Notes under the pieces: generated by a model
What the model saw: only the letters and a program-made list of their open reading frames with translations
Told to the model about the DNA's origin: nothing
The model's database searches: none
Program-made: the position numbers and the translations under genes
In this document: in pieces, positions 1 through 64,000 of the stretch
Numbering within the stretch: the first letter of the stretch is position 1
Layout: each line of letters starts with the position of its first letter
Assembly: GCA_001662655.1 (NCBI GenBank)
Contig: KV460230.1
Reading direction: 5' to 3' (one strand)
DNA length: 64,000 nucleotides
Source of the DNA: Pseudogymnoascus verrucosus
Taxonomy: Eukaryota

Positions 1-527
1 CAATGGTGAACGTAGCGGGGAACGACCTCATAGACTTCGGACAAGATGGAGCTCCTGTGCCGGTGCAGGCTCCTGTTCAAGAGGCCCCGATTCATCCAGT
101 GGCACCTGTACCCGTACCTGCCTTTTCTGAAGGAGCTCCTATCCATTCCAGGGCACCCGTACCCCCACCTGTTGCCATTCAAGGGGGTATCCACCCAACG
201 GCATATGCACCCGTACCTGCTGTCGCTCCGGGGTCTCCTATCTTCCCCGCACCACATGCACCGGTACCTGCTGCCGCTCAAGCAGGTCCCGTCTACCCAA
301 CGCCACATGTACCATTACCTGCTGACTTGTTAGCAGCACAAGTAGAACGCGGCGGACTGGCGCAGAGACAGATGGAGGCGACGCTTGCTGAGACAGCCAC
401 GGGCAACAATGGGAAGCCAGGGTCTCAAAGCCCGCTGCTTGATTTCCACAAAGACCTCAACCAGTCACTGAGACGGGCGGATTCGGACACGAGGAGCATT
501 GATGAGTTTGTCGATGCTGAGGGCTAG
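1..527 (+). CDS. 3' end of a gene truncated by the window edge; Pro/Ala-rich tail with terminal FFAT-like motif, possibly an oxysterol-binding (ORP/Osh) family protein
   Basis: Open frame from the window edge to TAG at 525-527. It contains DLIDF and LLDF motifs and ends SIDEFVDAEG (FFAT-like). The family guess rests only on this tail. Confidence 0.45.
   Translation, partial: MVNVAGNDLIDFGQDGAPVPVQAPVQEAPIHPVAPVPVPAFSEGAPIHSRAPVPPPVAIQGGIHPTAYAPVPAVAPGSPIFPAPHAPVPAAAQAGPVYPTPHVPLPADLLAAQVERGGLAQRQMEATLAETATGNNGKPGSQSPLLDFHKDLNQSLRRADSDTRSIDEFVDAEG
81..325 (+). repeat. Degenerate ~48-51 nt coding tandem repeat (5 copies of PI/VxPxAxxPVPA)
   Basis: Units PIHPVAPVPVPA, PIHSRAPVPPPV, GIHPTAYAPVPA, PIFPAPHAPVPA, PVYPTPHVPLPA; recurring gcacc(t/c/g)gtacc in the DNA. 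Confidence 0.6.
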
Positions 528-1244
528 ATGGTGGGAAGAGGATGGTAAGGGGTGGTTGGTGGATATAGTAGGGGTTTCGGGGCTTGGACGGTAGCATGTT
601 AGAATGTGCTGTCAGCACGGTAATAGGTAGGAACGGCTAATCAGGGGGGGATGGGACGCATTGATCTAATCGACATGCAGGCGTTTGTCGGGCTTTCGGC
701 ATTGCATGCAAATGCTTGAGGTTTATGAGCGGGTCAGCGAATAGGGGGCATAGAAGAGACCGTGTTTCGCTGACCGCTTCGCAAAGAACACAGACAGGTT
801 CGCTGCTTTACCACTGCTTGTCACTTCAACGTGATGCCAGCCCTGTGAATGAGGGGCCCAGGGATTGAGTGATTGAACTGGGCCATGAAAAATGTCACAT
901 CATCTGTGCGGAAAAGTAAAATGGGGTAGAAGCCACAAGGCTCGCGTTTTAAACTTTGCAAATCGTTCTTTTTTTGTTCATTTCCCGTTTGAGTTTTTCT
1001 CTCTCCTCCGGTTATTTGTCCTAAATTCTTTGCAATCTGCTGCCCGTATTGTAGTTGTACAAAATCGTACATGCATGCCCATGCTCCGTAGATTCAACCC
1101 GGTCCTCTAAACGCCGAAACAAAACGCTGTGGTGTGTCCGCTGAGCCTCATGCGGCCCGAAAGCTCAGCAGGGCTCAAGCCAATGTCCCCTCCCCTTTCT
1201 CCCCCCTAAGTATCCAGTTCACCTCCTTCAACCCCCCGCCCTCT

Positions 1245-1935
1245 CTAATACCGCCTCCTCGTCGGCTCCGGGCTCGGACTCCTCGTCACGCTCCTCTCAT
1301 CCCTCCCCCTCTCCTTCAACCACTTCCTCGTACTCATATCCAGCTCCCTCTCCAGCTCCGGGCTCGGATTCTTGCGATGGATGAAATTGCAGAAACCCGC
1401 GCGCTGGCACCCCTCACCCGAGTTGAGGCGGCAGCACGCCTCGCGGAAGTCGGTCACGGGGCTCAGCTCGCAGTAGATGGGGCGCGCGGCGTACCAGCGC
1501 GAGTTGAGTGCGTCGCAGGCTTTTTGGGCGGAGTCCTCGTACTTGAAGCGCGCGTAGACGTTGCCAATGAGATCTGCGCGGGGGGATTGGTTAGCTTGTG
1601 TTTGTTATCCCTGGATGGGGGGGGGGGGGCTTACGGTCATTATTGTTGTCGCAGATGACGACCTCCTCAAGCTCGCCGTACTTGCACATCTCGCACCAGA
1701 AGTCCTCGTAGAAGGCGTCGAAGTGCATTTGCAGCTGCTTGGCGTCGAGCTTGGCCTTGGGGTCGTAGGCGGGGTTCTGGTAGAGGTTGGGGAGGAGCAC
1801 GGTTTGCGAGTAGGAGGGCTTGACGTGCTTGCGCGAGCAGCGGTCGCCGTGGCGGCAGGCGCCGATCTTGTAGTAGAAGGAGCAGTTGACTTTGTCTTGC
1901 TCTGTGCCGAAGATGGAGGCGAGGTAGTTCGCCAT
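1245..1935 (-). CDS. U2AF1: Splicing factor U2AF small subunit (U2AF35/U2AF23); exons 1935-1635 and 1573-1245
   Basis: MANYLASIFGTEQDKVNCSFYYKIGACRHGDRCSRKH (CCCH ZnF1), UHM, TDFREACC...FCNFIH (ZnF2). Intron 1574-1634 (GTAAGC..CTAAC..CAG) restores NNNDHLIGNVY. Confidence 0.96.
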
Positions 1936-2575
1936 TGTGTCGGCGGCCGAGGGGTGCTACTTTGGGTATGTGGTCGGGATAGATGGCTTCCAGATGGTAG
2001 ATTGGGCGCTGTAGGTCGTGTTAGATGGGATGCGCTGGTGTTGTTGCGATCATGGAGTGGGAGGTGGCGGCGCAGATGTGTATAAAGTTCGAGTTGGGCT
2101 TTGGACAACGGTGATGTCGAATTGGGTTTAGCGTATTATGGACCCGTTGTGGTAAAGTAGGTGCATTACTAATATAACGGGCGGCTGTTGGATTGTTCTA
2201 GAAGCTAGGGCCACGTTTTATTGGCTGTACAGTACAGATGCTACCAAAACTGACCGTATAATTATTAATCATAGAGATATCAACCATCTTTTGACACCGT
2301 TAAGGATATACGATTAGGTGCTTATTTTACTCTATACATAAATATACCAACAAGATATGGAAATAGTAAGGGTAGCAGAGTATTATTGCTCCAAACTGTT
2401 GTACCAGATTACCTGAAAGTTTTGGACCTAACGGGATTTTTTTTTGTGAAGCATTATTAGTTCAATCTGTTCAATCCACTTATATTAAATATTTAGAACT
2501 CAGCAATCGATTAATATTTGCTACGGAGATTCTACAGTGTAATATGATACTCCAATATGCCGACAACTCTGTGTA

Positions 2576-3898
2576 CTACGACTTCTGCTCTGCAGCCAAA
2601 GCAGTAAAGGCCTGCAGCAAATCGTCTCTTAAATCTTCCCATCCCTCAAGTCCAATGCTAACTCTCAGAAGTCGTCTATCAACTGTAGCGTCCGTCATCG
2701 TGCGCCACTCAATCAGACTCTCTACACCCCCCAGACTAGTGGCATGGTGGAAGAGCTTCAGCTTGCTGGGGAGCCTTCTTGCGAGTTCCTCTTTCTGCAT
2801 GACGATACTGAAGACAGGGCCAAACCCGTTCGGCATCTGTTTCAACAACCACCCATCTTTGATGTCCGCTGTCTGCAGGCTTGCATGCTCGACCTTAGCA
2901 AGAACTTCGCGGATAGCACTGCTGTTGCCGGAGCTCAGAGTGGCACTATCGCCGACACTGGACTCGGACTCGGGGTGCAAGGCAGCATTCAGCCATGCAA
3001 CGAGCTTCCCGGTATTGAGTGACTGTCTCTCAACACGGATTTCCAGTGTGCGTAAGCTGCGAACTCCCAGCCAACCTTCCATATTGCCCATCACGCTGCC
3101 GATCAGTAATCTCTCATGGATTAGATTGTCAACCCAGCCTTCCTTCACTCTGGCAGGGTTCACTGCCAACACTCCACACAACATATCGGAATGTCCACCA
3201 AAGTACTTGGTGCCACTATGCATAACAATATCCGCGCCCCATAGGAATGGATCCTGAAGTGGTGGTGGGCCAAATGTAGCGTCCACAGTGAGATATGCCC
3301 CTCTTGAATGTGCCTTGTCGGCGTATTCCTTCAAGTTTGTCGCATTTCCTGTTGGGTTGAGTGGAGTCTCGATGTGCACGATGTCGCCGGGTTGAAGATC
3401 CTCAGCCGGGCAGTCGAGAGGTAGAGTTGTTAAGCCAGTGAGCTTCTTATGGATGCTGATTACGCCATGGCAGCCGTGATAGCCCTCGCCAATCGAGATG
3501 CGCTTTGGGTTGAGGTGGACGAGGATGGCATGGAATGCAGAGAGTCCGGAGCTGTATGAGATGGCGGGGCCATTGAGTAAACTGGAGAGGATGGTCTCGA
3601 AGCGAGTTGTGTTTGGTGCAGTGTGTCGAGAATAGATGTGACCCTCGGCCGCCGCCGTGTGCTATTGCCGTTAGAGTGAGTATTTGAATGGATAGGGGCT
3701 ACCTACGTCGGCTTCGGTCCATGGAACTAGCTTTTCAGGGTCGCTGGGATATCGGTATGTAGTGGAAACATGCATGGGAGGAGCAACATCTTGATGCCCG
3801 CCATTGAGGACATCGTCCGCATGGATGGCTAGCGAAGATACCGAGAGGTTGGATGCTGCCTCTGGCACAACTACGTTGCTTTCCTTGATGTCCGACAT
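2576..3898 (-). CDS. Cys/Met metabolism PLP-dependent enzyme (cystathionine gamma-synthase/beta-lyase family); exons 3898-3707 and 3661-2576
   Basis: APPMHVSTTY, IYSR, ETPLNP, VDATFG, HSGTKYFGGHSD (PLP lysine), SLGGVESL, LRVSIGLE; 45-nt intron 3662-3706. Confidence 0.9.
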
Positions 3899-4388
3899 TG
3901 TTTAATATTAAGACGATTTAAATGAATCAGTAAGTTAGAAATGTGGTAGTGAATATAATACACATATATCACCCACGCTCAAATGGCGAGCTTCCCCGCA
4001 TGTTTACACATGGCGGGGCAAGTCCGTCATCGGCTCGTAATTGCGCCTTCTCCGATACAACGGCATTATCTCTGTGGCCTTTAAGAATTAATCACGAACC
4101 TGATACCTGAACCTATTCATATTGATTATTGATTTATGAGCTATGTGATATAATTATTTAATTTCGAGGTGTAATGTTGCCCATAGTTTGTAGCCAAAGG
4201 CTAAATGGGTATGGTGCTGATTCCATGTTATAAAAACAGCCAAGCTATGCCCAGCAAGCTCGATCTCCCAACCAAAACCCGTCTCATATATTTTCCCCTG
4301 CAAAAGCTATCCATGCGATGGAAAGCAAGCTCAAAACTCAGTCCAAAATCCTTCTCATATTTGTTTCCTGCATAAGCTATAAATATTG

Positions 4389-6872
4389 CTAAGTCAAAGC
4401 CGAGAGCCCATGCGACACGGCCATCAACCTGTTCAGTGATTTTTCTACTTCTCTGGCACAAGAGTCTGTCATTCTGAGACCATCATGTCGGATTCCGGAC
4501 TTTGCATAATCGTCAGCTGCTGCAAAAAGATGCATTGCCCTGCTGACTGATGTAGTTTCAATTGACATTCGGAGGATTAAATTTTGAGTGCCCAAGGTAT
4601 CCGGAATCGATTCCAAAGGCAGCAACATTGTTTTGGCTCGCTTTAACTTTGGTCCCTGATGCGCCGCCATGGATTTTTGGCGTCTCATTAGATATGCTCG
4701 TGGATCGCCATCTTCGAGCACAGTTTTGATTATATTCTCTTGCACCGGCATTCGCTGCATTGCCACATTGCCCGCTTCAGCCTCCAGGCGAGCTACAGCA
4801 GCGGTTTCTTCTCGTAGCCTTCTGGTGCTTGTTACTTTCCTTCTCTCAAAATCCATGGCAGCATCTACATCGTCATGGAATGCTGATATGCTTGTTCTTC
4901 GTAATCCTTGCGATGGTGAAGTGTCGCCAATTGGAGTCAAATTGCTCGACTCGTATGCGTTCTCACGGGCCCCGGGTACAACCTCCGTCCTTCTAGGAGT
5001 GATAAAAGGCGTCTTAAATTTCCTCTGGAGCTTTTCCTTCGACTTAGTTTGAGTAGGTGGCGGTGACCATGGAAGTCCGACTGGAAGTTCTCGAGCGGTT
5101 ACGAATCCAGTTACGAATCCATTTGAGTATGGTGGTTTATAATTAGACTGAGACAGACCGTCCCCTGTTATGTGGTGGGACTGCTGCGGCTTGGGGCCAT
5201 GCTGAAGTTCTGCCAAATCATCAGTCTCATATGTCTGTTGCTTGTTTATCCATGTTTCGACCGAACTTTGCGTAGGGCCTGGTTTTGGCTGTTTCCAGGT
5301 CTGGCTTCCTGTTAAACGGTTGGGCATGTCTTCGGTGAGAAACAGATCGTCAGACGAAGCTGAGGGTGTGTCATCAACAGGAGTAATATATGACCTCAGC
5401 GGCCTTGGTCTAAGCGTCCTGGACCCATGAAGCCCACGCTCAGTTGCTGGAGTATTGAGCTTCGCGATGATCCAAGGGTTCAGCGTGTTGTGGTCACTGC
5501 GCTCTTGAGTACTAGGTGGTGATTGTGGCTCACAAGCAGCGTCTCTTAACAATTCCAACTCTCGACCCGATGCTTTATCAACAACGGCATCGGAAGTTAT
5601 ATGCCCCTGGATTTTGTTGTTTCTTGTCCCGTAATTGACTTTAGAAGTTTGAAAATCTGTCACGCCCATACTCTTTGACACCTCCACGCGTTGCTGAATT
5701 GCAGAATCATGACTCGCAGCAGGCTGGGGAGCAGGTAGGTCATTGAAGGTGTCATCCACTGGAATTGGGCGGATATTGGTAGAGTATAGGGATTTGAAGA
5801 GTTTTTCTGCGGCGGAAAGGATGGCATCCTCATCTTCGAACAGGACATCGTCCTTGGCAGGCTCGATATTGGGATCATAGCTGCCAATCGGACATGTAAT
5901 CCTCAAATATATGAATGGATCCTTTGGAGCTTCTTTGCTAGTGTTTGAAGCAAATGCTCGGATATGTTGCTTGTAGGAAGACACGACCTTTTTTAGGGTG
6001 CCTCGTGTGCAAGATACTGGTCTGGAGTCAACTGATGCATAATGACCACCTTTGAGTTTTGAGAAGTTCGAATCTGGACTCGGAAGGAAGGCCCGTATTC
6101 TAATATATGGGTTCGCTGTCGTTGTTTCGTTTTCATCAGCGGCATCAAAAATAGACGCATCATCTTCAGATGGGCTCGCTATTTCGATGCATTGTTTTGC
6201 AACATCTTTCCCAGCGACTTGAATTGCTGCCTCCTTGATATAACCTTTGGGATGCGGTATGTACGACCAATTCCCTTTGCCCGTCTTTGCCACCTTGAGA
6301 GTGAATCGAACTTGAAACCTCGCCAGAGCGTATGACTGAAGGATGTTCTTGATATTGGATATTGTTTTTGATGAATCGCTAATAGAAGTTTGCCTTCTGA
6401 CAGGGAAAGCGGAAAGAAAATTGGATACGCAGACAGTGGTACCAATGGGATGAGAGATAGATGACTTGCTTGATACACCCCCAGTGGCTTTGAGTTTTAC
6501 CACGAAAGCAACAGGCTCTCCTTCTGCTCGGGTTGTAATAGTCACGCTTCCAAGACTCACAGAACTGGCCAGAGCTTCGCCCCGAAATCCGAGACAGGAA
6601 CTACCAACTGTCCTCAATTCCTCGAAATTCCTCAACTTGCTGGTATGACCATGGCGTCCAAGCGAGTCAAGGTCTTCTTGGGCTATGCCGTGGCCATTGT
6701 CATGAACTTCAATCTTATCAACGGTATTTGCCGATATTATAACGTCAATCGATGTTGCCTTTGCATCAATGGCATTGTCAATGAGCTCCTTGACCAGTGA
6801 TGAAGGTGTTGTGAGGGCTTGACAGGAACCCAGGATCCTTGTGGTTGAAGATGGGAGTGGCTGGATTGCCAT
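4389..6872 (-). CDS. MutL-family mismatch repair protein (Mlh2/hPMS1-like: GHKL ATPase plus transducer domain, long low-complexity C-terminal part)
   Basis: VKELIDNAIDA, DNGHGI, HTSKL, GFRGEALAS, GTTV, DPNIEPAKDDV; 827 aa ORF with no DQHA endonuclease motif. Confidence 0.88.
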   Translation of the reverse strand: MAIQPLPSSTTRILGSCQALTTPSSLVKELIDNAIDAKATSIDVIISANTVDKIEVHDNGHGIAQEDLDSLGRHGHTSKLRNFEELRTVGSSCLGFRGEALASSVSLGSVTITTRAEGEPVAFVVKLKATGGVSSKSSISHPIGTTVCVSNFLSAFPVRRQTSISDSSKTISNIKNILQSYALARFQVRFTLKVAKTGKGNWSYIPHPKGYIKEAAIQVAGKDVAKQCIEIASPSEDDASIFDAADENETTTANPYIRIRAFLPSPDSNFSKLKGGHYASVDSRPVSCTRGTLKKVVSSYKQHIRAFASNTSKEAPKDPFIYLRITCPIGSYDPNIEPAKDDVLFEDEDAILSAAEKLFKSLYSTNIRPIPVDDTFNDLPAPQPAASHDSAIQQRVEVSKSMGVTDFQTSKVNYGTRNNKIQGHITSDAVVDKASGRELELLRDAACEPQSPPSTQERSDHNTLNPWIIAKLNTPATERGLHGSRTLRPRPLRSYITPVDDTPSASSDDLFLTEDMPNRLTGSQTWKQPKPGPTQSSVETWINKQQTYETDDLAELQHGPKPQQSHHITGDGLSQSNYKPPYSNGFVTGFVTARELPVGLPWSPPPTQTKSKEKLQRKFKTPFITPRRTEVVPGARENAYESSNLTPIGDTSPSQGLRRTSISAFHDDVDAAMDFERRKVTSTRRLREETAAVARLEAEAGNVAMQRMPVQENIIKTVLEDGDPRAYLMRRQKSMAAHQGPKLKRAKTMLLPLESIPDTLGTQNLILRMSIETTSVSRAMHLFAAADDYAKSGIRHDGLRMTDSCAREVEKSLNRLMAVSHGLSALT

Positions 6873-7272
6873 ACTGATGATTCTGGGGCTCAGAGACGCA
6901 GCAGCATCACATTATATCATTTGGCATTCTACGCCATTAATCTGATAACAAATGAAGGCTTCTATTAGATTACATTTTTTCTCCTCATAGAGACTGGATG
7001 GTGGTGATAATGATGTGGTGAACGCTATGCCGAGGAGAGGTTGACGTGGTTACCCATGAAACCTTATCGCGTCTGATAAGCCATGTGTGGGATGTGGATG
7101 TTTGGTTGACTCACGGAAAAAACCCGTCCCTTTTAGGTGCAGCACGCTCATTAACCCCGCAAAACCTCAAGACGTTCTTTACAATACCGACACCACGTCG
7201 CGACTTATTACCAGAGCGCTCTGGCTGCGCCGAACGCCGTTTAGACCAAGCTCACGCCTTTCAATAGCCAGA

Positions 7273-10200
7273 ATGGCCACCAATTCCGGGGCAACCAACC
7301 CAAGTAGGATATAACGATCACGTCTGGTTGAATGCACACAAGCTTACCACATTAATACAGTCGCTGAGCAGGCAGGCCCAACTAGCCTCGCTGCGTCTGG
7401 AAACGATGCGGCCAGCAAGACTGGAGCGCCTGCAGCTGGTGCCGAGGGAACAAAAGTGAAGAGCGAAAAAGAACGTATGTGCTCCTCGGCGTTGCCAAAC
7501 TCTCCTAGATCTTGCAACTTTGGCACAGGGGTATGACTAACTCGTTGCACTGTAGTCGAGAGAGAACGCAAGAAGGCTGAAAAACAAGCCAAATTCGACG
7601 CAAAGAAAAAGGGGTCTGCCACTGCTCCTGCTGCTGCACTTTCGAGCAAGAGCAAGGAAAAGAAGGCCAAGGCCGCCGAGAAGGCTGCGGAGGAGACTCT
7701 CCCCGAATATGTAGAGGATACACCGTTCGGAGAGAAGAAGAGTATGGCTGGCCTACTCAAGAAAGTGACATGAGACTAACGGTGCGGCAGTCCTGAAGTC
7801 ATTCGACGACCCTCAGTATAAAGCATACAACCCGATAGCCGTCGAGTCGGCCTGGTATTCTTGGTGGGAGAAGGAAGGCTTCTTCAAGCCCGAATTCACC
7901 GCGGATGGCGAAATCAAACCGGAGGGAAAGTTCGTTATCGTGGAGCCACCTCCAAACGTAACGGGCATGCTCCACATCGGACACGCCCTCGCAAACGCTC
8001 TGCAGGATGTCATGATCAGATGGAACCGTATGCAGGGCAAGACCACACTTTGGCTTCCAGGATGCGACCACGCTGGTATTTCCACACAAAGCGTTGTAGA
8101 GAAGACTCTTTACCGCAAAGAAGGCAAAACTCGCCATGATCTTGGGAGAGAAAAGTTCGTCGAAACTGTGTGGGAGTGGAAAGGAGAGTATCACCAGAAG
8201 ATCAATGCCGTCTTGAGGAAGATGGGAGGATCATTCGACTGGACTCGCGAGGCCTTCACCATGGATGAGAACCTTTCAGCTGCTGTTACGGAAACATTCT
8301 GTAAACTGCATGAAGAAGGCACCATCTATCGCGCTAACCGTCTCGTTAATTGGTGCACACAACTCAATACCGCTCTATCCAATTTAGAGGTGGAGAACAA
8401 GGAGCTCACCGGCCGCACTCTCCTTGACGTTCCAGGTTACGAGAAGAAAATCGAGTTTGGTGTCATTATTCACTTCAAGTACCCAATTGAGGGAACTGAA
8501 GAAACTATTGAAGTGGCTACTACGCGTATCGAGACTATGCTTGGTGATACCGGCATTGCTGTACACCCAGACGATGAGAGATATAAGCACCTTGTCGGCA
8601 AGAACGCTGTTCACCCCTTTATCAAGGGCCGCCTCCTTCCAATTTTCGCAGATACATATGTTGAGAAGGATTTCGGAACTGGCGCTGTCAAGGTGACCCC
8701 TGCTCACGACCCCAACGATTTTACTTTGGGTAAGAACCACAACCTTGAATTCATCAACATCTTGAACGACAATGGAACTTTCAATGAGAACGGAGGCCCC
8801 TACGAAGGCCAGAAGCGATTTGACGTACGATATACGATTCAAGATGACCTGAAGGCCCTCGGCCTGTTCGTCGATAAGAAAGACAATGCTATGAAGGTGC
8901 CGTTATGCGAGAAGTCAAAGGACGTAATCGAGCCGTTGTTGAAACCACAATGGTGGATGAAGATGAAGGATCTTGCTGCCGAGGCTGTCAAGGTTGTCAA
9001 GAACGGAGAAATCAAAATCCTCCCAGAATCTGCCGAGAAGAGCTATTATAGATGGATGGAAGAGCCACAAGATTGGTGTTTGTCAAGACAGCTCTGGTGG
9101 GGTCACCAGATCCCAATTTACTATGCCCAAGTCGACGGGGATAATTCCTATGATGCTGATGAAAACCTTTGGTTCGCTGGGCGCACGGAAGAGGAGGCGC
9201 TGGAGAAGGCACGCAAGGCACTGCCTGGCAAGACTTTTACACTTAAGAGAGACGAGGATGTCTTGGACACATGGTTTTCGTCCGGTTTATGGCCATTCTC
9301 TACTCTCGGATGGCCGAACGCAACCCACGACCTCGAGAAGCTATACCCTACTTCGATGTTGGAGACCGGATGGGACATTCTGTTCTTCTGGGTTGCCCGC
9401 ATGATCTTCCTTGGGAAGAAATTGACCGGAAAGGTTCCTTTCACAGAAGTGTACTGCCATTCACTTGTCCGTGACTCTGAGGGGCGCAAGATGTCGAAGT
9501 CGTTAGGTAACGTTATTGATCCGCAAGATATTATCCACGGTATTTCTCTGCAAGACTTGCACGCCAAGCTCCTGTCAGGTAACCTGAATCCAAATGAGGT
9601 TGAGAAGGCAACAAAGTACCAGAAGACATCCTTCCCAGACGGAATCCCGCAGTGTGGCACTGACGCCCTGCGTTTTGCTTTGGTCTCCTACACCACAGGC
9701 GGTGGCGACATTGCCTTTGATATCAAGGTCATCTACGGTTACCGCAAGTTTTGCAACAAGATCTACCAGGCCACCAAGTATGTCCTTGGCAACCTTCCCG
9801 CCGATTTCGTTCCACAGAAGAGCGCAAAGAAGACTGGCAAGGAGTCTTTGGCTGAGAAGTGGGTCCTGCACAAGTTCACCAACGCGTCCAAGGACATCAA
9901 CAGAGCTCTGGAAGAGCGCGAGTTCATGCGTTCGACAAACATTGTCTACCATTACTGGTACCAGAGTCTGTGCGATGTTTTCATTGAGAACTCGAAGGCC
10001 ATCATCCAAAGTGGTACTGATGAGGAGAAGCTCTCCGCCCTGAACACCTTGTACACCGCCCTTGAGGGTGCTCTTACCATGATTCACCCCTACATGCCTT
10101 TCCTTACTGAGGAACTCTGGCAGCGTCTCCCACGCCGCCAGGATGACACGACTCCTTCCATTGTCAAGGCCGCGTACCCCGTGTACGATGCTGAGATGGA

Positions 10201-10754
10201 TGACCCAGCGTCTGAGGAAGCCTACGAGCTTGTCCTGGGTGTCTCCAAGGGAATTAGGTCCTTGATGTCCGAGTACTCTCTCAAGGACGAAGCCGAAGGT
10301 ATGTCAAAACTCTATATGCCAATGTAAACGTTACTAATAGTCCCTAGTCTACATCCAAGCCTTCGACTCCACCTCCCAATCCACCGTCACCGCCCAGACG
10401 CAGTCCATCAAGTCCCTCTGTGGCAAGGGTGTATCCACCGTCCAGATCCTCGGCGCCTCTGACTCCCGCCCCGCCGGCTGCGTCCCCTTCTCCGTCTCCG
10501 CCGCAGCCGTCGTCTACGTCCGCGTCACCGGCCGCGTCGACATCGACAATGAGATCGCGAAGGCGAACAAGAAGCTCCAGAAGACTCACCAGGGTATCGA
10601 GAAGCAGCGCAAGATCCTCGATGACCCAGACTACAAGGCCAAGGTCAGCGAGGCGCTCCAGGAGGTCGAGCGCAAGAGATTGGCGGACTTGGAGGCTGAG
10701 CAGCGTGGGTTTGAGGAGACGATTAAGCAGTTTGAGCAGCTTAAGTTGGAGTAG
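7273..10754 (+). CDS. VAS1: Valyl-tRNA synthetase; introns ~7304-7360, 7475-7555, 7742-7790, 10299-10347; probable N-terminal extension from ACG at 7195
   Basis: [13 protein letters not shown] (HIGH), [37 protein letters not shown]-terminal coiled coil; splice sites keep the frame. Confidence 0.96.
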
Positions 10755-11434
10755 ACCTCCCCTGTGAGGGGGGTCGTCGTCCTGGAAGTATAAGGAGATA
10801 TGTTGATGTCATGTCAGCTTTTGAAAGACGCTACAGATGAGGATAGGTCGTAAAATTAGATCCTTTGTGTTAATACAATAAAGATATCTACCAGGAAGCG
10901 CATCCATATGCTCAGTGACAAAACTTGATCATGAATAGCCCCTTAAACTCGTAGAATACTATATCCTTAGCCACAGCCCCTATCGTTTAGATACACACAC
11001 CAAGCTCGCAGCGTGCATAAGCTGGCCGAGATGAACGACTGAACGTTAAAATACATTCATTTTCCAATGTAAATATATCTATGGATTGCTGCTACTCTAC
11101 GAGGTGAATCAAGCACGGGCACAGGAGTGTGAATAACCATAATCCATATATACTAATCTTCACTTCTAAGGATGAACTCGCTCCCCGCGATACCCATTAA
11201 AACCACACACACTACCTCGTTTTTTCCATGTGCCCAACCGACCACCCCCCCTCCTTGCTATTTAAACACGCAATGCCCTGACAGACAAACCGCAGCATCC
11301 GCCATACAAAAGACATAAAAAATAAACACAGTGAAGGAATGAACGCCCCAAAAAGACAAATCTGGACTTCCACCAGCAAAATATGCATCGACACAAATAC
11401 CCTCTCATCTCTCCTCCTCTCCACCCTCACCCAC

Positions 11435-14400
11435 TTAATTATTATTATCATAGTAGTCGTCCCTATAGCTGCTAGTGTTGCTATGCGCGTTCCACTGGCC
11501 CGCCTGTCTCTGCCTCCTCTCCTTCTCGAACTCGCCCCAGCGCTTCATGGTGATCTTGCTGCTGTCGAACTCGCCCTCGTACTCGATGCCGGCCTTCTTG
11601 GTCTTCTCGCCGGCCGTCTTGCGGGTATCTCCCCACGAGAAATCGTCAAACTTCCAGTAGGCGTAGACGGGGAGGACGAAGTTCCAGATGGGGAGGGAGA
11701 TCAAGTAGATTAACATCCAGACGACGTAGGACCACCTGTGGGCGGTGAGGACGATCAGGACGGCGGGGAGACCGAGGATTAGACCGAGAAGGACGAGGGG
11801 AATGACTTGGACGGGTTTCTTGACGATGGATACGACGACTGTTTTATAGTTAGCACTTGCTTTTGGGGGCTGTAGGAATTAGGGGAAAACTTACCGACGT
11901 AGATAGTGAAAGCAATAGCAGCGGGCAGAACAAGTGTTCCGACCAAATCGATGAACACCACGAACTGCATACTGAAGCAGAAAGTACCACAGAGATCTCT
12001 GACAAGAACCAGTTCCATCAAGTTGTGGATGGTACTATTAATCCATCTACGTCTCTGAGACAACAATACCGAAAATTCCTCAGGAACAGTAGTTTTGCAT
12101 ACGGCCTGTGGGACAAAGACTTGCTTGCGCTTGGGGAAAGTCCTGAGCATGAGCGTCGAGAGGTAACGATCTTCACCAAGTAACAACAAGTTCTTCTTGT
12201 GCAGTGTATCAACCACGTTCTCGGAGTAGTGCTCGACGACATCGGGGTTGGCGAGGATAGGAACCCAGTAGTTCTGTCCACCCTTGGGTGCCTTGATTCT
12301 GTACATACTGAAACATCCGGGGAGACAAGTAACACCACCAAAGACGGACTCGAAAGATTTAGAGAGATGATGCGAGATGAAATATTCGAAGACTTGGATG
12401 GCTGTAACCCAAGAGACTCTCTTGTTTGCAATCTTCGTCTCACCACACAGTCCCATGATCTCTGGATCCTTGACCATGGCGGAAATCATGTGAGTTAAGC
12501 TGTCGGGGAAGACCTTGGTATCGGCATCAACCATCAGCACGACCTCGAAGAAGTCCGGTGACATCCCAGTTATTTTCCATAAGGCGTTGAACATCTCGAA
12601 CTCGAGCTCCGTCATGCGCTCATCGAACATAACCTTCTGGAGGAAAGACATGAGAATAATTTGCGAGTCACGCTTCCCTCTGTTTCCAGGCTTGCTCTTC
12701 GATGCTTCATCGGGGGTTCCGCACTTAACAAGACACATCATAGGCACTCTCTGTTGACGATCCAAAGGAATTGCCGAGTCGGCGCCATAATCGTAGAATC
12801 CAGAGTATACCTTTGCCATGTTGTGACGTTTCGATCCACTTGCAACGGCGACGTAGCTGAAGGCGGGAACATCCTCAGGCAGCACAGAGTGATCCTTCAT
12901 CATGCCCAAGACAATTTCAGGGGTAGAGTGTAGCTCGCCCTTTCCTTTGATCATACCATCACAGATAACGAGTATCATCTTGTGGCTGTTGGGGTAATCG
13001 GTTGTCGCTACAGAGTCGAGTGTGGTTCTAATACCCTGCTCACCTTCCGAGTAAGCAGTGACAAGGCAGATCGCGTGTGCAAGAGGATATCCAAATGGTT
13101 GCCACTCAGGAGGAGGCTGAGGCACGACAGCTTCATGAATGAAGCCAGCAGGGCCTGGCCCGTCGCCTGAAACGTCGCTCATAACACCGCCATCCGGGTT
13201 CGAATTAGGGAAGCTCATTCGGCTATCGTTTTGGCCTCTATACATCGGGTTTGGCGGGAATAGCTGAGCTGCTGAGTTCTGGCTTGCCATGGTCGTCGGT
13301 GCCGGTCGTGGTCCTGACTTCTCTCCATTTAGTGTATAAGGGCTTGTGAAGCGAGACGTGGTTGGAAGGAACATGCTGCTGGCACGTCTGCTATTTCTGT
13401 CCGAGGAACCAGCAACAGTGCTGCCGGGGTCTCCCGCAATGCGGGGAGGGGCGCGATAGATGTCGTTTGACCACTCTTCGATCTGCTTGTTACGCTTCTT
13501 TGGGTCCGAAGATTGCGAAGTCTTACTGGCCGCATATCTGCGGCTCAAGAACCACTGGAAGTAGAGAGCCAGGACGAATTTCGCTCCAACAATAGAGATG
13601 ATAAAAGCGAGCGCTACATAAAGCACCACTTGGGACGCGATACAGCCAATTGTTTCGGTATCGACGCTTCCAACTTTGATGATCTGTTCTAAACATTCGG
13701 CAAGTTCCTTATCTCCGGAGGCTTGGAATTTATGTGTTATGTCTCTACCTCTGATTCCTTGGTTCAGGGTGGTAGCCTTGTTGCTGAGGTCGACGAAAAT
13801 TCGAGGGACAGTAACTTGAGACCCATTAAACCATTTCAGAAGATCGAAGTCCAACACATTCCCAGAGTAGACAGCCAAATTCCTTGTCCCATTGTTGATA
13901 TCATCCCAGGTGTAGTAGACATCCCCAGCAGAGTGCATGCCATAGAACTTATCTCGTCCCTCTTGGGTGGTATGGCATTGCCAGCCAAGGTAGGGTCCGA
14001 AGGTCTTATTTTTAGGATCACTGGAGCCGTCCTGGTTCAGAACGTTGCAAGGGAAGTACCAACCAAGGTTTCCCTGGTCATCACTTGGAACGTCGGATCC
14101 CTCTGACTTTGAGATCAAGCCTTTGCACTTTCCGTTGACGTTTTGGAAAAGAAAACTGCCGTCCATTCCTCCATGACTTTCAGGCACGTACAAGATGTTT
14201 GCCCGTTCTGGAATACCCATGGCGGCAGGATGATGAGACCCCAATAAATTATATGCCTTTCCATGGAAGATCATATATCCTTTGTCGACCTCATTTACAC
14301 GGAGTCGGGTTGGTGGGTTACCACACACCGTGGCAGTGAATCCAAACGTGAGGAAGCCGACAAAGGCCATGACCATGAGAATAATGCTGATAAGTCCCAT

Positions 14401-15123
14401 CTTCTCTCTCCATGCTCTCTGTTGCTCCTTCGCAGGCTTTCCGAAGCACCTCAGAATAAAATCAGGGCACCAGAATGTGACGATCGAGCAATACACGTTC
14501 CACAAACTAGGCGGCTTGAGGACTTCTGCGTCCCTCTGGCGGCGTCTCTCTTCTCTTGTCTGCTTCCTCGACTTGTTTGTGCCACGAGTCAGCTTTGAGG
14601 ATTTATGGTCCTTTTCGAAGTTGCCGGCCTCTGAACCCTGCATCGTCCCCTGAGACTCAAGGGGCGATGGAGAGCCGTAGGGGCCATCCCGAGAACTGCG
14701 CTGATCCGGCTCGCCCCTCCCGCCATTTATATCCCCTCGATCTTGATCTTCCAGAATCGGGTCGTTGCCTGTAGTCGAAGGCAAAACTGTCATATTCGCC
14801 GCATGCTGGCGGTAATAGTAGTTTGGGTGATCGCGGTCGATGCGGTTTCTCTCAGGACGGATCAAGCTTCGCTTGCGTTGGAAATCTTGTGCACCTGGAG
14901 TTGCGGGGCTAGGGGTATGAGGCGCGCGAGTATCAGCGGGAGATCCAGTTCGTTCTGTGCGATGTTGTCTTGTCCGTCTAGATGTTGGAGATTGCGCATC
15001 TTGCCCAGCATATCCAGCCTCAGCGTCTTGTGATTGCTGAGGGCGCCCGGTGGAGCTTCTATACGAAGTTCGCCGTTGTTGCGGGGAGAGATCGCCGGCC
15101 CCAGGTCTCTGGGGTAGGGACAT
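11435..15123 (-). CDS. CHS3: Class IV chitin synthase (yeast Chs3 type); intron 11839-11894
   Basis: AWREKMGL, cytochrome-b5-like region, [51 protein letters not shown]. Confidence 0.95.
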
Positions 15124-15139
15124 ATTGCTGTTCTAGAAC

Positions 15140-15331
15140 CTGTTAATGAAACCAGTCAGTATAAATCTTCCAGCAACAATCTCCCAGTGTCTGGTGTCAA
15201 GTTCCAGCCCCCAAGACCCTCCGGGCAGTCCCCGAATGCTCGTATTTGTTGTCGGAGAGTCGCAGCGTGGTATATATGCGAGAATACCAAAAAGAACCAA
15301 ACATATCACTTGAATCTGGGAGAGAACATAC
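15140..15331 (-). other. Probable 5'-UTR intron of the chitin synthase gene
   Basis: Minus strand GTATGT donor at 15331, CTGAC branch point and TAACAG acceptor ending 16 nt before the ATG; the donor choice is uncertain. Confidence 0.45.
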
Positions 15332-15973
15332 TGTAACTGCAAAATGCGTATGACGCTCTTCGAGTTGTTGTTTGTTATGGTCCAGGGCGGCCTCGCGGGT
15401 GTTCCTTGGTCGACCAGGGGTTCAAGATCCGGGTGTCCCTTGTGTTCAGCAAAACCCTTCCTAAACCCGTCTTCAGGAGATGTGTAAGTCGACTCGTAAA
15501 TCGGAGTTGGTGTCTTTTTGACGAATATTAAGTGCTGAAAGAGATCGTAACAGTTTCGATAGTACAGTGAGAAAGAAGAGCGATGCGCGTTTTACAACAG
15601 GCTATGGCGAAAAAGGGACACGAGCGAGTCGTAACAGCAACCTCAAGAATGGCAGAACGAGGCCTTCAAACGAATGCAGAGGCCGTGAAAGGCTCAATAA
15701 GAAATCGTAACGAAGTCGGGCATTGAAGTAATATGTCCTCCCAGCATGCGAAGATGCGGGATAGCGAGCGACGGTGATGGTGGAAAGGTTGACGGTGGTG
15801 AGCGATGGTCAATGGCGGCGAGGTGGTCGACGATTTACTCGTCGTACAATACAAATTTGGTCGTGTTGTGCATAAACGGGGATACGAGACGGTATAGTGG
15901 ATAGCGGCCGTATAGTTGTGACCGTAGCTCAACACATCAGTACGCGCTGCTCAGTGTATTATTATGCACACCA

Positions 15974-15989
15974 CCACACACACACACAC
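15974..15989. repeat. (CA)n microsatellite
   Basis: cacacacacacacaca. Confidence 0.75.
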
Positions 15990-18982
15990 AAGGGAAGGTA
16001 CTTAAAAACAATATGGTAAAGTACTGTGACAACTAGCAACGGGCGGATTAAGTGCATGTACCTTTCTTTTTCTTTGGTATGGCCACAGCTATGGTGGGAT
16101 GGCACGGCGCGTTCCCATGGGCTCTGAAAATAAAATCCAGTGCAGTATATAGTGGCGGTATGGGCCACTGTCTCACACCGTGTCTTGCCTCCAAGCCATT
16201 AGAGTTTAGACCCTGTGCAAGCCCTAGAACAAATGCTACTTGGGGAGCAAGTGCGCGCACCATCATTCCCACCACTCACTAACATAAATCCCATCCATGA
16301 GCCTGACCTGAGTCCCGTTAACCCCGTTATACAGTATATTGCGCTACAGTGCCCGGCCAACTGGCCCCCCTTGTTGACCCAACTGTGTACCAGACGGTAC
16401 TGAAACCCACTGACAGGAACCTTTCTGTCCTTCTGGATGTACAGTACCGAACTTCCACAGGGGACACACTGGCACCACTACGAGCTTATCATTGGCTAAA
16501 TACACCACTAACTAGGGGCTGGATGCTATTTGCGGCCCTTTGTCCTCATTAGTCGATTAGTAGTGCCATGTTTTGCCCAGGAATTCATCCCCCCCTTCTA
16601 ACGGAGTTGAGCTAGTAACATCGTGATGACGATCTTCCGGTCTGAATATGTAGTCCTTTTCTGTAAATACACGTCAATGAAAGGTAACAGAAGATCGTGG
16701 CTGATATTTCACCTCAAGCCGCCCAAGCCCATATATGTAATGCTTGACATCCGTCACTCGACCAGCGTGGCCATGTTACACTTGTGTTGAGGCTCTTGTG
16801 CGATATGTCTGGGCAGGCTTCCAGCCTGATAGCTTTGATACCGGGCTAACGACTTGGAGCTGAACCGTCCCACGGGCCCATCCTCATCATAGCACTGGCC
16901 ATAGAAGTCGTAATTTCGTCTCAGAAGATTATCGGCATTGTTCTCAAACACTTCGATTTTCGCCCCCCGGATATATACCACCTAGAGGCGCCAGCAGGAT
17001 TGTACTGCCTTTGCCTCTGTTGGCATTGTTTCTATTTTGAGGCAAAACCCCTCGATTGGGCCAACAAGTGGCGTGCCATCCTTCGAGGAACAGGAGGATC
17101 TCGTATGGACCGGAGATCCTTGTGTGCGGCTACCCGATGGTCCGTTCCCTAACACCCTCTACTTGGCACGTCTCGCGTCGAAGCGCATTATTTAACTCAT
17201 GGTGCCCATCATCATAGCAAGCTCCGATCCGCACTTTGCGTTCTTTCTGGGTAGCTGAACCCTATGATGTGCTGCATGTCGCTACAGATGCAGAGGCAAC
17301 ATCACGAGGCGGGATGGCGGAGCGGGGTGTGGGGTGGCCAAAAAAAACACGGTGCCGCTTCAGCGATGAGATTGATGTCTTTCCCGTTGTTTTTGCTGGT
17401 TACACCCCTATAAAAAGTCTCAATATTCGTCTCAATCAGGCCACATGAAACCCCAAAAGAGGACCTCGCGCCTCATTTAGACGAAGATGACGGAATATTC
17501 GGTCTTGGCACCTGGTCATCCGAATCTCCGTACCGGATCTTCTGTCGGCTTCATCATTTCAGAATGCTACCAGCAACCCACACCGCTAGCCTAGCTGGGG
17601 GGTTCCTGTACCACTGTGGGGTTTCGATGGTTCGATGAGGTCTCCATCGATGCCTCCACAGGTGACGATTTAAAGGATGATCCAAAAAAGGCGATCTTCT
17701 TTTGCATACTGTGCTTTCTGAGACCTTCCCAAGCCCGTTAGAAAGTGAATTGTTTTAGCTCCGTGAGACTGAGAGGGCAAAACAGGTATGCGGATGCTAA
17801 GTTTCAAAGCCTATAGTATAGAGGCATTTGCGAGGGTGATTTTTTTCTGCCGTCTCGGGCACCACGGAAATGGGTCGTGATTAAAGCGGCACTTGGGATA
17901 CAGTAGTTCGGCGTTGGTTGCTCCCGCTATTATAATTGTCTTGGAAGGAACCCCACCCCACCATGGGCCCTGTCTTTCCACGCTGGTCCCCAGGGGTCTC
18001 CCGTCAAAAATCAACACCCTCGTCGCCCTCCGCTCTTGCCAACGGAGTTAGCATGTCGCTTCAATTTTCTCTCTTCGTATAACAAAAAACCATATTTGCC
18101 GCTCTACCCCCCTCCCCCCCATCTCTTTCTCTAACTCCAATTCCCTGTCGCCATCTCTGACCGGTGAACTTTCTCAGTTTTGCTCTGTGATGCAAGTCAG
18201 CAAAGTACCCCGTAAGCACATTGTAGCCGCAGACTCCGCCCTGGGGCGGATTAAGCAATGGATGAGGAGGAATACAGTACATAGAAGTTATAAGTGGGAC
18301 ATAATCATACCTTCTCTGGCTCGAGATGACTGTAGCTTTCGTAAGACGACGTGGAAAGCCTTACAGTAAGGCACCAGAGGCACCAGAGGCGCTGGAGACG
18401 CCGCTCAGCCAGTGAACCTGAGCCGCCTGTGGGTTATTACTGGAGTGGTTGAAGCCAAATTCCCACATATTGAGGCCGCCAAGCCCTTATTCAGCCCGTT
18501 GGTGCGTTTTTGTGGCTTTTTTTTATGCTGGCGCCTTTATGCTGTCATACATATTTTCGTAGAGTTTCTATTCGGTATGCAGAGTAGCAGATCAATAGAA
18601 GCACAGAATCGAAAGCGTGGACACCACGGACAACATCAGCGCCTCGGCGGCGCTGACATGAATTCGCAATTTGGGTGGTTAAAAGTGTGCCTGGGATGTT
18701 GATGATTGGTCAAAGACAGCCATCTGCCTTGTCGCCACTATGCTTAACTGTTACTGGATGTGGAGGAGCGGGCAGAGGAAGTGTAGAGGAAGTGCAGAGT
18801 GTGCCCAGAGAATGCCCAGAGAGGTCTGCAGCTCCTGGGTGGATGGCAGTTGAAGTACTAGCAAATACTTCTGGGCGTACGTCTGGTACGCCCAGGTACA
18901 AGTCTTCTTAGCCCTTGCAAGTACGAGCATCATGTATTCGAGTACGAGAGAGGAGAAGATGGTACGTACTGCACCAGACATA

Positions 18983-19040
18983 ACTCCACTCCACTCCACT
19001 CCACCTCCACTGTCTGCCTCTCAACCTCCAAACTCTCCAT
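18983..19040. repeat. (ACTCC)n pentamer repeat followed by a (CT)n tract, upstream of the chitin synthase activator
   Basis: actccactccactccactccacctccact ... tctctctctctctct. Confidence 0.65.
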
Positions 19041-19710
19041 CTTGTCTCTCTCTCTCTCTGATCTCCTCCTCCATTGTCAGCCTCTTCTATTCCTATATTC
19101 ACTCGCTCGCTCTTCCTATTAACCAGCTGTGCTTTTTCTCTCACTCTCGCTCCTCTGAAGACGCGCGACGACACGGGCACTTGGCTGAATCACTCCTCCC
19201 TCCATCCTGAGAATCCTGGGATCCCCCCGATAATTCCACGAAAACCCCCCCTCACCTACAATCGCGCGGGACAAACATACAAACTTCGAAAGAGATGTTT
19301 TCGCTCTAACACCAAACTTGAATTTGTAGAATTATTGTCGATTGCGAGCCCTCAGTCCTCTCTTGGGATATATATAGCTTGTAGGTGATGCTCCAGCGGC
19401 GTCCTGGAATGCAGCTAACAAGCATCCGTCACCAGCAGCCTGAGACACTCGTTACTGGCGTCTGTAAACGTCTTCTTGTCGAACTATTTGGCTTTGTTGA
19501 GAAGTAGCACGAATCTCGGATTTCGTTGACGGAACGACCCCGAGAAAAGCCCCGCAACTGCCGCTCGAACCCCCAAACAACAAATATCTGTGCGGTTGGG
19601 CAAAGGTCCGAGCTGCTCAGATCAGTCTGCAGATATAGGGCAGAGTCTGCCTTCGCCAGGGTTTCTGAGGCCCATTAAGCAAGGGGTTTAAACGAAAGGA
19701 GGGGAACACC

Positions 19711-22001
19711 ATGGCGTCAATACTAGCGGATGTCAATAATCCAGCCGAATATATACCACGGCAACAACCATCCCCAGGAAAACAACGGATGATGGACTAT
19801 GGATCGGCGGATAGCTCAAAAGAGAACAGCGGAGACGAGAAGCCTCAAGCCGTTATACCCATGCAGTCCCAAGGCCGATTGTACGATGCTCCATTATCCC
19901 CAGTAACGATCAACTTCCAGTCGGAATGGGCAAGACCTTCCACAGCACAGATTGAAACAGTGGGCACACAATTACAAGAGAATAACGGCAGCAATCAAAC
20001 ATCGGAATCGTCGAGGTATGAGAATACAGACTCAGAGGCAACCGTTCATGATGTTGCAAAACGGAGGCAATATGGCTCCCATATTGTGGGGAGCCGCCAT
20101 GGATCACAACATGGCATATTGTCCAATATTGAGAGCACAGCTTATGCGTCATCTTCCAGCGGCCCTGTGAAGGATGATAGGGAGCAGGCACAAAGTGCCC
20201 CAGTTTCTGATGCAAGCAGCACATCTTCTGGGAACAATGTCCAGGCAGCTCCTCCACTACAATACCACCATATGCAGAGGCGATCAGATGATTCCGGAAA
20301 GCTTGGCTTTGGCCAGGGGAATGAACTCTCTGTAGGAAATGGGGACAATGGAGCTAACATTAACCGCCACCTAACACCGTCGTCAAATTACGGAGGACGA
20401 CGCTCATATATTCAGCGTCCTGCCTCGGCTTACTCTGTTAATTCGGACTATGGTGCAAGGGGCCGTTCTCCTATTGTGCTTTCTCAGTCGCCCAGTTGGT
20501 CAGGGCGTGCTCTATCCGCGCACTCTGGAACACCAGATGGTAGTCGCCCAGCTTCGTATATCGACCTGTTAAATGCGCCGTACCCTCAACCCCCGCCAGT
20601 TCCTCATGCAATGTTTGACAACTCGGGGCTCCGGTCTGCGGTTGGCTCTAATGCCTCGCTTCTTAGTACCCAGAAGACACTCGAGATGTACCGACTGAAT
20701 GTGAAGAAAACGAATGATGCTCAGACCCAATATGCATTTGCTCTCCTATTAATCGACGCGGCGCGAGAAATCGGCCTTACCGAACCCAACCCAGCAACTG
20801 GAAAGCAAAGCCCAAAGCTTGGCAGGGACCTGGAAAGCCCCTATGTTGAAACGGCTGCTTCTTCTTCACAAGATCTGCTCCGGGAAGCGCGTGCTATCCT
20901 TCAGAAGCTTGCTGACCGTAGCTACCCTTACGCTCAATACTATCTTGCAGATGGGTACGCCTCGGGCCTATTCAACAAGGGCAAGGAGGACTACGACCGT
21001 GCTTTCCCCCACTTCACCGCCGCAAGCAAGCATGGGCACGCAGAATCTGGGTACAGAGCTGCATTATGCTACGAGTTTGGCTGGGGTTGCCGCAAGGACC
21101 CTCAAAAGGCCGTGCAATATTACCGACAGTCGGCGTCGAAAAACCACCCCGGTGCTATGACACGACTTGGACGAGCGTGTCTTTCTGGAGACCTTGGCTT
21201 GAACAGGTATCGTGAAGGATTGAAATGGCTGAAGCGGGCCACAGACTCAGCAGATCCGCAATATAATGCTGCTCCATACCACCTAGGTCTGTTATACGAA
21301 ACTGGCTACGGAGACGACGTCTTCCAAGATGAGACGTATGCTGCTCAGCTTTTCACACAAGCAGCAGATTTGGGACACGCGGAAGCTTGTTACAAACTTG
21401 GAGATGCATATGAGCATGGGAAGCTATCCTGTCCTCGCGACCCTGCCCTGAGCGTCCATTTCTACACTGGCGCGGCACAGAAGGGACAAGCATCCGCAAT
21501 GATGGCCCTTTGCGCCTGGTACATGGTTGGAGCTGAGCCGATTCTGGAGAAAGATGAGAATGAGGCATATGAGTGGGCTCGTCGCGCTGCGGAATGCGGT
21601 AAGTACACCAGTCACTTGGATTTTAAAGGCCACTTACTAAACAATAACTTCTAGGCCTGACGAAAGCCGAGTACGCAGTCGGCTATTTTACAGAAATGGG
21701 CATCGGCTGCCGACGTGACCCTCTCGAGGCAAACGTCTGGTATGTGCGCGCTGCCGAGGCAGGCGACGAGAGAGCACAATACAGACTCGCAGCCATCAGA
21801 GCTGCGGCCAGCGGTGGGATTCCGATGGAAGTGGCCGAGCCAAAGACGAAGAAGGGGAAGAAGCTGCAGCAGCTACAAGCCAGGACGAGCAGTTTGGGCG
21901 TTCCAAATGGGCCTGCTACGCCAGGTCCTCAGGACTCGACCCCGCGAGGTCTCAGCACGGAGAGCCCTAAGAAGGACGACAAGGAGTGCGTGGTGATGTA
22001 A
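19711..22001 (+). CDS. SKT5: Chitin synthase activator (Chs4/Skt5 type) with SEL1-like repeats and C-terminal CaaX; intron 21599-21654
   Basis: TLEMYRLNVKK, YAQYYLADGY, ALCYEFGWGC, AMMALCAWYMVG, GYFTEMGIGC; ends ECVVM (CaaX). Confidence 0.92.
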
Positions 22002-22813
22002 GGGGAGTGTGACGGATAACAGAGCTGCTCCAAGGAGCAGACTTTCCACGGGGGGTAATTCTTTCATGGCGGGTTGGGAGGGGCAAGTGTCATTGGCGCT
22101 AGGTGGGGGATCTTTTTTGGGTTTTTGCAAGGTGCAGGGAGGGTTTCCACGCGAGATGGCATTCATCGTTGGCGCTTGCATGCGAATATGGCGCGACGTC
22201 GGGGAAAAAGAGGGAACAATTGTGCTTGAAAGGGGGAGAATGGGGGGCGCGAAGCAAATAATAGACGAGGCGCCTCGTTGATTGAAGACATGATTGAACG
22301 GCTTTGGGAGCTACTTAATATAGGACAGAGAGGAAAAAATAATATGAATGGATGACGAGGTTAATAGCCTTGCCTTAATTATGCTCTGCGTTTCTGAGAT
22401 GGCTGTGAATACGGTTGGTCTGAAGAAAAGGGGCGGGTTTCTCTCGTTCAATACCTATTAGCTATTTATAGTCTAGACACTTAACATCACTCTATCCTTA
22501 ATACCAGAGACTTAAGTTGTAGATTGTGATTTTCAGGGATTGCACAGAACGGTGACTTTTACCACACCGAGTTTCATCAGAAGCTGCTCTGGGAGCGAGG
22601 TAGTTTAACAGTCTGCAGATCACAACATAAAGTTCATATAATGACTGTATTGAGAGGCGCTAAATGATATATCCCACCCCATACGTTACGCTAAACTCCC
22701 CTTAAAAACCCAAACATAAAACTGTTATAACACCGCGCCAGGCGCTGCAACGTACCCCCCACCCAATCTCCCTCCCTATATCTCAAAAAATCAAACACCC
22801 ACCCACCCATCCC

Positions 22814-25219
22814 TCACAGCCCCCACGCATCATGCCCATGCACCGGACACCTCCCCGGCTTCCCCTCCCACCAACTCCTAATACACTTCTCATGGAACCG
22901 ACACAAACACTCCAGCCGCGCCATCTGCTCCCCGACTTCAAACTCCTCGAGACAGATCGTACATTCCGCGTCATCTACACAGTCTTTCTCCGTCGCTTTA
23001 TAAGGGAACATCCCCGTCCGCCGCGGCTCGGGTGAGAAGGAGGAAGATGGGTGGGCGAGGGGCGAGTGAGATGTCGAGCGCGTGTGTCCGAGGACCACGG
23101 CGGCGTGTTGCGCTTCGCGGAATGCCGTTCGGCCTTCGGGAGTGTTGGGGAAAGATGAGATGTCAGGAGCAGGCGGCTGCAAGTTGATGGCTTGGGCGAG
23201 GTTGAGATCGCCCTGAGACGACGCGGATGAGGTAGCTGAGTTGGGTGAGTTCGAGCGGAATTCTGGGGTAGATATGCTTGAAATCATAGTCGTAGCTGAT
23301 GGGCGTTCATGTCTCGCTGGAACGGTCGCGGGGGACTGCTGGCGAGGACGGCCGCTGTGGATCGCAATTTGCTCCTCGATGCACTCGGTGACGTGGTTTG
23401 AGCGCAAAGACTCGAAGTCAGGTAGGGTGCGGGAAGGGAGTTCGCGGTGGCAGACGGGGCATTCGTCTTCTTCGCGGATGCGGGGGATTGGAGGCAGAGG
23501 TCGGGATGTGTCGACTCCGGAGTTTGAGGGCTGGGGCTGCTGGGAGGAGAATGGGTCGAGTAGGGAGCGGTAGTGTGGTTGGGCGTTGCTGGGAGAACCG
23601 GTGGAAGACATTGAGAGGCTTTGGTGGCTCTGATGGCGGGGGCCGGGGAGATTTCGGTTTGGATAGCGACGTTGGTATGACGAGGGCCCTTGGTTCAAGT
23701 GGTGGGGCCCGGTGTAGGAAGAACCGCCGACGTACGAAGTCTAAAAGGAAAGTGAGTTAGTACTGAGTTAATAGTGATATTGACTATGCACCAAACTCAC
23801 CTGGCTGCTAGATCTTGGTGGGTAGGGACTTTGTGATAGCTGGCGCTGGTGACGGTGGGTAGCGCCTGTTGAGCTGACGGCACGGGATCTCACAGAAGCT
23901 GCACTGGCTTGGCGTTCTAGATTTTCCATGTCCTGTTCACCAAATGAATACGGACGGCTGTTGGAACTCAGGTAGTATGTCGGTGGTGCATCTCTCCAGC
24001 GTTCATCAGCCGCAGTACGCTGAGGCTGTGGTGGCAATGTGTTTGGATCCGGGACACAGGGGTTGCATAACCGGACTTTCGTGCCCCCAAACTGTGGGAG
24101 GTTATCTGTATCACGACCCGCCAGTGGCGCTATAGGAAGTGCTGTTGCCGGTCCAGATACAGGCGGCTGGACTATAAATTGGTACGGGATCGTTATGCGA
24201 TGAGGTGAACAACTAGCACAAACAACTCTTCCGCATTTCCTAGTCTGAATTAGTACGTCTTAACTTCTCTCCGCGCCTGTTAGGAATACTTGCCTACAAT
24301 GGTGCTTTCTGACAAAAAAACTGAACTGTGTTTGACAAATAGGGCAGTATGTCACCTCTGCATCAGGCTGCCATCGTGGGGGGCCAGTAGTATTGAGTGT
24401 AGCTTCATCGCCACCCGTGTCTTCTGTACTCGCTACAACCTCGTGCTCATCTCTCTGACTTGTTAACGGGCGTTCTTGCTCCACATCGGATTCGCTTCTT
24501 TGCACATCTCGAAGGTACCTGGTGGAGCAAACTGTTCCATCTAACTGGCCATTATCAATATTTTCAGCAGGAGCCGGACCCCCTATGTCTTCTGTCTCTA
24601 GGGTCTCCGGTTCGGCGGATATGGGCGATTGTGGAGGAATGTCGCCACTCTGATTCAGGGGTAGTGTTAAAATATCGGATTCCACGGGAGACTCATGACT
24701 ACTTGGTACGCCAGCTCCTGGGTCATCATCTCCTGGGTCATCATCGGTCACCGTTTGGGCCTGTATTTCCTCTTGGTTGCTTAACGACGGTGTTGATGAT
24801 GGCACGTTCGAAGTCGATGGCTGGCTTGCTGGGGGTGTTGGATCGGTTTGGATACCCAAGCTTTCATCTGCGAGGTTTGGCCTTTGCAGGGCGGAGCCAT
24901 CATCGTTTTGTGTATCCGTTATACTGGCAGGTTCAATATCCACCCTTATATGTTCGGTATCTGCACTGGCAATCGCTGGATCTTCCTCGTCCCCCCCTAT
25001 AGGCTCAGTATCTATATTGGCAGCCGCTGGATCTTCCTCATTCGGCATCAGGCCCCTCGGCTCCTCCTCTTCCGAGATATTTGGTTCGGCAATATCGATA
25101 ATCGGTGCTTGGGGCGGATCGGCCGAGCCTTCGTCGGCCTGTGTCGGTGACACCTGTAGTCCAGCTTCCCTAAACCTGCTGGTCTGATAGCGGGCTCGCA
25201 GCTCCGCCTCGCTAGTCAT
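22814..25219 (-). CDS. PIB1: FYVE plus C-terminal RING-H2 E3 ligase (Pib1-like); exons 25219-24294, 24239-23801, 23740-22814
   Basis: WQPDAEVTYCPIC..RKHHCRKCGRVVC..C..VRLCNPC (FYVE); ECTICLEEF..RLECLCRFHEKCIRSW..CPVH (RING). Confidence 0.9.
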
Positions 25220-26373
25220 TGGGACCCAGGGAGCTCGTCTTAGCTATTTTCGTGTTTCTTTCGAGAAGTTTGTGGTATGTGGTGTTCCACGGAAAGTCTC
25301 AGTGGCGCTGGGTAACAATATTCAAGTATAGTTCGTGGTCGGCTTTAATGAGTTCGGCTCCCTCGCAATGCTGTAGGCAGCCACAGTGTCAGTCGGTAGC
25401 TTCACAGGATAGATGGCAGTGGAAAGGAATTACTTCAACCAAACCTAAATAACTGGATTACATAAATGAATCCCCATAGACCCCTAGTTGGTTTGAGATT
25501 CAGGCGATTCTGGTGTAATCCGAGGGGTTTAGACGCCGCCACTACAAGCACGGCCTCTGCTCGTCTCTTGGAAGCCTTTCGACGGCTATCTCCTTATCGT
25601 TATCAGATTCAACGACAGATAATAGGATATGCTTCGTCAACATATCACAAGGCGTTTATGTATATCTCAAACTATGGCGCCAATTATTGTAGGATGTCGT
25701 GTGGCTACCCGCCAAGGGAGCGAGGCTTCGGCCGACGTTTGGGCCTTATCGTAGCCTTATCAAACGCTAAGGTCTCGCTCACAAAGGTACGAGTACTGAA
25801 ACTACAAAAGTTCCTGAATAATGCTTCACATCCGTCACGTGGACATGTTATTCTTCTAGCCAATAAAGATAGAACGTGTGAGACCTTTTGACTTTGAATA
25901 AAACGAAATGTCTTGCTAGGCACTGACTGCTATGCTTTTCTGTTTGGGCGGTGAATGTCTTGTCCTGACGCTAAAGGTGCACAAGGAAAGGCCCGAGTTT
26001 GTGGCGAAGTTTGATGACAGTGGAAACGGAACGTTACCTTCACATCCTGTTGACATCCTGCATTTCCTCCCATTTTTTTGTCATCTTCAAGGCAACTATC
26101 GTTTCTCGCATACAGTTAAAGGCGTGTCGTTATTTTTAAGTTTCTAAGCACTTCTTTACATCTGATCCAACAGCCACGTTCGTAACGATCTTCCATATCA
26201 AAAGCTTATATCCGCAAGACAAGGGTTGGGTGCTTATCTTATAACGGCTGAGGGCGGAGACATTCACCCCTCCCAAGACTTCATTTTCTATTCTGGCTAT
26301 AGAACCCTCGCTCTTGGGATTCTAGCCATCTCGCGGTACTTCTATTTCGTCTACGACTCAAATATTGCCTTCA

Positions 26374-27151
26374 ATGGGTAGCCTGGCTGAGACATCTACC
26401 CTGCCCTTCTGGCACGTCAATGTCCCTCCGGAGGAACGAGAGGAAGAATGCCCTCCATACTTACTGAGCGCCCGTGGCAAGGATCTAGAGATCCTTGGCA
26501 CCCCCGACTCGGAATATCAGCGCATGACTTGGCCTGAGCTACAGGGGCATATCTCCCGGAATCGCCTCGACGTCTTCCAGCGCACGCCCGTCGAGCTGCG
26601 GCGGTACTTTGCCTTCAACTATGAGATTAAGATGAAGTACGGCAGCGTCATGAACTTTGTGCTGGGGGAGAAGCTGCACTGGACACACCCCATTGTGGCA
26701 GATGGAAAGCCGTTCGAGAAGGACTCAGACCTGTCTATCAAGTGGAATGATTGGCCGTATGGCATTGATGAACGCATTTCTCACCTTGTTGTGTGGACGA
26801 AGTTTCCGCTGGAAGAAGATCCTAAGATGGGAGGGGATTTGACGGATAGACAGAGGAAGCAAATCGATGATTATGTTGAGAAGACGTTTAGAGTTCACTG
26901 TGGCAGCGATAATGTGAGTCATTCATTCCCATGCACTCGTCGTTTTTTGAAGTAAACGAATTAGGGACTGGCCGTGAAATATACTGTTGAAGGTAATACT
27001 AACCGTAAGATAGGTTATATGGTTTAGAAACTGGGCTAGCCTGAAAAGCGTGCACTCCGTGGAGCATTTCCATGTCATGCTATTCAATGTAGACAAGAAG
27101 TTCCTGGACAGTATCACTGACGGAGATGTGCCAATATCAGAGAAAGTCTAA
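26374..27151 (+). CDS. DUF3605 / GlcNAc-induced Gig1-like protein; intron 26914-27013
   Basis: [35 protein letters not shown] after splicing. Confidence 0.8.
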
Positions 27152-27614
27152 CGGTCTCGATGAGAGCGATAGCGAAAGATGTTGCGTTTAATCATAGATG
27201 ATGTGCATAGACTGGAATTGGGATGGATGCAGAAAGGAATAGATAGACTCCTTCGCTATGAATGATGAAGCAGCTTTTGACCATTCTGCTACTGTAGCCT
27301 AAAACCAAATAATATAGAAGCAGAATCCCACTCCAAGTGCAAATGTATGTAAGATCTCGCATAATAATACCATTCCCTGGCCAGCCTTTGGACTTCCATA
27401 ACCGTCCAACGCCAGCCTCCTAATATAATGCCGTATATGACCCACCATTGCCCTAATGGAAACCGACCATCTGTTGTTTATGCTTCTTTGACATCTCTCC
27501 TTCGTTTAATACCAGTAGTCTGTTACCAGCGAGACCGGTACTGTTGGGCCCCAGCCTGCACATGACGTGGATCTGGTTCTCCACGAGTAGCATCTACTGC
27601 ATAATCATTTCAGC

Positions 27615-29685
27615 TCATCCCTGCATCTGATGGTCTCCTGGATGATCTCCGGCCTGGGCACCGCTGCTATCGCCCGGGAAGTTATCTAAAATCCAGCTAT
27701 CAAGCCTGCCTTGGTACGGAAAGGGGACCCGCGACTCGACCCCTGTGTTCCACGAGAGCCATTCCTCCCAAAGAGTCTTGGAAGTGGCATCGATCGCAGG
27801 ATTCGAACTTCGACTGACAGTCACGATCGGAGCTTCCGCAAATGTTGTTGCGCTAGGCTTAACGAGTGAGACTCTGACGTCGCTGAAAGGCTCTCGTGTC
27901 GTGTATGGGAAGATGAAGTGTTTGATGATCCGGTTGACGAGATGTGCTGCCAACGATTCAAGAGTCTCGAAAGCGGATTCCTCAATAGACTGGTAAACCG
28001 TTAGCACGGGAAATAAGCAACGAAATCAAATTACATACCTTCACCACAATTTGTTCCAGCTCATTGTAGTGATCTTGGCCTACAACAACATATGGATCGA
28101 TTTCAACGGTTGCAATGACCATTTGCTTGGCTAGTCGCTCGTTTGGATTTAAGCCGATCAAAGTGGGAATCTTGATATTCTCAAGCTTTAAAACTGCCGA
28201 GTATGGCGCAGACTGGTTAACTCGATTGCCAGGGAGATATCCCGCAGTGATGGCGAGGCTAACGCCTTCGCTCAGGAGAGTACCCTTTGGCAGTCGCAAG
28301 GTCATTTTCATTTCTTGTAGGGTGTCCATGCTCAAGAGAGGCTGCTCATATAGGGGCCCATCCACAAGACACGGGCAACCTCCTCTGATATAAGAGTGTG
28401 CGAGCGCTGCATCTGGGACGCTACCGTTGGCGCGTCGTCCGGTGAGATATACGAAAATCCAGTTTATAAGATCAGCTACATTCCAATCAATTTCCAACCC
28501 AGGCCAACCTGCGAGGGGTCCTGGATCGTCTCTGTTTGCCCCGCGACTTGACAAGACTTTCAATATTGTCTTACTCAGCGTGCTGTAGTTGACAGTTCCG
28601 TCATCAAGTCTGTCGTTTTGCGCCGCGTAATCGAATCTGTTGCGCAATGATATCTTCGCAGACAGTAGCATTGGCTGAAACCTGTTGCATCGCCCTTTTG
28701 CGTCCTTTCCGCCCCATATATCTGTTCCAACAAGGGCATTGCTGGCAAGATTTCGCACTTCAATTACAGAGTGGTTGCTTGAGTAGCCTGATGCGATCAT
28801 AATCTCTCGGTATTTTGTAACACTGAGGGGGTTAGCTAGTAGCTGTGCACGGCCAGGGCCATTTCGTCCCATCGCGCTATTGCCCTGCTGTCCTCTTCCA
28901 GCAGGCCGTATTGGAGTTTGTTGTTCCCCGCCAGCTACAAGAGCTTTGGCGTCAGATCGTCGTTTCCTGGCGGGAGGGATGACCGTGCCATCTTCTGTCA
29001 CTTGCGCGCGTTTGAGCGATGAGTAGATGTTGTATATATCGTGAGGTAATAGATCAGGATTAAGAGTTTGCCGTAAAATAGTTACAGCCTGTCGTGGATG
29101 GACACCTGCACAATATAATTAGAATATACACTAGTAAGTTGCGAGGTAATACACCATACCATTAACTTGAAGCTCGCGAACTTTTTGCATCGCCTCTTGG
29201 TTTAGCCGGCGATGTCCAGAATGCGCTGATGTTGAATCGCTCGGCGGGTGATTATGGGTCCCATAGAATTCGGAGGGCCGATACCGAACCTCCCAGCCGG
29301 CATTGTCCTTCAATTGGACTCCCAAAAATGAGAATTGGCAGTCTGTCCGATGGCTCATGTCCTTGCGCTTCCTCTGGGGTGTGGATTCGTCTTGATTGGG
29401 CTGCGCTGGCTTGGGCTTTTTACACCTGTCGCATGCGTACGTGACAGTTTTACGGTCATTGTGAGTGGTGCTTCTCAGCTTAACAAAGCACTGGCCAGTA
29501 CTCCTGGCGTGAGTTTGTATGGCGTCAAAGAGCTCATCTTCCGAGTTGTATATTATCGTGGGTGGCAGCGAGAGGAGAGTCGGTGGTATCTGGCTCCCGC
29601 CAAAGTTATTATTATTGTTCGTGGAGACCACAGGTGTCGCGGTCGAGGGAGATGGCGACGAAGACTGCGAATCAGACTCCGACAT
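27615..29685 (-). CDS. Fusion protein (~655 aa): MULE-transposase-derived FAR1-type Zn DNA-binding domain plus tandem dihydroneopterin aldolase (FolB)-like domains; exons 29685-29160, 29105-28039, 27989-27615
   Basis: N-terminal YACDRC..RTDCQFS..W..HNHPPS..AH..HRRL..DIYN. C-terminal IEVRNL..VGTDIW..QP..TVNYSTLS and IGLNPNER..KQ..HYNEL..FETLESLA..VKPSA. Introns 29106-29159 and 27990-28038 join all parts in frame. Confidence 0.78.
29040..29560 (-). mobile_element. Mutator/MULE transposase-derived N-terminal segment (domesticated remnant; no DDE domain or TIRs seen)
   Basis: C-C-HxH spacing and flanking motifs typical of fungal MULE transposase N-termini; directly followed by non-transposase sequence. 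Confidence 0.6.
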
Positions 29686-30177
29686 CGCTGCGGATGAGGT
29701 TCATCTATTGCAATACGATTCTTTTGGTGAAATTGTGGTGAACGGCAGAATCTCGTGAGCCGGAGTGATATAGTAATGAGGTTAGTTGAGATGGGGCTGT
29801 CGCGAAGCTTGAGGTTGATTGAGTATGGGTGATTTCTCCGTTCGACCTGGACAGGATAGGCAGGCGGTGAGTCGCGCGCGCCCAGCCTCGTCAGGGTCAG
29901 CCCACTTCCCCTCGTCGACAATCGGAGGGTATGTATCAGATGATGCGTGAGGAGGAACACAAATTACTGAGCAAGAGTTGCATCTTATTTACGTAGATTA
30001 ACCATGTCAAAGTCGGGCTCTCTAACCCTACAAAAGTAGTTCTATTATTTACTTGTAATACACCTTTATTCACCCATTCCCACCCATTATCATGAGATTA
30101 TCAAGATAGCCTAAAACCAACGCCGCGCTCAGTCCCTACCAAATACCCCCTCATACCATTATTTAGAAAGCCGATGC

Positions 30178-31461
30178 CTACTTTTTATTGTTTTTTGTGC
30201 ATACTGGACATATCCACGTCCCAACTGGCTCGCTCTTTAAACCGACACACGGCCAATGGAACCATTCGAAGGGACATTCGTCGTTGTCACATGCCACCAT
30301 ATCGCCAAAGCTAACCTTCTGGCAAAGACAGTACTTTTTGTCATCGCTGCCTTCATCTTCTTCCCCTTCAAACATCTCCTCGTCGGCACCTTGGTGCTTC
30401 TTCACAGGAGGCGGTGTGGCAACGTCGTCCTCGTCTGCCAACGAACCTGTTTCGGCATCACTCAGCTCGCTATCATTTGTGGAAGACGGGGAGTTCTTAT
30501 TTCCAGTGCGCTTAACGCGACTGAGCCCCGACTTTCCAGGTTTTGGTTTATGTGGTGCAATACCTTGCTTATGAGGGGCAACCTTTTTCCCAACCGCAGG
30601 TGCCTTCGGCCCTCCTCGAGGTCCTACACTACCAGCTCTTGTTGCCGATGGAGTCCCGGCTTTTGGCGTGCCAGGACCTGTCGACGCATGTCGAGCCAGC
30701 CCACTTGAATTTGCTGGGAGAGTGCCTAATCCGCCTGTGATTCGCTGGCGCTTGTTCGCAGCACCAGCCGACGATTCGCGTGACTGCCTCTGGAGAAGAA
30801 GAGCAGCTGCTGGAGTTGCAGGTGCAGAGGAAGATATGTGCGAAATCCCTTGCTGGGCCTGCATTTGCGCCGAGCCCATCCTTTGTGCGCCAAGTGGTTG
30901 AGCCGTCGGACGAGACGGTCCACCGTTGGCAGACGGCGGGGGCAGCTGGGCTTGAGCCAGCGAAGCTGTGTTCAGACTTGGGCGATTCACAGGTGGCTCA
31001 GCGGCCGGGCGGAGAAGTGACGGCATATCAGAGTCCGCTGGAAACTCTCCCCTTTCTTGCAACGACAAGATCTGCAAGTCAAAATTTCGGATGTGCCTAT
31101 CAAGTGTTTGTTGCGTTTTCAATGCCAGCGCGCATTTCTCTTCCTGTAGTATCTGGGCTTTATCGTAGTTTTCAAGTATCTGCTTTCGAAGGATAGCCTC
31201 TTTCGGATTTGGTGTAAGGCTTCCATTGGTTCTTATCCACTTCTGAATGCTCGCATCGCGACTATTGATTACGTCCATGCACAGTTGAATCTGGCGATCC
31301 TTATCGGCCGTCTCCTCTTGCAAAAACTGAAGCTCGGCGGGAAGGTTGGACGCGCGATTAACGAAGTCGTCAAGGACGGTCATCGGGTCATTTTGCTCTT
31401 GCCCAAGCCCTGGCGGCATGTTTTCGAAGTGGGCGTCGATCGAAAGATCGTCTCTAGGCAT
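30178..31461 (-). CDS. YNG2: ING-family PHD finger protein (Yng2-like, NuA4 subunit)
   Basis: [16 protein letters not shown]-terminal coiled coil; [39 protein letters not shown]. Confidence 0.88.
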
Positions 31462-32358
31462 AATGTGTTAATACCTACAAGGCACTCAAGAGGTCTCCGT
31501 GAACAGTGGGAGTGGGGGGATACGTAGGGGGAACTCATGCGCAAGTCGGTGGGCTTACCTTAAATCAAAGTCTGTAGGAGGAATTCGTATAAATAGTGAG
31601 TCTGTCGTAATAGATTCACTTCGGCCGCGACTGCCGGCGATGGGAGTTGATGGTGAAGAGAAGGAAGTGACGACCGTGAGTGGGACAAGTGAGGTGCGCA
31701 AGGTAAGTTTAGCTAATCGGACGATTTGCGGATTCATCAGCCTTGCCGATGGCAAGGGTGGGGCAAACCGAGTGAACAGTCCTCAAAATTATGTAAGCCT
31801 ATATTCCTAGGCTTCAATCTAGCACTCTCACTCTTGCCGCCCATAACTCCGAAGAGGGACCATGCACAGCTGAGAATTTATGTTTATAATAAAAGCTTGT
31901 AGGATTCCCCCCTTTGGTTTAAATTTTCAGTAACTGGCTTAAGTGAACGTCTGAGAATCGCACCGAGTTATCCAGGGACAGTTCACTCGGTTTCTAAAGG
32001 AACAACGGGCGGGCTGGAGGTTTCGGGCTAATCAATCGCGCTAAAGAACTTAAGGTTTGGCGTTGACTAGCCGCTTATGGAACCACCCAAGCAGAGTTTC
32101 AAGAGATCGAAGGTCGAGTCCCAGGATACGAAATACATACGCCGTACATAATATATCAATATTGCCATCAAGAGAACTTCTTCATCTCGCATCTCCCTGC
32201 AGCTTGATATTGCACTACCATACACACACCTACACCTCTCAGCCGCATCACATTGAACAGATCACGAGGAGTCCGCCCGCCACAGAACGAATATCACGTG
32301 TGGCATATAGACCTGGCAGTGGCGGCGAAGATCGAGGAGGCCTCGCCCAGGAGAGAAG

Positions 32359-33780
32359 ATGGTGATGCCAACGAACACTATTGTGCAGAATTACGGGCCG
32401 CCGTTTGCAGTGCACGGTGATGTGGACAACCTGAAGTTCTCGCGTCAGATCAAGGAGGAAGCGATCAGGAATGGCATCAAGAAGCCCAAAGGATACACTG
32501 TGTCTTGGCACTTAAATCCCGAGATTGAGAGGCACCACTTTGGACGTTCGCATCCTATGAAGCCATGGCGGTTAACGTTGGCGAAGGGCCTCATCACATC
32601 ATATGGCATGCACTATGCCATGGACTCGTACGTCTCGAGAAAGGCCACACCGGAGGAACTGGCGGAATTCCATACGCAGGACTACTTGGACTACTTGAAG
32701 ACAGCCATGCCGTGTGAACCAGTCTCATACCCAAGCCATCCCCACAATCTCGGTGGCGACGATTGTCCTATATTCGAAGGCCTGTTTGATTACTGCTCGA
32801 TGTATGCCGGCGCATCCATAGACGCTGCCAGGAAACTTTGCAACCATCAGTCGGATATTGCCATTAACTGGTCAGGTGGTCTACATCACGCAAAGAAGTC
32901 AGAAGCTTCCGGTTTTTGCTACATGAACGATATCGTTCTTGCGATCTTGCAGTTGTTACGCCACCATCCGCGTGTGCTGTATATCGATATTGATGTCCAC
33001 CATGGTGATGGCGTCGAAGAGGCGTTCTCCTCGACCGATAGAGTTATGACCGTGTCATTCCACAAATACGACAAGGACAATTTCTTCCCTGGCACTGGTC
33101 CTCTCAACAGTACAGGCCCAGAGGATGAACATAACCCTGGCGCCCACCACACTGTTAACGTCCCTCTCAACGACGGCATAGACGATGAGCAATACACTTC
33201 CCTCTTCAAAACCGTCATCCAGAGTTGTGTCGACCGGTTCCAGCCATCAGCAATTGTCCTACAATGTGGTGCCGATTCCCTTGCCGGTGACCGTCTTGGG
33301 CCTTTTAACCTCCAAGTCCAAGGCCACGGCGCCTGCGTCGCCTTCTGCAAGTCTTTGCGCCTGCCCCTCCTACTCGTCGGTGGCGGCGGGTACACTCCTC
33401 GTAACGTCGCCCGAGCCTGGACCAACGAGACCAGCATCGCTATCGGCTGCGACGCGACGCTGAACCCCATTCTCCCGAATCACACGCCCTACCGCAACCA
33501 CTTCCGGCAAACGACCCTCTTTCCCACCCCAGACGAGCTGCTCACGGAGAGCCGCTTGAACCGCAATACCCCTAAGCGCATCGCGGAGATCGTGGCGAGT
33601 ATTAATGAGGAACTTCGCTTCGTTAATCACGCGCCGAGTGTTCAGATGCAAGATATACCGCCTGATTTAACGGGGCTGAGGGATGAGGTCGAAGATGAAA
33701 TAAGAGAGAATCGGGAAGACAAGGATGAGGACTACCGGAAAGAGAAAGAGGAGGCGGTTGGTGTAGATATGGAGTTGTGA
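32359..33780 (+). CDS. HOS2: Class I histone deacetylase, Hos2/HosA type
   Basis: HPMKPWRL, DCPIFEGL, NWSGGLHHAKK, ASGFCY, YIDIDVHHGDGVE, QCGADSL, GGGGYT. Confidence 0.92.
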   Translation: MVMPTNTIVQNYGPPFAVHGDVDNLKFSRQIKEEAIRNGIKKPKGYTVSWHLNPEIERHHFGRSHPMKPWRLTLAKGLITSYGMHYAMDSYVSRKATPEELAEFHTQDYLDYLKTAMPCEPVSYPSHPHNLGGDDCPIFEGLFDYCSMYAGASIDAARKLCNHQSDIAINWSGGLHHAKKSEASGFCYMNDIVLAILQLLRHHPRVLYIDIDVHHGDGVEEAFSSTDRVMTVSFHKYDKDNFFPGTGPLNSTGPEDEHNPGAHHTVNVPLNDGIDDEQYTSLFKTVIQSCVDRFQPSAIVLQCGADSLAGDRLGPFNLQVQGHGACVAFCKSLRLPLLLVGGGGYTPRNVARAWTNETSIAIGCDATLNPILPNHTPYRNHFRQTTLFPTPDELLTESRLNRNTPKRIAEIVASINEELRFVNHAPSVQMQDIPPDLTGLRDEVEDEIRENREDKDEDYRKEKEEAVGVDMEL

Positions 33781-34180
33781 GGGGCCGGTTAGGCTAGGTG
33801 GGATTTTCAGCTGGAGTTCGGGGTTATGGCCACCGCGTAATACAGAGCGGGACATGGGGTTGGAGTTGCAGCTGTCTTATTTTGTTAGGTCAATGTCGTT
33901 CATCTAGACTCGAGTTTTTGACAACAGCGCCTCAAGCTAGTGGACATTTTCGGCATCGAAGTAGCAAGTAACTGATTATCTTGCCACGACGAAACATAGT
34001 ATTGCTTACTGTAGTAAAGTTATTAAATTTATTGTCTTAATTTAAATATTTACTTGCACTATTGATATTCTTCGCAAAAGTACCGCGTTTCTCTCAGGTT
34101 AGTGCAGTGGACACTTCAAATTCTATTAATGGCTCAACTATCCTGATATTTCTGGTATTTGCATACGCTTATATGTAACT

Positions 34181-36112
34181 CTACGCTGCAGCTCCTGCAG
34201 GCACATCTACAGACTCTGCAGCCTCTACCTTTAGGCCCTCTGTTTTCTCTGTTAAGGCAGCCACACCCGTCTGATTCGCAATGCGGCGCTTGATCTCATC
34301 TGCCAAGTTGCTGATCTCTACTATAACGCCGTCCTTATCTGGGTGGTCTTGGGGGAGGTGGAGTCCCAACTCCTTAATCTTGACCTGGTTCTTCGCGAAC
34401 TCATCCTCACCGAAGATGACACCAAACGGCACACCATTGTCCTCTGCCGCCTTGAATTGTTGTTGTAGCTTTGGCTTAACCTTGTACATGAATTCGGCCT
34501 TACCGAAGAGTTAGCAAACGGGTCATTACAGAGTGTGGGCATCTAGCACGTACCTTAATGCCAGCCTTCCATAGCTGAGCGCAGATGGCCATACGCTCTT
34601 GTAAGAGGCCAGTGAAGCCCTTACCGCCAACTGCCATTACGTAGACATCAACCTCGTTGTTTCGCACCTTAACATCGTTCTTTTCCGCCTCCATCCTTGC
34701 CTTTGTGATAGAGAAAATACGGTCAACACCGAAAGAGATTCCGACACATGGGATTTGATTCTTCCCGGAGAACATGCCAACAAGGTTGTCATATCTGCCA
34801 CCGGCGGCAACACTACCAACGCCTACACTAGGATCATTTGATCTGTCCTCTTCACCATCTGCGCCCTTTGACCTCGATGGCTTCTTGGACGGCTTAGGAG
34901 GTGCCGCCGTAGCTGCAGATGTTGTAGCTAACGTGACTGGCGCGGAGCCAGGTGCAGAACCTTCCATAACAACCTCATAGATGAGGCCGGTGTAGTAGTC
35001 CAGGCCTCTAGCCAAGCTAAGGTCGAACGAAACATTGCCGAGCGCATCAAAAGACTTAAGATAGCTGAATAGGAGATCCATGTCTGCTAATCCGGCCTTC
35101 ATGGATTCGTTGGCCATTAGCTTCTCATCAGCCTTGAGCTTAGTTAATAGGTCGGTTTGTCCCTTTAGTACGACATATTCGCCAATCCTATCTGCGATCT
35201 CTCCATCGAGACCCTTTTCTTCCGTCATCTCCTTGCGTACATCGACCCAGGGCAGCTTATCAAGCTTGTCAACCGCAGACGAGATAGTACGGATTTTGTC
35301 TCCTGGAACACCGCAAACCTGGAAAATTCCGTCTAAAATTTTGCGGTGGTTCAACTTAATTGTGTAGCGGCCGTCCCATCCCAAGCCAGTGAAGATTTCA
35401 GTGGTGATTTTCACAATCTCAGCGTCGGGGAGCATGGCGTCGTATGTCCCAGCAATATCGAAATCGCATTGGTAGAATTCTCTCATTCTGCCCTTGGTCA
35501 TGGCAGGTTGGTCACGCCTGTAGACCTTCGCAATGTGATAGCGCTTGATGCTCTGGACGTCTCTGTTCATGGCTAACCATCTAGCAAATGGTACCGTCAA
35601 ATCGTATCGGAGCGAGCAGATTTCGCCACCTTGGTCGGCCAGGTCATAGATGAGCTTGCTATCTTCTCCATATTTGCCGGACAGGATTTCCTTCAGTTCA
35701 AATACTGGTGTATCTATAGTGACAGCTCCGTGGCGCTTGAAGACGTCGGTAATGGTGGAGAAGATCTTGTCGCGAATGACCATATCAGTTCCTTGCCCTA
35801 TATGATATTAGTGACCAGACAAGTCCGCAGACCAAGGCACAGTTACATACAGTCCTTTGTCCCCTTTGGCGTCTTCAGCTCGAACTTGGGAGCTTTCGGA
35901 GCTTTGGGGGCTCTGGGGGCCTTGGGAGCCTCGGGGGCCTTAGGAGCTTCGGAAGCCATATCTAAAGACTCTTGAGAGAGTGCCGGTGTTGACGACGAGT
36001 GTCGATAGTGCAAATAGCTGGTCGTAACCGTAACAGGAGCAGCTTGCTGTAAAATTCTGTGTCGTATGAAAGGCCGTAAAGATCGTGATATGGGGTTCCG
36101 AAGGCACTTCAT
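34181..36112 (-). CDS. HTS1: Histidyl-tRNA synthetase with two in-frame ATGs (36112 mitochondrial, 35959 cytosolic); introns 35798-35850 and 34499-34553
   Basis: [61 protein letters not shown]. Confidence 0.96.
35886..35950 (-). repeat. 9-nt coding tandem repeat (AP[KER] x7) at the HisRS N-terminus
   Basis: [21 protein letters not shown]. Confidence 0.8.
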
Positions 36113-36479
36113 TCGCGAGTCATGTCCTTTAACGTTGTGGTATTTTGTGACTCGGACGGTTACTGCAAGGCTGTGTATACTTTTTTGATGCGCGCCCAAT
36201 CAATGGATAAGGTTGTAGCCTGAGGTTTGGGCCCCTAAAAGGTGGGGTTACCGCGACTGTCAACGATTTCGCTTCGCGTGACGGAGGGTTCAGTGCCAAA
36301 GCTCCACGACGCGCCTAGAGTACATGAGAATATACGCAATCTAAGTTTCGCGGAGACACGCCTACTTTACACTACAACATTGTTTACAACTCCTCAATAC
36401 ATATTCGATATCCGTCTCTATGCATTGCCTCTAATAAATATTACTCTATCACTACTCAAAAGGCGGTACATCGTTCGCC

Positions 36480-38473
36480 ATGAACGACACGACTCTTCCA
36501 AAACTCCCATCTGCCACGGGACAAGATGCTCCACCGACAGCAGCATCTGAGCGCGTTTCGAGCGACAACGATGTTTTCCCGTTTCTTGTGCATTCTCAAG
36601 AGTCGGTGACAAACGGAGGGCCACCAGAAGTCGATAATGGCAGGCTGGCGCGCCAGAAGAGAAGGCGAACAAGGTATGTTTACGACTTAGAACTACGCCA
36701 CCGGCACACTCGAGAGATGTCCTTTCTTTAAGGGCTACGCATTGGAATACCTGCTAACGTGCTACCCTAAAGCCCAGAAGACCAAGCTACCTTGGAAGCA
36801 GAGTACAAGAGGAACCCAAAGCCCGACAAAACAGCGCGTCTGGAAATCGTGAAGAGTGTCGCCTTAGGCGAGAAAGAAGTACAGGTTAGTTGGAGGTCGA
36901 CCTGATGTCCAAATCCGGCGGGCACAATCTGAGACAACAACTAACAACATAATCAGATTTGGTTCCAAAATAGACGCCAAAACACGAGAAGAAAGTCGCG
37001 TCCACTTCTGCCACATGAGATTGCTGCATTTGGACTTGGTGGTATGGCGGCTCTATCATCCGACCCTATACTCGCCAGCACGTTCGGGAGCAGCTTTAGT
37101 AGTAGCCAAGGCTCTGACCAAGTACCAGCCAGCCCCGAGACCGAACAAAGTGCCCTTCCCGTAACGCATACGAAGGGGCCCGAGCAAGCTTTCCCTGGCA
37201 CACCGTCCCCAGCAGCTACTTCTGATAATAACCTTCACGGCAAAGGTCCCACCATGGAGGTTTCCCAGCCAACTATTACTCCTCTTAAGGCGAATACTAG
37301 CTTCCAATCTTCGGAATCTTTTGATAGTTCCTTTTCCGCTTCCCAAGGGCTTCCTCAATCCGTACCCAGTACCCTCGGATACCTTTCCAATCGTTGGAAT
37401 GCAGGAAGCTCTTTCGGCACCCCGCCAACCTCGCAAACACCTGCTTTTATGACACCCCTAAGGTAACCATCACTCCTATGATACTTTAATAGAAACCAAC
37501 TAACTTTTTCTTTAGCTTTGACCCGCAACTCCCATCATCATGCCCAGAGCGGCTAAATGCTTCAACAATCTCGACGCCTTCATCAAATGTGCGACTCTCC
37601 CTTTCTCTAGACGGCAAAGCTGAGCTTGTCTCAACTGAGCTCTCTTCGTCCCCACCGCGTCCTCGGCAGTCGCGCCCATCTTCCGCCTTGTCTAGCGCTC
37701 GTCGTCGTAGTGGCGGCCTCCAACGCAGCCAAAGCGCCGCTCTCCCGTTCCCCTCCATCTCTCCCCGCGACGCCCCATCGATGCCCTTTGTTCCCCGGCT
37801 CCCTACTGGTCGCTCCCGCGACGCGCGAACCTGGGAGTTCTGCGCTGACGCCGAAGCACGTGACGAGCTTACCACACAAGCTGAGAATGAGAGCAGTGGG
37901 AGTGCAGTAGCTGCCATTAGTCTGATTCGCTCAACTAGTTCTACGGCTCTTAAGTCTAATGCGAACAAGCGGAATGCCCCAAGTGGAAATAGCGAGAAGC
38001 AGCGCAATGGAAGTGGCAAGAAGCCTATGCTGGTTAAGGCAGCAAGTAGCCTGGCCATAATGCAGACTGTAGGGGGTAAACCTCGCAAAAACACCACTAA
38101 GCCAAAGGAGAAGGATGGTGTGGTGCTCGTTCAGAGCCCGGGTGGAGAGAGTGACAAGGAAAATTGGATCCCAGGTGAAGGCAACGAGGGCAGCCAGACT
38201 AGACGACCCCTGCCAAGCCACCGTCCAAAACTCGGCCGTACAAAGGCACTCGGGAACGCGAAGTCGTTCATGGGAGGAAACAGCTCAAATGTGGGCAGAA
38301 GCAGGACTAAGACAACGAAGTCCGTGGAAGCTGAGATCTTTGAAGATCCAGAGGATGAGGTTGTTGACGTGGAAGTAGAGAAATTTATGAGGGGTGAAGT
38401 TAGTCCGAGTAAAAAGGGGGACTTGGATTGTATCCAAGGACTCCTCAGTCTGAGCCAGGGGAACTGGAGGTAA
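36480..38473 (+). CDS. Homeodomain transcription factor (Yox1/Yhp1-like); introns 36674-36772, 36885-36956, 37463-37515
   Basis: Spliced RQKRRRTSPEDQATLEAEYKRNPKPDKTARLEIVKSVALGEKEVQIWFQNRRQ; C-terminal DLDCIQGLLSLSQGNWR. Confidence 0.88.
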
Positions 38474-38913
38474 AGCACTGGGTGCTAAGTGGTAACGAAG
38501 GATATGCTATTGTCTGGGTTCTGTTGAATGGAGGTTTGATGTTTGATTCTTGTCTATACTGGCGGCGGTGTTCTGGATAGGAGGTACGGTTAGGTAGCAC
38601 GTTTTTGGGTTTAATGGAGTTCGGCTTGTCTTTGTTTAATAAGATTCCGCTTGCGATATAGTCTGTTAGATTCCATGCCTGAATACATGGCGGTCACAAA
38701 ATCTCAATATACATATCCGACGCTAAATCCCATCTGAAAGGTTACTATGCTATGAGGCCCTCATCCCGGCGCACACGGGTATAAATAACCGTACATAATC
38801 AACGAAGATACAAATCATGTACCATAATGAAACAAACCGCTCCTCCTTACCTTTCCAATACCGTTTCCTTCCAGTTTTACCATTCCTCCATCCCGAAGAC
38901 GCCTACTCCCACT

Positions 38914-40532
<1,619 letters not shown>

Positions 40533-41508
40533 TTTGGCTTTAGGAGTAGTTGCGACAACGAATCAAACGTGCGAGATAAACTGCAAATGTTGTTGTAGGG
40601 TGTGTGTGTGCTGTAACTTTTCGTGAGGTGTCGGGCAGTGAGGCCTAAAGGCGCGTGAAGTGACAAGAGGGTTTGAAGGAGGGGTCGAGATTGCGATAAG
40701 CCAATGTCCCCAGAAACAGTATGATCCTAAGCGCGCAAACACAACGGTCGACAAGATTGGAAACTCAGATGGCAAATGTAGTAATATAGAGGTCACGTCC
40801 TTCTGAGCAAATTCAGAACAGAACTTCTTTTGTTCGTGTCTGCGGTTTATATATACGGGTGGATAGGCAAGTGCTCAGCCGCAGCCGCGGGGTTAGGATG
40901 TGGCTGTGATGGGTCGCTCCAACAGGGGCCTCAATGCTCCAATGATTGCTGTGGAGCAGCCCTGGTGGCCCATGAGGAACTCCACAAGGCGGAATTAACT
41001 GGTGAGACAACGGAGATTCAATGAGCTACTTGCCCTTTCTTTTCAATTATCGACTTTAAGTGTATATCGCATATACATTTGGGTTTATACAAGACGTAGG
41101 TTTTCCACGCCCTACATGTCATTTGTTTACACGAGAGCTGCCCAGCCAATAGGGAAGCTCCAAGCGCCTCAAAAAAGTCTGCTTATGTCAGCCTCTGAGG
41201 AAGTCGGAGGGGTCCTTGGTTGCTACCTTGTGAGTTTATAATTCCAGTCCTCTTTTGCTTTATGGCCCTCTCCAATACCCGCTGTTGAGCCGTTCTGACT
41301 CTACGAGAATTTCTGAATAAATCCATAGTTCGCTCAGGATCCGATCTATTACCGAGATATTTTTCGGGTGGCATATCTGAATCTGATTGCTTTGGCGTAG
41401 AAAAGCTGCGCCTGGCTTTCTTGGTTTGCGCCTCTTTCCTTCCGCATCAACAACCTCAACTTCTCCCCCCAGTTAAGAAATACACGCAATACCCACAACC
41501 TCCTAAAG

Positions 41509-42095
41509 ATGTTATCAGCTTCAAAGCGTCTGGGAAAGGAGCTTCCAAAGGTACGAACAGTTCTATGCACGAGCCGGAAGAGACTCTAACCGAACTGTGC
41601 TCGTCGTCCAGATACACTCGAGCCTACCACCAGGAATAAGCTTAGTCACTGCGGATGGCTTCGCAGAGTGGTTTATGGATATCCAAGTCCTCGATGCGAA
41701 TCCGATTTATTTGAATCAAACTTTCCGCCTGAAATTCAAGTTCACTAACGCATATCCAATCGGTATACACACCCAAAGCCCCCCGCCACCCCCACCTTGT
41801 AACGAATATTGACATATCCGTTGCAGAAGCCCCCGAGGTCACCTTTGTGAAAACTGCAGACCGTCCGATCCCGATACACCCCCACATCTACTCGAATGGC
41901 TTTATATGTTTAGATCTGCTCGGAAAGCAGGGATGGAGTCCGGTCCAAAACGTGCAAAGCATCTGCATGAGCATCCAAAGCATGCTAACCGGCAACACAA
42001 AGTCAGAACGGCCACCTGGAGACGAGGAATTTGTGAGGACAAATAGACAGACCGCGAGAGATGTCAGCTATATCTACCACGACAACCAAGTTTGA
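41509..42095 (+). CDS. Ubiquitin-conjugating enzyme E2, Ube2W-like; introns 41551-41611 and 41763-41826
   Basis: SKRLGKEL, FRLKFKFTNAYPIEAPEVTF, HPHIYSNGFICLDLL (HPH in place of HPN), C-terminal YHDNQV. Confidence 0.88.
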
Positions 42096-43281
42096 CGAGT
42101 GTATATTATGGAAGAGGAGTTCAAGGAAGTTATTTGTGCTTGGCGCTGGGCAGAAATGAAGCACAGTCGGTGTTACTTGAAACCTCAGCATTATTGTATT
42201 GCGAGATATTAAGCGTCTATTATTAGACTTCACGAAATTACGATATGAGCCCATGCAACCTGTGTATGATACCTGAAAACCGTGACTTGAAGAAGTTGAA
42301 TTATATCCGCGGATAAAAAGACCCGGAGGACTACTCCCAGCATACATTCCGTATTCCCCATGGGGTGTGATATGATTCTTCACTAAATAAAGTTCTGACT
42401 GTGGGTCATGATGGTGGTGACAGTGATTCTCCTATTCCAACTACCTCACAGGACCTCGTAGAGAATATTACAACATGAGATCCTCTATGTACAGGGGGAA
42501 AACAATGGATAGGGTCAAAAAGCCCCATCTCCCGTCCGGAATGCTCACTCACATTGAAGATCCCTATCTTGTTATGACACCTCAGTAAATCACCGGCGTG
42601 CCAAAGTCCACCGGGATCCTGGTTCGAGTTTGGGATAAGACTATGATGATGCGTTGCGGAACTCCCTTCCTCTATCTAATAGTACCCTATTCCACCTAGA
42701 CCCGTGAATCACAGGATTTTAGCTCCTATATATAGCTGTTTGCCGTCTTCCTTCTGTTACTTCTTCTATCCTATAACTATATCCGATACACTCAACTCGT
42801 TTCACCAACTTGCATTCAGCATCATCAGTTACAATCACCACAAACAACAAGTTTCACAAGAACAGACTTAACCAAACATCATTCAAAAGAAAGGTTCACT
42901 TATTTGAACATCCTGGCTAACTGTGAACCAAAAGAAGGCCAGAAGACAAAACTGTGGACAGCAGACAGCCATCAAGCACGATATACGAACCACATCAACA
43001 CTGAAAGGATTCCAAACCTGACGTCCAAGTGTTATATTTGGACGACTGAGTATCCGCTGTTGCTTTTTGGGCCATCCTGAAAGAGGTTTGACGTGCAACG
43101 AAAGAACCCAGATGAGAACACATGCTGACATATTTGTAGGACAATCTGAAAAGAATCTGGACTGCGTTCGAACTGAAGCCGACCCATTAATTCTCAGTGA
43201 CAACAGCTTCTGTGCCACATATTTCAGACCATATTCATATTCCATCCATTGTTATCCTTCGGTCCAAGTGCCAAATTCGCT

Positions 43282-44705
43282 ATGTGCGTCAAAGAATTCA
43301 TCGGCTTCAACTGTGGCCACTGTGCCCTTCCCACACTCCGTGGCTGCCCGATCGTTTCCCAATCACCACATTTCCCTTACTGCCGGTACCCTGGTGAGCG
43401 CCCTATCATAGTCCCTGAAAATTGCCCCTCATGTGCAAGAGTGGTCTGGAACCAGCGCACACTGGCTAAAGAGGAGTCCCACCGAGAGATGCATTACAGA
43501 CTTGGGAGGGAAGAGTGTGTATTTGGAGGTGAAAAGGGGGGATGTGAGACGAGGTTTGATATTGACATTGAGAGAGAACTAGGGGGTGGTGGACGACAGA
43601 TTCGGCATGCGGGATATGAGAGAGTGCCTGCGCCTGGACAAATGCAGATCATGGAGATGCCCAGTGGGAATGCGGAGAGAAGTGGTGGTGGAATAGGAGC
43701 GACAACGATGGGACGAAAGGTATCGAAGAAAGACCGTAGAAAGAGCAGTAGAGAAATTGAAGACGCGATCGCGAGGGTAGAAGCCAGGTTTGCCGCCATA
43801 AACTTAGAATCAAGCAGACGAGCGGCGATTGAAGACGCGCTTCGCAGCGCAGGGCACGCCTACGTGGTTGCTCCTAGCCGCTCAAACAATGACTCTGAAA
43901 TCCTTGCCCAGCAGACTCGTCTGGGCGCTGCCAGTGGACCGAGTATGGAAACGGAGTACCAGATGAGCAACTACCACATCCCTAGGAACAGATCCGGGCC
44001 CGGTCAATTGTCCAGTAGCGACTATAGTTCCCTCCATTTTGGGCCCCAGGTCCCACCTGGTAACGCATATATCGGTTACCAATTCGGCAACGAGGCGGCT
44101 GGACATGAAGCATTGCCCGGGGCAAACTTGAACAATGCGAAGGAAGAGTACGACTCAGGTCGCCAGCTGCACGAAGCTCGTCTGCCTGGTGAAGGAAAAG
44201 TCGCGGTGCAGAATTATATCGGCACAACAAAGTATTACCCAGATGAAGATCAGTACAGAAGCGCATCTGGGGATGAGATGATTGCCAATGTCAAATATAA
44301 CCCTGGTGGCGTGGTGCCCAGGGGTCCCAGGGCCAAACAGTAAGTGCAATCCACGATATAATGCATTCGCAAAGTTTGTATGCACGGTACATACGAAAGA
44401 AAAGACACTTACTGACTACTTACAGGGAAAAAAGCATTCAGTTTCGGGGCGCCGCTCAGCAGTTCACTTCACAAATGTCGCCTTCAAACTTCAGCGACCC
44501 AGCTCTAGGAATGAGCGCTCCTCCTATGGACGGTTTCCGCGATAGTCAATCAACACCGTCTGCGCCCCATGTCCTCCCAATGGGCCCTCCGGCAAGTGTT
44601 AGCCATCCAATATTTGATGGCGTAAATGAGTACTCTCCACCAAATCGACCATATCGAGGCCCAGCCATTGTTAGCAGCGACATGGCCAACACAGGGGATA
44701 CCTGA
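43282..44705 (+). CDS. Hypothetical protein with N-terminal Cys/His cluster; intron 44340-44425
   Basis: Long ORF starting MCVKEFIGFNCGHC..C..C..CPSC; GTAAGT..CTGAC..CAG intron joins it to ORF 44361-44705. Confidence 0.65.
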
Positions 44706-44882
44706 AGGCACTAGTCTGGAATACATTGTAAGTGCACGAAAAAAGTCCAGATGTGATGATTGAGTTGCTTGGCTGATGACCTAACAAACACAGATATATA
44801 CAAATACTCAAACTGTTGCACCCTTCTATTTCCCAGCTGTACAAACGCGGCCGGTTGGCCTCCTCCACACATCACGCCTCTC

Positions 44883-46436
44883 TTAACGATCAACTACGAT
44901 TTGTTAGCATATTTGTAAGGCCATCCATATGTGTGCGAAACTTACCTTCTCCAAACACCAAATCCATCGTTCCAATAATCGCAACTGCGTCAGCAAGAAG
45001 ATGGCCTCTTGAAACCTGGTCGAACCCTCCGAGATGGGCAAATCCTGGAGCGCGAATCTTGCACCTGTATGGCCTCTCGCTTCCATCACTGACAAGATAA
45101 ACTCCCATCTCTCCCTTGGGCGCCTCAATGGCCGAGTAGGTCTCTCCTGGTGGCACGGTATAACCCTTCGTGAAGAGCAAGAAGTGGTGGATCAAAGCTT
45201 CCATGTTCTCCTTCATGGCAGCTCTGGGTGGTGGCGAGACCTTGTAGTCTTCCACTCTAATTGGTCCCGCTGGCATCTTGTTGAGGCATTGGTGAATGAT
45301 ACGGAGGGACTGTCTGAATTCCTCCATGCGGCAGAGATATCTGTCGTAGCAGTCTCCGTTGACACCGACTGGAACATCAAACTCGACCTGGTCGTACGCG
45401 TCATATGGCTGGCTCTTGCGAATATCCCATGGCACACCGGATCCACGAAGCATAACACCGGTGAAAGACAAGTTCAAAGCATCGGCAGCAGACACAACTC
45501 CAACGCCCTTTGTGCGGCCAATCCAGATTCGGTTATCAGTCAGAAGCTCCTCCGTCTCATCAATACGATCGGCGAACTGCGTTGCCCATTGATAGATGTC
45601 GTCGAGTAGGCCGATGGGGATATCTTGGTGGACACCTCCTGGACGGACGTAGGCGGCGTGGAGACGGGCGCCAGACACTCTTTCATAGAATTCCTAACTT
45701 GTATATTAGTGCCATTCATATGCAGCGATGACATTAGACATAGAACAAAAATAGACCAGTATCTTACCATGAGCTTCTCTCTCTCCTCGAAACCCCACAA
45801 GAAAGGCGTAAGGGCACCAACATCCATGGCGTGAGACAACACAGACATCAAGTGGTTGAGAATACGCGTAATCTCTCCAAAGAGGGTTCTGATCCACTTA
45901 GCACGCTCTGGAATCTCAACATTGAGAAGCTTCTCGACAGCCAGGGAGAAGCACTGCTCGTTGGTCATCATGGAGACGTAGTCCAAACGGTCGAAGTATG
46001 GCAGTGCCTGAAGGTATGTCTTGTACTCGATCAACTTTTCGGTTCCTCTGTGTAATAACCCAACGTGAGGATCCGATCGCACAATCTCCTCTCCATTGAG
46101 CTCGAGAATCAGTCGCAACACGCCGTGAGCGGCCGGATGTTGAGGTCCGAAGTTGACTGTGTAGTGTCTAATCTTCCTGTTCTCCACATTCTCTCCCTCC
46201 CGATGAGTTTCCTCCGGAGTGATATTGGCAGTTATATCGGCATCCCGCGGCGCTGGCGAGGTAAAATTGTCCCCAACAGCTACCAGTCGTGTTGCTTGAT
46301 ATGGCTCCGCGTTCCTCCGCGGTGTCGTTGCGAAAGACCGTGTTGTTGCAGGTGCGACAAGCTTGGACGAAGGGGATGCGCGCATACACAGGCGCTTTGC
46401 GCTCTGGCCGGCGAGCCTATATAAGGAGGATGTCAT
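44883..46436 (-). CDS. NDUFS2: NADH:ubiquinone oxidoreductase 49 kDa subunit, mitochondrial; introns 45694-45767 and 44894-44945 (11-nt last exon)
   Basis: Arg-rich presequence, [53 protein letters not shown]. Confidence 0.96.
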
Positions 46437-46689
46437 GGTGATCAATCCCACAGGTAGGCTCACTCCTCGTCGGCAAGATGGGATGGATAATTCGAGGTGT
46501 GGTGATGTGAGCCTCCAATTGTATGCCGATGAAGTGTGGTCGATTGGGTCTAAATTCGACAGCTTCTCATTGGCCGACAATTGGGACAGGGATATTGGTC
46601 GGCTTATTCCGCGTGTACAAAACATTTTTATTTTTGATACTGATATCGCGATAGAAGCCCCGCCACAACTGTGAATATATCTCACAACT

Positions 46690-47866
46690 ATGGCTCCATA
46701 TACTCCATCACAGGAGGAACTCCAGCGCCGAAAGGTAAATTTCCTTTTCTAAAGCAAGACATTCAAGTGCTAAGTTGAAACAGGTTGTGGGCATCAACTT
46801 AGAGACCGTCGACGATGTCACATCCACCGACTTTCCAGGCCATTACGCTGGGGAAGATCATTCTTGGGACCTAGATCTTTTCAGGAAGAATCTGAAGATA
46901 CAATTCCACCACAATACCCAATTCAATGCCTCATTTTCTGTTGCTGGCATTGATGCGTCAGTTGCAAATGCATTCCGTCGCATTCTCCTCGCCGAAATAC
47001 CCACCCTCGCCATTGAATACGTTTTCATGAACAACAATACATCGGTCATTCAGGATGAAGTTCTTGCGCACAGGTTAGGACTAGTACCTCTCAAAGGAGG
47101 CAGAAAGGGGCTACTAGAGTTTATGAAGTGGTTCAGCAAGGCGAACGAGGAAGAAGGCACTGAGGCCGGGGAGGCATTCGATTACAACACGATAACACTG
47201 CATCTGCAAATCGAGTGCACACGGAATCCTGACGCAGCTCCGGGAGAAACGGATTCGAATAAGTTGTACATAAACTCTGCCGTTCATGCCAGCGATATCG
47301 TCTTCGAGCCTGTTGGGAGACAACCGGAGTTCTTTTCCGGTGACGACACCATCACAGTTACGAATCCAGATATACTTATTGCGAAACTACGTCCGGGCCA
47401 GTGCATAGACCTTGACATGCACGCGATTAAGGGAATCGGAGCCGATCATGCCAAATTCAGTCCTGTTGCGACAGCCTCGTACCGATTATTGCCAACCATA
47501 ACTATTTTGAAGCCAATACTTGGAAATGACGCCGAGAAGTTCGCAAAGTGCTTCCCCAAAGGCGTCATTGGGTTTGAGAAGGTCACAAAAGAGGAGGCGA
47601 GCACTCCGGGCAGCGGGTACGAAGGCCATGCGGGCGAGAAGAAAGCAGTTGTGAAGGATACGATGAAGGACACGGTCAGCAGAGAGTGCTTGCGACATGA
47701 AGAATTCCAAGGCAAAGTCAAGCTTGGTCGCATCAGGGATCACTTTATATTTTCGATCGAAAGCACTGGACAATGGGACAGCGACGAGCTCTTTCTCGAG
47801 TCGATCAAGGCTCTGAAGCAAAAATGTGTGAGGTTTAAGCGGAACCTTTCATTAATGACCAAATAA
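46690..47866 (+). CDS. RPC40: RNA polymerase I/III shared subunit AC40; intron 46735-46783
   Basis: [71 protein letters not shown]. Confidence 0.95.
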
Positions 47867-48114
47867 TACTCTCGGATGAGTTGGAAAGGCTGTTTTACCC
47901 CAGGAGCATTTATCGGAGTTAAGGAAGCTGGCGTTGGGCAGGTAGATTTTGTAAAACATGCAATCAATAGATTCACACCGGACCTAGGATTTGAGTCTTG
48001 CCATATGTTGGTTTTTTGCATTGTGCTCTACCATGGTCATAACTTAAGTGAACCAGTTTTCTCTATGGCAATGTCGAGACCACATATCGCTACTGTCTGG
48101 TTTCACCATTTCCC

Positions 48115-49733
48115 CTAAGTGTACTTGATGCGGAATCTAAAACTGACGCGAGCGAAAGCAGGATCAGTAACTGCAAGTTCATCGCCCTCGTTCACGAAGT
48201 CGCTGACTTTCTTATCGAGATTTGGTCTCGTGGCCTCTTCGAGACTCGCCGGGCTCCGCATATAAAGCGATTTCCCCTCTGCACGAACAGAGGGCTTCTT
48301 TAACTGTGCGCCAGGAACAATCGCCAAAGCATCAATAAGCTCTTGCAATGTCCATTCTCTGTCAACCTCTAGGTCACGCGGAAGGTTACCACAAACAGGA
48401 CAGTCGTCTTTCTTCTCGTGTTTGAATGTGAACGTGTAGATGCTGTCGTTGCCGCTGTACATCATATAATTCTCCTCCATGCCCAACGATGGGGCAGCCG
48501 AGGTTGCGAGCTTGAATGCCTCGTTGCAACAGCTTGCGGCGATAATTGCATTTGTGGAAGCAATCGCAGGAATGATGTTTTTCACCACGCCTTGGGTGAG
48601 AGAATACGTAACGCCACTGATATTGAACTCTTGTGCTCTGGCCAGGGCCTTCCCGTAGAGCCAGGTGATATGTTTTGGATCATCATTGTCAAGTTTTGAG
48701 AATGGCTTTTCTTGCTCCCATGCGATGATATGAGCCCATTCGATACAGTGTTCTGGCTGTCTTGGGATCGTGGCCAACGTGCAGAGCGGCACTGCTGCGC
48801 GGGGGGCGTGCATATCAAGTTGGCACTCTATACAAGAAGTCATAGTTGGTATTATAACTCTCGATTGGCCCTTGAAACCTAGAAGAGTTTAGAAACAAAT
48901 GCTTAATTGGTGATATGCTGAACGTACCTTCTGTCCCACCATCAATCAACGGTTTGAGGCTGTCGGGGTTCTCCTCGTCAAACAGCTCTACCAGCTGTGA
49001 ATTAATCCACCGCCGTGCCTCGATGCTATCGAGCCCACAGACGACCATCCCAAACTGCATGTAGAAAGAATCATCTTTATCTTGAATCATGCAATTATGG
49101 GGCGTGATTCTGACACCCGTTACTCGTTTCATGACAAACTTCGCAGCGACCTCAGCTTTGTATTTCCCAACATCGCTATGGCGGAACAAAAACTGACGGT
49201 TCAAATTTGAGACGTCTATTGTGTCTTTGGGGTAGATTTAGTCGACGGTTGCTCTGATCGGGATTAGCTGGGACTCACCCATATCAATGACATGAATGTC
49301 CTTAAACCCTGATAGGGCTAGGTTCTTTAATATCTCGCAACCCAAGCCTCCAGCCCCTCTTGATGTTGTAAGCCAAACTGTCCCAAACTTAGATATCATC
49401 CAACATACATTACCCTGGAGAAAATGTCAGTACCAAACTATAGTAGAACATGTCTCACGTGAGTCTTACAATATCTTCATCTGTTCTTGGATATCAATCC
49501 TACCACCGCTCGTACTATTGCCATCTTCGTCGATCTCATAACTTTCATCGGTAAAACCGCCCTGGCCCTTCCTAATGTTGTCAAGGTACTTCCTAAAAAG
49601 CGGACAGTGTTAGCATTTCAAAACTGAGGTCGCCCAGAAGCCACGCTACAGAGGTGACCGACCATCGCCCTTCCGAGTGGCTGCTTGAAGGAAGCATAGA
49701 AGGTGGCGTTTGAGATGCCATGGTCGTCGCCAT
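48115..49733 (-). CDS. UBA3: NEDD8-activating enzyme E1 catalytic subunit, 6 exons including a 6-nt micro-exon
   Basis: Spliced [78 protein letters not shown]. Confidence 0.93.
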
Positions 49734-49996
49734 ATTGCCACTAATAGCTTGAAAAGTATTTATTCTGAAAAGTGCAAAGCTTAGTTGCAGTATGAGAGGA
49801 GGCGGGGTTGTCGTTACTATGAGACAAGGCAGCTAGCTACCAGATAAGAGCTCAATAAGCGTTATCGTTCGCACGCCTAGCGAGTACTGCCAAGTTACAC
49901 CGCTCACTCCCCACGTAGTACGCCGTCGCCCTTCATCACGTCCTCATGCTTTCAGGAACGTTCTAGATCATCCTCGATAGAGCTGTGATGTAGAAA

Positions 49997-52900
49997 ATGG
50001 AGGATTTGCTCACACCTATGAGCACAGCTTATAAGAATATTAAAGAGGATCAAGAAGATGCTTTGGTTGAAACCAGGGGGCGACGGGAAGCTCTTCGAAA
50101 GAACGAGTTTCAAGCAAGAAGCCCACGAGAAGCTCTGGAGATACTCCAAAATGAACCTGACTTTTCGAATCTCATATCAATCCTGAAATACTTGGACACA
50201 ACCAACGACATATCTCTATCTTCTCCGAGCCCGTTAAGTTCTCAGCTGATAAATGTTCTGGTCTCTGATACTGTCCCAAATTACTGGGCAATCCTTTCAG
50301 AAAGGGGCAAGGGATCCAAGACCTTCAAATACAAAAGAGAGAGAGATTTGCTCTTGAACTGTTTCCGGAATGCTACTGGACTAGGTGCTATATCAGCTCG
50401 GCTTAACGTCCTGATTGATCAAAGTAAGATCACAAGCAAGAAAGGCGATGGACCGAATTTCGTGCAGTCATTAAGGGACTACCAAAGCGTCTTGGAAGAC
50501 CTTTTGCACGGTAACGCCGTGCTTCAAGGCCTTTGGGAAGCCCTCCAATCTGAGCCTATTCCCAAGCAAGCAGCCTTGTGGCGCGAGGTTACTGTGTTGA
50601 TTGGCGGCAGCAGGTTACTAAATTCCGCTGCCGAAGCCCATAGTATTATCAATGAGTCTAACAATACTGTTCGAGAGACTTCCTGGATTGCGGATGGAGT
50701 AAAATATAGCAGATGGATTGCATCAAACATTCAATACTGGGCAAAGCACCTGGCATTGGAGTCCGTCAGGCCTTGGAAACACCTCACGGAACTCCTTTCG
50801 AAGAGTTTGCGTCTCGGGTATCCCGGTAAGGAACCATCTCCCCAATGGATCCCCATATTCTGGCTAAAATTTGAAAAGATGTCATATTGGAGGCGGTACT
50901 GGATTTGGTTCTTGGAACTGAAGACGACTTAAAGGTGCTTCAAAAACTTTTGGACGTGATTCCTACTTATGAGCAAAAATCTGTCCTGAACTGCGCTTTG
51001 CGTTTACTTGTTAAGCATCATCTACCAAGCGATCCTAACTATGGCGATGTAGCCTGGTGGCAAGAAGATACTGCTCGAGTCTCTGCGGGAGCTGCTTATT
51101 TAAGTACGATTATCAATGGCAACGCGGCACGGAAGGACATGCTCTTGTCTTGGATGACCGGATTGCCTGGTGCTGGTATTGGAGAGCCAATAAGCATCCG
51201 ACGTGCGGCAATAGCTACCATTTCTCATTCCAAGTACGACTTGGAGGCTATTCTGGAAAAGAGCATGCAACAGTTTGGTGACCAACTCTACATCAAGCAT
51301 ACCCCTTCCATGCAGCAAGACGGTGCGAAACACCCCTATCCCTATTGGTGCAATATTCTGACTATGTGCTAATGAATATACAGTTCATGCCCAAATTTTA
51401 CTTCTTTGCGCTGGATATGTGCACCGAATTTCTCCAATGAAGCTAAAAATTCTTGCAAGATCTGGAGTTTATCTCAACGCGGTATCCAATCGCCTATCTG
51501 CTTCCTCAGAAAGAGCTCGATTCCTAGGAATGCTAGTCGGTGAAGCTATATCTGGTCTCGTGGAGCCTACTGGGAATCAAATGGATTTCAAGATGGAAGA
51601 ACTCAAATCTCCGGAAGCTCAATGGTACAAAGACTTAGTAGGTGTCATAGACAGCCTTGGTTCAGTTGAGTCTCTTCGGAAACATATCGCGCCAGAAGCC
51701 AAGCAAACCAAACCAAGCCTTCCTCGTGAAGTAAACAAACCAATCCGACCACCTCAGCACTCATCCAAAATTATTTCTATTGAAGAGATTGACGACGATG
51801 GCTCAGAGGAGGAGGATGATCTGGTCCCGTACACAAAACCCGACTCTGATGAGGAAGATTCGGATGAAGATCCCACCCTTGTAGTGCGGAACAAGCCTAC
51901 TGCGCCAGTATATATTCGGGACCTTATTTCGTATTTTAGAGACACAGAAAATTACGACCGTCAACGATTGGCCCTGTCGACCGCAGCCTCGTTAATCAGA
52001 CGGAAGTCTGGCTTTGGCACTGAAGTCAAAGACCATGCAGAGGAACTCGCAACCGTATTAATGGGTCTACAGGATAAGTATGACATTGATGATTTCAACG
52101 ACTTGCGCCTACAGAGCATGATTTCAGTTCTGCTCTGTGATCCGCAAAGAATGGCAAAGTGGTTCGCTAGGACATTTTTTGACGGTGACTACTCCATATC
52201 ACAGAGAGCTTCCGTACTCTCAACTATTGCCATTTCCGCCAGAGAATTAGGGGGGCTCAAAGAGGAAGACAAATCACTTACGAAAACAGCTCTGGCTTCC
52301 AGCAACAACTTTCCATCAAAGCAGCTTCCTGAACGACTCCACAATATTTATGCTGTGGAAGAAAGCCCGGTTGACTCTCTATCTCACCAGCTTTCTAAAA
52401 CCATGATACAGCCATTAGCTGCGTCGCTGGCAGATAAAGCTACCGGACCTGATATTCTAAAAGTCAAAACCTTTTCTTCGCGTCTTGCCGTCGAATCCCG
52501 ACGAGCTCCTCCTACCGTCAACGCCCTCTCCTCCATGGTCGCAGAATCTTTCTTTTTCCCCCTAACCGGGCGGTTTTTTGCACACTTAAAGGCATACGGT
52601 GGCAAAAATGTGATTTTCGAGTCTTTTCTCTTGAGCAGTTATCTGAAAACGCTGAGTTTGATTATGCACGCGAGTGGAAGCAGCACTCTTCAGCTACCTC
52701 AGATGACGAGTGAATTCTGGGACTTGCTGTTGGCAGTGAGAAGCCACACAATAGGTGACAAGTCCGTGAGAGAGGCAGTACTTTTCGGCTTCATGACTCT
52801 GTTAGAGGTTAACGGAGACAAAAGGCGGCTGTCAGAAAAGCATGGGAGAGAGTTATTGGAGACACAAAGATGGGTCGAGGCCATCTTTGGCTCTATTGGG

Positions 52901-53017
52901 GAAGGGGGGAAGGAAGAGGAGAGAGCAAGGACCTTAGCGGCGGGAGTGCTCTACAGAATCCGAGAGGTAGTAGAGAAGTACCAGGCACTATTGATGGGAG
53001 ATTTGGTAAATTTTTGA
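49997..53017 (+). CDS. TEL2: Telomere length regulation protein Tel2 (TTT complex); introns 50826-50878 and 51323-51383
   Basis: VSNRLSASSERARFLGM, KPDSDEEDSDEDPT (CK2/PIH-binding type), APVYIRDLI, ASLIRRK, DYSISQR. Confidence 0.88.
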
Positions 53018-53706
53018 GTGTAGAGGAATAGTTGTAGTTACAACTTGTGCACTTCTTAAGAAATACAAGATATGTTAAAAATAATTTTCTGGGCGGCGAT
53101 ATCAACACATCTTTATATTTTCAGTTATTTTATTTTAATTGCTCTGTTTACATGGAAAGAAATGTAGGCGCGTATGGAATTTAATTAGGTAGCAGAGCAG
53201 TGCTTCTTCTTATATCAAATTGAACTTCCATCACAAAGGAGTGGCATAATGAATATGAAGTACAAGAAACAGTAAGTGAGATTATAATTTTTCTTTTTAA
53301 ATTCATGTATTGCTCCAGCAGCGCGTTCTACGCCGCTTGGTGTGCCAGCCTTTTGTTTTCAATAGTGATGGTGGCTGGTCTTGAAGTCTAAGACATCACA
53401 GTAGTCAAGGGCGGATACCTTATAATGGAAACGCGGTGATAAACAGCAACACCAATTCGACGACAACAGAACAACAATTCAAACCTTTCAACCAACATCA
53501 CACAACAGCTGCTGGCAATCTTATACCTCTCCTTGTTCCTTGTTTTTGGACCAACATATGGTCGCATGGCAAACGCATGTCCAGATCGACACTCCACAGC
53601 GAATGTGCTGCATACTACAGTGGCGCGTCTCTGGCTCCTGGCCTCACGACAAAAGCTTCATTGTCGTGCAAATTTACAACCCTACTTGCATCTAGCTTGA
53701 AGTACA

Positions 53707-55760
53707 ATGGGACTGATACCTTTGAAATTGGTCGCGGCCCTTAGGCCAGCTGACCTACATCAATCGATGCCCAAAACAACGCCCGTGCTGTTAAGAGCTC
53801 CAGCCAAACCCGCCCCGCAAGGTCCCAGTTCAACGCCGGCCACGCCTATTAGGCCATCAAGAAAGATATCACAGGTCAAGGCAACGAATTCAAGTTTCCT
53901 CCCATATGGGAATGACGAATGGCGAAACCTTCTAGACGATGTAAAAGAACTTTTCCGAAATGGCCGATATAAAGAGTGTTCAGACCGCTGTGTTGCATCT
54001 CTCGAGCAAGTGAGAGGACCTGTAAGTTGGCCAGCGATTTTTGTCCACGCGTCTTGCATTGTCCTTCAGCGAGATTGGAAAATTTTACTATTACCTATAA
54101 TGGCCGGCTATCAGATACCTTGGATTATCTGGCCTAAAATCAATGTTACGACACGTAGGAAACGAGTTTGGCAAAGCTAATGATAATCCAGGCACACCCA
54201 GCACACCTCACATACATCTCGTTTTACGCCGCGCTATGTATCACCATCCAAGCACAGTCGCTAGAATTACGAAATCCTCGGAAGCTAGTACTGTTGAAGC
54301 TTTCGCTGTCATTCTATGAAAGATCTGAAGGATTCCTGATGCAGGCGAAGATAGAGCAGAACACGTCCCACGACGGCCCTCCGAAACGTGAATATAAACG
54401 CTGGGATTCCAATTCGTTGACTAGGAGCCAGAGCCTTTCAGTTGACTCACCAACATCAACGACGCATACCACAATCTCAAGCTTTCGTCTACCAGATAAT
54501 GATTCAGATGATGGATTTAAATCTCCATCTATAACTACTCGTGGTAGAACCTTGTCAATGGACTCGACAACATCCGACTTTCTTGCCAAAAAGGACTACA
54601 AGAATCTGTTCTACAGCACCATAAAGCACTATGCGGCAACACCACCTACACCACCTCTCTCGCCACTAGAGGATTCACTTCCTGCTAAACGGGAATTGAA
54701 GCGATCTGGGTCGTCATCATCAGCGCATAGCAAAACCTCCTCAATTGATTCTATGCTCGACGAATTCGATTTCTCACTTACGTGGGATGCAAACTCGCGT
54801 CGCTCATCTGCATCATCATATACGAGTATAGCCAGCAAGGTGACCACTGAAAATATATCCCAGAAGCAAGCCCCCCGGGATACAGCACGGGATACAGCAC
54901 CTGTACTATTTCTGAAGCCCCCGCCTCCGCAGTTTCTAAAACTATCAACACCGCCGCGGCCACGGAAGAGGTCTGGGTTTGCGCCATCGCTTCCTACCAT
55001 AATATCCGACAGCTGCATGGCTGAGGTGGCTATGGACAGTTCTAGCATTTCCAGCACTTCCTCTCCTGAACACTATTCTGCTCGGACTCGCCCGTTACCT
55101 CCATTGCCACTCATTACTGAGGACATACCAACCTGTTCAGAGATCCAGATACCCGGCGATAGGAAACCTAGAAGCACCTGGGGAAACGATACTCAAACAC
55201 CGAGCAGTACCGTCTTTCCACCTCCCAGAAAGGCCCATAGCCCGGCGCCCACAGCCGTCCCATTTCACCGGCCCCTACCGCCACTTCCACTAGCTGTTCG
55301 TCCGCCAGTTTCGGGCTCCAGGCTCAATTTTTCGAAGCCTCGACCAGTGCCTCCGCCTCCGCCTAGTCAAAGGACTTCGCCAGAGACAGCGGTAGAAGCC
55401 ATCTCGCTGTTCCTTCTCTCCCAATCCCGTGCTCGCTACAACGCGCACATTCCAGAATTCTATTCGCGGATAAAGTACCACATGACAGAAGTGCGCAAGA
55501 TGATCGCGGACGTCCAGTTTAAAAACGCGGCGCTTGAAGCCGAGGGGCGTCCGGTAAGGACGCTTAGTATCAAGGAGCTAAGAGAGGGGACGGGGTGTGC
55601 AATGGGGGTGCAGTGGAAGGTTGATAAGGAGGAAGTGGTGAAGAGGGTTAGGCGGGCGAGAGTCGAGGCTTTGAAGAGGAGGGGAGAGGAGCGGAAGCCT
55701 TGGGATGGAGGGAGATATCAGGAGTTGTGTAAGCTGGCGTTGGAAGAGTTAAAGAGATGA
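53707..55760 (+). CDS. Hypothetical Ser/Pro-rich protein; intron 54022-54191; start at 53707 or 53767
   Basis: Two long ORFs joined in frame by a GTAAGT..CTAAT..CAG intron; helical N-terminus and C-terminal RVEALKRRG..WDGGRYQELCKLALEEL. Confidence 0.7.
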
Positions 55761-56257
55761 CGTTAATTTTGTATTATTATTATATTAATATGTAGGATTA
55801 TAATTAGGTAGCATGTAGGATTAATAATTGAAAGGTTGATTGGTTGTTTGAAGTCGGTCTGGTTGGCGCATATTCACAGTCACAACGTATGAGAAGCTCA
55901 CAGTAGATTCATCAGAATGCTATTTTGGTCTACCTACAGTATCTGCTTTGCAGCAATGTCGAAAACCCCCCATGGCCCAGATCCATCACGCTTTGCCTGG
56001 TCGTAGTTGGATATTCATTTCCTCACCGCCTCGACATGCGTCCATCTCTGCCCGCGGGTAACTTCAGACGTAAACAAAGAAAAAGAAGAATCGTGATAAA
56101 TCGGATCAGCCCTGAATCTAAAAAGCTGACCAAACCCGGGGGGAAATAGATGCTTATATTCGCTGAAGGACGGCCTCTAATATTATGCTGAATGAACAAC
56201 AGATGCGTTTCGTTAGGGCTGCAGCTGGGCGACCGGCAACATGTTCGTGTAAACTAT

Positions 56258-57210
56258 CTATAGGTCGGCATCGTCTTCGTCTGGGAGCGGCATCTGGGCA
56301 GCGACGTCCATCTCCTGCTTGTACTGGGCAAGGAGAGCCTCGTCGACCTGGGCCTCGGGTGGGGCAAGAGCAGGGGCAGCGACAAATTCCTAATTCAGTT
56401 AGCGTGGGTGCCCAGAAAGCGAGAAAAATGGCGGGGTACGAACGAGAGTCGCGTTGCCAACAAGCTTGCGGGCCAACCACAAGAACGGCTTCTCGAAGTT
56501 GTAGTTGGACTTGGCTGAGATATCGTAGTACTGGAGGTTCTTCTTGCGGTGGAAAGTGATGGTCTTGGCCTTGACCTTGCGCTCCTTAACATCGACCTTG
56601 TTACCGCAGAGAACGATGGGGATGTTCTCGCAAACGCGGATCAAGTCACCTATGGGACAGTTAGAATGAAACGCCTTCGGTTCTCGAGCTCGGGTGTTTG
56701 CTTACGATGCCAGTTGGGCACGTTCTTGTATGTGATGCGGGAGGTGACATCGAACATGATGATACCACACTGTCCGTTGATGTAGTATCCGTCACGGAGA
56801 CCTCCAAACTTCTCCTGTCCAGCGGTATCCCAGACATCGAATTGGATTTGGCCCAAGTTCTGTATTCCGTCAGTATCAGCCAGAAAGGCCTCATGGCCTG
56901 ATTCGAGGTTTGATGTGACTTACTGTGGTGAAGCCGAGAGGGTGGACCTCTACACCTAATGTGGCGATGTACTTCTTCTCGAACTCTCCGGTCAAATGGC
57001 GCTTGACGAAGGTAGTCTGTTTGGAGATTCAGTTAGATTTCATTGTCCACTTGAGATAGATAAGAATGACCGGTTGGCGCTCCGAGAATGAGGGGTAATG
57101 GCGCCAACACAGTTCATCCGCGCAAAGCAAATTCAACTGACCTTTCCGGTTCCACCGTCACCGACAAGCACAAGCTTGAAGGTTGGTACAGATGGGGCTG
57201 CGTCAGCCAT
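56258..57210 (-). CDS. GSP1: Ran GTPase, 5 coding exons (plus probable 5'-UTR intron 57273-57362)
   Basis: [55 protein letters not shown], acidic tail LPDEDDADL. Confidence 0.97.
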
Positions 57211-57635
57211 GTTGGCGGTTGAAATGGTAAGTGTGGGGTGATGTAAACAGAGGAAGTTGGCGATCGATAGATCTGTGAAAGAAGTCAGTCCTGTGCGACT
57301 GGCGCTTTATTTATTGCAAAATCGTCACAGAGCCCTGGAAATGATGCGCTGGTAATATATACCTTGAGGTGGCAAGTTCACTGGTGGACGTGGTCTTGTA
57401 TGATTTGGTTGTCTATGTTTTGTTGCGATGAGCAGGCGGTGGAAAAGCTTAGCGAAGAGCGAAGAACTGATGTAATAACATCACGTGATTGGACGAAACA
57501 GAGCAGCCTTGTCTGACGCAGACATCTAGAGTATTCCGTATTCCGTAGTACGGTACAACAACCTCGCCCATCCGGCTAATTTCTTATCAACGTCGTTTCA
57601 ACAAAAGCCCTCCTTACCTTGGTGGACCTCACACC

Positions 57636-58402
57636 ATGGACGGCCCTTCTCCTTATACGTCTTTCTCTCTGACGCATGTCAATTATGTAAACTGGCCTTA
57701 TACATGACTTTGCGTGCGTCCGACTAATCTGCTCGTGTTTAGAATCCTGATGACCGTGTCTCGTACCTTTGTGCATGGCTTGCCATCGTTCCTCAGGGGC
57801 TCTGCGTTGCATACGCAACCTTGATCTATTCTACTCGTGAGATTGAGATTATTCTCATGTTTGCTGGGCAAATGGCATGTGAGGCAGTCAACTTTATTCT
57901 GAAGAGGATCATTAAGGAGGAAAGACCAAAGCAAATGCACGGCAAGGGGTATGGGATGCCATCGTCTCATGCCCAGTTTGTGACTTTCTTTTCGGTGCAC
58001 CTAGCTCTCTTTTTGCTGTTAAGACATACTCCGCCAAAGGCTACGAAAGCCTCGCACACCCCAATACCGTTCGCCCAAAGAGTGGCGCTGTCTATAGCTG
58101 CACTGATATGCGCAGGGCTAGTTGCAGGAAGCCGGATATATCTGAACTACCATACACCAAAGCAAGTTCTTGTTGGATGTGCAGCAGGGTTGGTAAGTGC
58201 TGTTGGCTGGTTCGGCATCACAACTATTTTCCGGAGGAGCGGGCTGCTGGAATATGCCCTGGATACTCCCTTGGTACGGCTGTTTCGAGTGAGAGACTTG
58301 GTGGTGGAAGAAGACCTGCCACAATCTGGCTGGGAGAAGTGGGAAGAGAGGAGAGCGATGTCTCATACACGCCGAAATACCCAAAAGACAAAGAAGCGGT
58401 AG
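57636..58402 (+). CDS. CAX4: Dolichyl pyrophosphate phosphatase (PAP2 family); intron 57687-57742
   Basis: SLTHVNYNPDD, KRIIKEERP, GYGMPSSHAQF, SRIYLNYHTPKQV. Confidence 0.9.
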
Positions 58403-58628
58403 CCTAGTGAAGAGTGATGGAGTCAGGAACAGCACTTTCTCTCGACACAGCCTGAATAACATTTGAATGCTGGCCATTATAATGTTTCATGCTCTGACTG
58501 GTGATACATTTTTTTGCAGAAGAATAGCAACAACTCCAGCCCTTACGATACTCCAGAAGTCCATAAGCCCGAAACCCCTTCGCTGCGCTACAGAATTGGA
58601 AACTTGGTATAACACGAAGAGCGGCAGC

Positions 58629-59522
58629 CTAAAGCGGAACGATATGGCACCCCAATAAACCCCTGCCTCCCCAGTCCTTTCGTGGAACCAAAGTCAAGTT
58701 CAATTCTTGCCTCTCGGCACCGAATCCTCTCGAAACCTTTACCAGAACGTCCCGCTACACATAAGTCAGTTAGCTAACCAAGCTGAAGAGTGTTTTTTTT
58801 TCAGTTCGTTAGAGAAATTAAGATGATAAGACTTACACCCTCATTTCCTTGCACGCATTCTGCCACCCTCCTTAACCCATCATTGTTTTCACGATTCACG
58901 TATCCGAAATTGCGAATCAAGTCCCCTGCCTTCAACCCCGCTGCTTCAGCCGGACTATTCTCCACAACACTGTTGACCCTTGCGAATGGGGTCTCCAGCA
59001 CTGGCGGGCGCGACCGCGCCGCTTCCAATGTGTGTACTCCATTGGTGGTTGCTGGCTTCTGTTCATCGGACTCTGGCAGAGGGTTTGCTTGGAGGAACTC
59101 GAAGTGCGCGTGGACCGCCTTTTCGATCACCTCCATAAGTGCTTTGTAGTCATTCTTCAGATATATTATCCGCGAGCGCGTTGTTCGTACTAAATATAAA
59201 TATTAGAATGGTCCAAAATGGTGGTTGGGGATGTGCTCACTTTGCGCGACGTCGAGGTCTGCCCGCGGGAAACCATCTGGCGTCATGAGGTTTGTGTTCA
59301 TATCAACTCCATGCTGGGAATCATTAGCTGTCTGGGAAGCTGCTTGACATAAAACATCTTCGGACTCACAGATTCGAGGACGCCTCCAAGAGCTCTAAGC
59401 TCAGCTTCCATAGACTCCTTCTTCAACTGAAGCTCCGGCAGTGTGAGCCCCTCAGTCCGTATCCCACCTCCATTCGCTGTCGTGGGACCGGACGGGACAG
59501 TAGGGGCGTGTAGGTTCTGCAT
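58629..59522 (-). CDS. NAS2: 26S proteasome assembly chaperone p27/Nas2 (PDZ), 4 exons
   Basis: LMTPDGFPRADLDVAQIRTTR, PFARVNSVVENSPAEAAGLKAGD, WGGRGLLGCHIVPL. Confidence 0.92.
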
Positions 59523-59550
59523 ATTCGGTAGTAGCTTCACTTTTGAGCAC

Positions 59551-59853
59551 AAGTTAAATGGTAAAGTGGTCGTGGCGTATGAAGCTATGGAACACTTTTG
59601 TTGTCAAGCTCAAGCCAAGGTATACGCGGTGCCACAGCCTGATGGCGGGGTATCGCTTATTGATAAGAAGTCTTGGCATAGTTTATCAAAGGTCCCTCAA
59701 TCGCGCCACCGAGGGCCCAACGAACCCCCACGGTGACCGAGGGAAGCGATGGGTGCGCCCACATAGCATAGTAGCAGATTACGTAGACCTTAGCTTCTGC
59801 CTGACAACAAAAAGTGTTATATAGCTTCATACACCACTTCCATTGTCTAACTT
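59551..59853. repeat. Imperfect ~75 bp inverted repeat (arms 59551-59626 and 59782-59853) in the Nas2/DLH divergent promoter
   Basis: Left gtatgaagctatggaacacttttgttgtcaagctcaagccaaggtatacg versus reverse complement of right gtatgaagctatataacactttttgttgtcaggcagaagctaaggtctacg. Confidence 0.85.
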
Positions 59854-59897
59854 TTGCGTTGAAATCTTTTGAGAAAAGCAAAAAAAAGCTAGAAACA

Positions 59898-60742
59898 ATG
59901 GCGTCCAACCCTCCCGGCAAGTGCTGCACCGTCGGCGTGAAACACACGTAAGTGCCGCCCAGTCATAGCTCCCCTCCCAATCGCCAAAAACATAAGCATC
60001 AGAACCCTGTTTTAACACCCCCTATAGAGGCGAGACAACCGGAACTGAAATTACCATCGCCAATGGCTCCCTCGATGTCTACATCGCGAAGCCCACGAAC
60101 CCCAAGCCAGGAAAGGCTATCCTTTTCGTCCCAGATGTGATGGGCATCTCCAAGAACGCCAACCTCATGGCCGACCAACTCGCCGCCAACGGATACTACA
60201 CTCTGATCCCCGACCTGTTCAACAAGGATTCGCTCTCCAACCCATGGCGCCCGGAGAACTTCAACCTCATGAACTGGATCCAGCACGGTATGAAGGGTGA
60301 TAACCCGCACACTGTCCCCGAGGTCGACGCAATCATGGTCAAGGCGCTGGACTACCTCAATGAGCAAGGCTACAAGGAGGTCGCAGCTGTTGGGTACTGT
60401 TTCGGCGCAAAGTATGTAGTGCGTTTCATGTCTGAGGAGAAGGGGAAGCGCATTAAGGTGGGATACTTGGCGCACCCATCGTTCGTGGACGAGGCAGAGC
60501 TAGAGGCTATTAAGGGACCTCTATCGATCTCAGCAGCAGAGACGGATTCGATTTTCCCAGTGGAAAAGAGGCATAAGTCGGAGGAAATCTTGATCGCGAC
60601 GAAGCTTCCGTACCAGATCAACCTGTTCTCGGGAGTTAGCCACGGCTTCTCCGTGCGCGGTGACCCAAGCATTCCACAGGAGAAGTGGGCGAAGGAGCAG
60701 GCGTTTGAGCAGGCTGTTCAGTGGTTCAACTTCCATATGTAA
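59898..60742 (+). CDS. Dienelactone hydrolase family protein (Aim2-like); intron 59948-60027
   Basis: MASNPPGKCC, ADQLAANGY..PDLF, nucleophile motif GYCFG, AHPS, AETD, HGF. Confidence 0.92.
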
Positions 60743-61134
60743 GTGTTGGGATCCAAGTTTGGAAGAGACTTGTTGAGTTGGAATAGGGGCGCTTTACCCG
60801 ATCACAAGGATTACAATGGATCAAAGGGGGTTAACAGCAAGTTCTAATACGATTGCTGGGGATGCCTCAATTATATATAAATCCTATTATGCTTATTACT
60901 TTGTGTTCGTGCGTCGTAGCTCCCACCCTTACCCTGATTGCTATCACCTCACTAATCCAGATATGGTCAATTAAACACGAAAGCGAACTTATTAAGAGTA
61001 CTCATTCATAATAGTCATAAATCATAAGTTCAATTGCAATAGCTATAATGCTACATGCTGCTGTATTGTACATCAAGCGGGTATAAGGCTGGCAACTAGT
61101 ATACAAGGAAACAAGACTCGACACGGCCCTATAT

Positions 61135-63582
61135 TCAACGCTCATATCTTGGAAGGCCGTCATGACGGCTGGTATATTGTCCAGCAAATTCATCTTCTTC
61201 ATCCAAAAATGGTGCAGAGGGTTGTGGCGCACTGCCGCTCGCCCCTTCCCCTGCGGTGTCATCAAGGTCTGGAAAGTCTGAAGGCGAACTTGCTTCTGCT
61301 TGGAGGCGGCGACGTTCTAGTTCACGCTTATCGTCGACAGTTGTTGCCGTGGCCTGTGGTTGTGGACCCTCGGCTAGGGGAGTTGCCGGTGTAATTGTGT
61401 CAGACGAGTGGGAAATGCCATTGAGTGCAGTAGCGGGAGGTCTTTGTTGGGCTGCGTGGGCTACCGGTCGATAATCATCGTTGTATAGATCGTCATCAGG
61501 ATCGGGAGGAGCTGTAGGAGCGGGTTGGGAAGCCGCCGAAGGGCCCGCTTCTTCCTCCAGAGGCTGGCTTGGCAACAGGGTTTGTTCGGCAAGACGAACG
61601 CGGTCTTTTTCATTAAGGTTTTCGGAGGGCAAGACTTGCGGTGGTGGCACAGTACTCTGGCTATACTCAGGAACCTGGTTCTGGTCCGGTATGGGATGTT
61701 GTTCGTCATTATAAGTGTATGTTTGATCGTGTGAGCCTTGCGGCCATTGGGACCATTGTTGGCCGTATTCGTCGTAATGGTATTCTGCTTCATTTGGTAT
61801 GGCCTCCGCATGTCCATTTTGCTGTCCCTCTGAGTCCACCGACGGAACAGGGGTTGGCAGCGCCGTTTGTATCTCATCGGCAGGCCCCTTCTTAGTTATA
61901 TTACCCCTTCCTCTCATGCGAGCGCTATCTGTTGTGCCAAGAATGATCTCGAACAGGCAAGCCACAACGCTTTTCTCGCGCCTAATACGATCTGTGTCGA
62001 CAATATTGCCACCCCAAGCAGCCAGTGTTGGTGCTGTCGCAGTGTCCGTCCCAAGGACTGGGTCATTGGGGTTAGTCATAGATGGCAAACTAACCATGCC
62101 TAAACGTGGGAGGTGTCGATCTTGGCCAGCCAGCTTTCCTCCCAAATCGACCACGACCTCAACGTAATATCTGAAGCTTATCATTTCGCCTGGCACCCCG
62201 GTAATTGTAGGGAAGACATCTTCTGGAACCCGTAATGACGTCGTAATCACAGTTGAGAGTGTGGCCGGGTCTATCATTATTGGTGCAAGTGTCTGAGACA
62301 AATCTTTGCGGAAAACACTACTGGATCCCGCAGAGGTTAAAGATAGTCCACCCAAGCCAGTTTTGGACTTTGGGTAGTATTCTTCATGCTTCAGCCGTTC
62401 CAAGTCTTTGCCCTTGATATCCGTAAATAGTGATAATGGCGGCGCAGAGTCTATCCGACCTTGCCGGTACAGGGTGATAATGATGCCATGCAAACTCTTG
62501 ATTCGTTTTGTATGCTGTATGGATATTGTAATTGGTATGCTGTCTCCTGGCAAACATCCAGCTTTCAAAAGCTCGATTTTGGCGGTGATGGTTTTATTGG
62601 GAGCGGGTTTGCTCGACGACGTCTCGGCTCCGTTACTGACAGGTTTCGACTGCGTTGAGTGTCCGATTACGTAGCCAGTACTACTACTGCTAACCACACT
62701 ACCCTCACTGATTTCGCTTTGCAAATCGCTATGCAACGGACTTGTGGGTGAGCTCGGAGGATTGCTTGTAGATGGACGCTGGTTGGCAGATTCCTCAGCT
62801 GCCGCAGACTCGGTGGGCTTCGGCTGAACAGATGACTTCCCGGACTCTGTGGCCGCTTGATCTGCCTTCGCGGCGGATCGAATATGCCTCCTTGAGTTCT
62901 TCGCTATTGGCTCGAGGGAAATAATGCGTGGTTTGGGGACACTCATGGGCCCAATATCGACTGTTTCGACCAAGGATATCTTACGCTCGCACGTCGACGT
63001 AGCAGCGATGGATGTTGGACGCGTAAGGGTAGAGCGAATCATATAGGATATAGTTCCCCGTTCAAACTGTGACGCGATTAGTGTGTGGCCTTGTGTGGTA
63101 CGCGCAGCATGTGTACTTACGTCGATACTTGACGGCAAGCCTTGGGATGGGAACTGGAGATTGAATTCAAACTCATAGATCCCCGGCTCGAGGCGTCCTT
63201 CGCCGCAGAGTGTAATCTCATCATGAAACAACGACACATGGCCGTTACCGGTGTATTGGGACCTTTTGTTGCTTGTAATCTCGACGACATGGTCGCTGGT
63301 AATAACCTCGCCGGCTGCCGCAGGCTTTTTCAGGACGCGCACAAAGCCATGAAGAGCGACAGTGAGATGGGTAATCCGGATCGGCTTTACGACGGTAAGA
63401 ACGACGATGCCCTTGACGATATCTCCTGGTGAGTACTGGCGATGCGGCTCGTTGGCGCGGATGTGAAAATCGGTGGCATTTCTGGTCCGCGACCGCAAAG
63501 GCGAAGTCAACCTCGAAAGGATTGACCGACCGCTCGATGCTAGTCTCGAAGACGAAGTCGTGGGCGAGACATCCGAGTACAT
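61135..63582 (-). CDS. palF: pH-response arrestin PalF/Rim8; intron 63067-63120
   Basis: DFHI..EPHRQYSPGD, LPSSID/FERGTISY, HEEYYPKSKTGLGGLSL, ISFRYYVEVVVDLGGKL, DKRELERRRL, C-terminal LPRYER. Confidence 0.92.
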   Translation of the reverse strand: MYSDVSPTTSSSRLASSGRSILSRLTSPLRSRTRNATDFHIRANEPHRQYSPGDIVKGIVVLTVVKPIRITHLTVALHGFVRVLKKPAAAGEVITSDHVVEITSNKRSQYTGNGHVSLFHDEITLCGEGRLEPGIYEFEFNLQFPSQGLPSSIDVSTHAARTTQGHTLIASQFERGTISYMIRSTLTRPTSIAATSTCERKISLVETVDIGPMSVPKPRIISLEPIAKNSRRHIRSAAKADQAATESGKSSVQPKPTESAAAEESANQRPSTSNPPSSPTSPLHSDLQSEISEGSVVSSSSTGYVIGHSTQSKPVSNGAETSSSKPAPNKTITAKIELLKAGCLPGDSIPITISIQHTKRIKSLHGIIITLYRQGRIDSAPPLSLFTDIKGKDLERLKHEEYYPKSKTGLGGLSLTSAGSSSVFRKDLSQTLAPIMIDPATLSTVITTSLRVPEDVFPTITGVPGEMISFRYYVEVVVDLGGKLAGQDRHLPRLGMVSLPSMTNPNDPVLGTDTATAPTLAAWGGNIVDTDRIRREKSVVACLFEIILGTTDSARMRGRGNITKKGPADEIQTALPTPVPSVDSEGQQNGHAEAIPNEAEYHYDEYGQQWSQWPQGSHDQTYTYNDEQHPIPDQNQVPEYSQSTVPPPQVLPSENLNEKDRVRLAEQTLLPSQPLEEEAGPSAASQPAPTAPPDPDDDLYNDDYRPVAHAAQQRPPATALNGISHSSDTITPATPLAEGPQPQATATTVDDKRELERRRLQAEASSPSDFPDLDDTAGEGASGSAPQPSAPFLDEEDEFAGQYTSRHDGLPRYER

Positions 63583-64000
63583 GCTATTGTTTTGTCGTTG
63601 ATGCCAAGTCGAGATGGAAGGTAAGTTGCTTGCCAAGAGATTCTTGAATTCTTGGCTACCTGGATGGAGGAGTGGTGGAGGTCAAACGTGCTGGCCATGC
63701 GACACGACAGTGGATTCGACCCAAAGCCAACACGAGCAGGGGGAGGAGACTGTTTTGTCGGGCGCCTGAATGCCGCTGCCACACGACTTTCTGAGATGAT
63801 CTGACGCTCAGATATATATATACAGAGGATTTGCGGCGAATGTAACCAAAGCTTATCGTTATTATTATAATCGCATGGTCAATGTGTTAGCAGGCCAAGT
63901 TGTCAAGGATGGTGCTTGGGTGCTTGGTGCTTGTGTGTGGTAGGCAACACCTTGGCTGGATGGGAGTAGTGTAAGAAGTTTTGGAGGACGCGTTTTCTGG

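Follow-up and report, generated by a model that had tools for sequence, protein, structure and literature searches.

A conserved, Arg-rich leader with a putative ACG start most likely sends part of the valyl-tRNA synthetase (ValRS) of Pseudogymnoascus into mitochondria. We consider it highly probable that one nuclear ValRS gene gives one mRNA and two proteins, an ACG-started mitochondrial form and an AUG-started cytosolic form. A sequence-only reading of this DNA had proposed the same arrangement and is supported here: transcription start, frame conservation and leaky scanning were addressed, and none of the three spoke against it.

In the mechanism we propose, scanning ribosomes would reach the ACG at 7195 first. 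It lies 33-62 nt downstream of the 5' ends of a close relative's RNA contigs, in a context expected to be good for fungi, where -3 is A and -4 is C. A minority would start there with Met-tRNAi, producing ValRS with a 26-residue Arg-rich, acid-free leader that would work as a mitochondrial presequence. Since ACG initiates weakly and the stretch up to 7273 holds no other AUG, the remaining majority of ribosomes would continue to the AUG at 7273 and make the cytosolic enzyme. ACG decoding, mitochondrial import and leader cleavage are steps that we infer.

The ValRS gene and its transcript

By its sequence, the gene is a valyl-tRNA synthetase of Pseudogymnoascus. It lies on the + strand of the window, the whole 64,000-nucleotide stretch that was analysed (Table 1). 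Exon 4 scores 977.1 bits against TIGR00422 (valS equivalog), for which the curated cut-off is 612.1, and is 98% identical to a Pseudogymnoascus protein. The ValRS carries both the class I catalytic domain (PF00133, 4.6e-159) and the anticodon-binding domain (PF08264, 1.6e-28).

Table 1. Features of the ValRS locus, with positions in the window
Feature	Position	Strand	Basis
In-frame TGA closing the frame upstream of the leader	7057..7059	+	sequence
mRNA 5' leader ahead of the ACG	7133..7194	+	5' ends of relative's RNA contigs
Initiation context gacaccACGt, A at -3, C at -4	7189..7198	+	alignment
ACG, proposed near-cognate start of mitochondrial isoform	7195..7197	+	conservation
26-codon N-terminal extension (M)SRLITRALWLRRTPFRPSSRLSIAR, putative mitochondrial presequence	7195..7272	+	sequence and comparison
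AUG start of cytosolic isoform, context gccagaATGg	7273..7275	+	annotated homologues start MATN...
Exon 1 (from AUG)	7273..7303	+	RNA contigs, tblastn
Intron 1, 57 nt, GT..AG, with in-frame TAA	7304..7360	+	RNA contigs X1, X2
Exon 2	7361..7474	+	RNA contigs
Intron 2, 81 nt, GT..AG	7475..7555	+	joint 7474/7556 in X1, X2
Exon 3, Lys-rich N-terminal appendix	7556..7741	+	RNA contigs
Intron 3, 49 nt, GT..AG	7742..7790	+	joint 7741/7791 in X1, X2
Exon 4: ValRS catalytic core, editing and anticodon-binding domains	7791..10297	+	TIGR00422, PF00133, PF08264, tblastn of P0003
Intron 4, ends GTATGT..TAG	10298..10346	+	gap between tblastn segments of P0003
Exon 5 including stop codon	10347..10754	+	tblastn of P0003

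Two studies of the close relative provided sequencing runs, X1 and X2, whose contigs skip three GT..AG introns and are therefore RNA. At intron 1 both contigs show the joint 7298/7366 with 10 replaced letters; with the intron removed, the spliced reading agrees with the annotated homologue P0003. The 5' ends fall at 7133 (X1) and 7162 (X2), in contigs that belong to the relative rather than to the window's strain and that cannot fix the transcription start. We take the letters preceding 7162 in the X2 contig to be adapter. Within the leader, the contigs differ from the window only by an R-to-K change (7244) and one synonymous change (7254). Since the contigs begin upstream of 7195, as the proposed start needs, the ACG lies within the mRNA of the relative.

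The prediction that gene annotation would miss the leader was borne out. None of the 29 annotated homologues examined includes it, several of them named 'mitochondrial'.

Composition and conservation of the leader

The sequence-only reading described the window accurately. Its 26 in-frame codons from the ACG at 7195 to the ATG at 7273 are an exact count and free of stops. The leader, T/M-SRLITRALWLRRTPFRPSSRLSIAR, holds 7 Arg and no Asp or Glu, and 12 of its 26 residues are Ser, Leu, Ala or Thr. No in-frame ATG occurs between the TGA at 7057-7059 and 7273, the ACG has the context claimed for it (gacaccACGt, A at -3), and an Asp codon (GAC, 7189-7191) stands two codons before it. Chance alone, (61/64)^26, would leave about 29% of random frames stop-free over 26 codons. 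At 100 degrees the leader's hydrophobic moment is 0.67. Among stop-free 26-mers from the six frames of the window, 305 of 54,393 (0.56%) match it, a match being free of D/E, with R/K numbering 7 or more and a helical hydrophobic moment no lower than the leader's. With this share of the background matching, we dropped composition alone as proof of a presequence; the window's sequence alone is only modestly unusual. The leader is significant because it is conserved in relatives, not because of its composition.

Of the loci used for comparison, 46 have a recognisable ValRS N-terminus; 9 of the 46, metagenome loci of relatives, belong to the close MATN type and have a leader that is contiguous. 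An ACG followed by TCG or TCT (ACG-TCN) is invariant in the window and in all 9 of these ACG-type loci, their open leaders are 26 or 28 codons long, and A occupies -3 in 24/24 sequences analysed; because the sequences are phylogenetically related, such counts exceed the number of independent observations. The ACG and the frame, whose conservation had been proposed as a check, are kept in 9/9, as are the A at -3 and the peptide. Averaged over 36 pairs, pairwise identity falls from 0.67 in the leader to 0.53 across the 78 nt preceding it; the shuffled control gives 0.50 +/- 0.03. Judged from the alignment, conservation starts exactly at the ACG, and over those preceding 78 nt the loci resemble one another no better than shuffled sequences do. 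In-frame stops lie 5 (L007), 8 (L004) and 10 (L009) codons upstream of the ACG. The L007 locus has a tandem ACG ACG, found otherwise only in L005, and these are the sole near-cognate codons between its upstream stop and the leader. As far as sequence comparison can speak, it is these comparative data that decide the case for an ACG-headed leader.

The pattern of change suggests that the leader is under protein-level selection. Leader Arg residues are kept despite CGA/CGT/CGC/AGG and CGA/AGA/AAG changes, and the lengths of the L001 and L009 leaders differ by exactly 2 codons. Pooled pN/pS is 0.52 in frame (dN/dS 0.41); the other two frames give 0.70 and 1.42 and contain 3 and 6 stops. A dN/dS of 0.41 indicates only moderate constraint, and variable columns are not spread over codon positions in the classic way (12, 7 and 11 of 17 for positions 1, 2 and 3).

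These observations bear on an explanation that we consider unlikely, although it fares best among the alternatives: the region may be an untranslated 5' leader kept for an RNA-level or regulatory reason, with mitochondrial ValRS coming from another gene or through presequence-free import. In its favor, 9 of the 46 loci (L025, L026, L029, L035, L041, L044-L046, L049) have a stop at most 12 codons upstream of the AUG and no contiguous leader, so some fungi must have another route to mitochondria. However, length differences in whole codons, Arg kept through multi-base synonymous changes and a single stop-free frame all argue for translation. Nor did we find an RNA structure that was stable or covarying: 7189-7260 folds with z = +0.63, matched by 146 of 200 shuffles, and the alignment fold of the 9 sequences has 7 pairs, 0 of them with compensatory change. 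N. crassa, moreover, has a single ValRS entry, whose leader occupies the same position and begins with AUG. By analogy with that single entry, the sole observation bearing on the point, the genome presumably contains no separate mitochondrial ValRS gene. We also considered a hairpin that could raise weak initiation from a position downstream of the ACG (palindrome CCAGAGCGCTCTGG, 7211-7224), and rejected it, its fold being unremarkable.

Translation might instead begin at another near-cognate codon, namely codon 11 (CTG 7225, CUG/GVG-type), ATT 7207, ACG 7234 or ATA 7264, leaving the ACG at 7195 as merely a conserved Thr codon or context element. Codon 11 reads CTG or GTG, each a near-cognate codon, in 9/9 ACG-type sequences, but it has T at -3, and codons 2-10 upstream of it are conserved as the peptide TS[RK][LF]..R[AV]L[WR], which requires translation from codon 1. 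The other three are not kept as near-cognates. With the onset of conservation exactly at the ACG also speaking against it, we regard a different near-cognate start as very improbable.

An AUG in an upstream exon, spliced in just before 7195, could also head a coding leader. The stop just upstream in L007 and L014 is TAG, in principle usable as a splice acceptor, and the window has ttttag at 7131-7136. Against this, the relative's RNA contigs follow the genome without a joint as far as 7133 and 7162, any loose end being adapter-like letters; no acceptor is conserved beside the ACG in the 9 sequences; and an upstream exon would leave the invariant ACG with A at -3 unexplained. We give this explanation very little credence.

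The preferred reading, an ACG start, also calls for passage of ribosomes to the downstream AUG. Leaders from 23 sequences contain no ATG in any frame in 1,683 nt, where 20.7 are expected from the same loci (85 ATG in 6,900 nt upstream). In 23/23 sequences, ribosomes scanning on from the near-cognate codon would meet no other AUG before the main one. The window itself has no ATG in any frame between the ACG at 7195 and the AUG at 7273 and none in 7133..7194; the nearest upstream ATG is at 7098, 97 nt from the ACG.

From its simple sequence features (0 D/E, 7 R, hydrophobic moment 0.67), the leader would be a mitochondrial presequence. An ACG-initiated extension made for some purpose other than mitochondrial import is scarcely credible, given a matrix-presequence composition in 24/24 sequences (0 D/E, 5-7 R/K, amphipathic N-terminal half), a location where yeast, Candida, Cryptococcus and Neurospora ValRS have predicted or verified presequences, and the need of mitochondria for a ValRS.

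Start codons in other fungi

Other Pezizomycotina-like fungi have different codons at this site. At 23 further loci a similar leader opens with AUA or AUU at the equivalent place; CUN comes next, and -3 is A. Three loci (L008, L047, L051) have AUG-headed leaders. In 5 more of the 46 loci the frame is open and the start could not be placed. Five MALNASSHN-type loci (L038-L040, L043, L057) have a conserved CAA TTG.

Taken across much of Pezizomycotina, it is somewhat probable that mitochondrial ValRS is made only via a near-cognate start, swapped between clades while the leader and A(-3) context are kept. Leotiomycete-like fungi would use ACG, the MALNAASHN group AUA/AUU, and Neurospora-like fungi and a few other lineages AUG.

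Known synthetases with alternative starts

Orthologues of this gene are among the closest known systems. Kubelik et al. 1991 are said to have found that cyt-20 encodes both ValRS forms. The cyt-20 gene of N. crassa, NCU01965, is classed as DualAUG, and Table S5 of PMC7049704 lists no other Val entry for this species. Like S. cerevisiae VAS1 and NCU01965, the ValRS gene here would be one gene for both compartments, with a presequence directly upstream of the cytosolic start. In contrast to the window, which is without an upstream in-frame AUG, VAS1 and NCU01965 use an upstream AUG (DualAUG), and yeast VAS1 additionally uses two transcript classes.

Non-AUG mitochondrial isoforms have been described for fungal AlaRS, GlyRS, LeuRS and ArgRS. 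In S. cerevisiae, the mitochondrial form of AlaRS (ALA1) comes from upstream ACG codons and that of GlyRS (GRS1) from UUG, according to PMC3245939, PMC7600831 and PMC2909995. When fused to ValRS, the GRS1 leader is described in PMC7600831 as rescuing yeast vas1 that is respiration-defective for want of a mitochondrial form. The ValRS gene would share with these one gene and mRNA, an upstream in-frame near-cognate codon that adds a short presequence (putative here), and a cytosolic form made from a downstream AUG by leaky scanning (proposed here). Several ALA1/GRS1-type features are present: an in-frame near-cognate codon without a stop before the AUG, a purine at -3 that relatives share, an ACG within the relative's mRNA and no intervening AUG. 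The ValRS case differs in the synthetase concerned and in having a single ACG, tandem only in the two loci named above. ALA1 and GRS1 were shown genetically, whereas the ValRS case here is proposed from comparison alone.

Cryptococcus LeuRS (gccaccACGAUU) and ArgRS (cccaccAUU), both single-copy, have near-cognate starts (Wallace et al. 2020, PMC7049704). In these as in the ValRS here, a near-cognate codon in a strong caccNNN-type context precedes a predicted presequence. The Cryptococcus cases are backed by ribosome profiling, whereas this one comes from sequence comparison. Cryptococcus ValRS itself uses two AUGs, in contrast to the near-cognate codons in ValRS of Pezizomycotina-like fungi.

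A literature search, with most subscription journals outside its coverage, found no case of a non-AUG-started ValRS, and the main text of Ivanov et al. 2017 (PMC5487733) does not mention valyl or cyt-20. If the ACG start is real, ValRS would be a new addition to the synthetases with near-cognate mitochondrial starts.

Repeated swaps between weak AUG and near-cognate starts have been described in fungi (Wallace et al. 2020, PMC7049704). The exchange of ACG, AUA-AUU and AUG at one well-sampled site supports this view of interconversion. If the reading is true, the locus would offer a natural series in which to measure how start-codon strength divides an enzyme between the two compartments, cytosol and mitochondria. 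Should the ACG (or AUA/AUU) start be real, mitochondrial proteome predictions miss a ValRS isoform in a large fungal group that includes plant and animal pathogens, and AUG-restricted gene callers would go on missing it. If these fungi do rely on a near-cognate start only, the mitochondrial isoform of an essential enzyme would be absent from essentially all of their annotations.

The ValRS gene, its leader and its transcript

The valyl-tRNA synthetase (ValRS) gene occupies five exons on the + strand of the window. Exon 4 matches TIGR00422 (valS equivalog) at 977 bits against a cut-off of 612, and its top database match is a 1,081-residue Pseudogymnoascus sp. protein (98% identity) whose N-terminus equals the spliced reading of the window. 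The divergent MutL-family gene has its first in-frame ATG at 6872, leaving 400 nt between the ATGs of the two genes.

Features of the ValRS gene and its divergent neighbour (window coordinates)
Feature	Position	Strand	Domains
ValRS exon 1	7273-7303	+	
ValRS exon 2	7361-7474	+	
ValRS exon 3	7556-7741	+	
ValRS exon 4	7791-10297	+	TIGR00422, PF00133, PF08264
ValRS exon 5, stop included	10347-10754	+	
MutL-family mismatch-repair gene	4389-6911	-	PF13589, PF01119

The sequence-only reading had proposed that an ACG at 7195 starts a mitochondrial presequence ahead of the main AUG at 7273, and each of its observations was borne out. The ACG stands in the context gacaccACGt and opens 26 codons that read (M)SRLITRALWLRRTPFRPSSRLSIAR, seven of them for Arg and none for Asp or Glu. 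The frame holds no ATG between the TGA at 7057 and the main ATG, and it encodes Asp two codons ahead of the ACG. Taken singly, the leader is only modestly unusual, and composition by itself is insufficient for the claim: 305 of 54,393 stop-free 26-mers in the window's six frames (0.56%) likewise have no D/E, at least seven R/K and a hydrophobic moment at least that of the leader.

RNA evidence comes from contigs of two sequencing runs (X1 and X2) from two studies, representing a close relative of the window's strain. These contigs skip three GT..AG introns (7474/7556, 7741/7791 and 7298/7366, the last with 10 replaced letters); since they span spliced joints, they represent processed RNA. As to where transcription begins relative to 7195, both start upstream of the ACG, at 7133 (X1) and 7162 (X2), these ends not being fixed transcription starts. 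The X2 contig's match to the window is preceded by 24 letters, which we take to be an Illumina adapter tail and which suggest, if only weakly, that the fragment truly ends there. Just two differences separate the relative's leader from the window's: Arg to Lys at 7244 and a synonymous change at 7254. One rival to an ACG start is an AUG in a hidden upstream exon. The closest ATG 5' of the ACG, at 7098, lies beyond both contigs, and no upstream exon was seen in either.

A short ORF at 7083-7109 has three ATGs that share its frame (ATG TGT GGG ATG TGG ATG TTT GGT TGA). Since this ORF lies upstream of the contigs' 5' ends, the main ValRS mRNA probably does not include it, though a longer transcript would. 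In the same relative's RNA (region 6873-7162), the MutL-family contig extends to 7135-7159 and the ValRS contig starts at 7133-7162. Because the contig ends meet there, the two transcripts seem either to begin next to each other, running in opposite directions, or to share a short overlap. Record 14 of a third run (X23), from a more distant relative with 69 differences across 7203-7741, lacks intron 3 (49 nt; window 7741-7799) and retains introns 1 and 2, which may reflect intron loss in that lineage or partly spliced RNA.

Conservation of the ACG leader in close relatives

A scan of metagenome contigs with the N-terminal 200 residues of exon 4 gave 80 loci (58-99% identity). In 46 of them the conserved cytosolic N-terminus was recognised by a pattern (MATN.../MALN...); of the 34 without a match, 31 were left out of further analysis. 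Nine loci (L001-L007, L009, L011) combine a close MATN-type N-terminus with a contiguous upstream frame. We label these Leotiomycete-like from the match of their N-termini to named Leotiomycete proteins, a label that is not tree-based. ACG followed by TCG or TCT heads an open leader of 26 or 28 codons in 9/9, so that the ACG and its frame are kept in these relatives.

The conserved leader peptide has the form TS[RK][LF]x.R[AV]L[WR][LV]RR[ST]P. Arg is retained despite CGA/CGT/CGC/AGG and CGA/AGA/AAG exchanges, and the two longer leaders differ in length by exactly two codons. Pooled over leader codons 2-17, pN/pS is 0.52 and dN/dS 0.41 in frame; the other two frames give pN/pS of 0.70 and 1.42, with 3 and 6 stops. 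The stops in the other frames speak against a second rival, a purely RNA-level element. Variable columns at codon positions 1, 2 and 3 number 12, 7 and 11 of 17, which is not the classic pattern, in part because synonymous changes of Arg and Leu fall at position 1.

Conservation sets in with the ACG: pairwise identity averages 0.67 over the leader and 0.53 over the preceding 78 nt, the latter no better than shuffled sequence (0.50 +/- 0.03). Three loci have an in-frame stop shortly upstream of the ACG, at a distance of 5 codons in L007, 8 in L004 and 10 in L009. In L007 a tandem ACG ACG supplies the only near-cognate codons from this stop to the leader.

A perfect palindrome, CCAGAGCGCTCTGG, occupies 7211-7224 in the window and spans codons 6-10 (T-R-A-L-W); within this region AGA GCG CTC TGG is unchanged in five of the nine ACG-type sequences. 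A downstream hairpin strengthening the ACG found no support (folding z = +0.63, zero compensatory pairs).

Start contexts and leaders in other lineages

A second group of 23 loci (L010, L012-L021, L027, L028, L030, L031, L033, L042, L052-L054, L056, L058, L059) carries the N-terminus MALNAASHN, present also in named Cryomyces proteins. Here a leader of 20-27 codons, IL..[RK][AST]L..R in form (14 distinct peptides), opens with AUA or AUU and continues with CUN, the base at -3 being A; it is arginine-rich, without an acidic residue and without an AUG ahead of the main AUG. To judge from these sequences, this is the same putative device as the ACG with a different near-cognate codon. The AUA is preceded by a stop three codons away in L014, and L033 has ACG and ATA adjacent.

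Start contexts were compared in 24 sequences: the window, 8/9 ACG-type and 15/23 AUA/AUU-type loci, leaving out nine loci with leader peptides identical to that of an included locus. The base at -3 of the near-cognate codon is A in 24/24, and -4 is C in most. Every leader has no D/E and 5-7 R/K, and no ATG in any frame intervenes before the main AUG (24/24). Across 23 sequences, 1,683 nt of leader hold no ATG where 20.7 are expected (from 85 ATG in 6,900 nt, taking 300 nt 5' of each of these loci), a figure that overstates independence, given the relatedness of the sequences and the share of the depletion that comes from a mere absence of Met codons. An ATG-free leader is what leaky scanning would require. 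At the main AUG of the ACG-type sequences, A stands at -3 in 8/9 (T in L003) and G at +4 in 9/9.

Leaders headed by an in-frame AUG, like that of N. crassa, occur in L008, L047 and L051 (e.g. MIWNSILQPLSTRAS... in L008), which indicates an exchange of AUG with the putative near-cognate starts. In five MALNASSHN-type loci (L038-L040, L043, L057) the frame ahead of the AUG stays open for 68-99 codons, and CAA TTG (C/A)GG is common to all five; their leader contains an acidic residue. The chief observation against a universal mechanism is a set of nine loci with a MATN/MALN start (L025, L026, L029, L035, L041, L044-L046, L049) in which a contiguous leader is absent, an in-frame stop lying 1-12 codons upstream of the AUG. 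Lacking such a leader, these fungi must obtain mitochondrial ValRS by some other route. In L025, a 12-nt unit is repeated six times in tandem directly upstream of the ATG.

A probable two-start mRNA and its known counterparts

The best reading, and one we consider likely, is that a single mRNA with two starts supplies both a putative mitochondrial and the cytosolic ValRS. Weak initiation at ACG 7195 in its good context would yield a minor isoform whose N-terminal leader would be matrix-targeting, and ribosomes passing the ACG would reach AUG 7273 unhindered to make the cytosolic enzyme. Four rivals are unlikely even when taken jointly, and each is contradicted by specific data: initiation at some other near-cognate codon, conservation purely at the RNA level, an AUG in a hidden upstream exon, and a leader that serves a non-mitochondrial function. 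We regard the sequence-only finding as real and its interpretation as probably correct: the ACG, context, frame and peptide are kept in relatives, and translation from the ACG is probable.

Near-cognate mitochondrial starts already described include yeast ALA1 (ACG) and GRS1 (UUG), AlaRS of C. albicans and S. pombe, GlyRS of S. pombe, and Cryptococcus LeuRS (ACG AUU) and ArgRS (AUU) (PMC3245939, PMC7600831, PMC7049704). The fungal ValRS cases described in PMC7049704 (yeast VAS1, Candida, Cryptococcus, Neurospora) use two AUGs, whereas the window's ValRS would use ACG and AUG. For N. crassa, Table S5 of Wallace et al. 2020 (PMC7049704) has a single Val entry, NCU01965, which is classed as DualAUG; S. 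pombe mitochondrial ValRS comes from a separate gene (PMC7049704). No report of a non-AUG-started ValRS was found in the literature searched, which misses most subscription journals, and the leader is absent from annotated homologues (0/29). The kind of mechanism is already established, and the window's ValRS would add a case and not a new mechanism. What it contributes is the breadth of conservation, the exchange of ACG, AUA/AUU and AUG at one site, and a systematic annotation gap.
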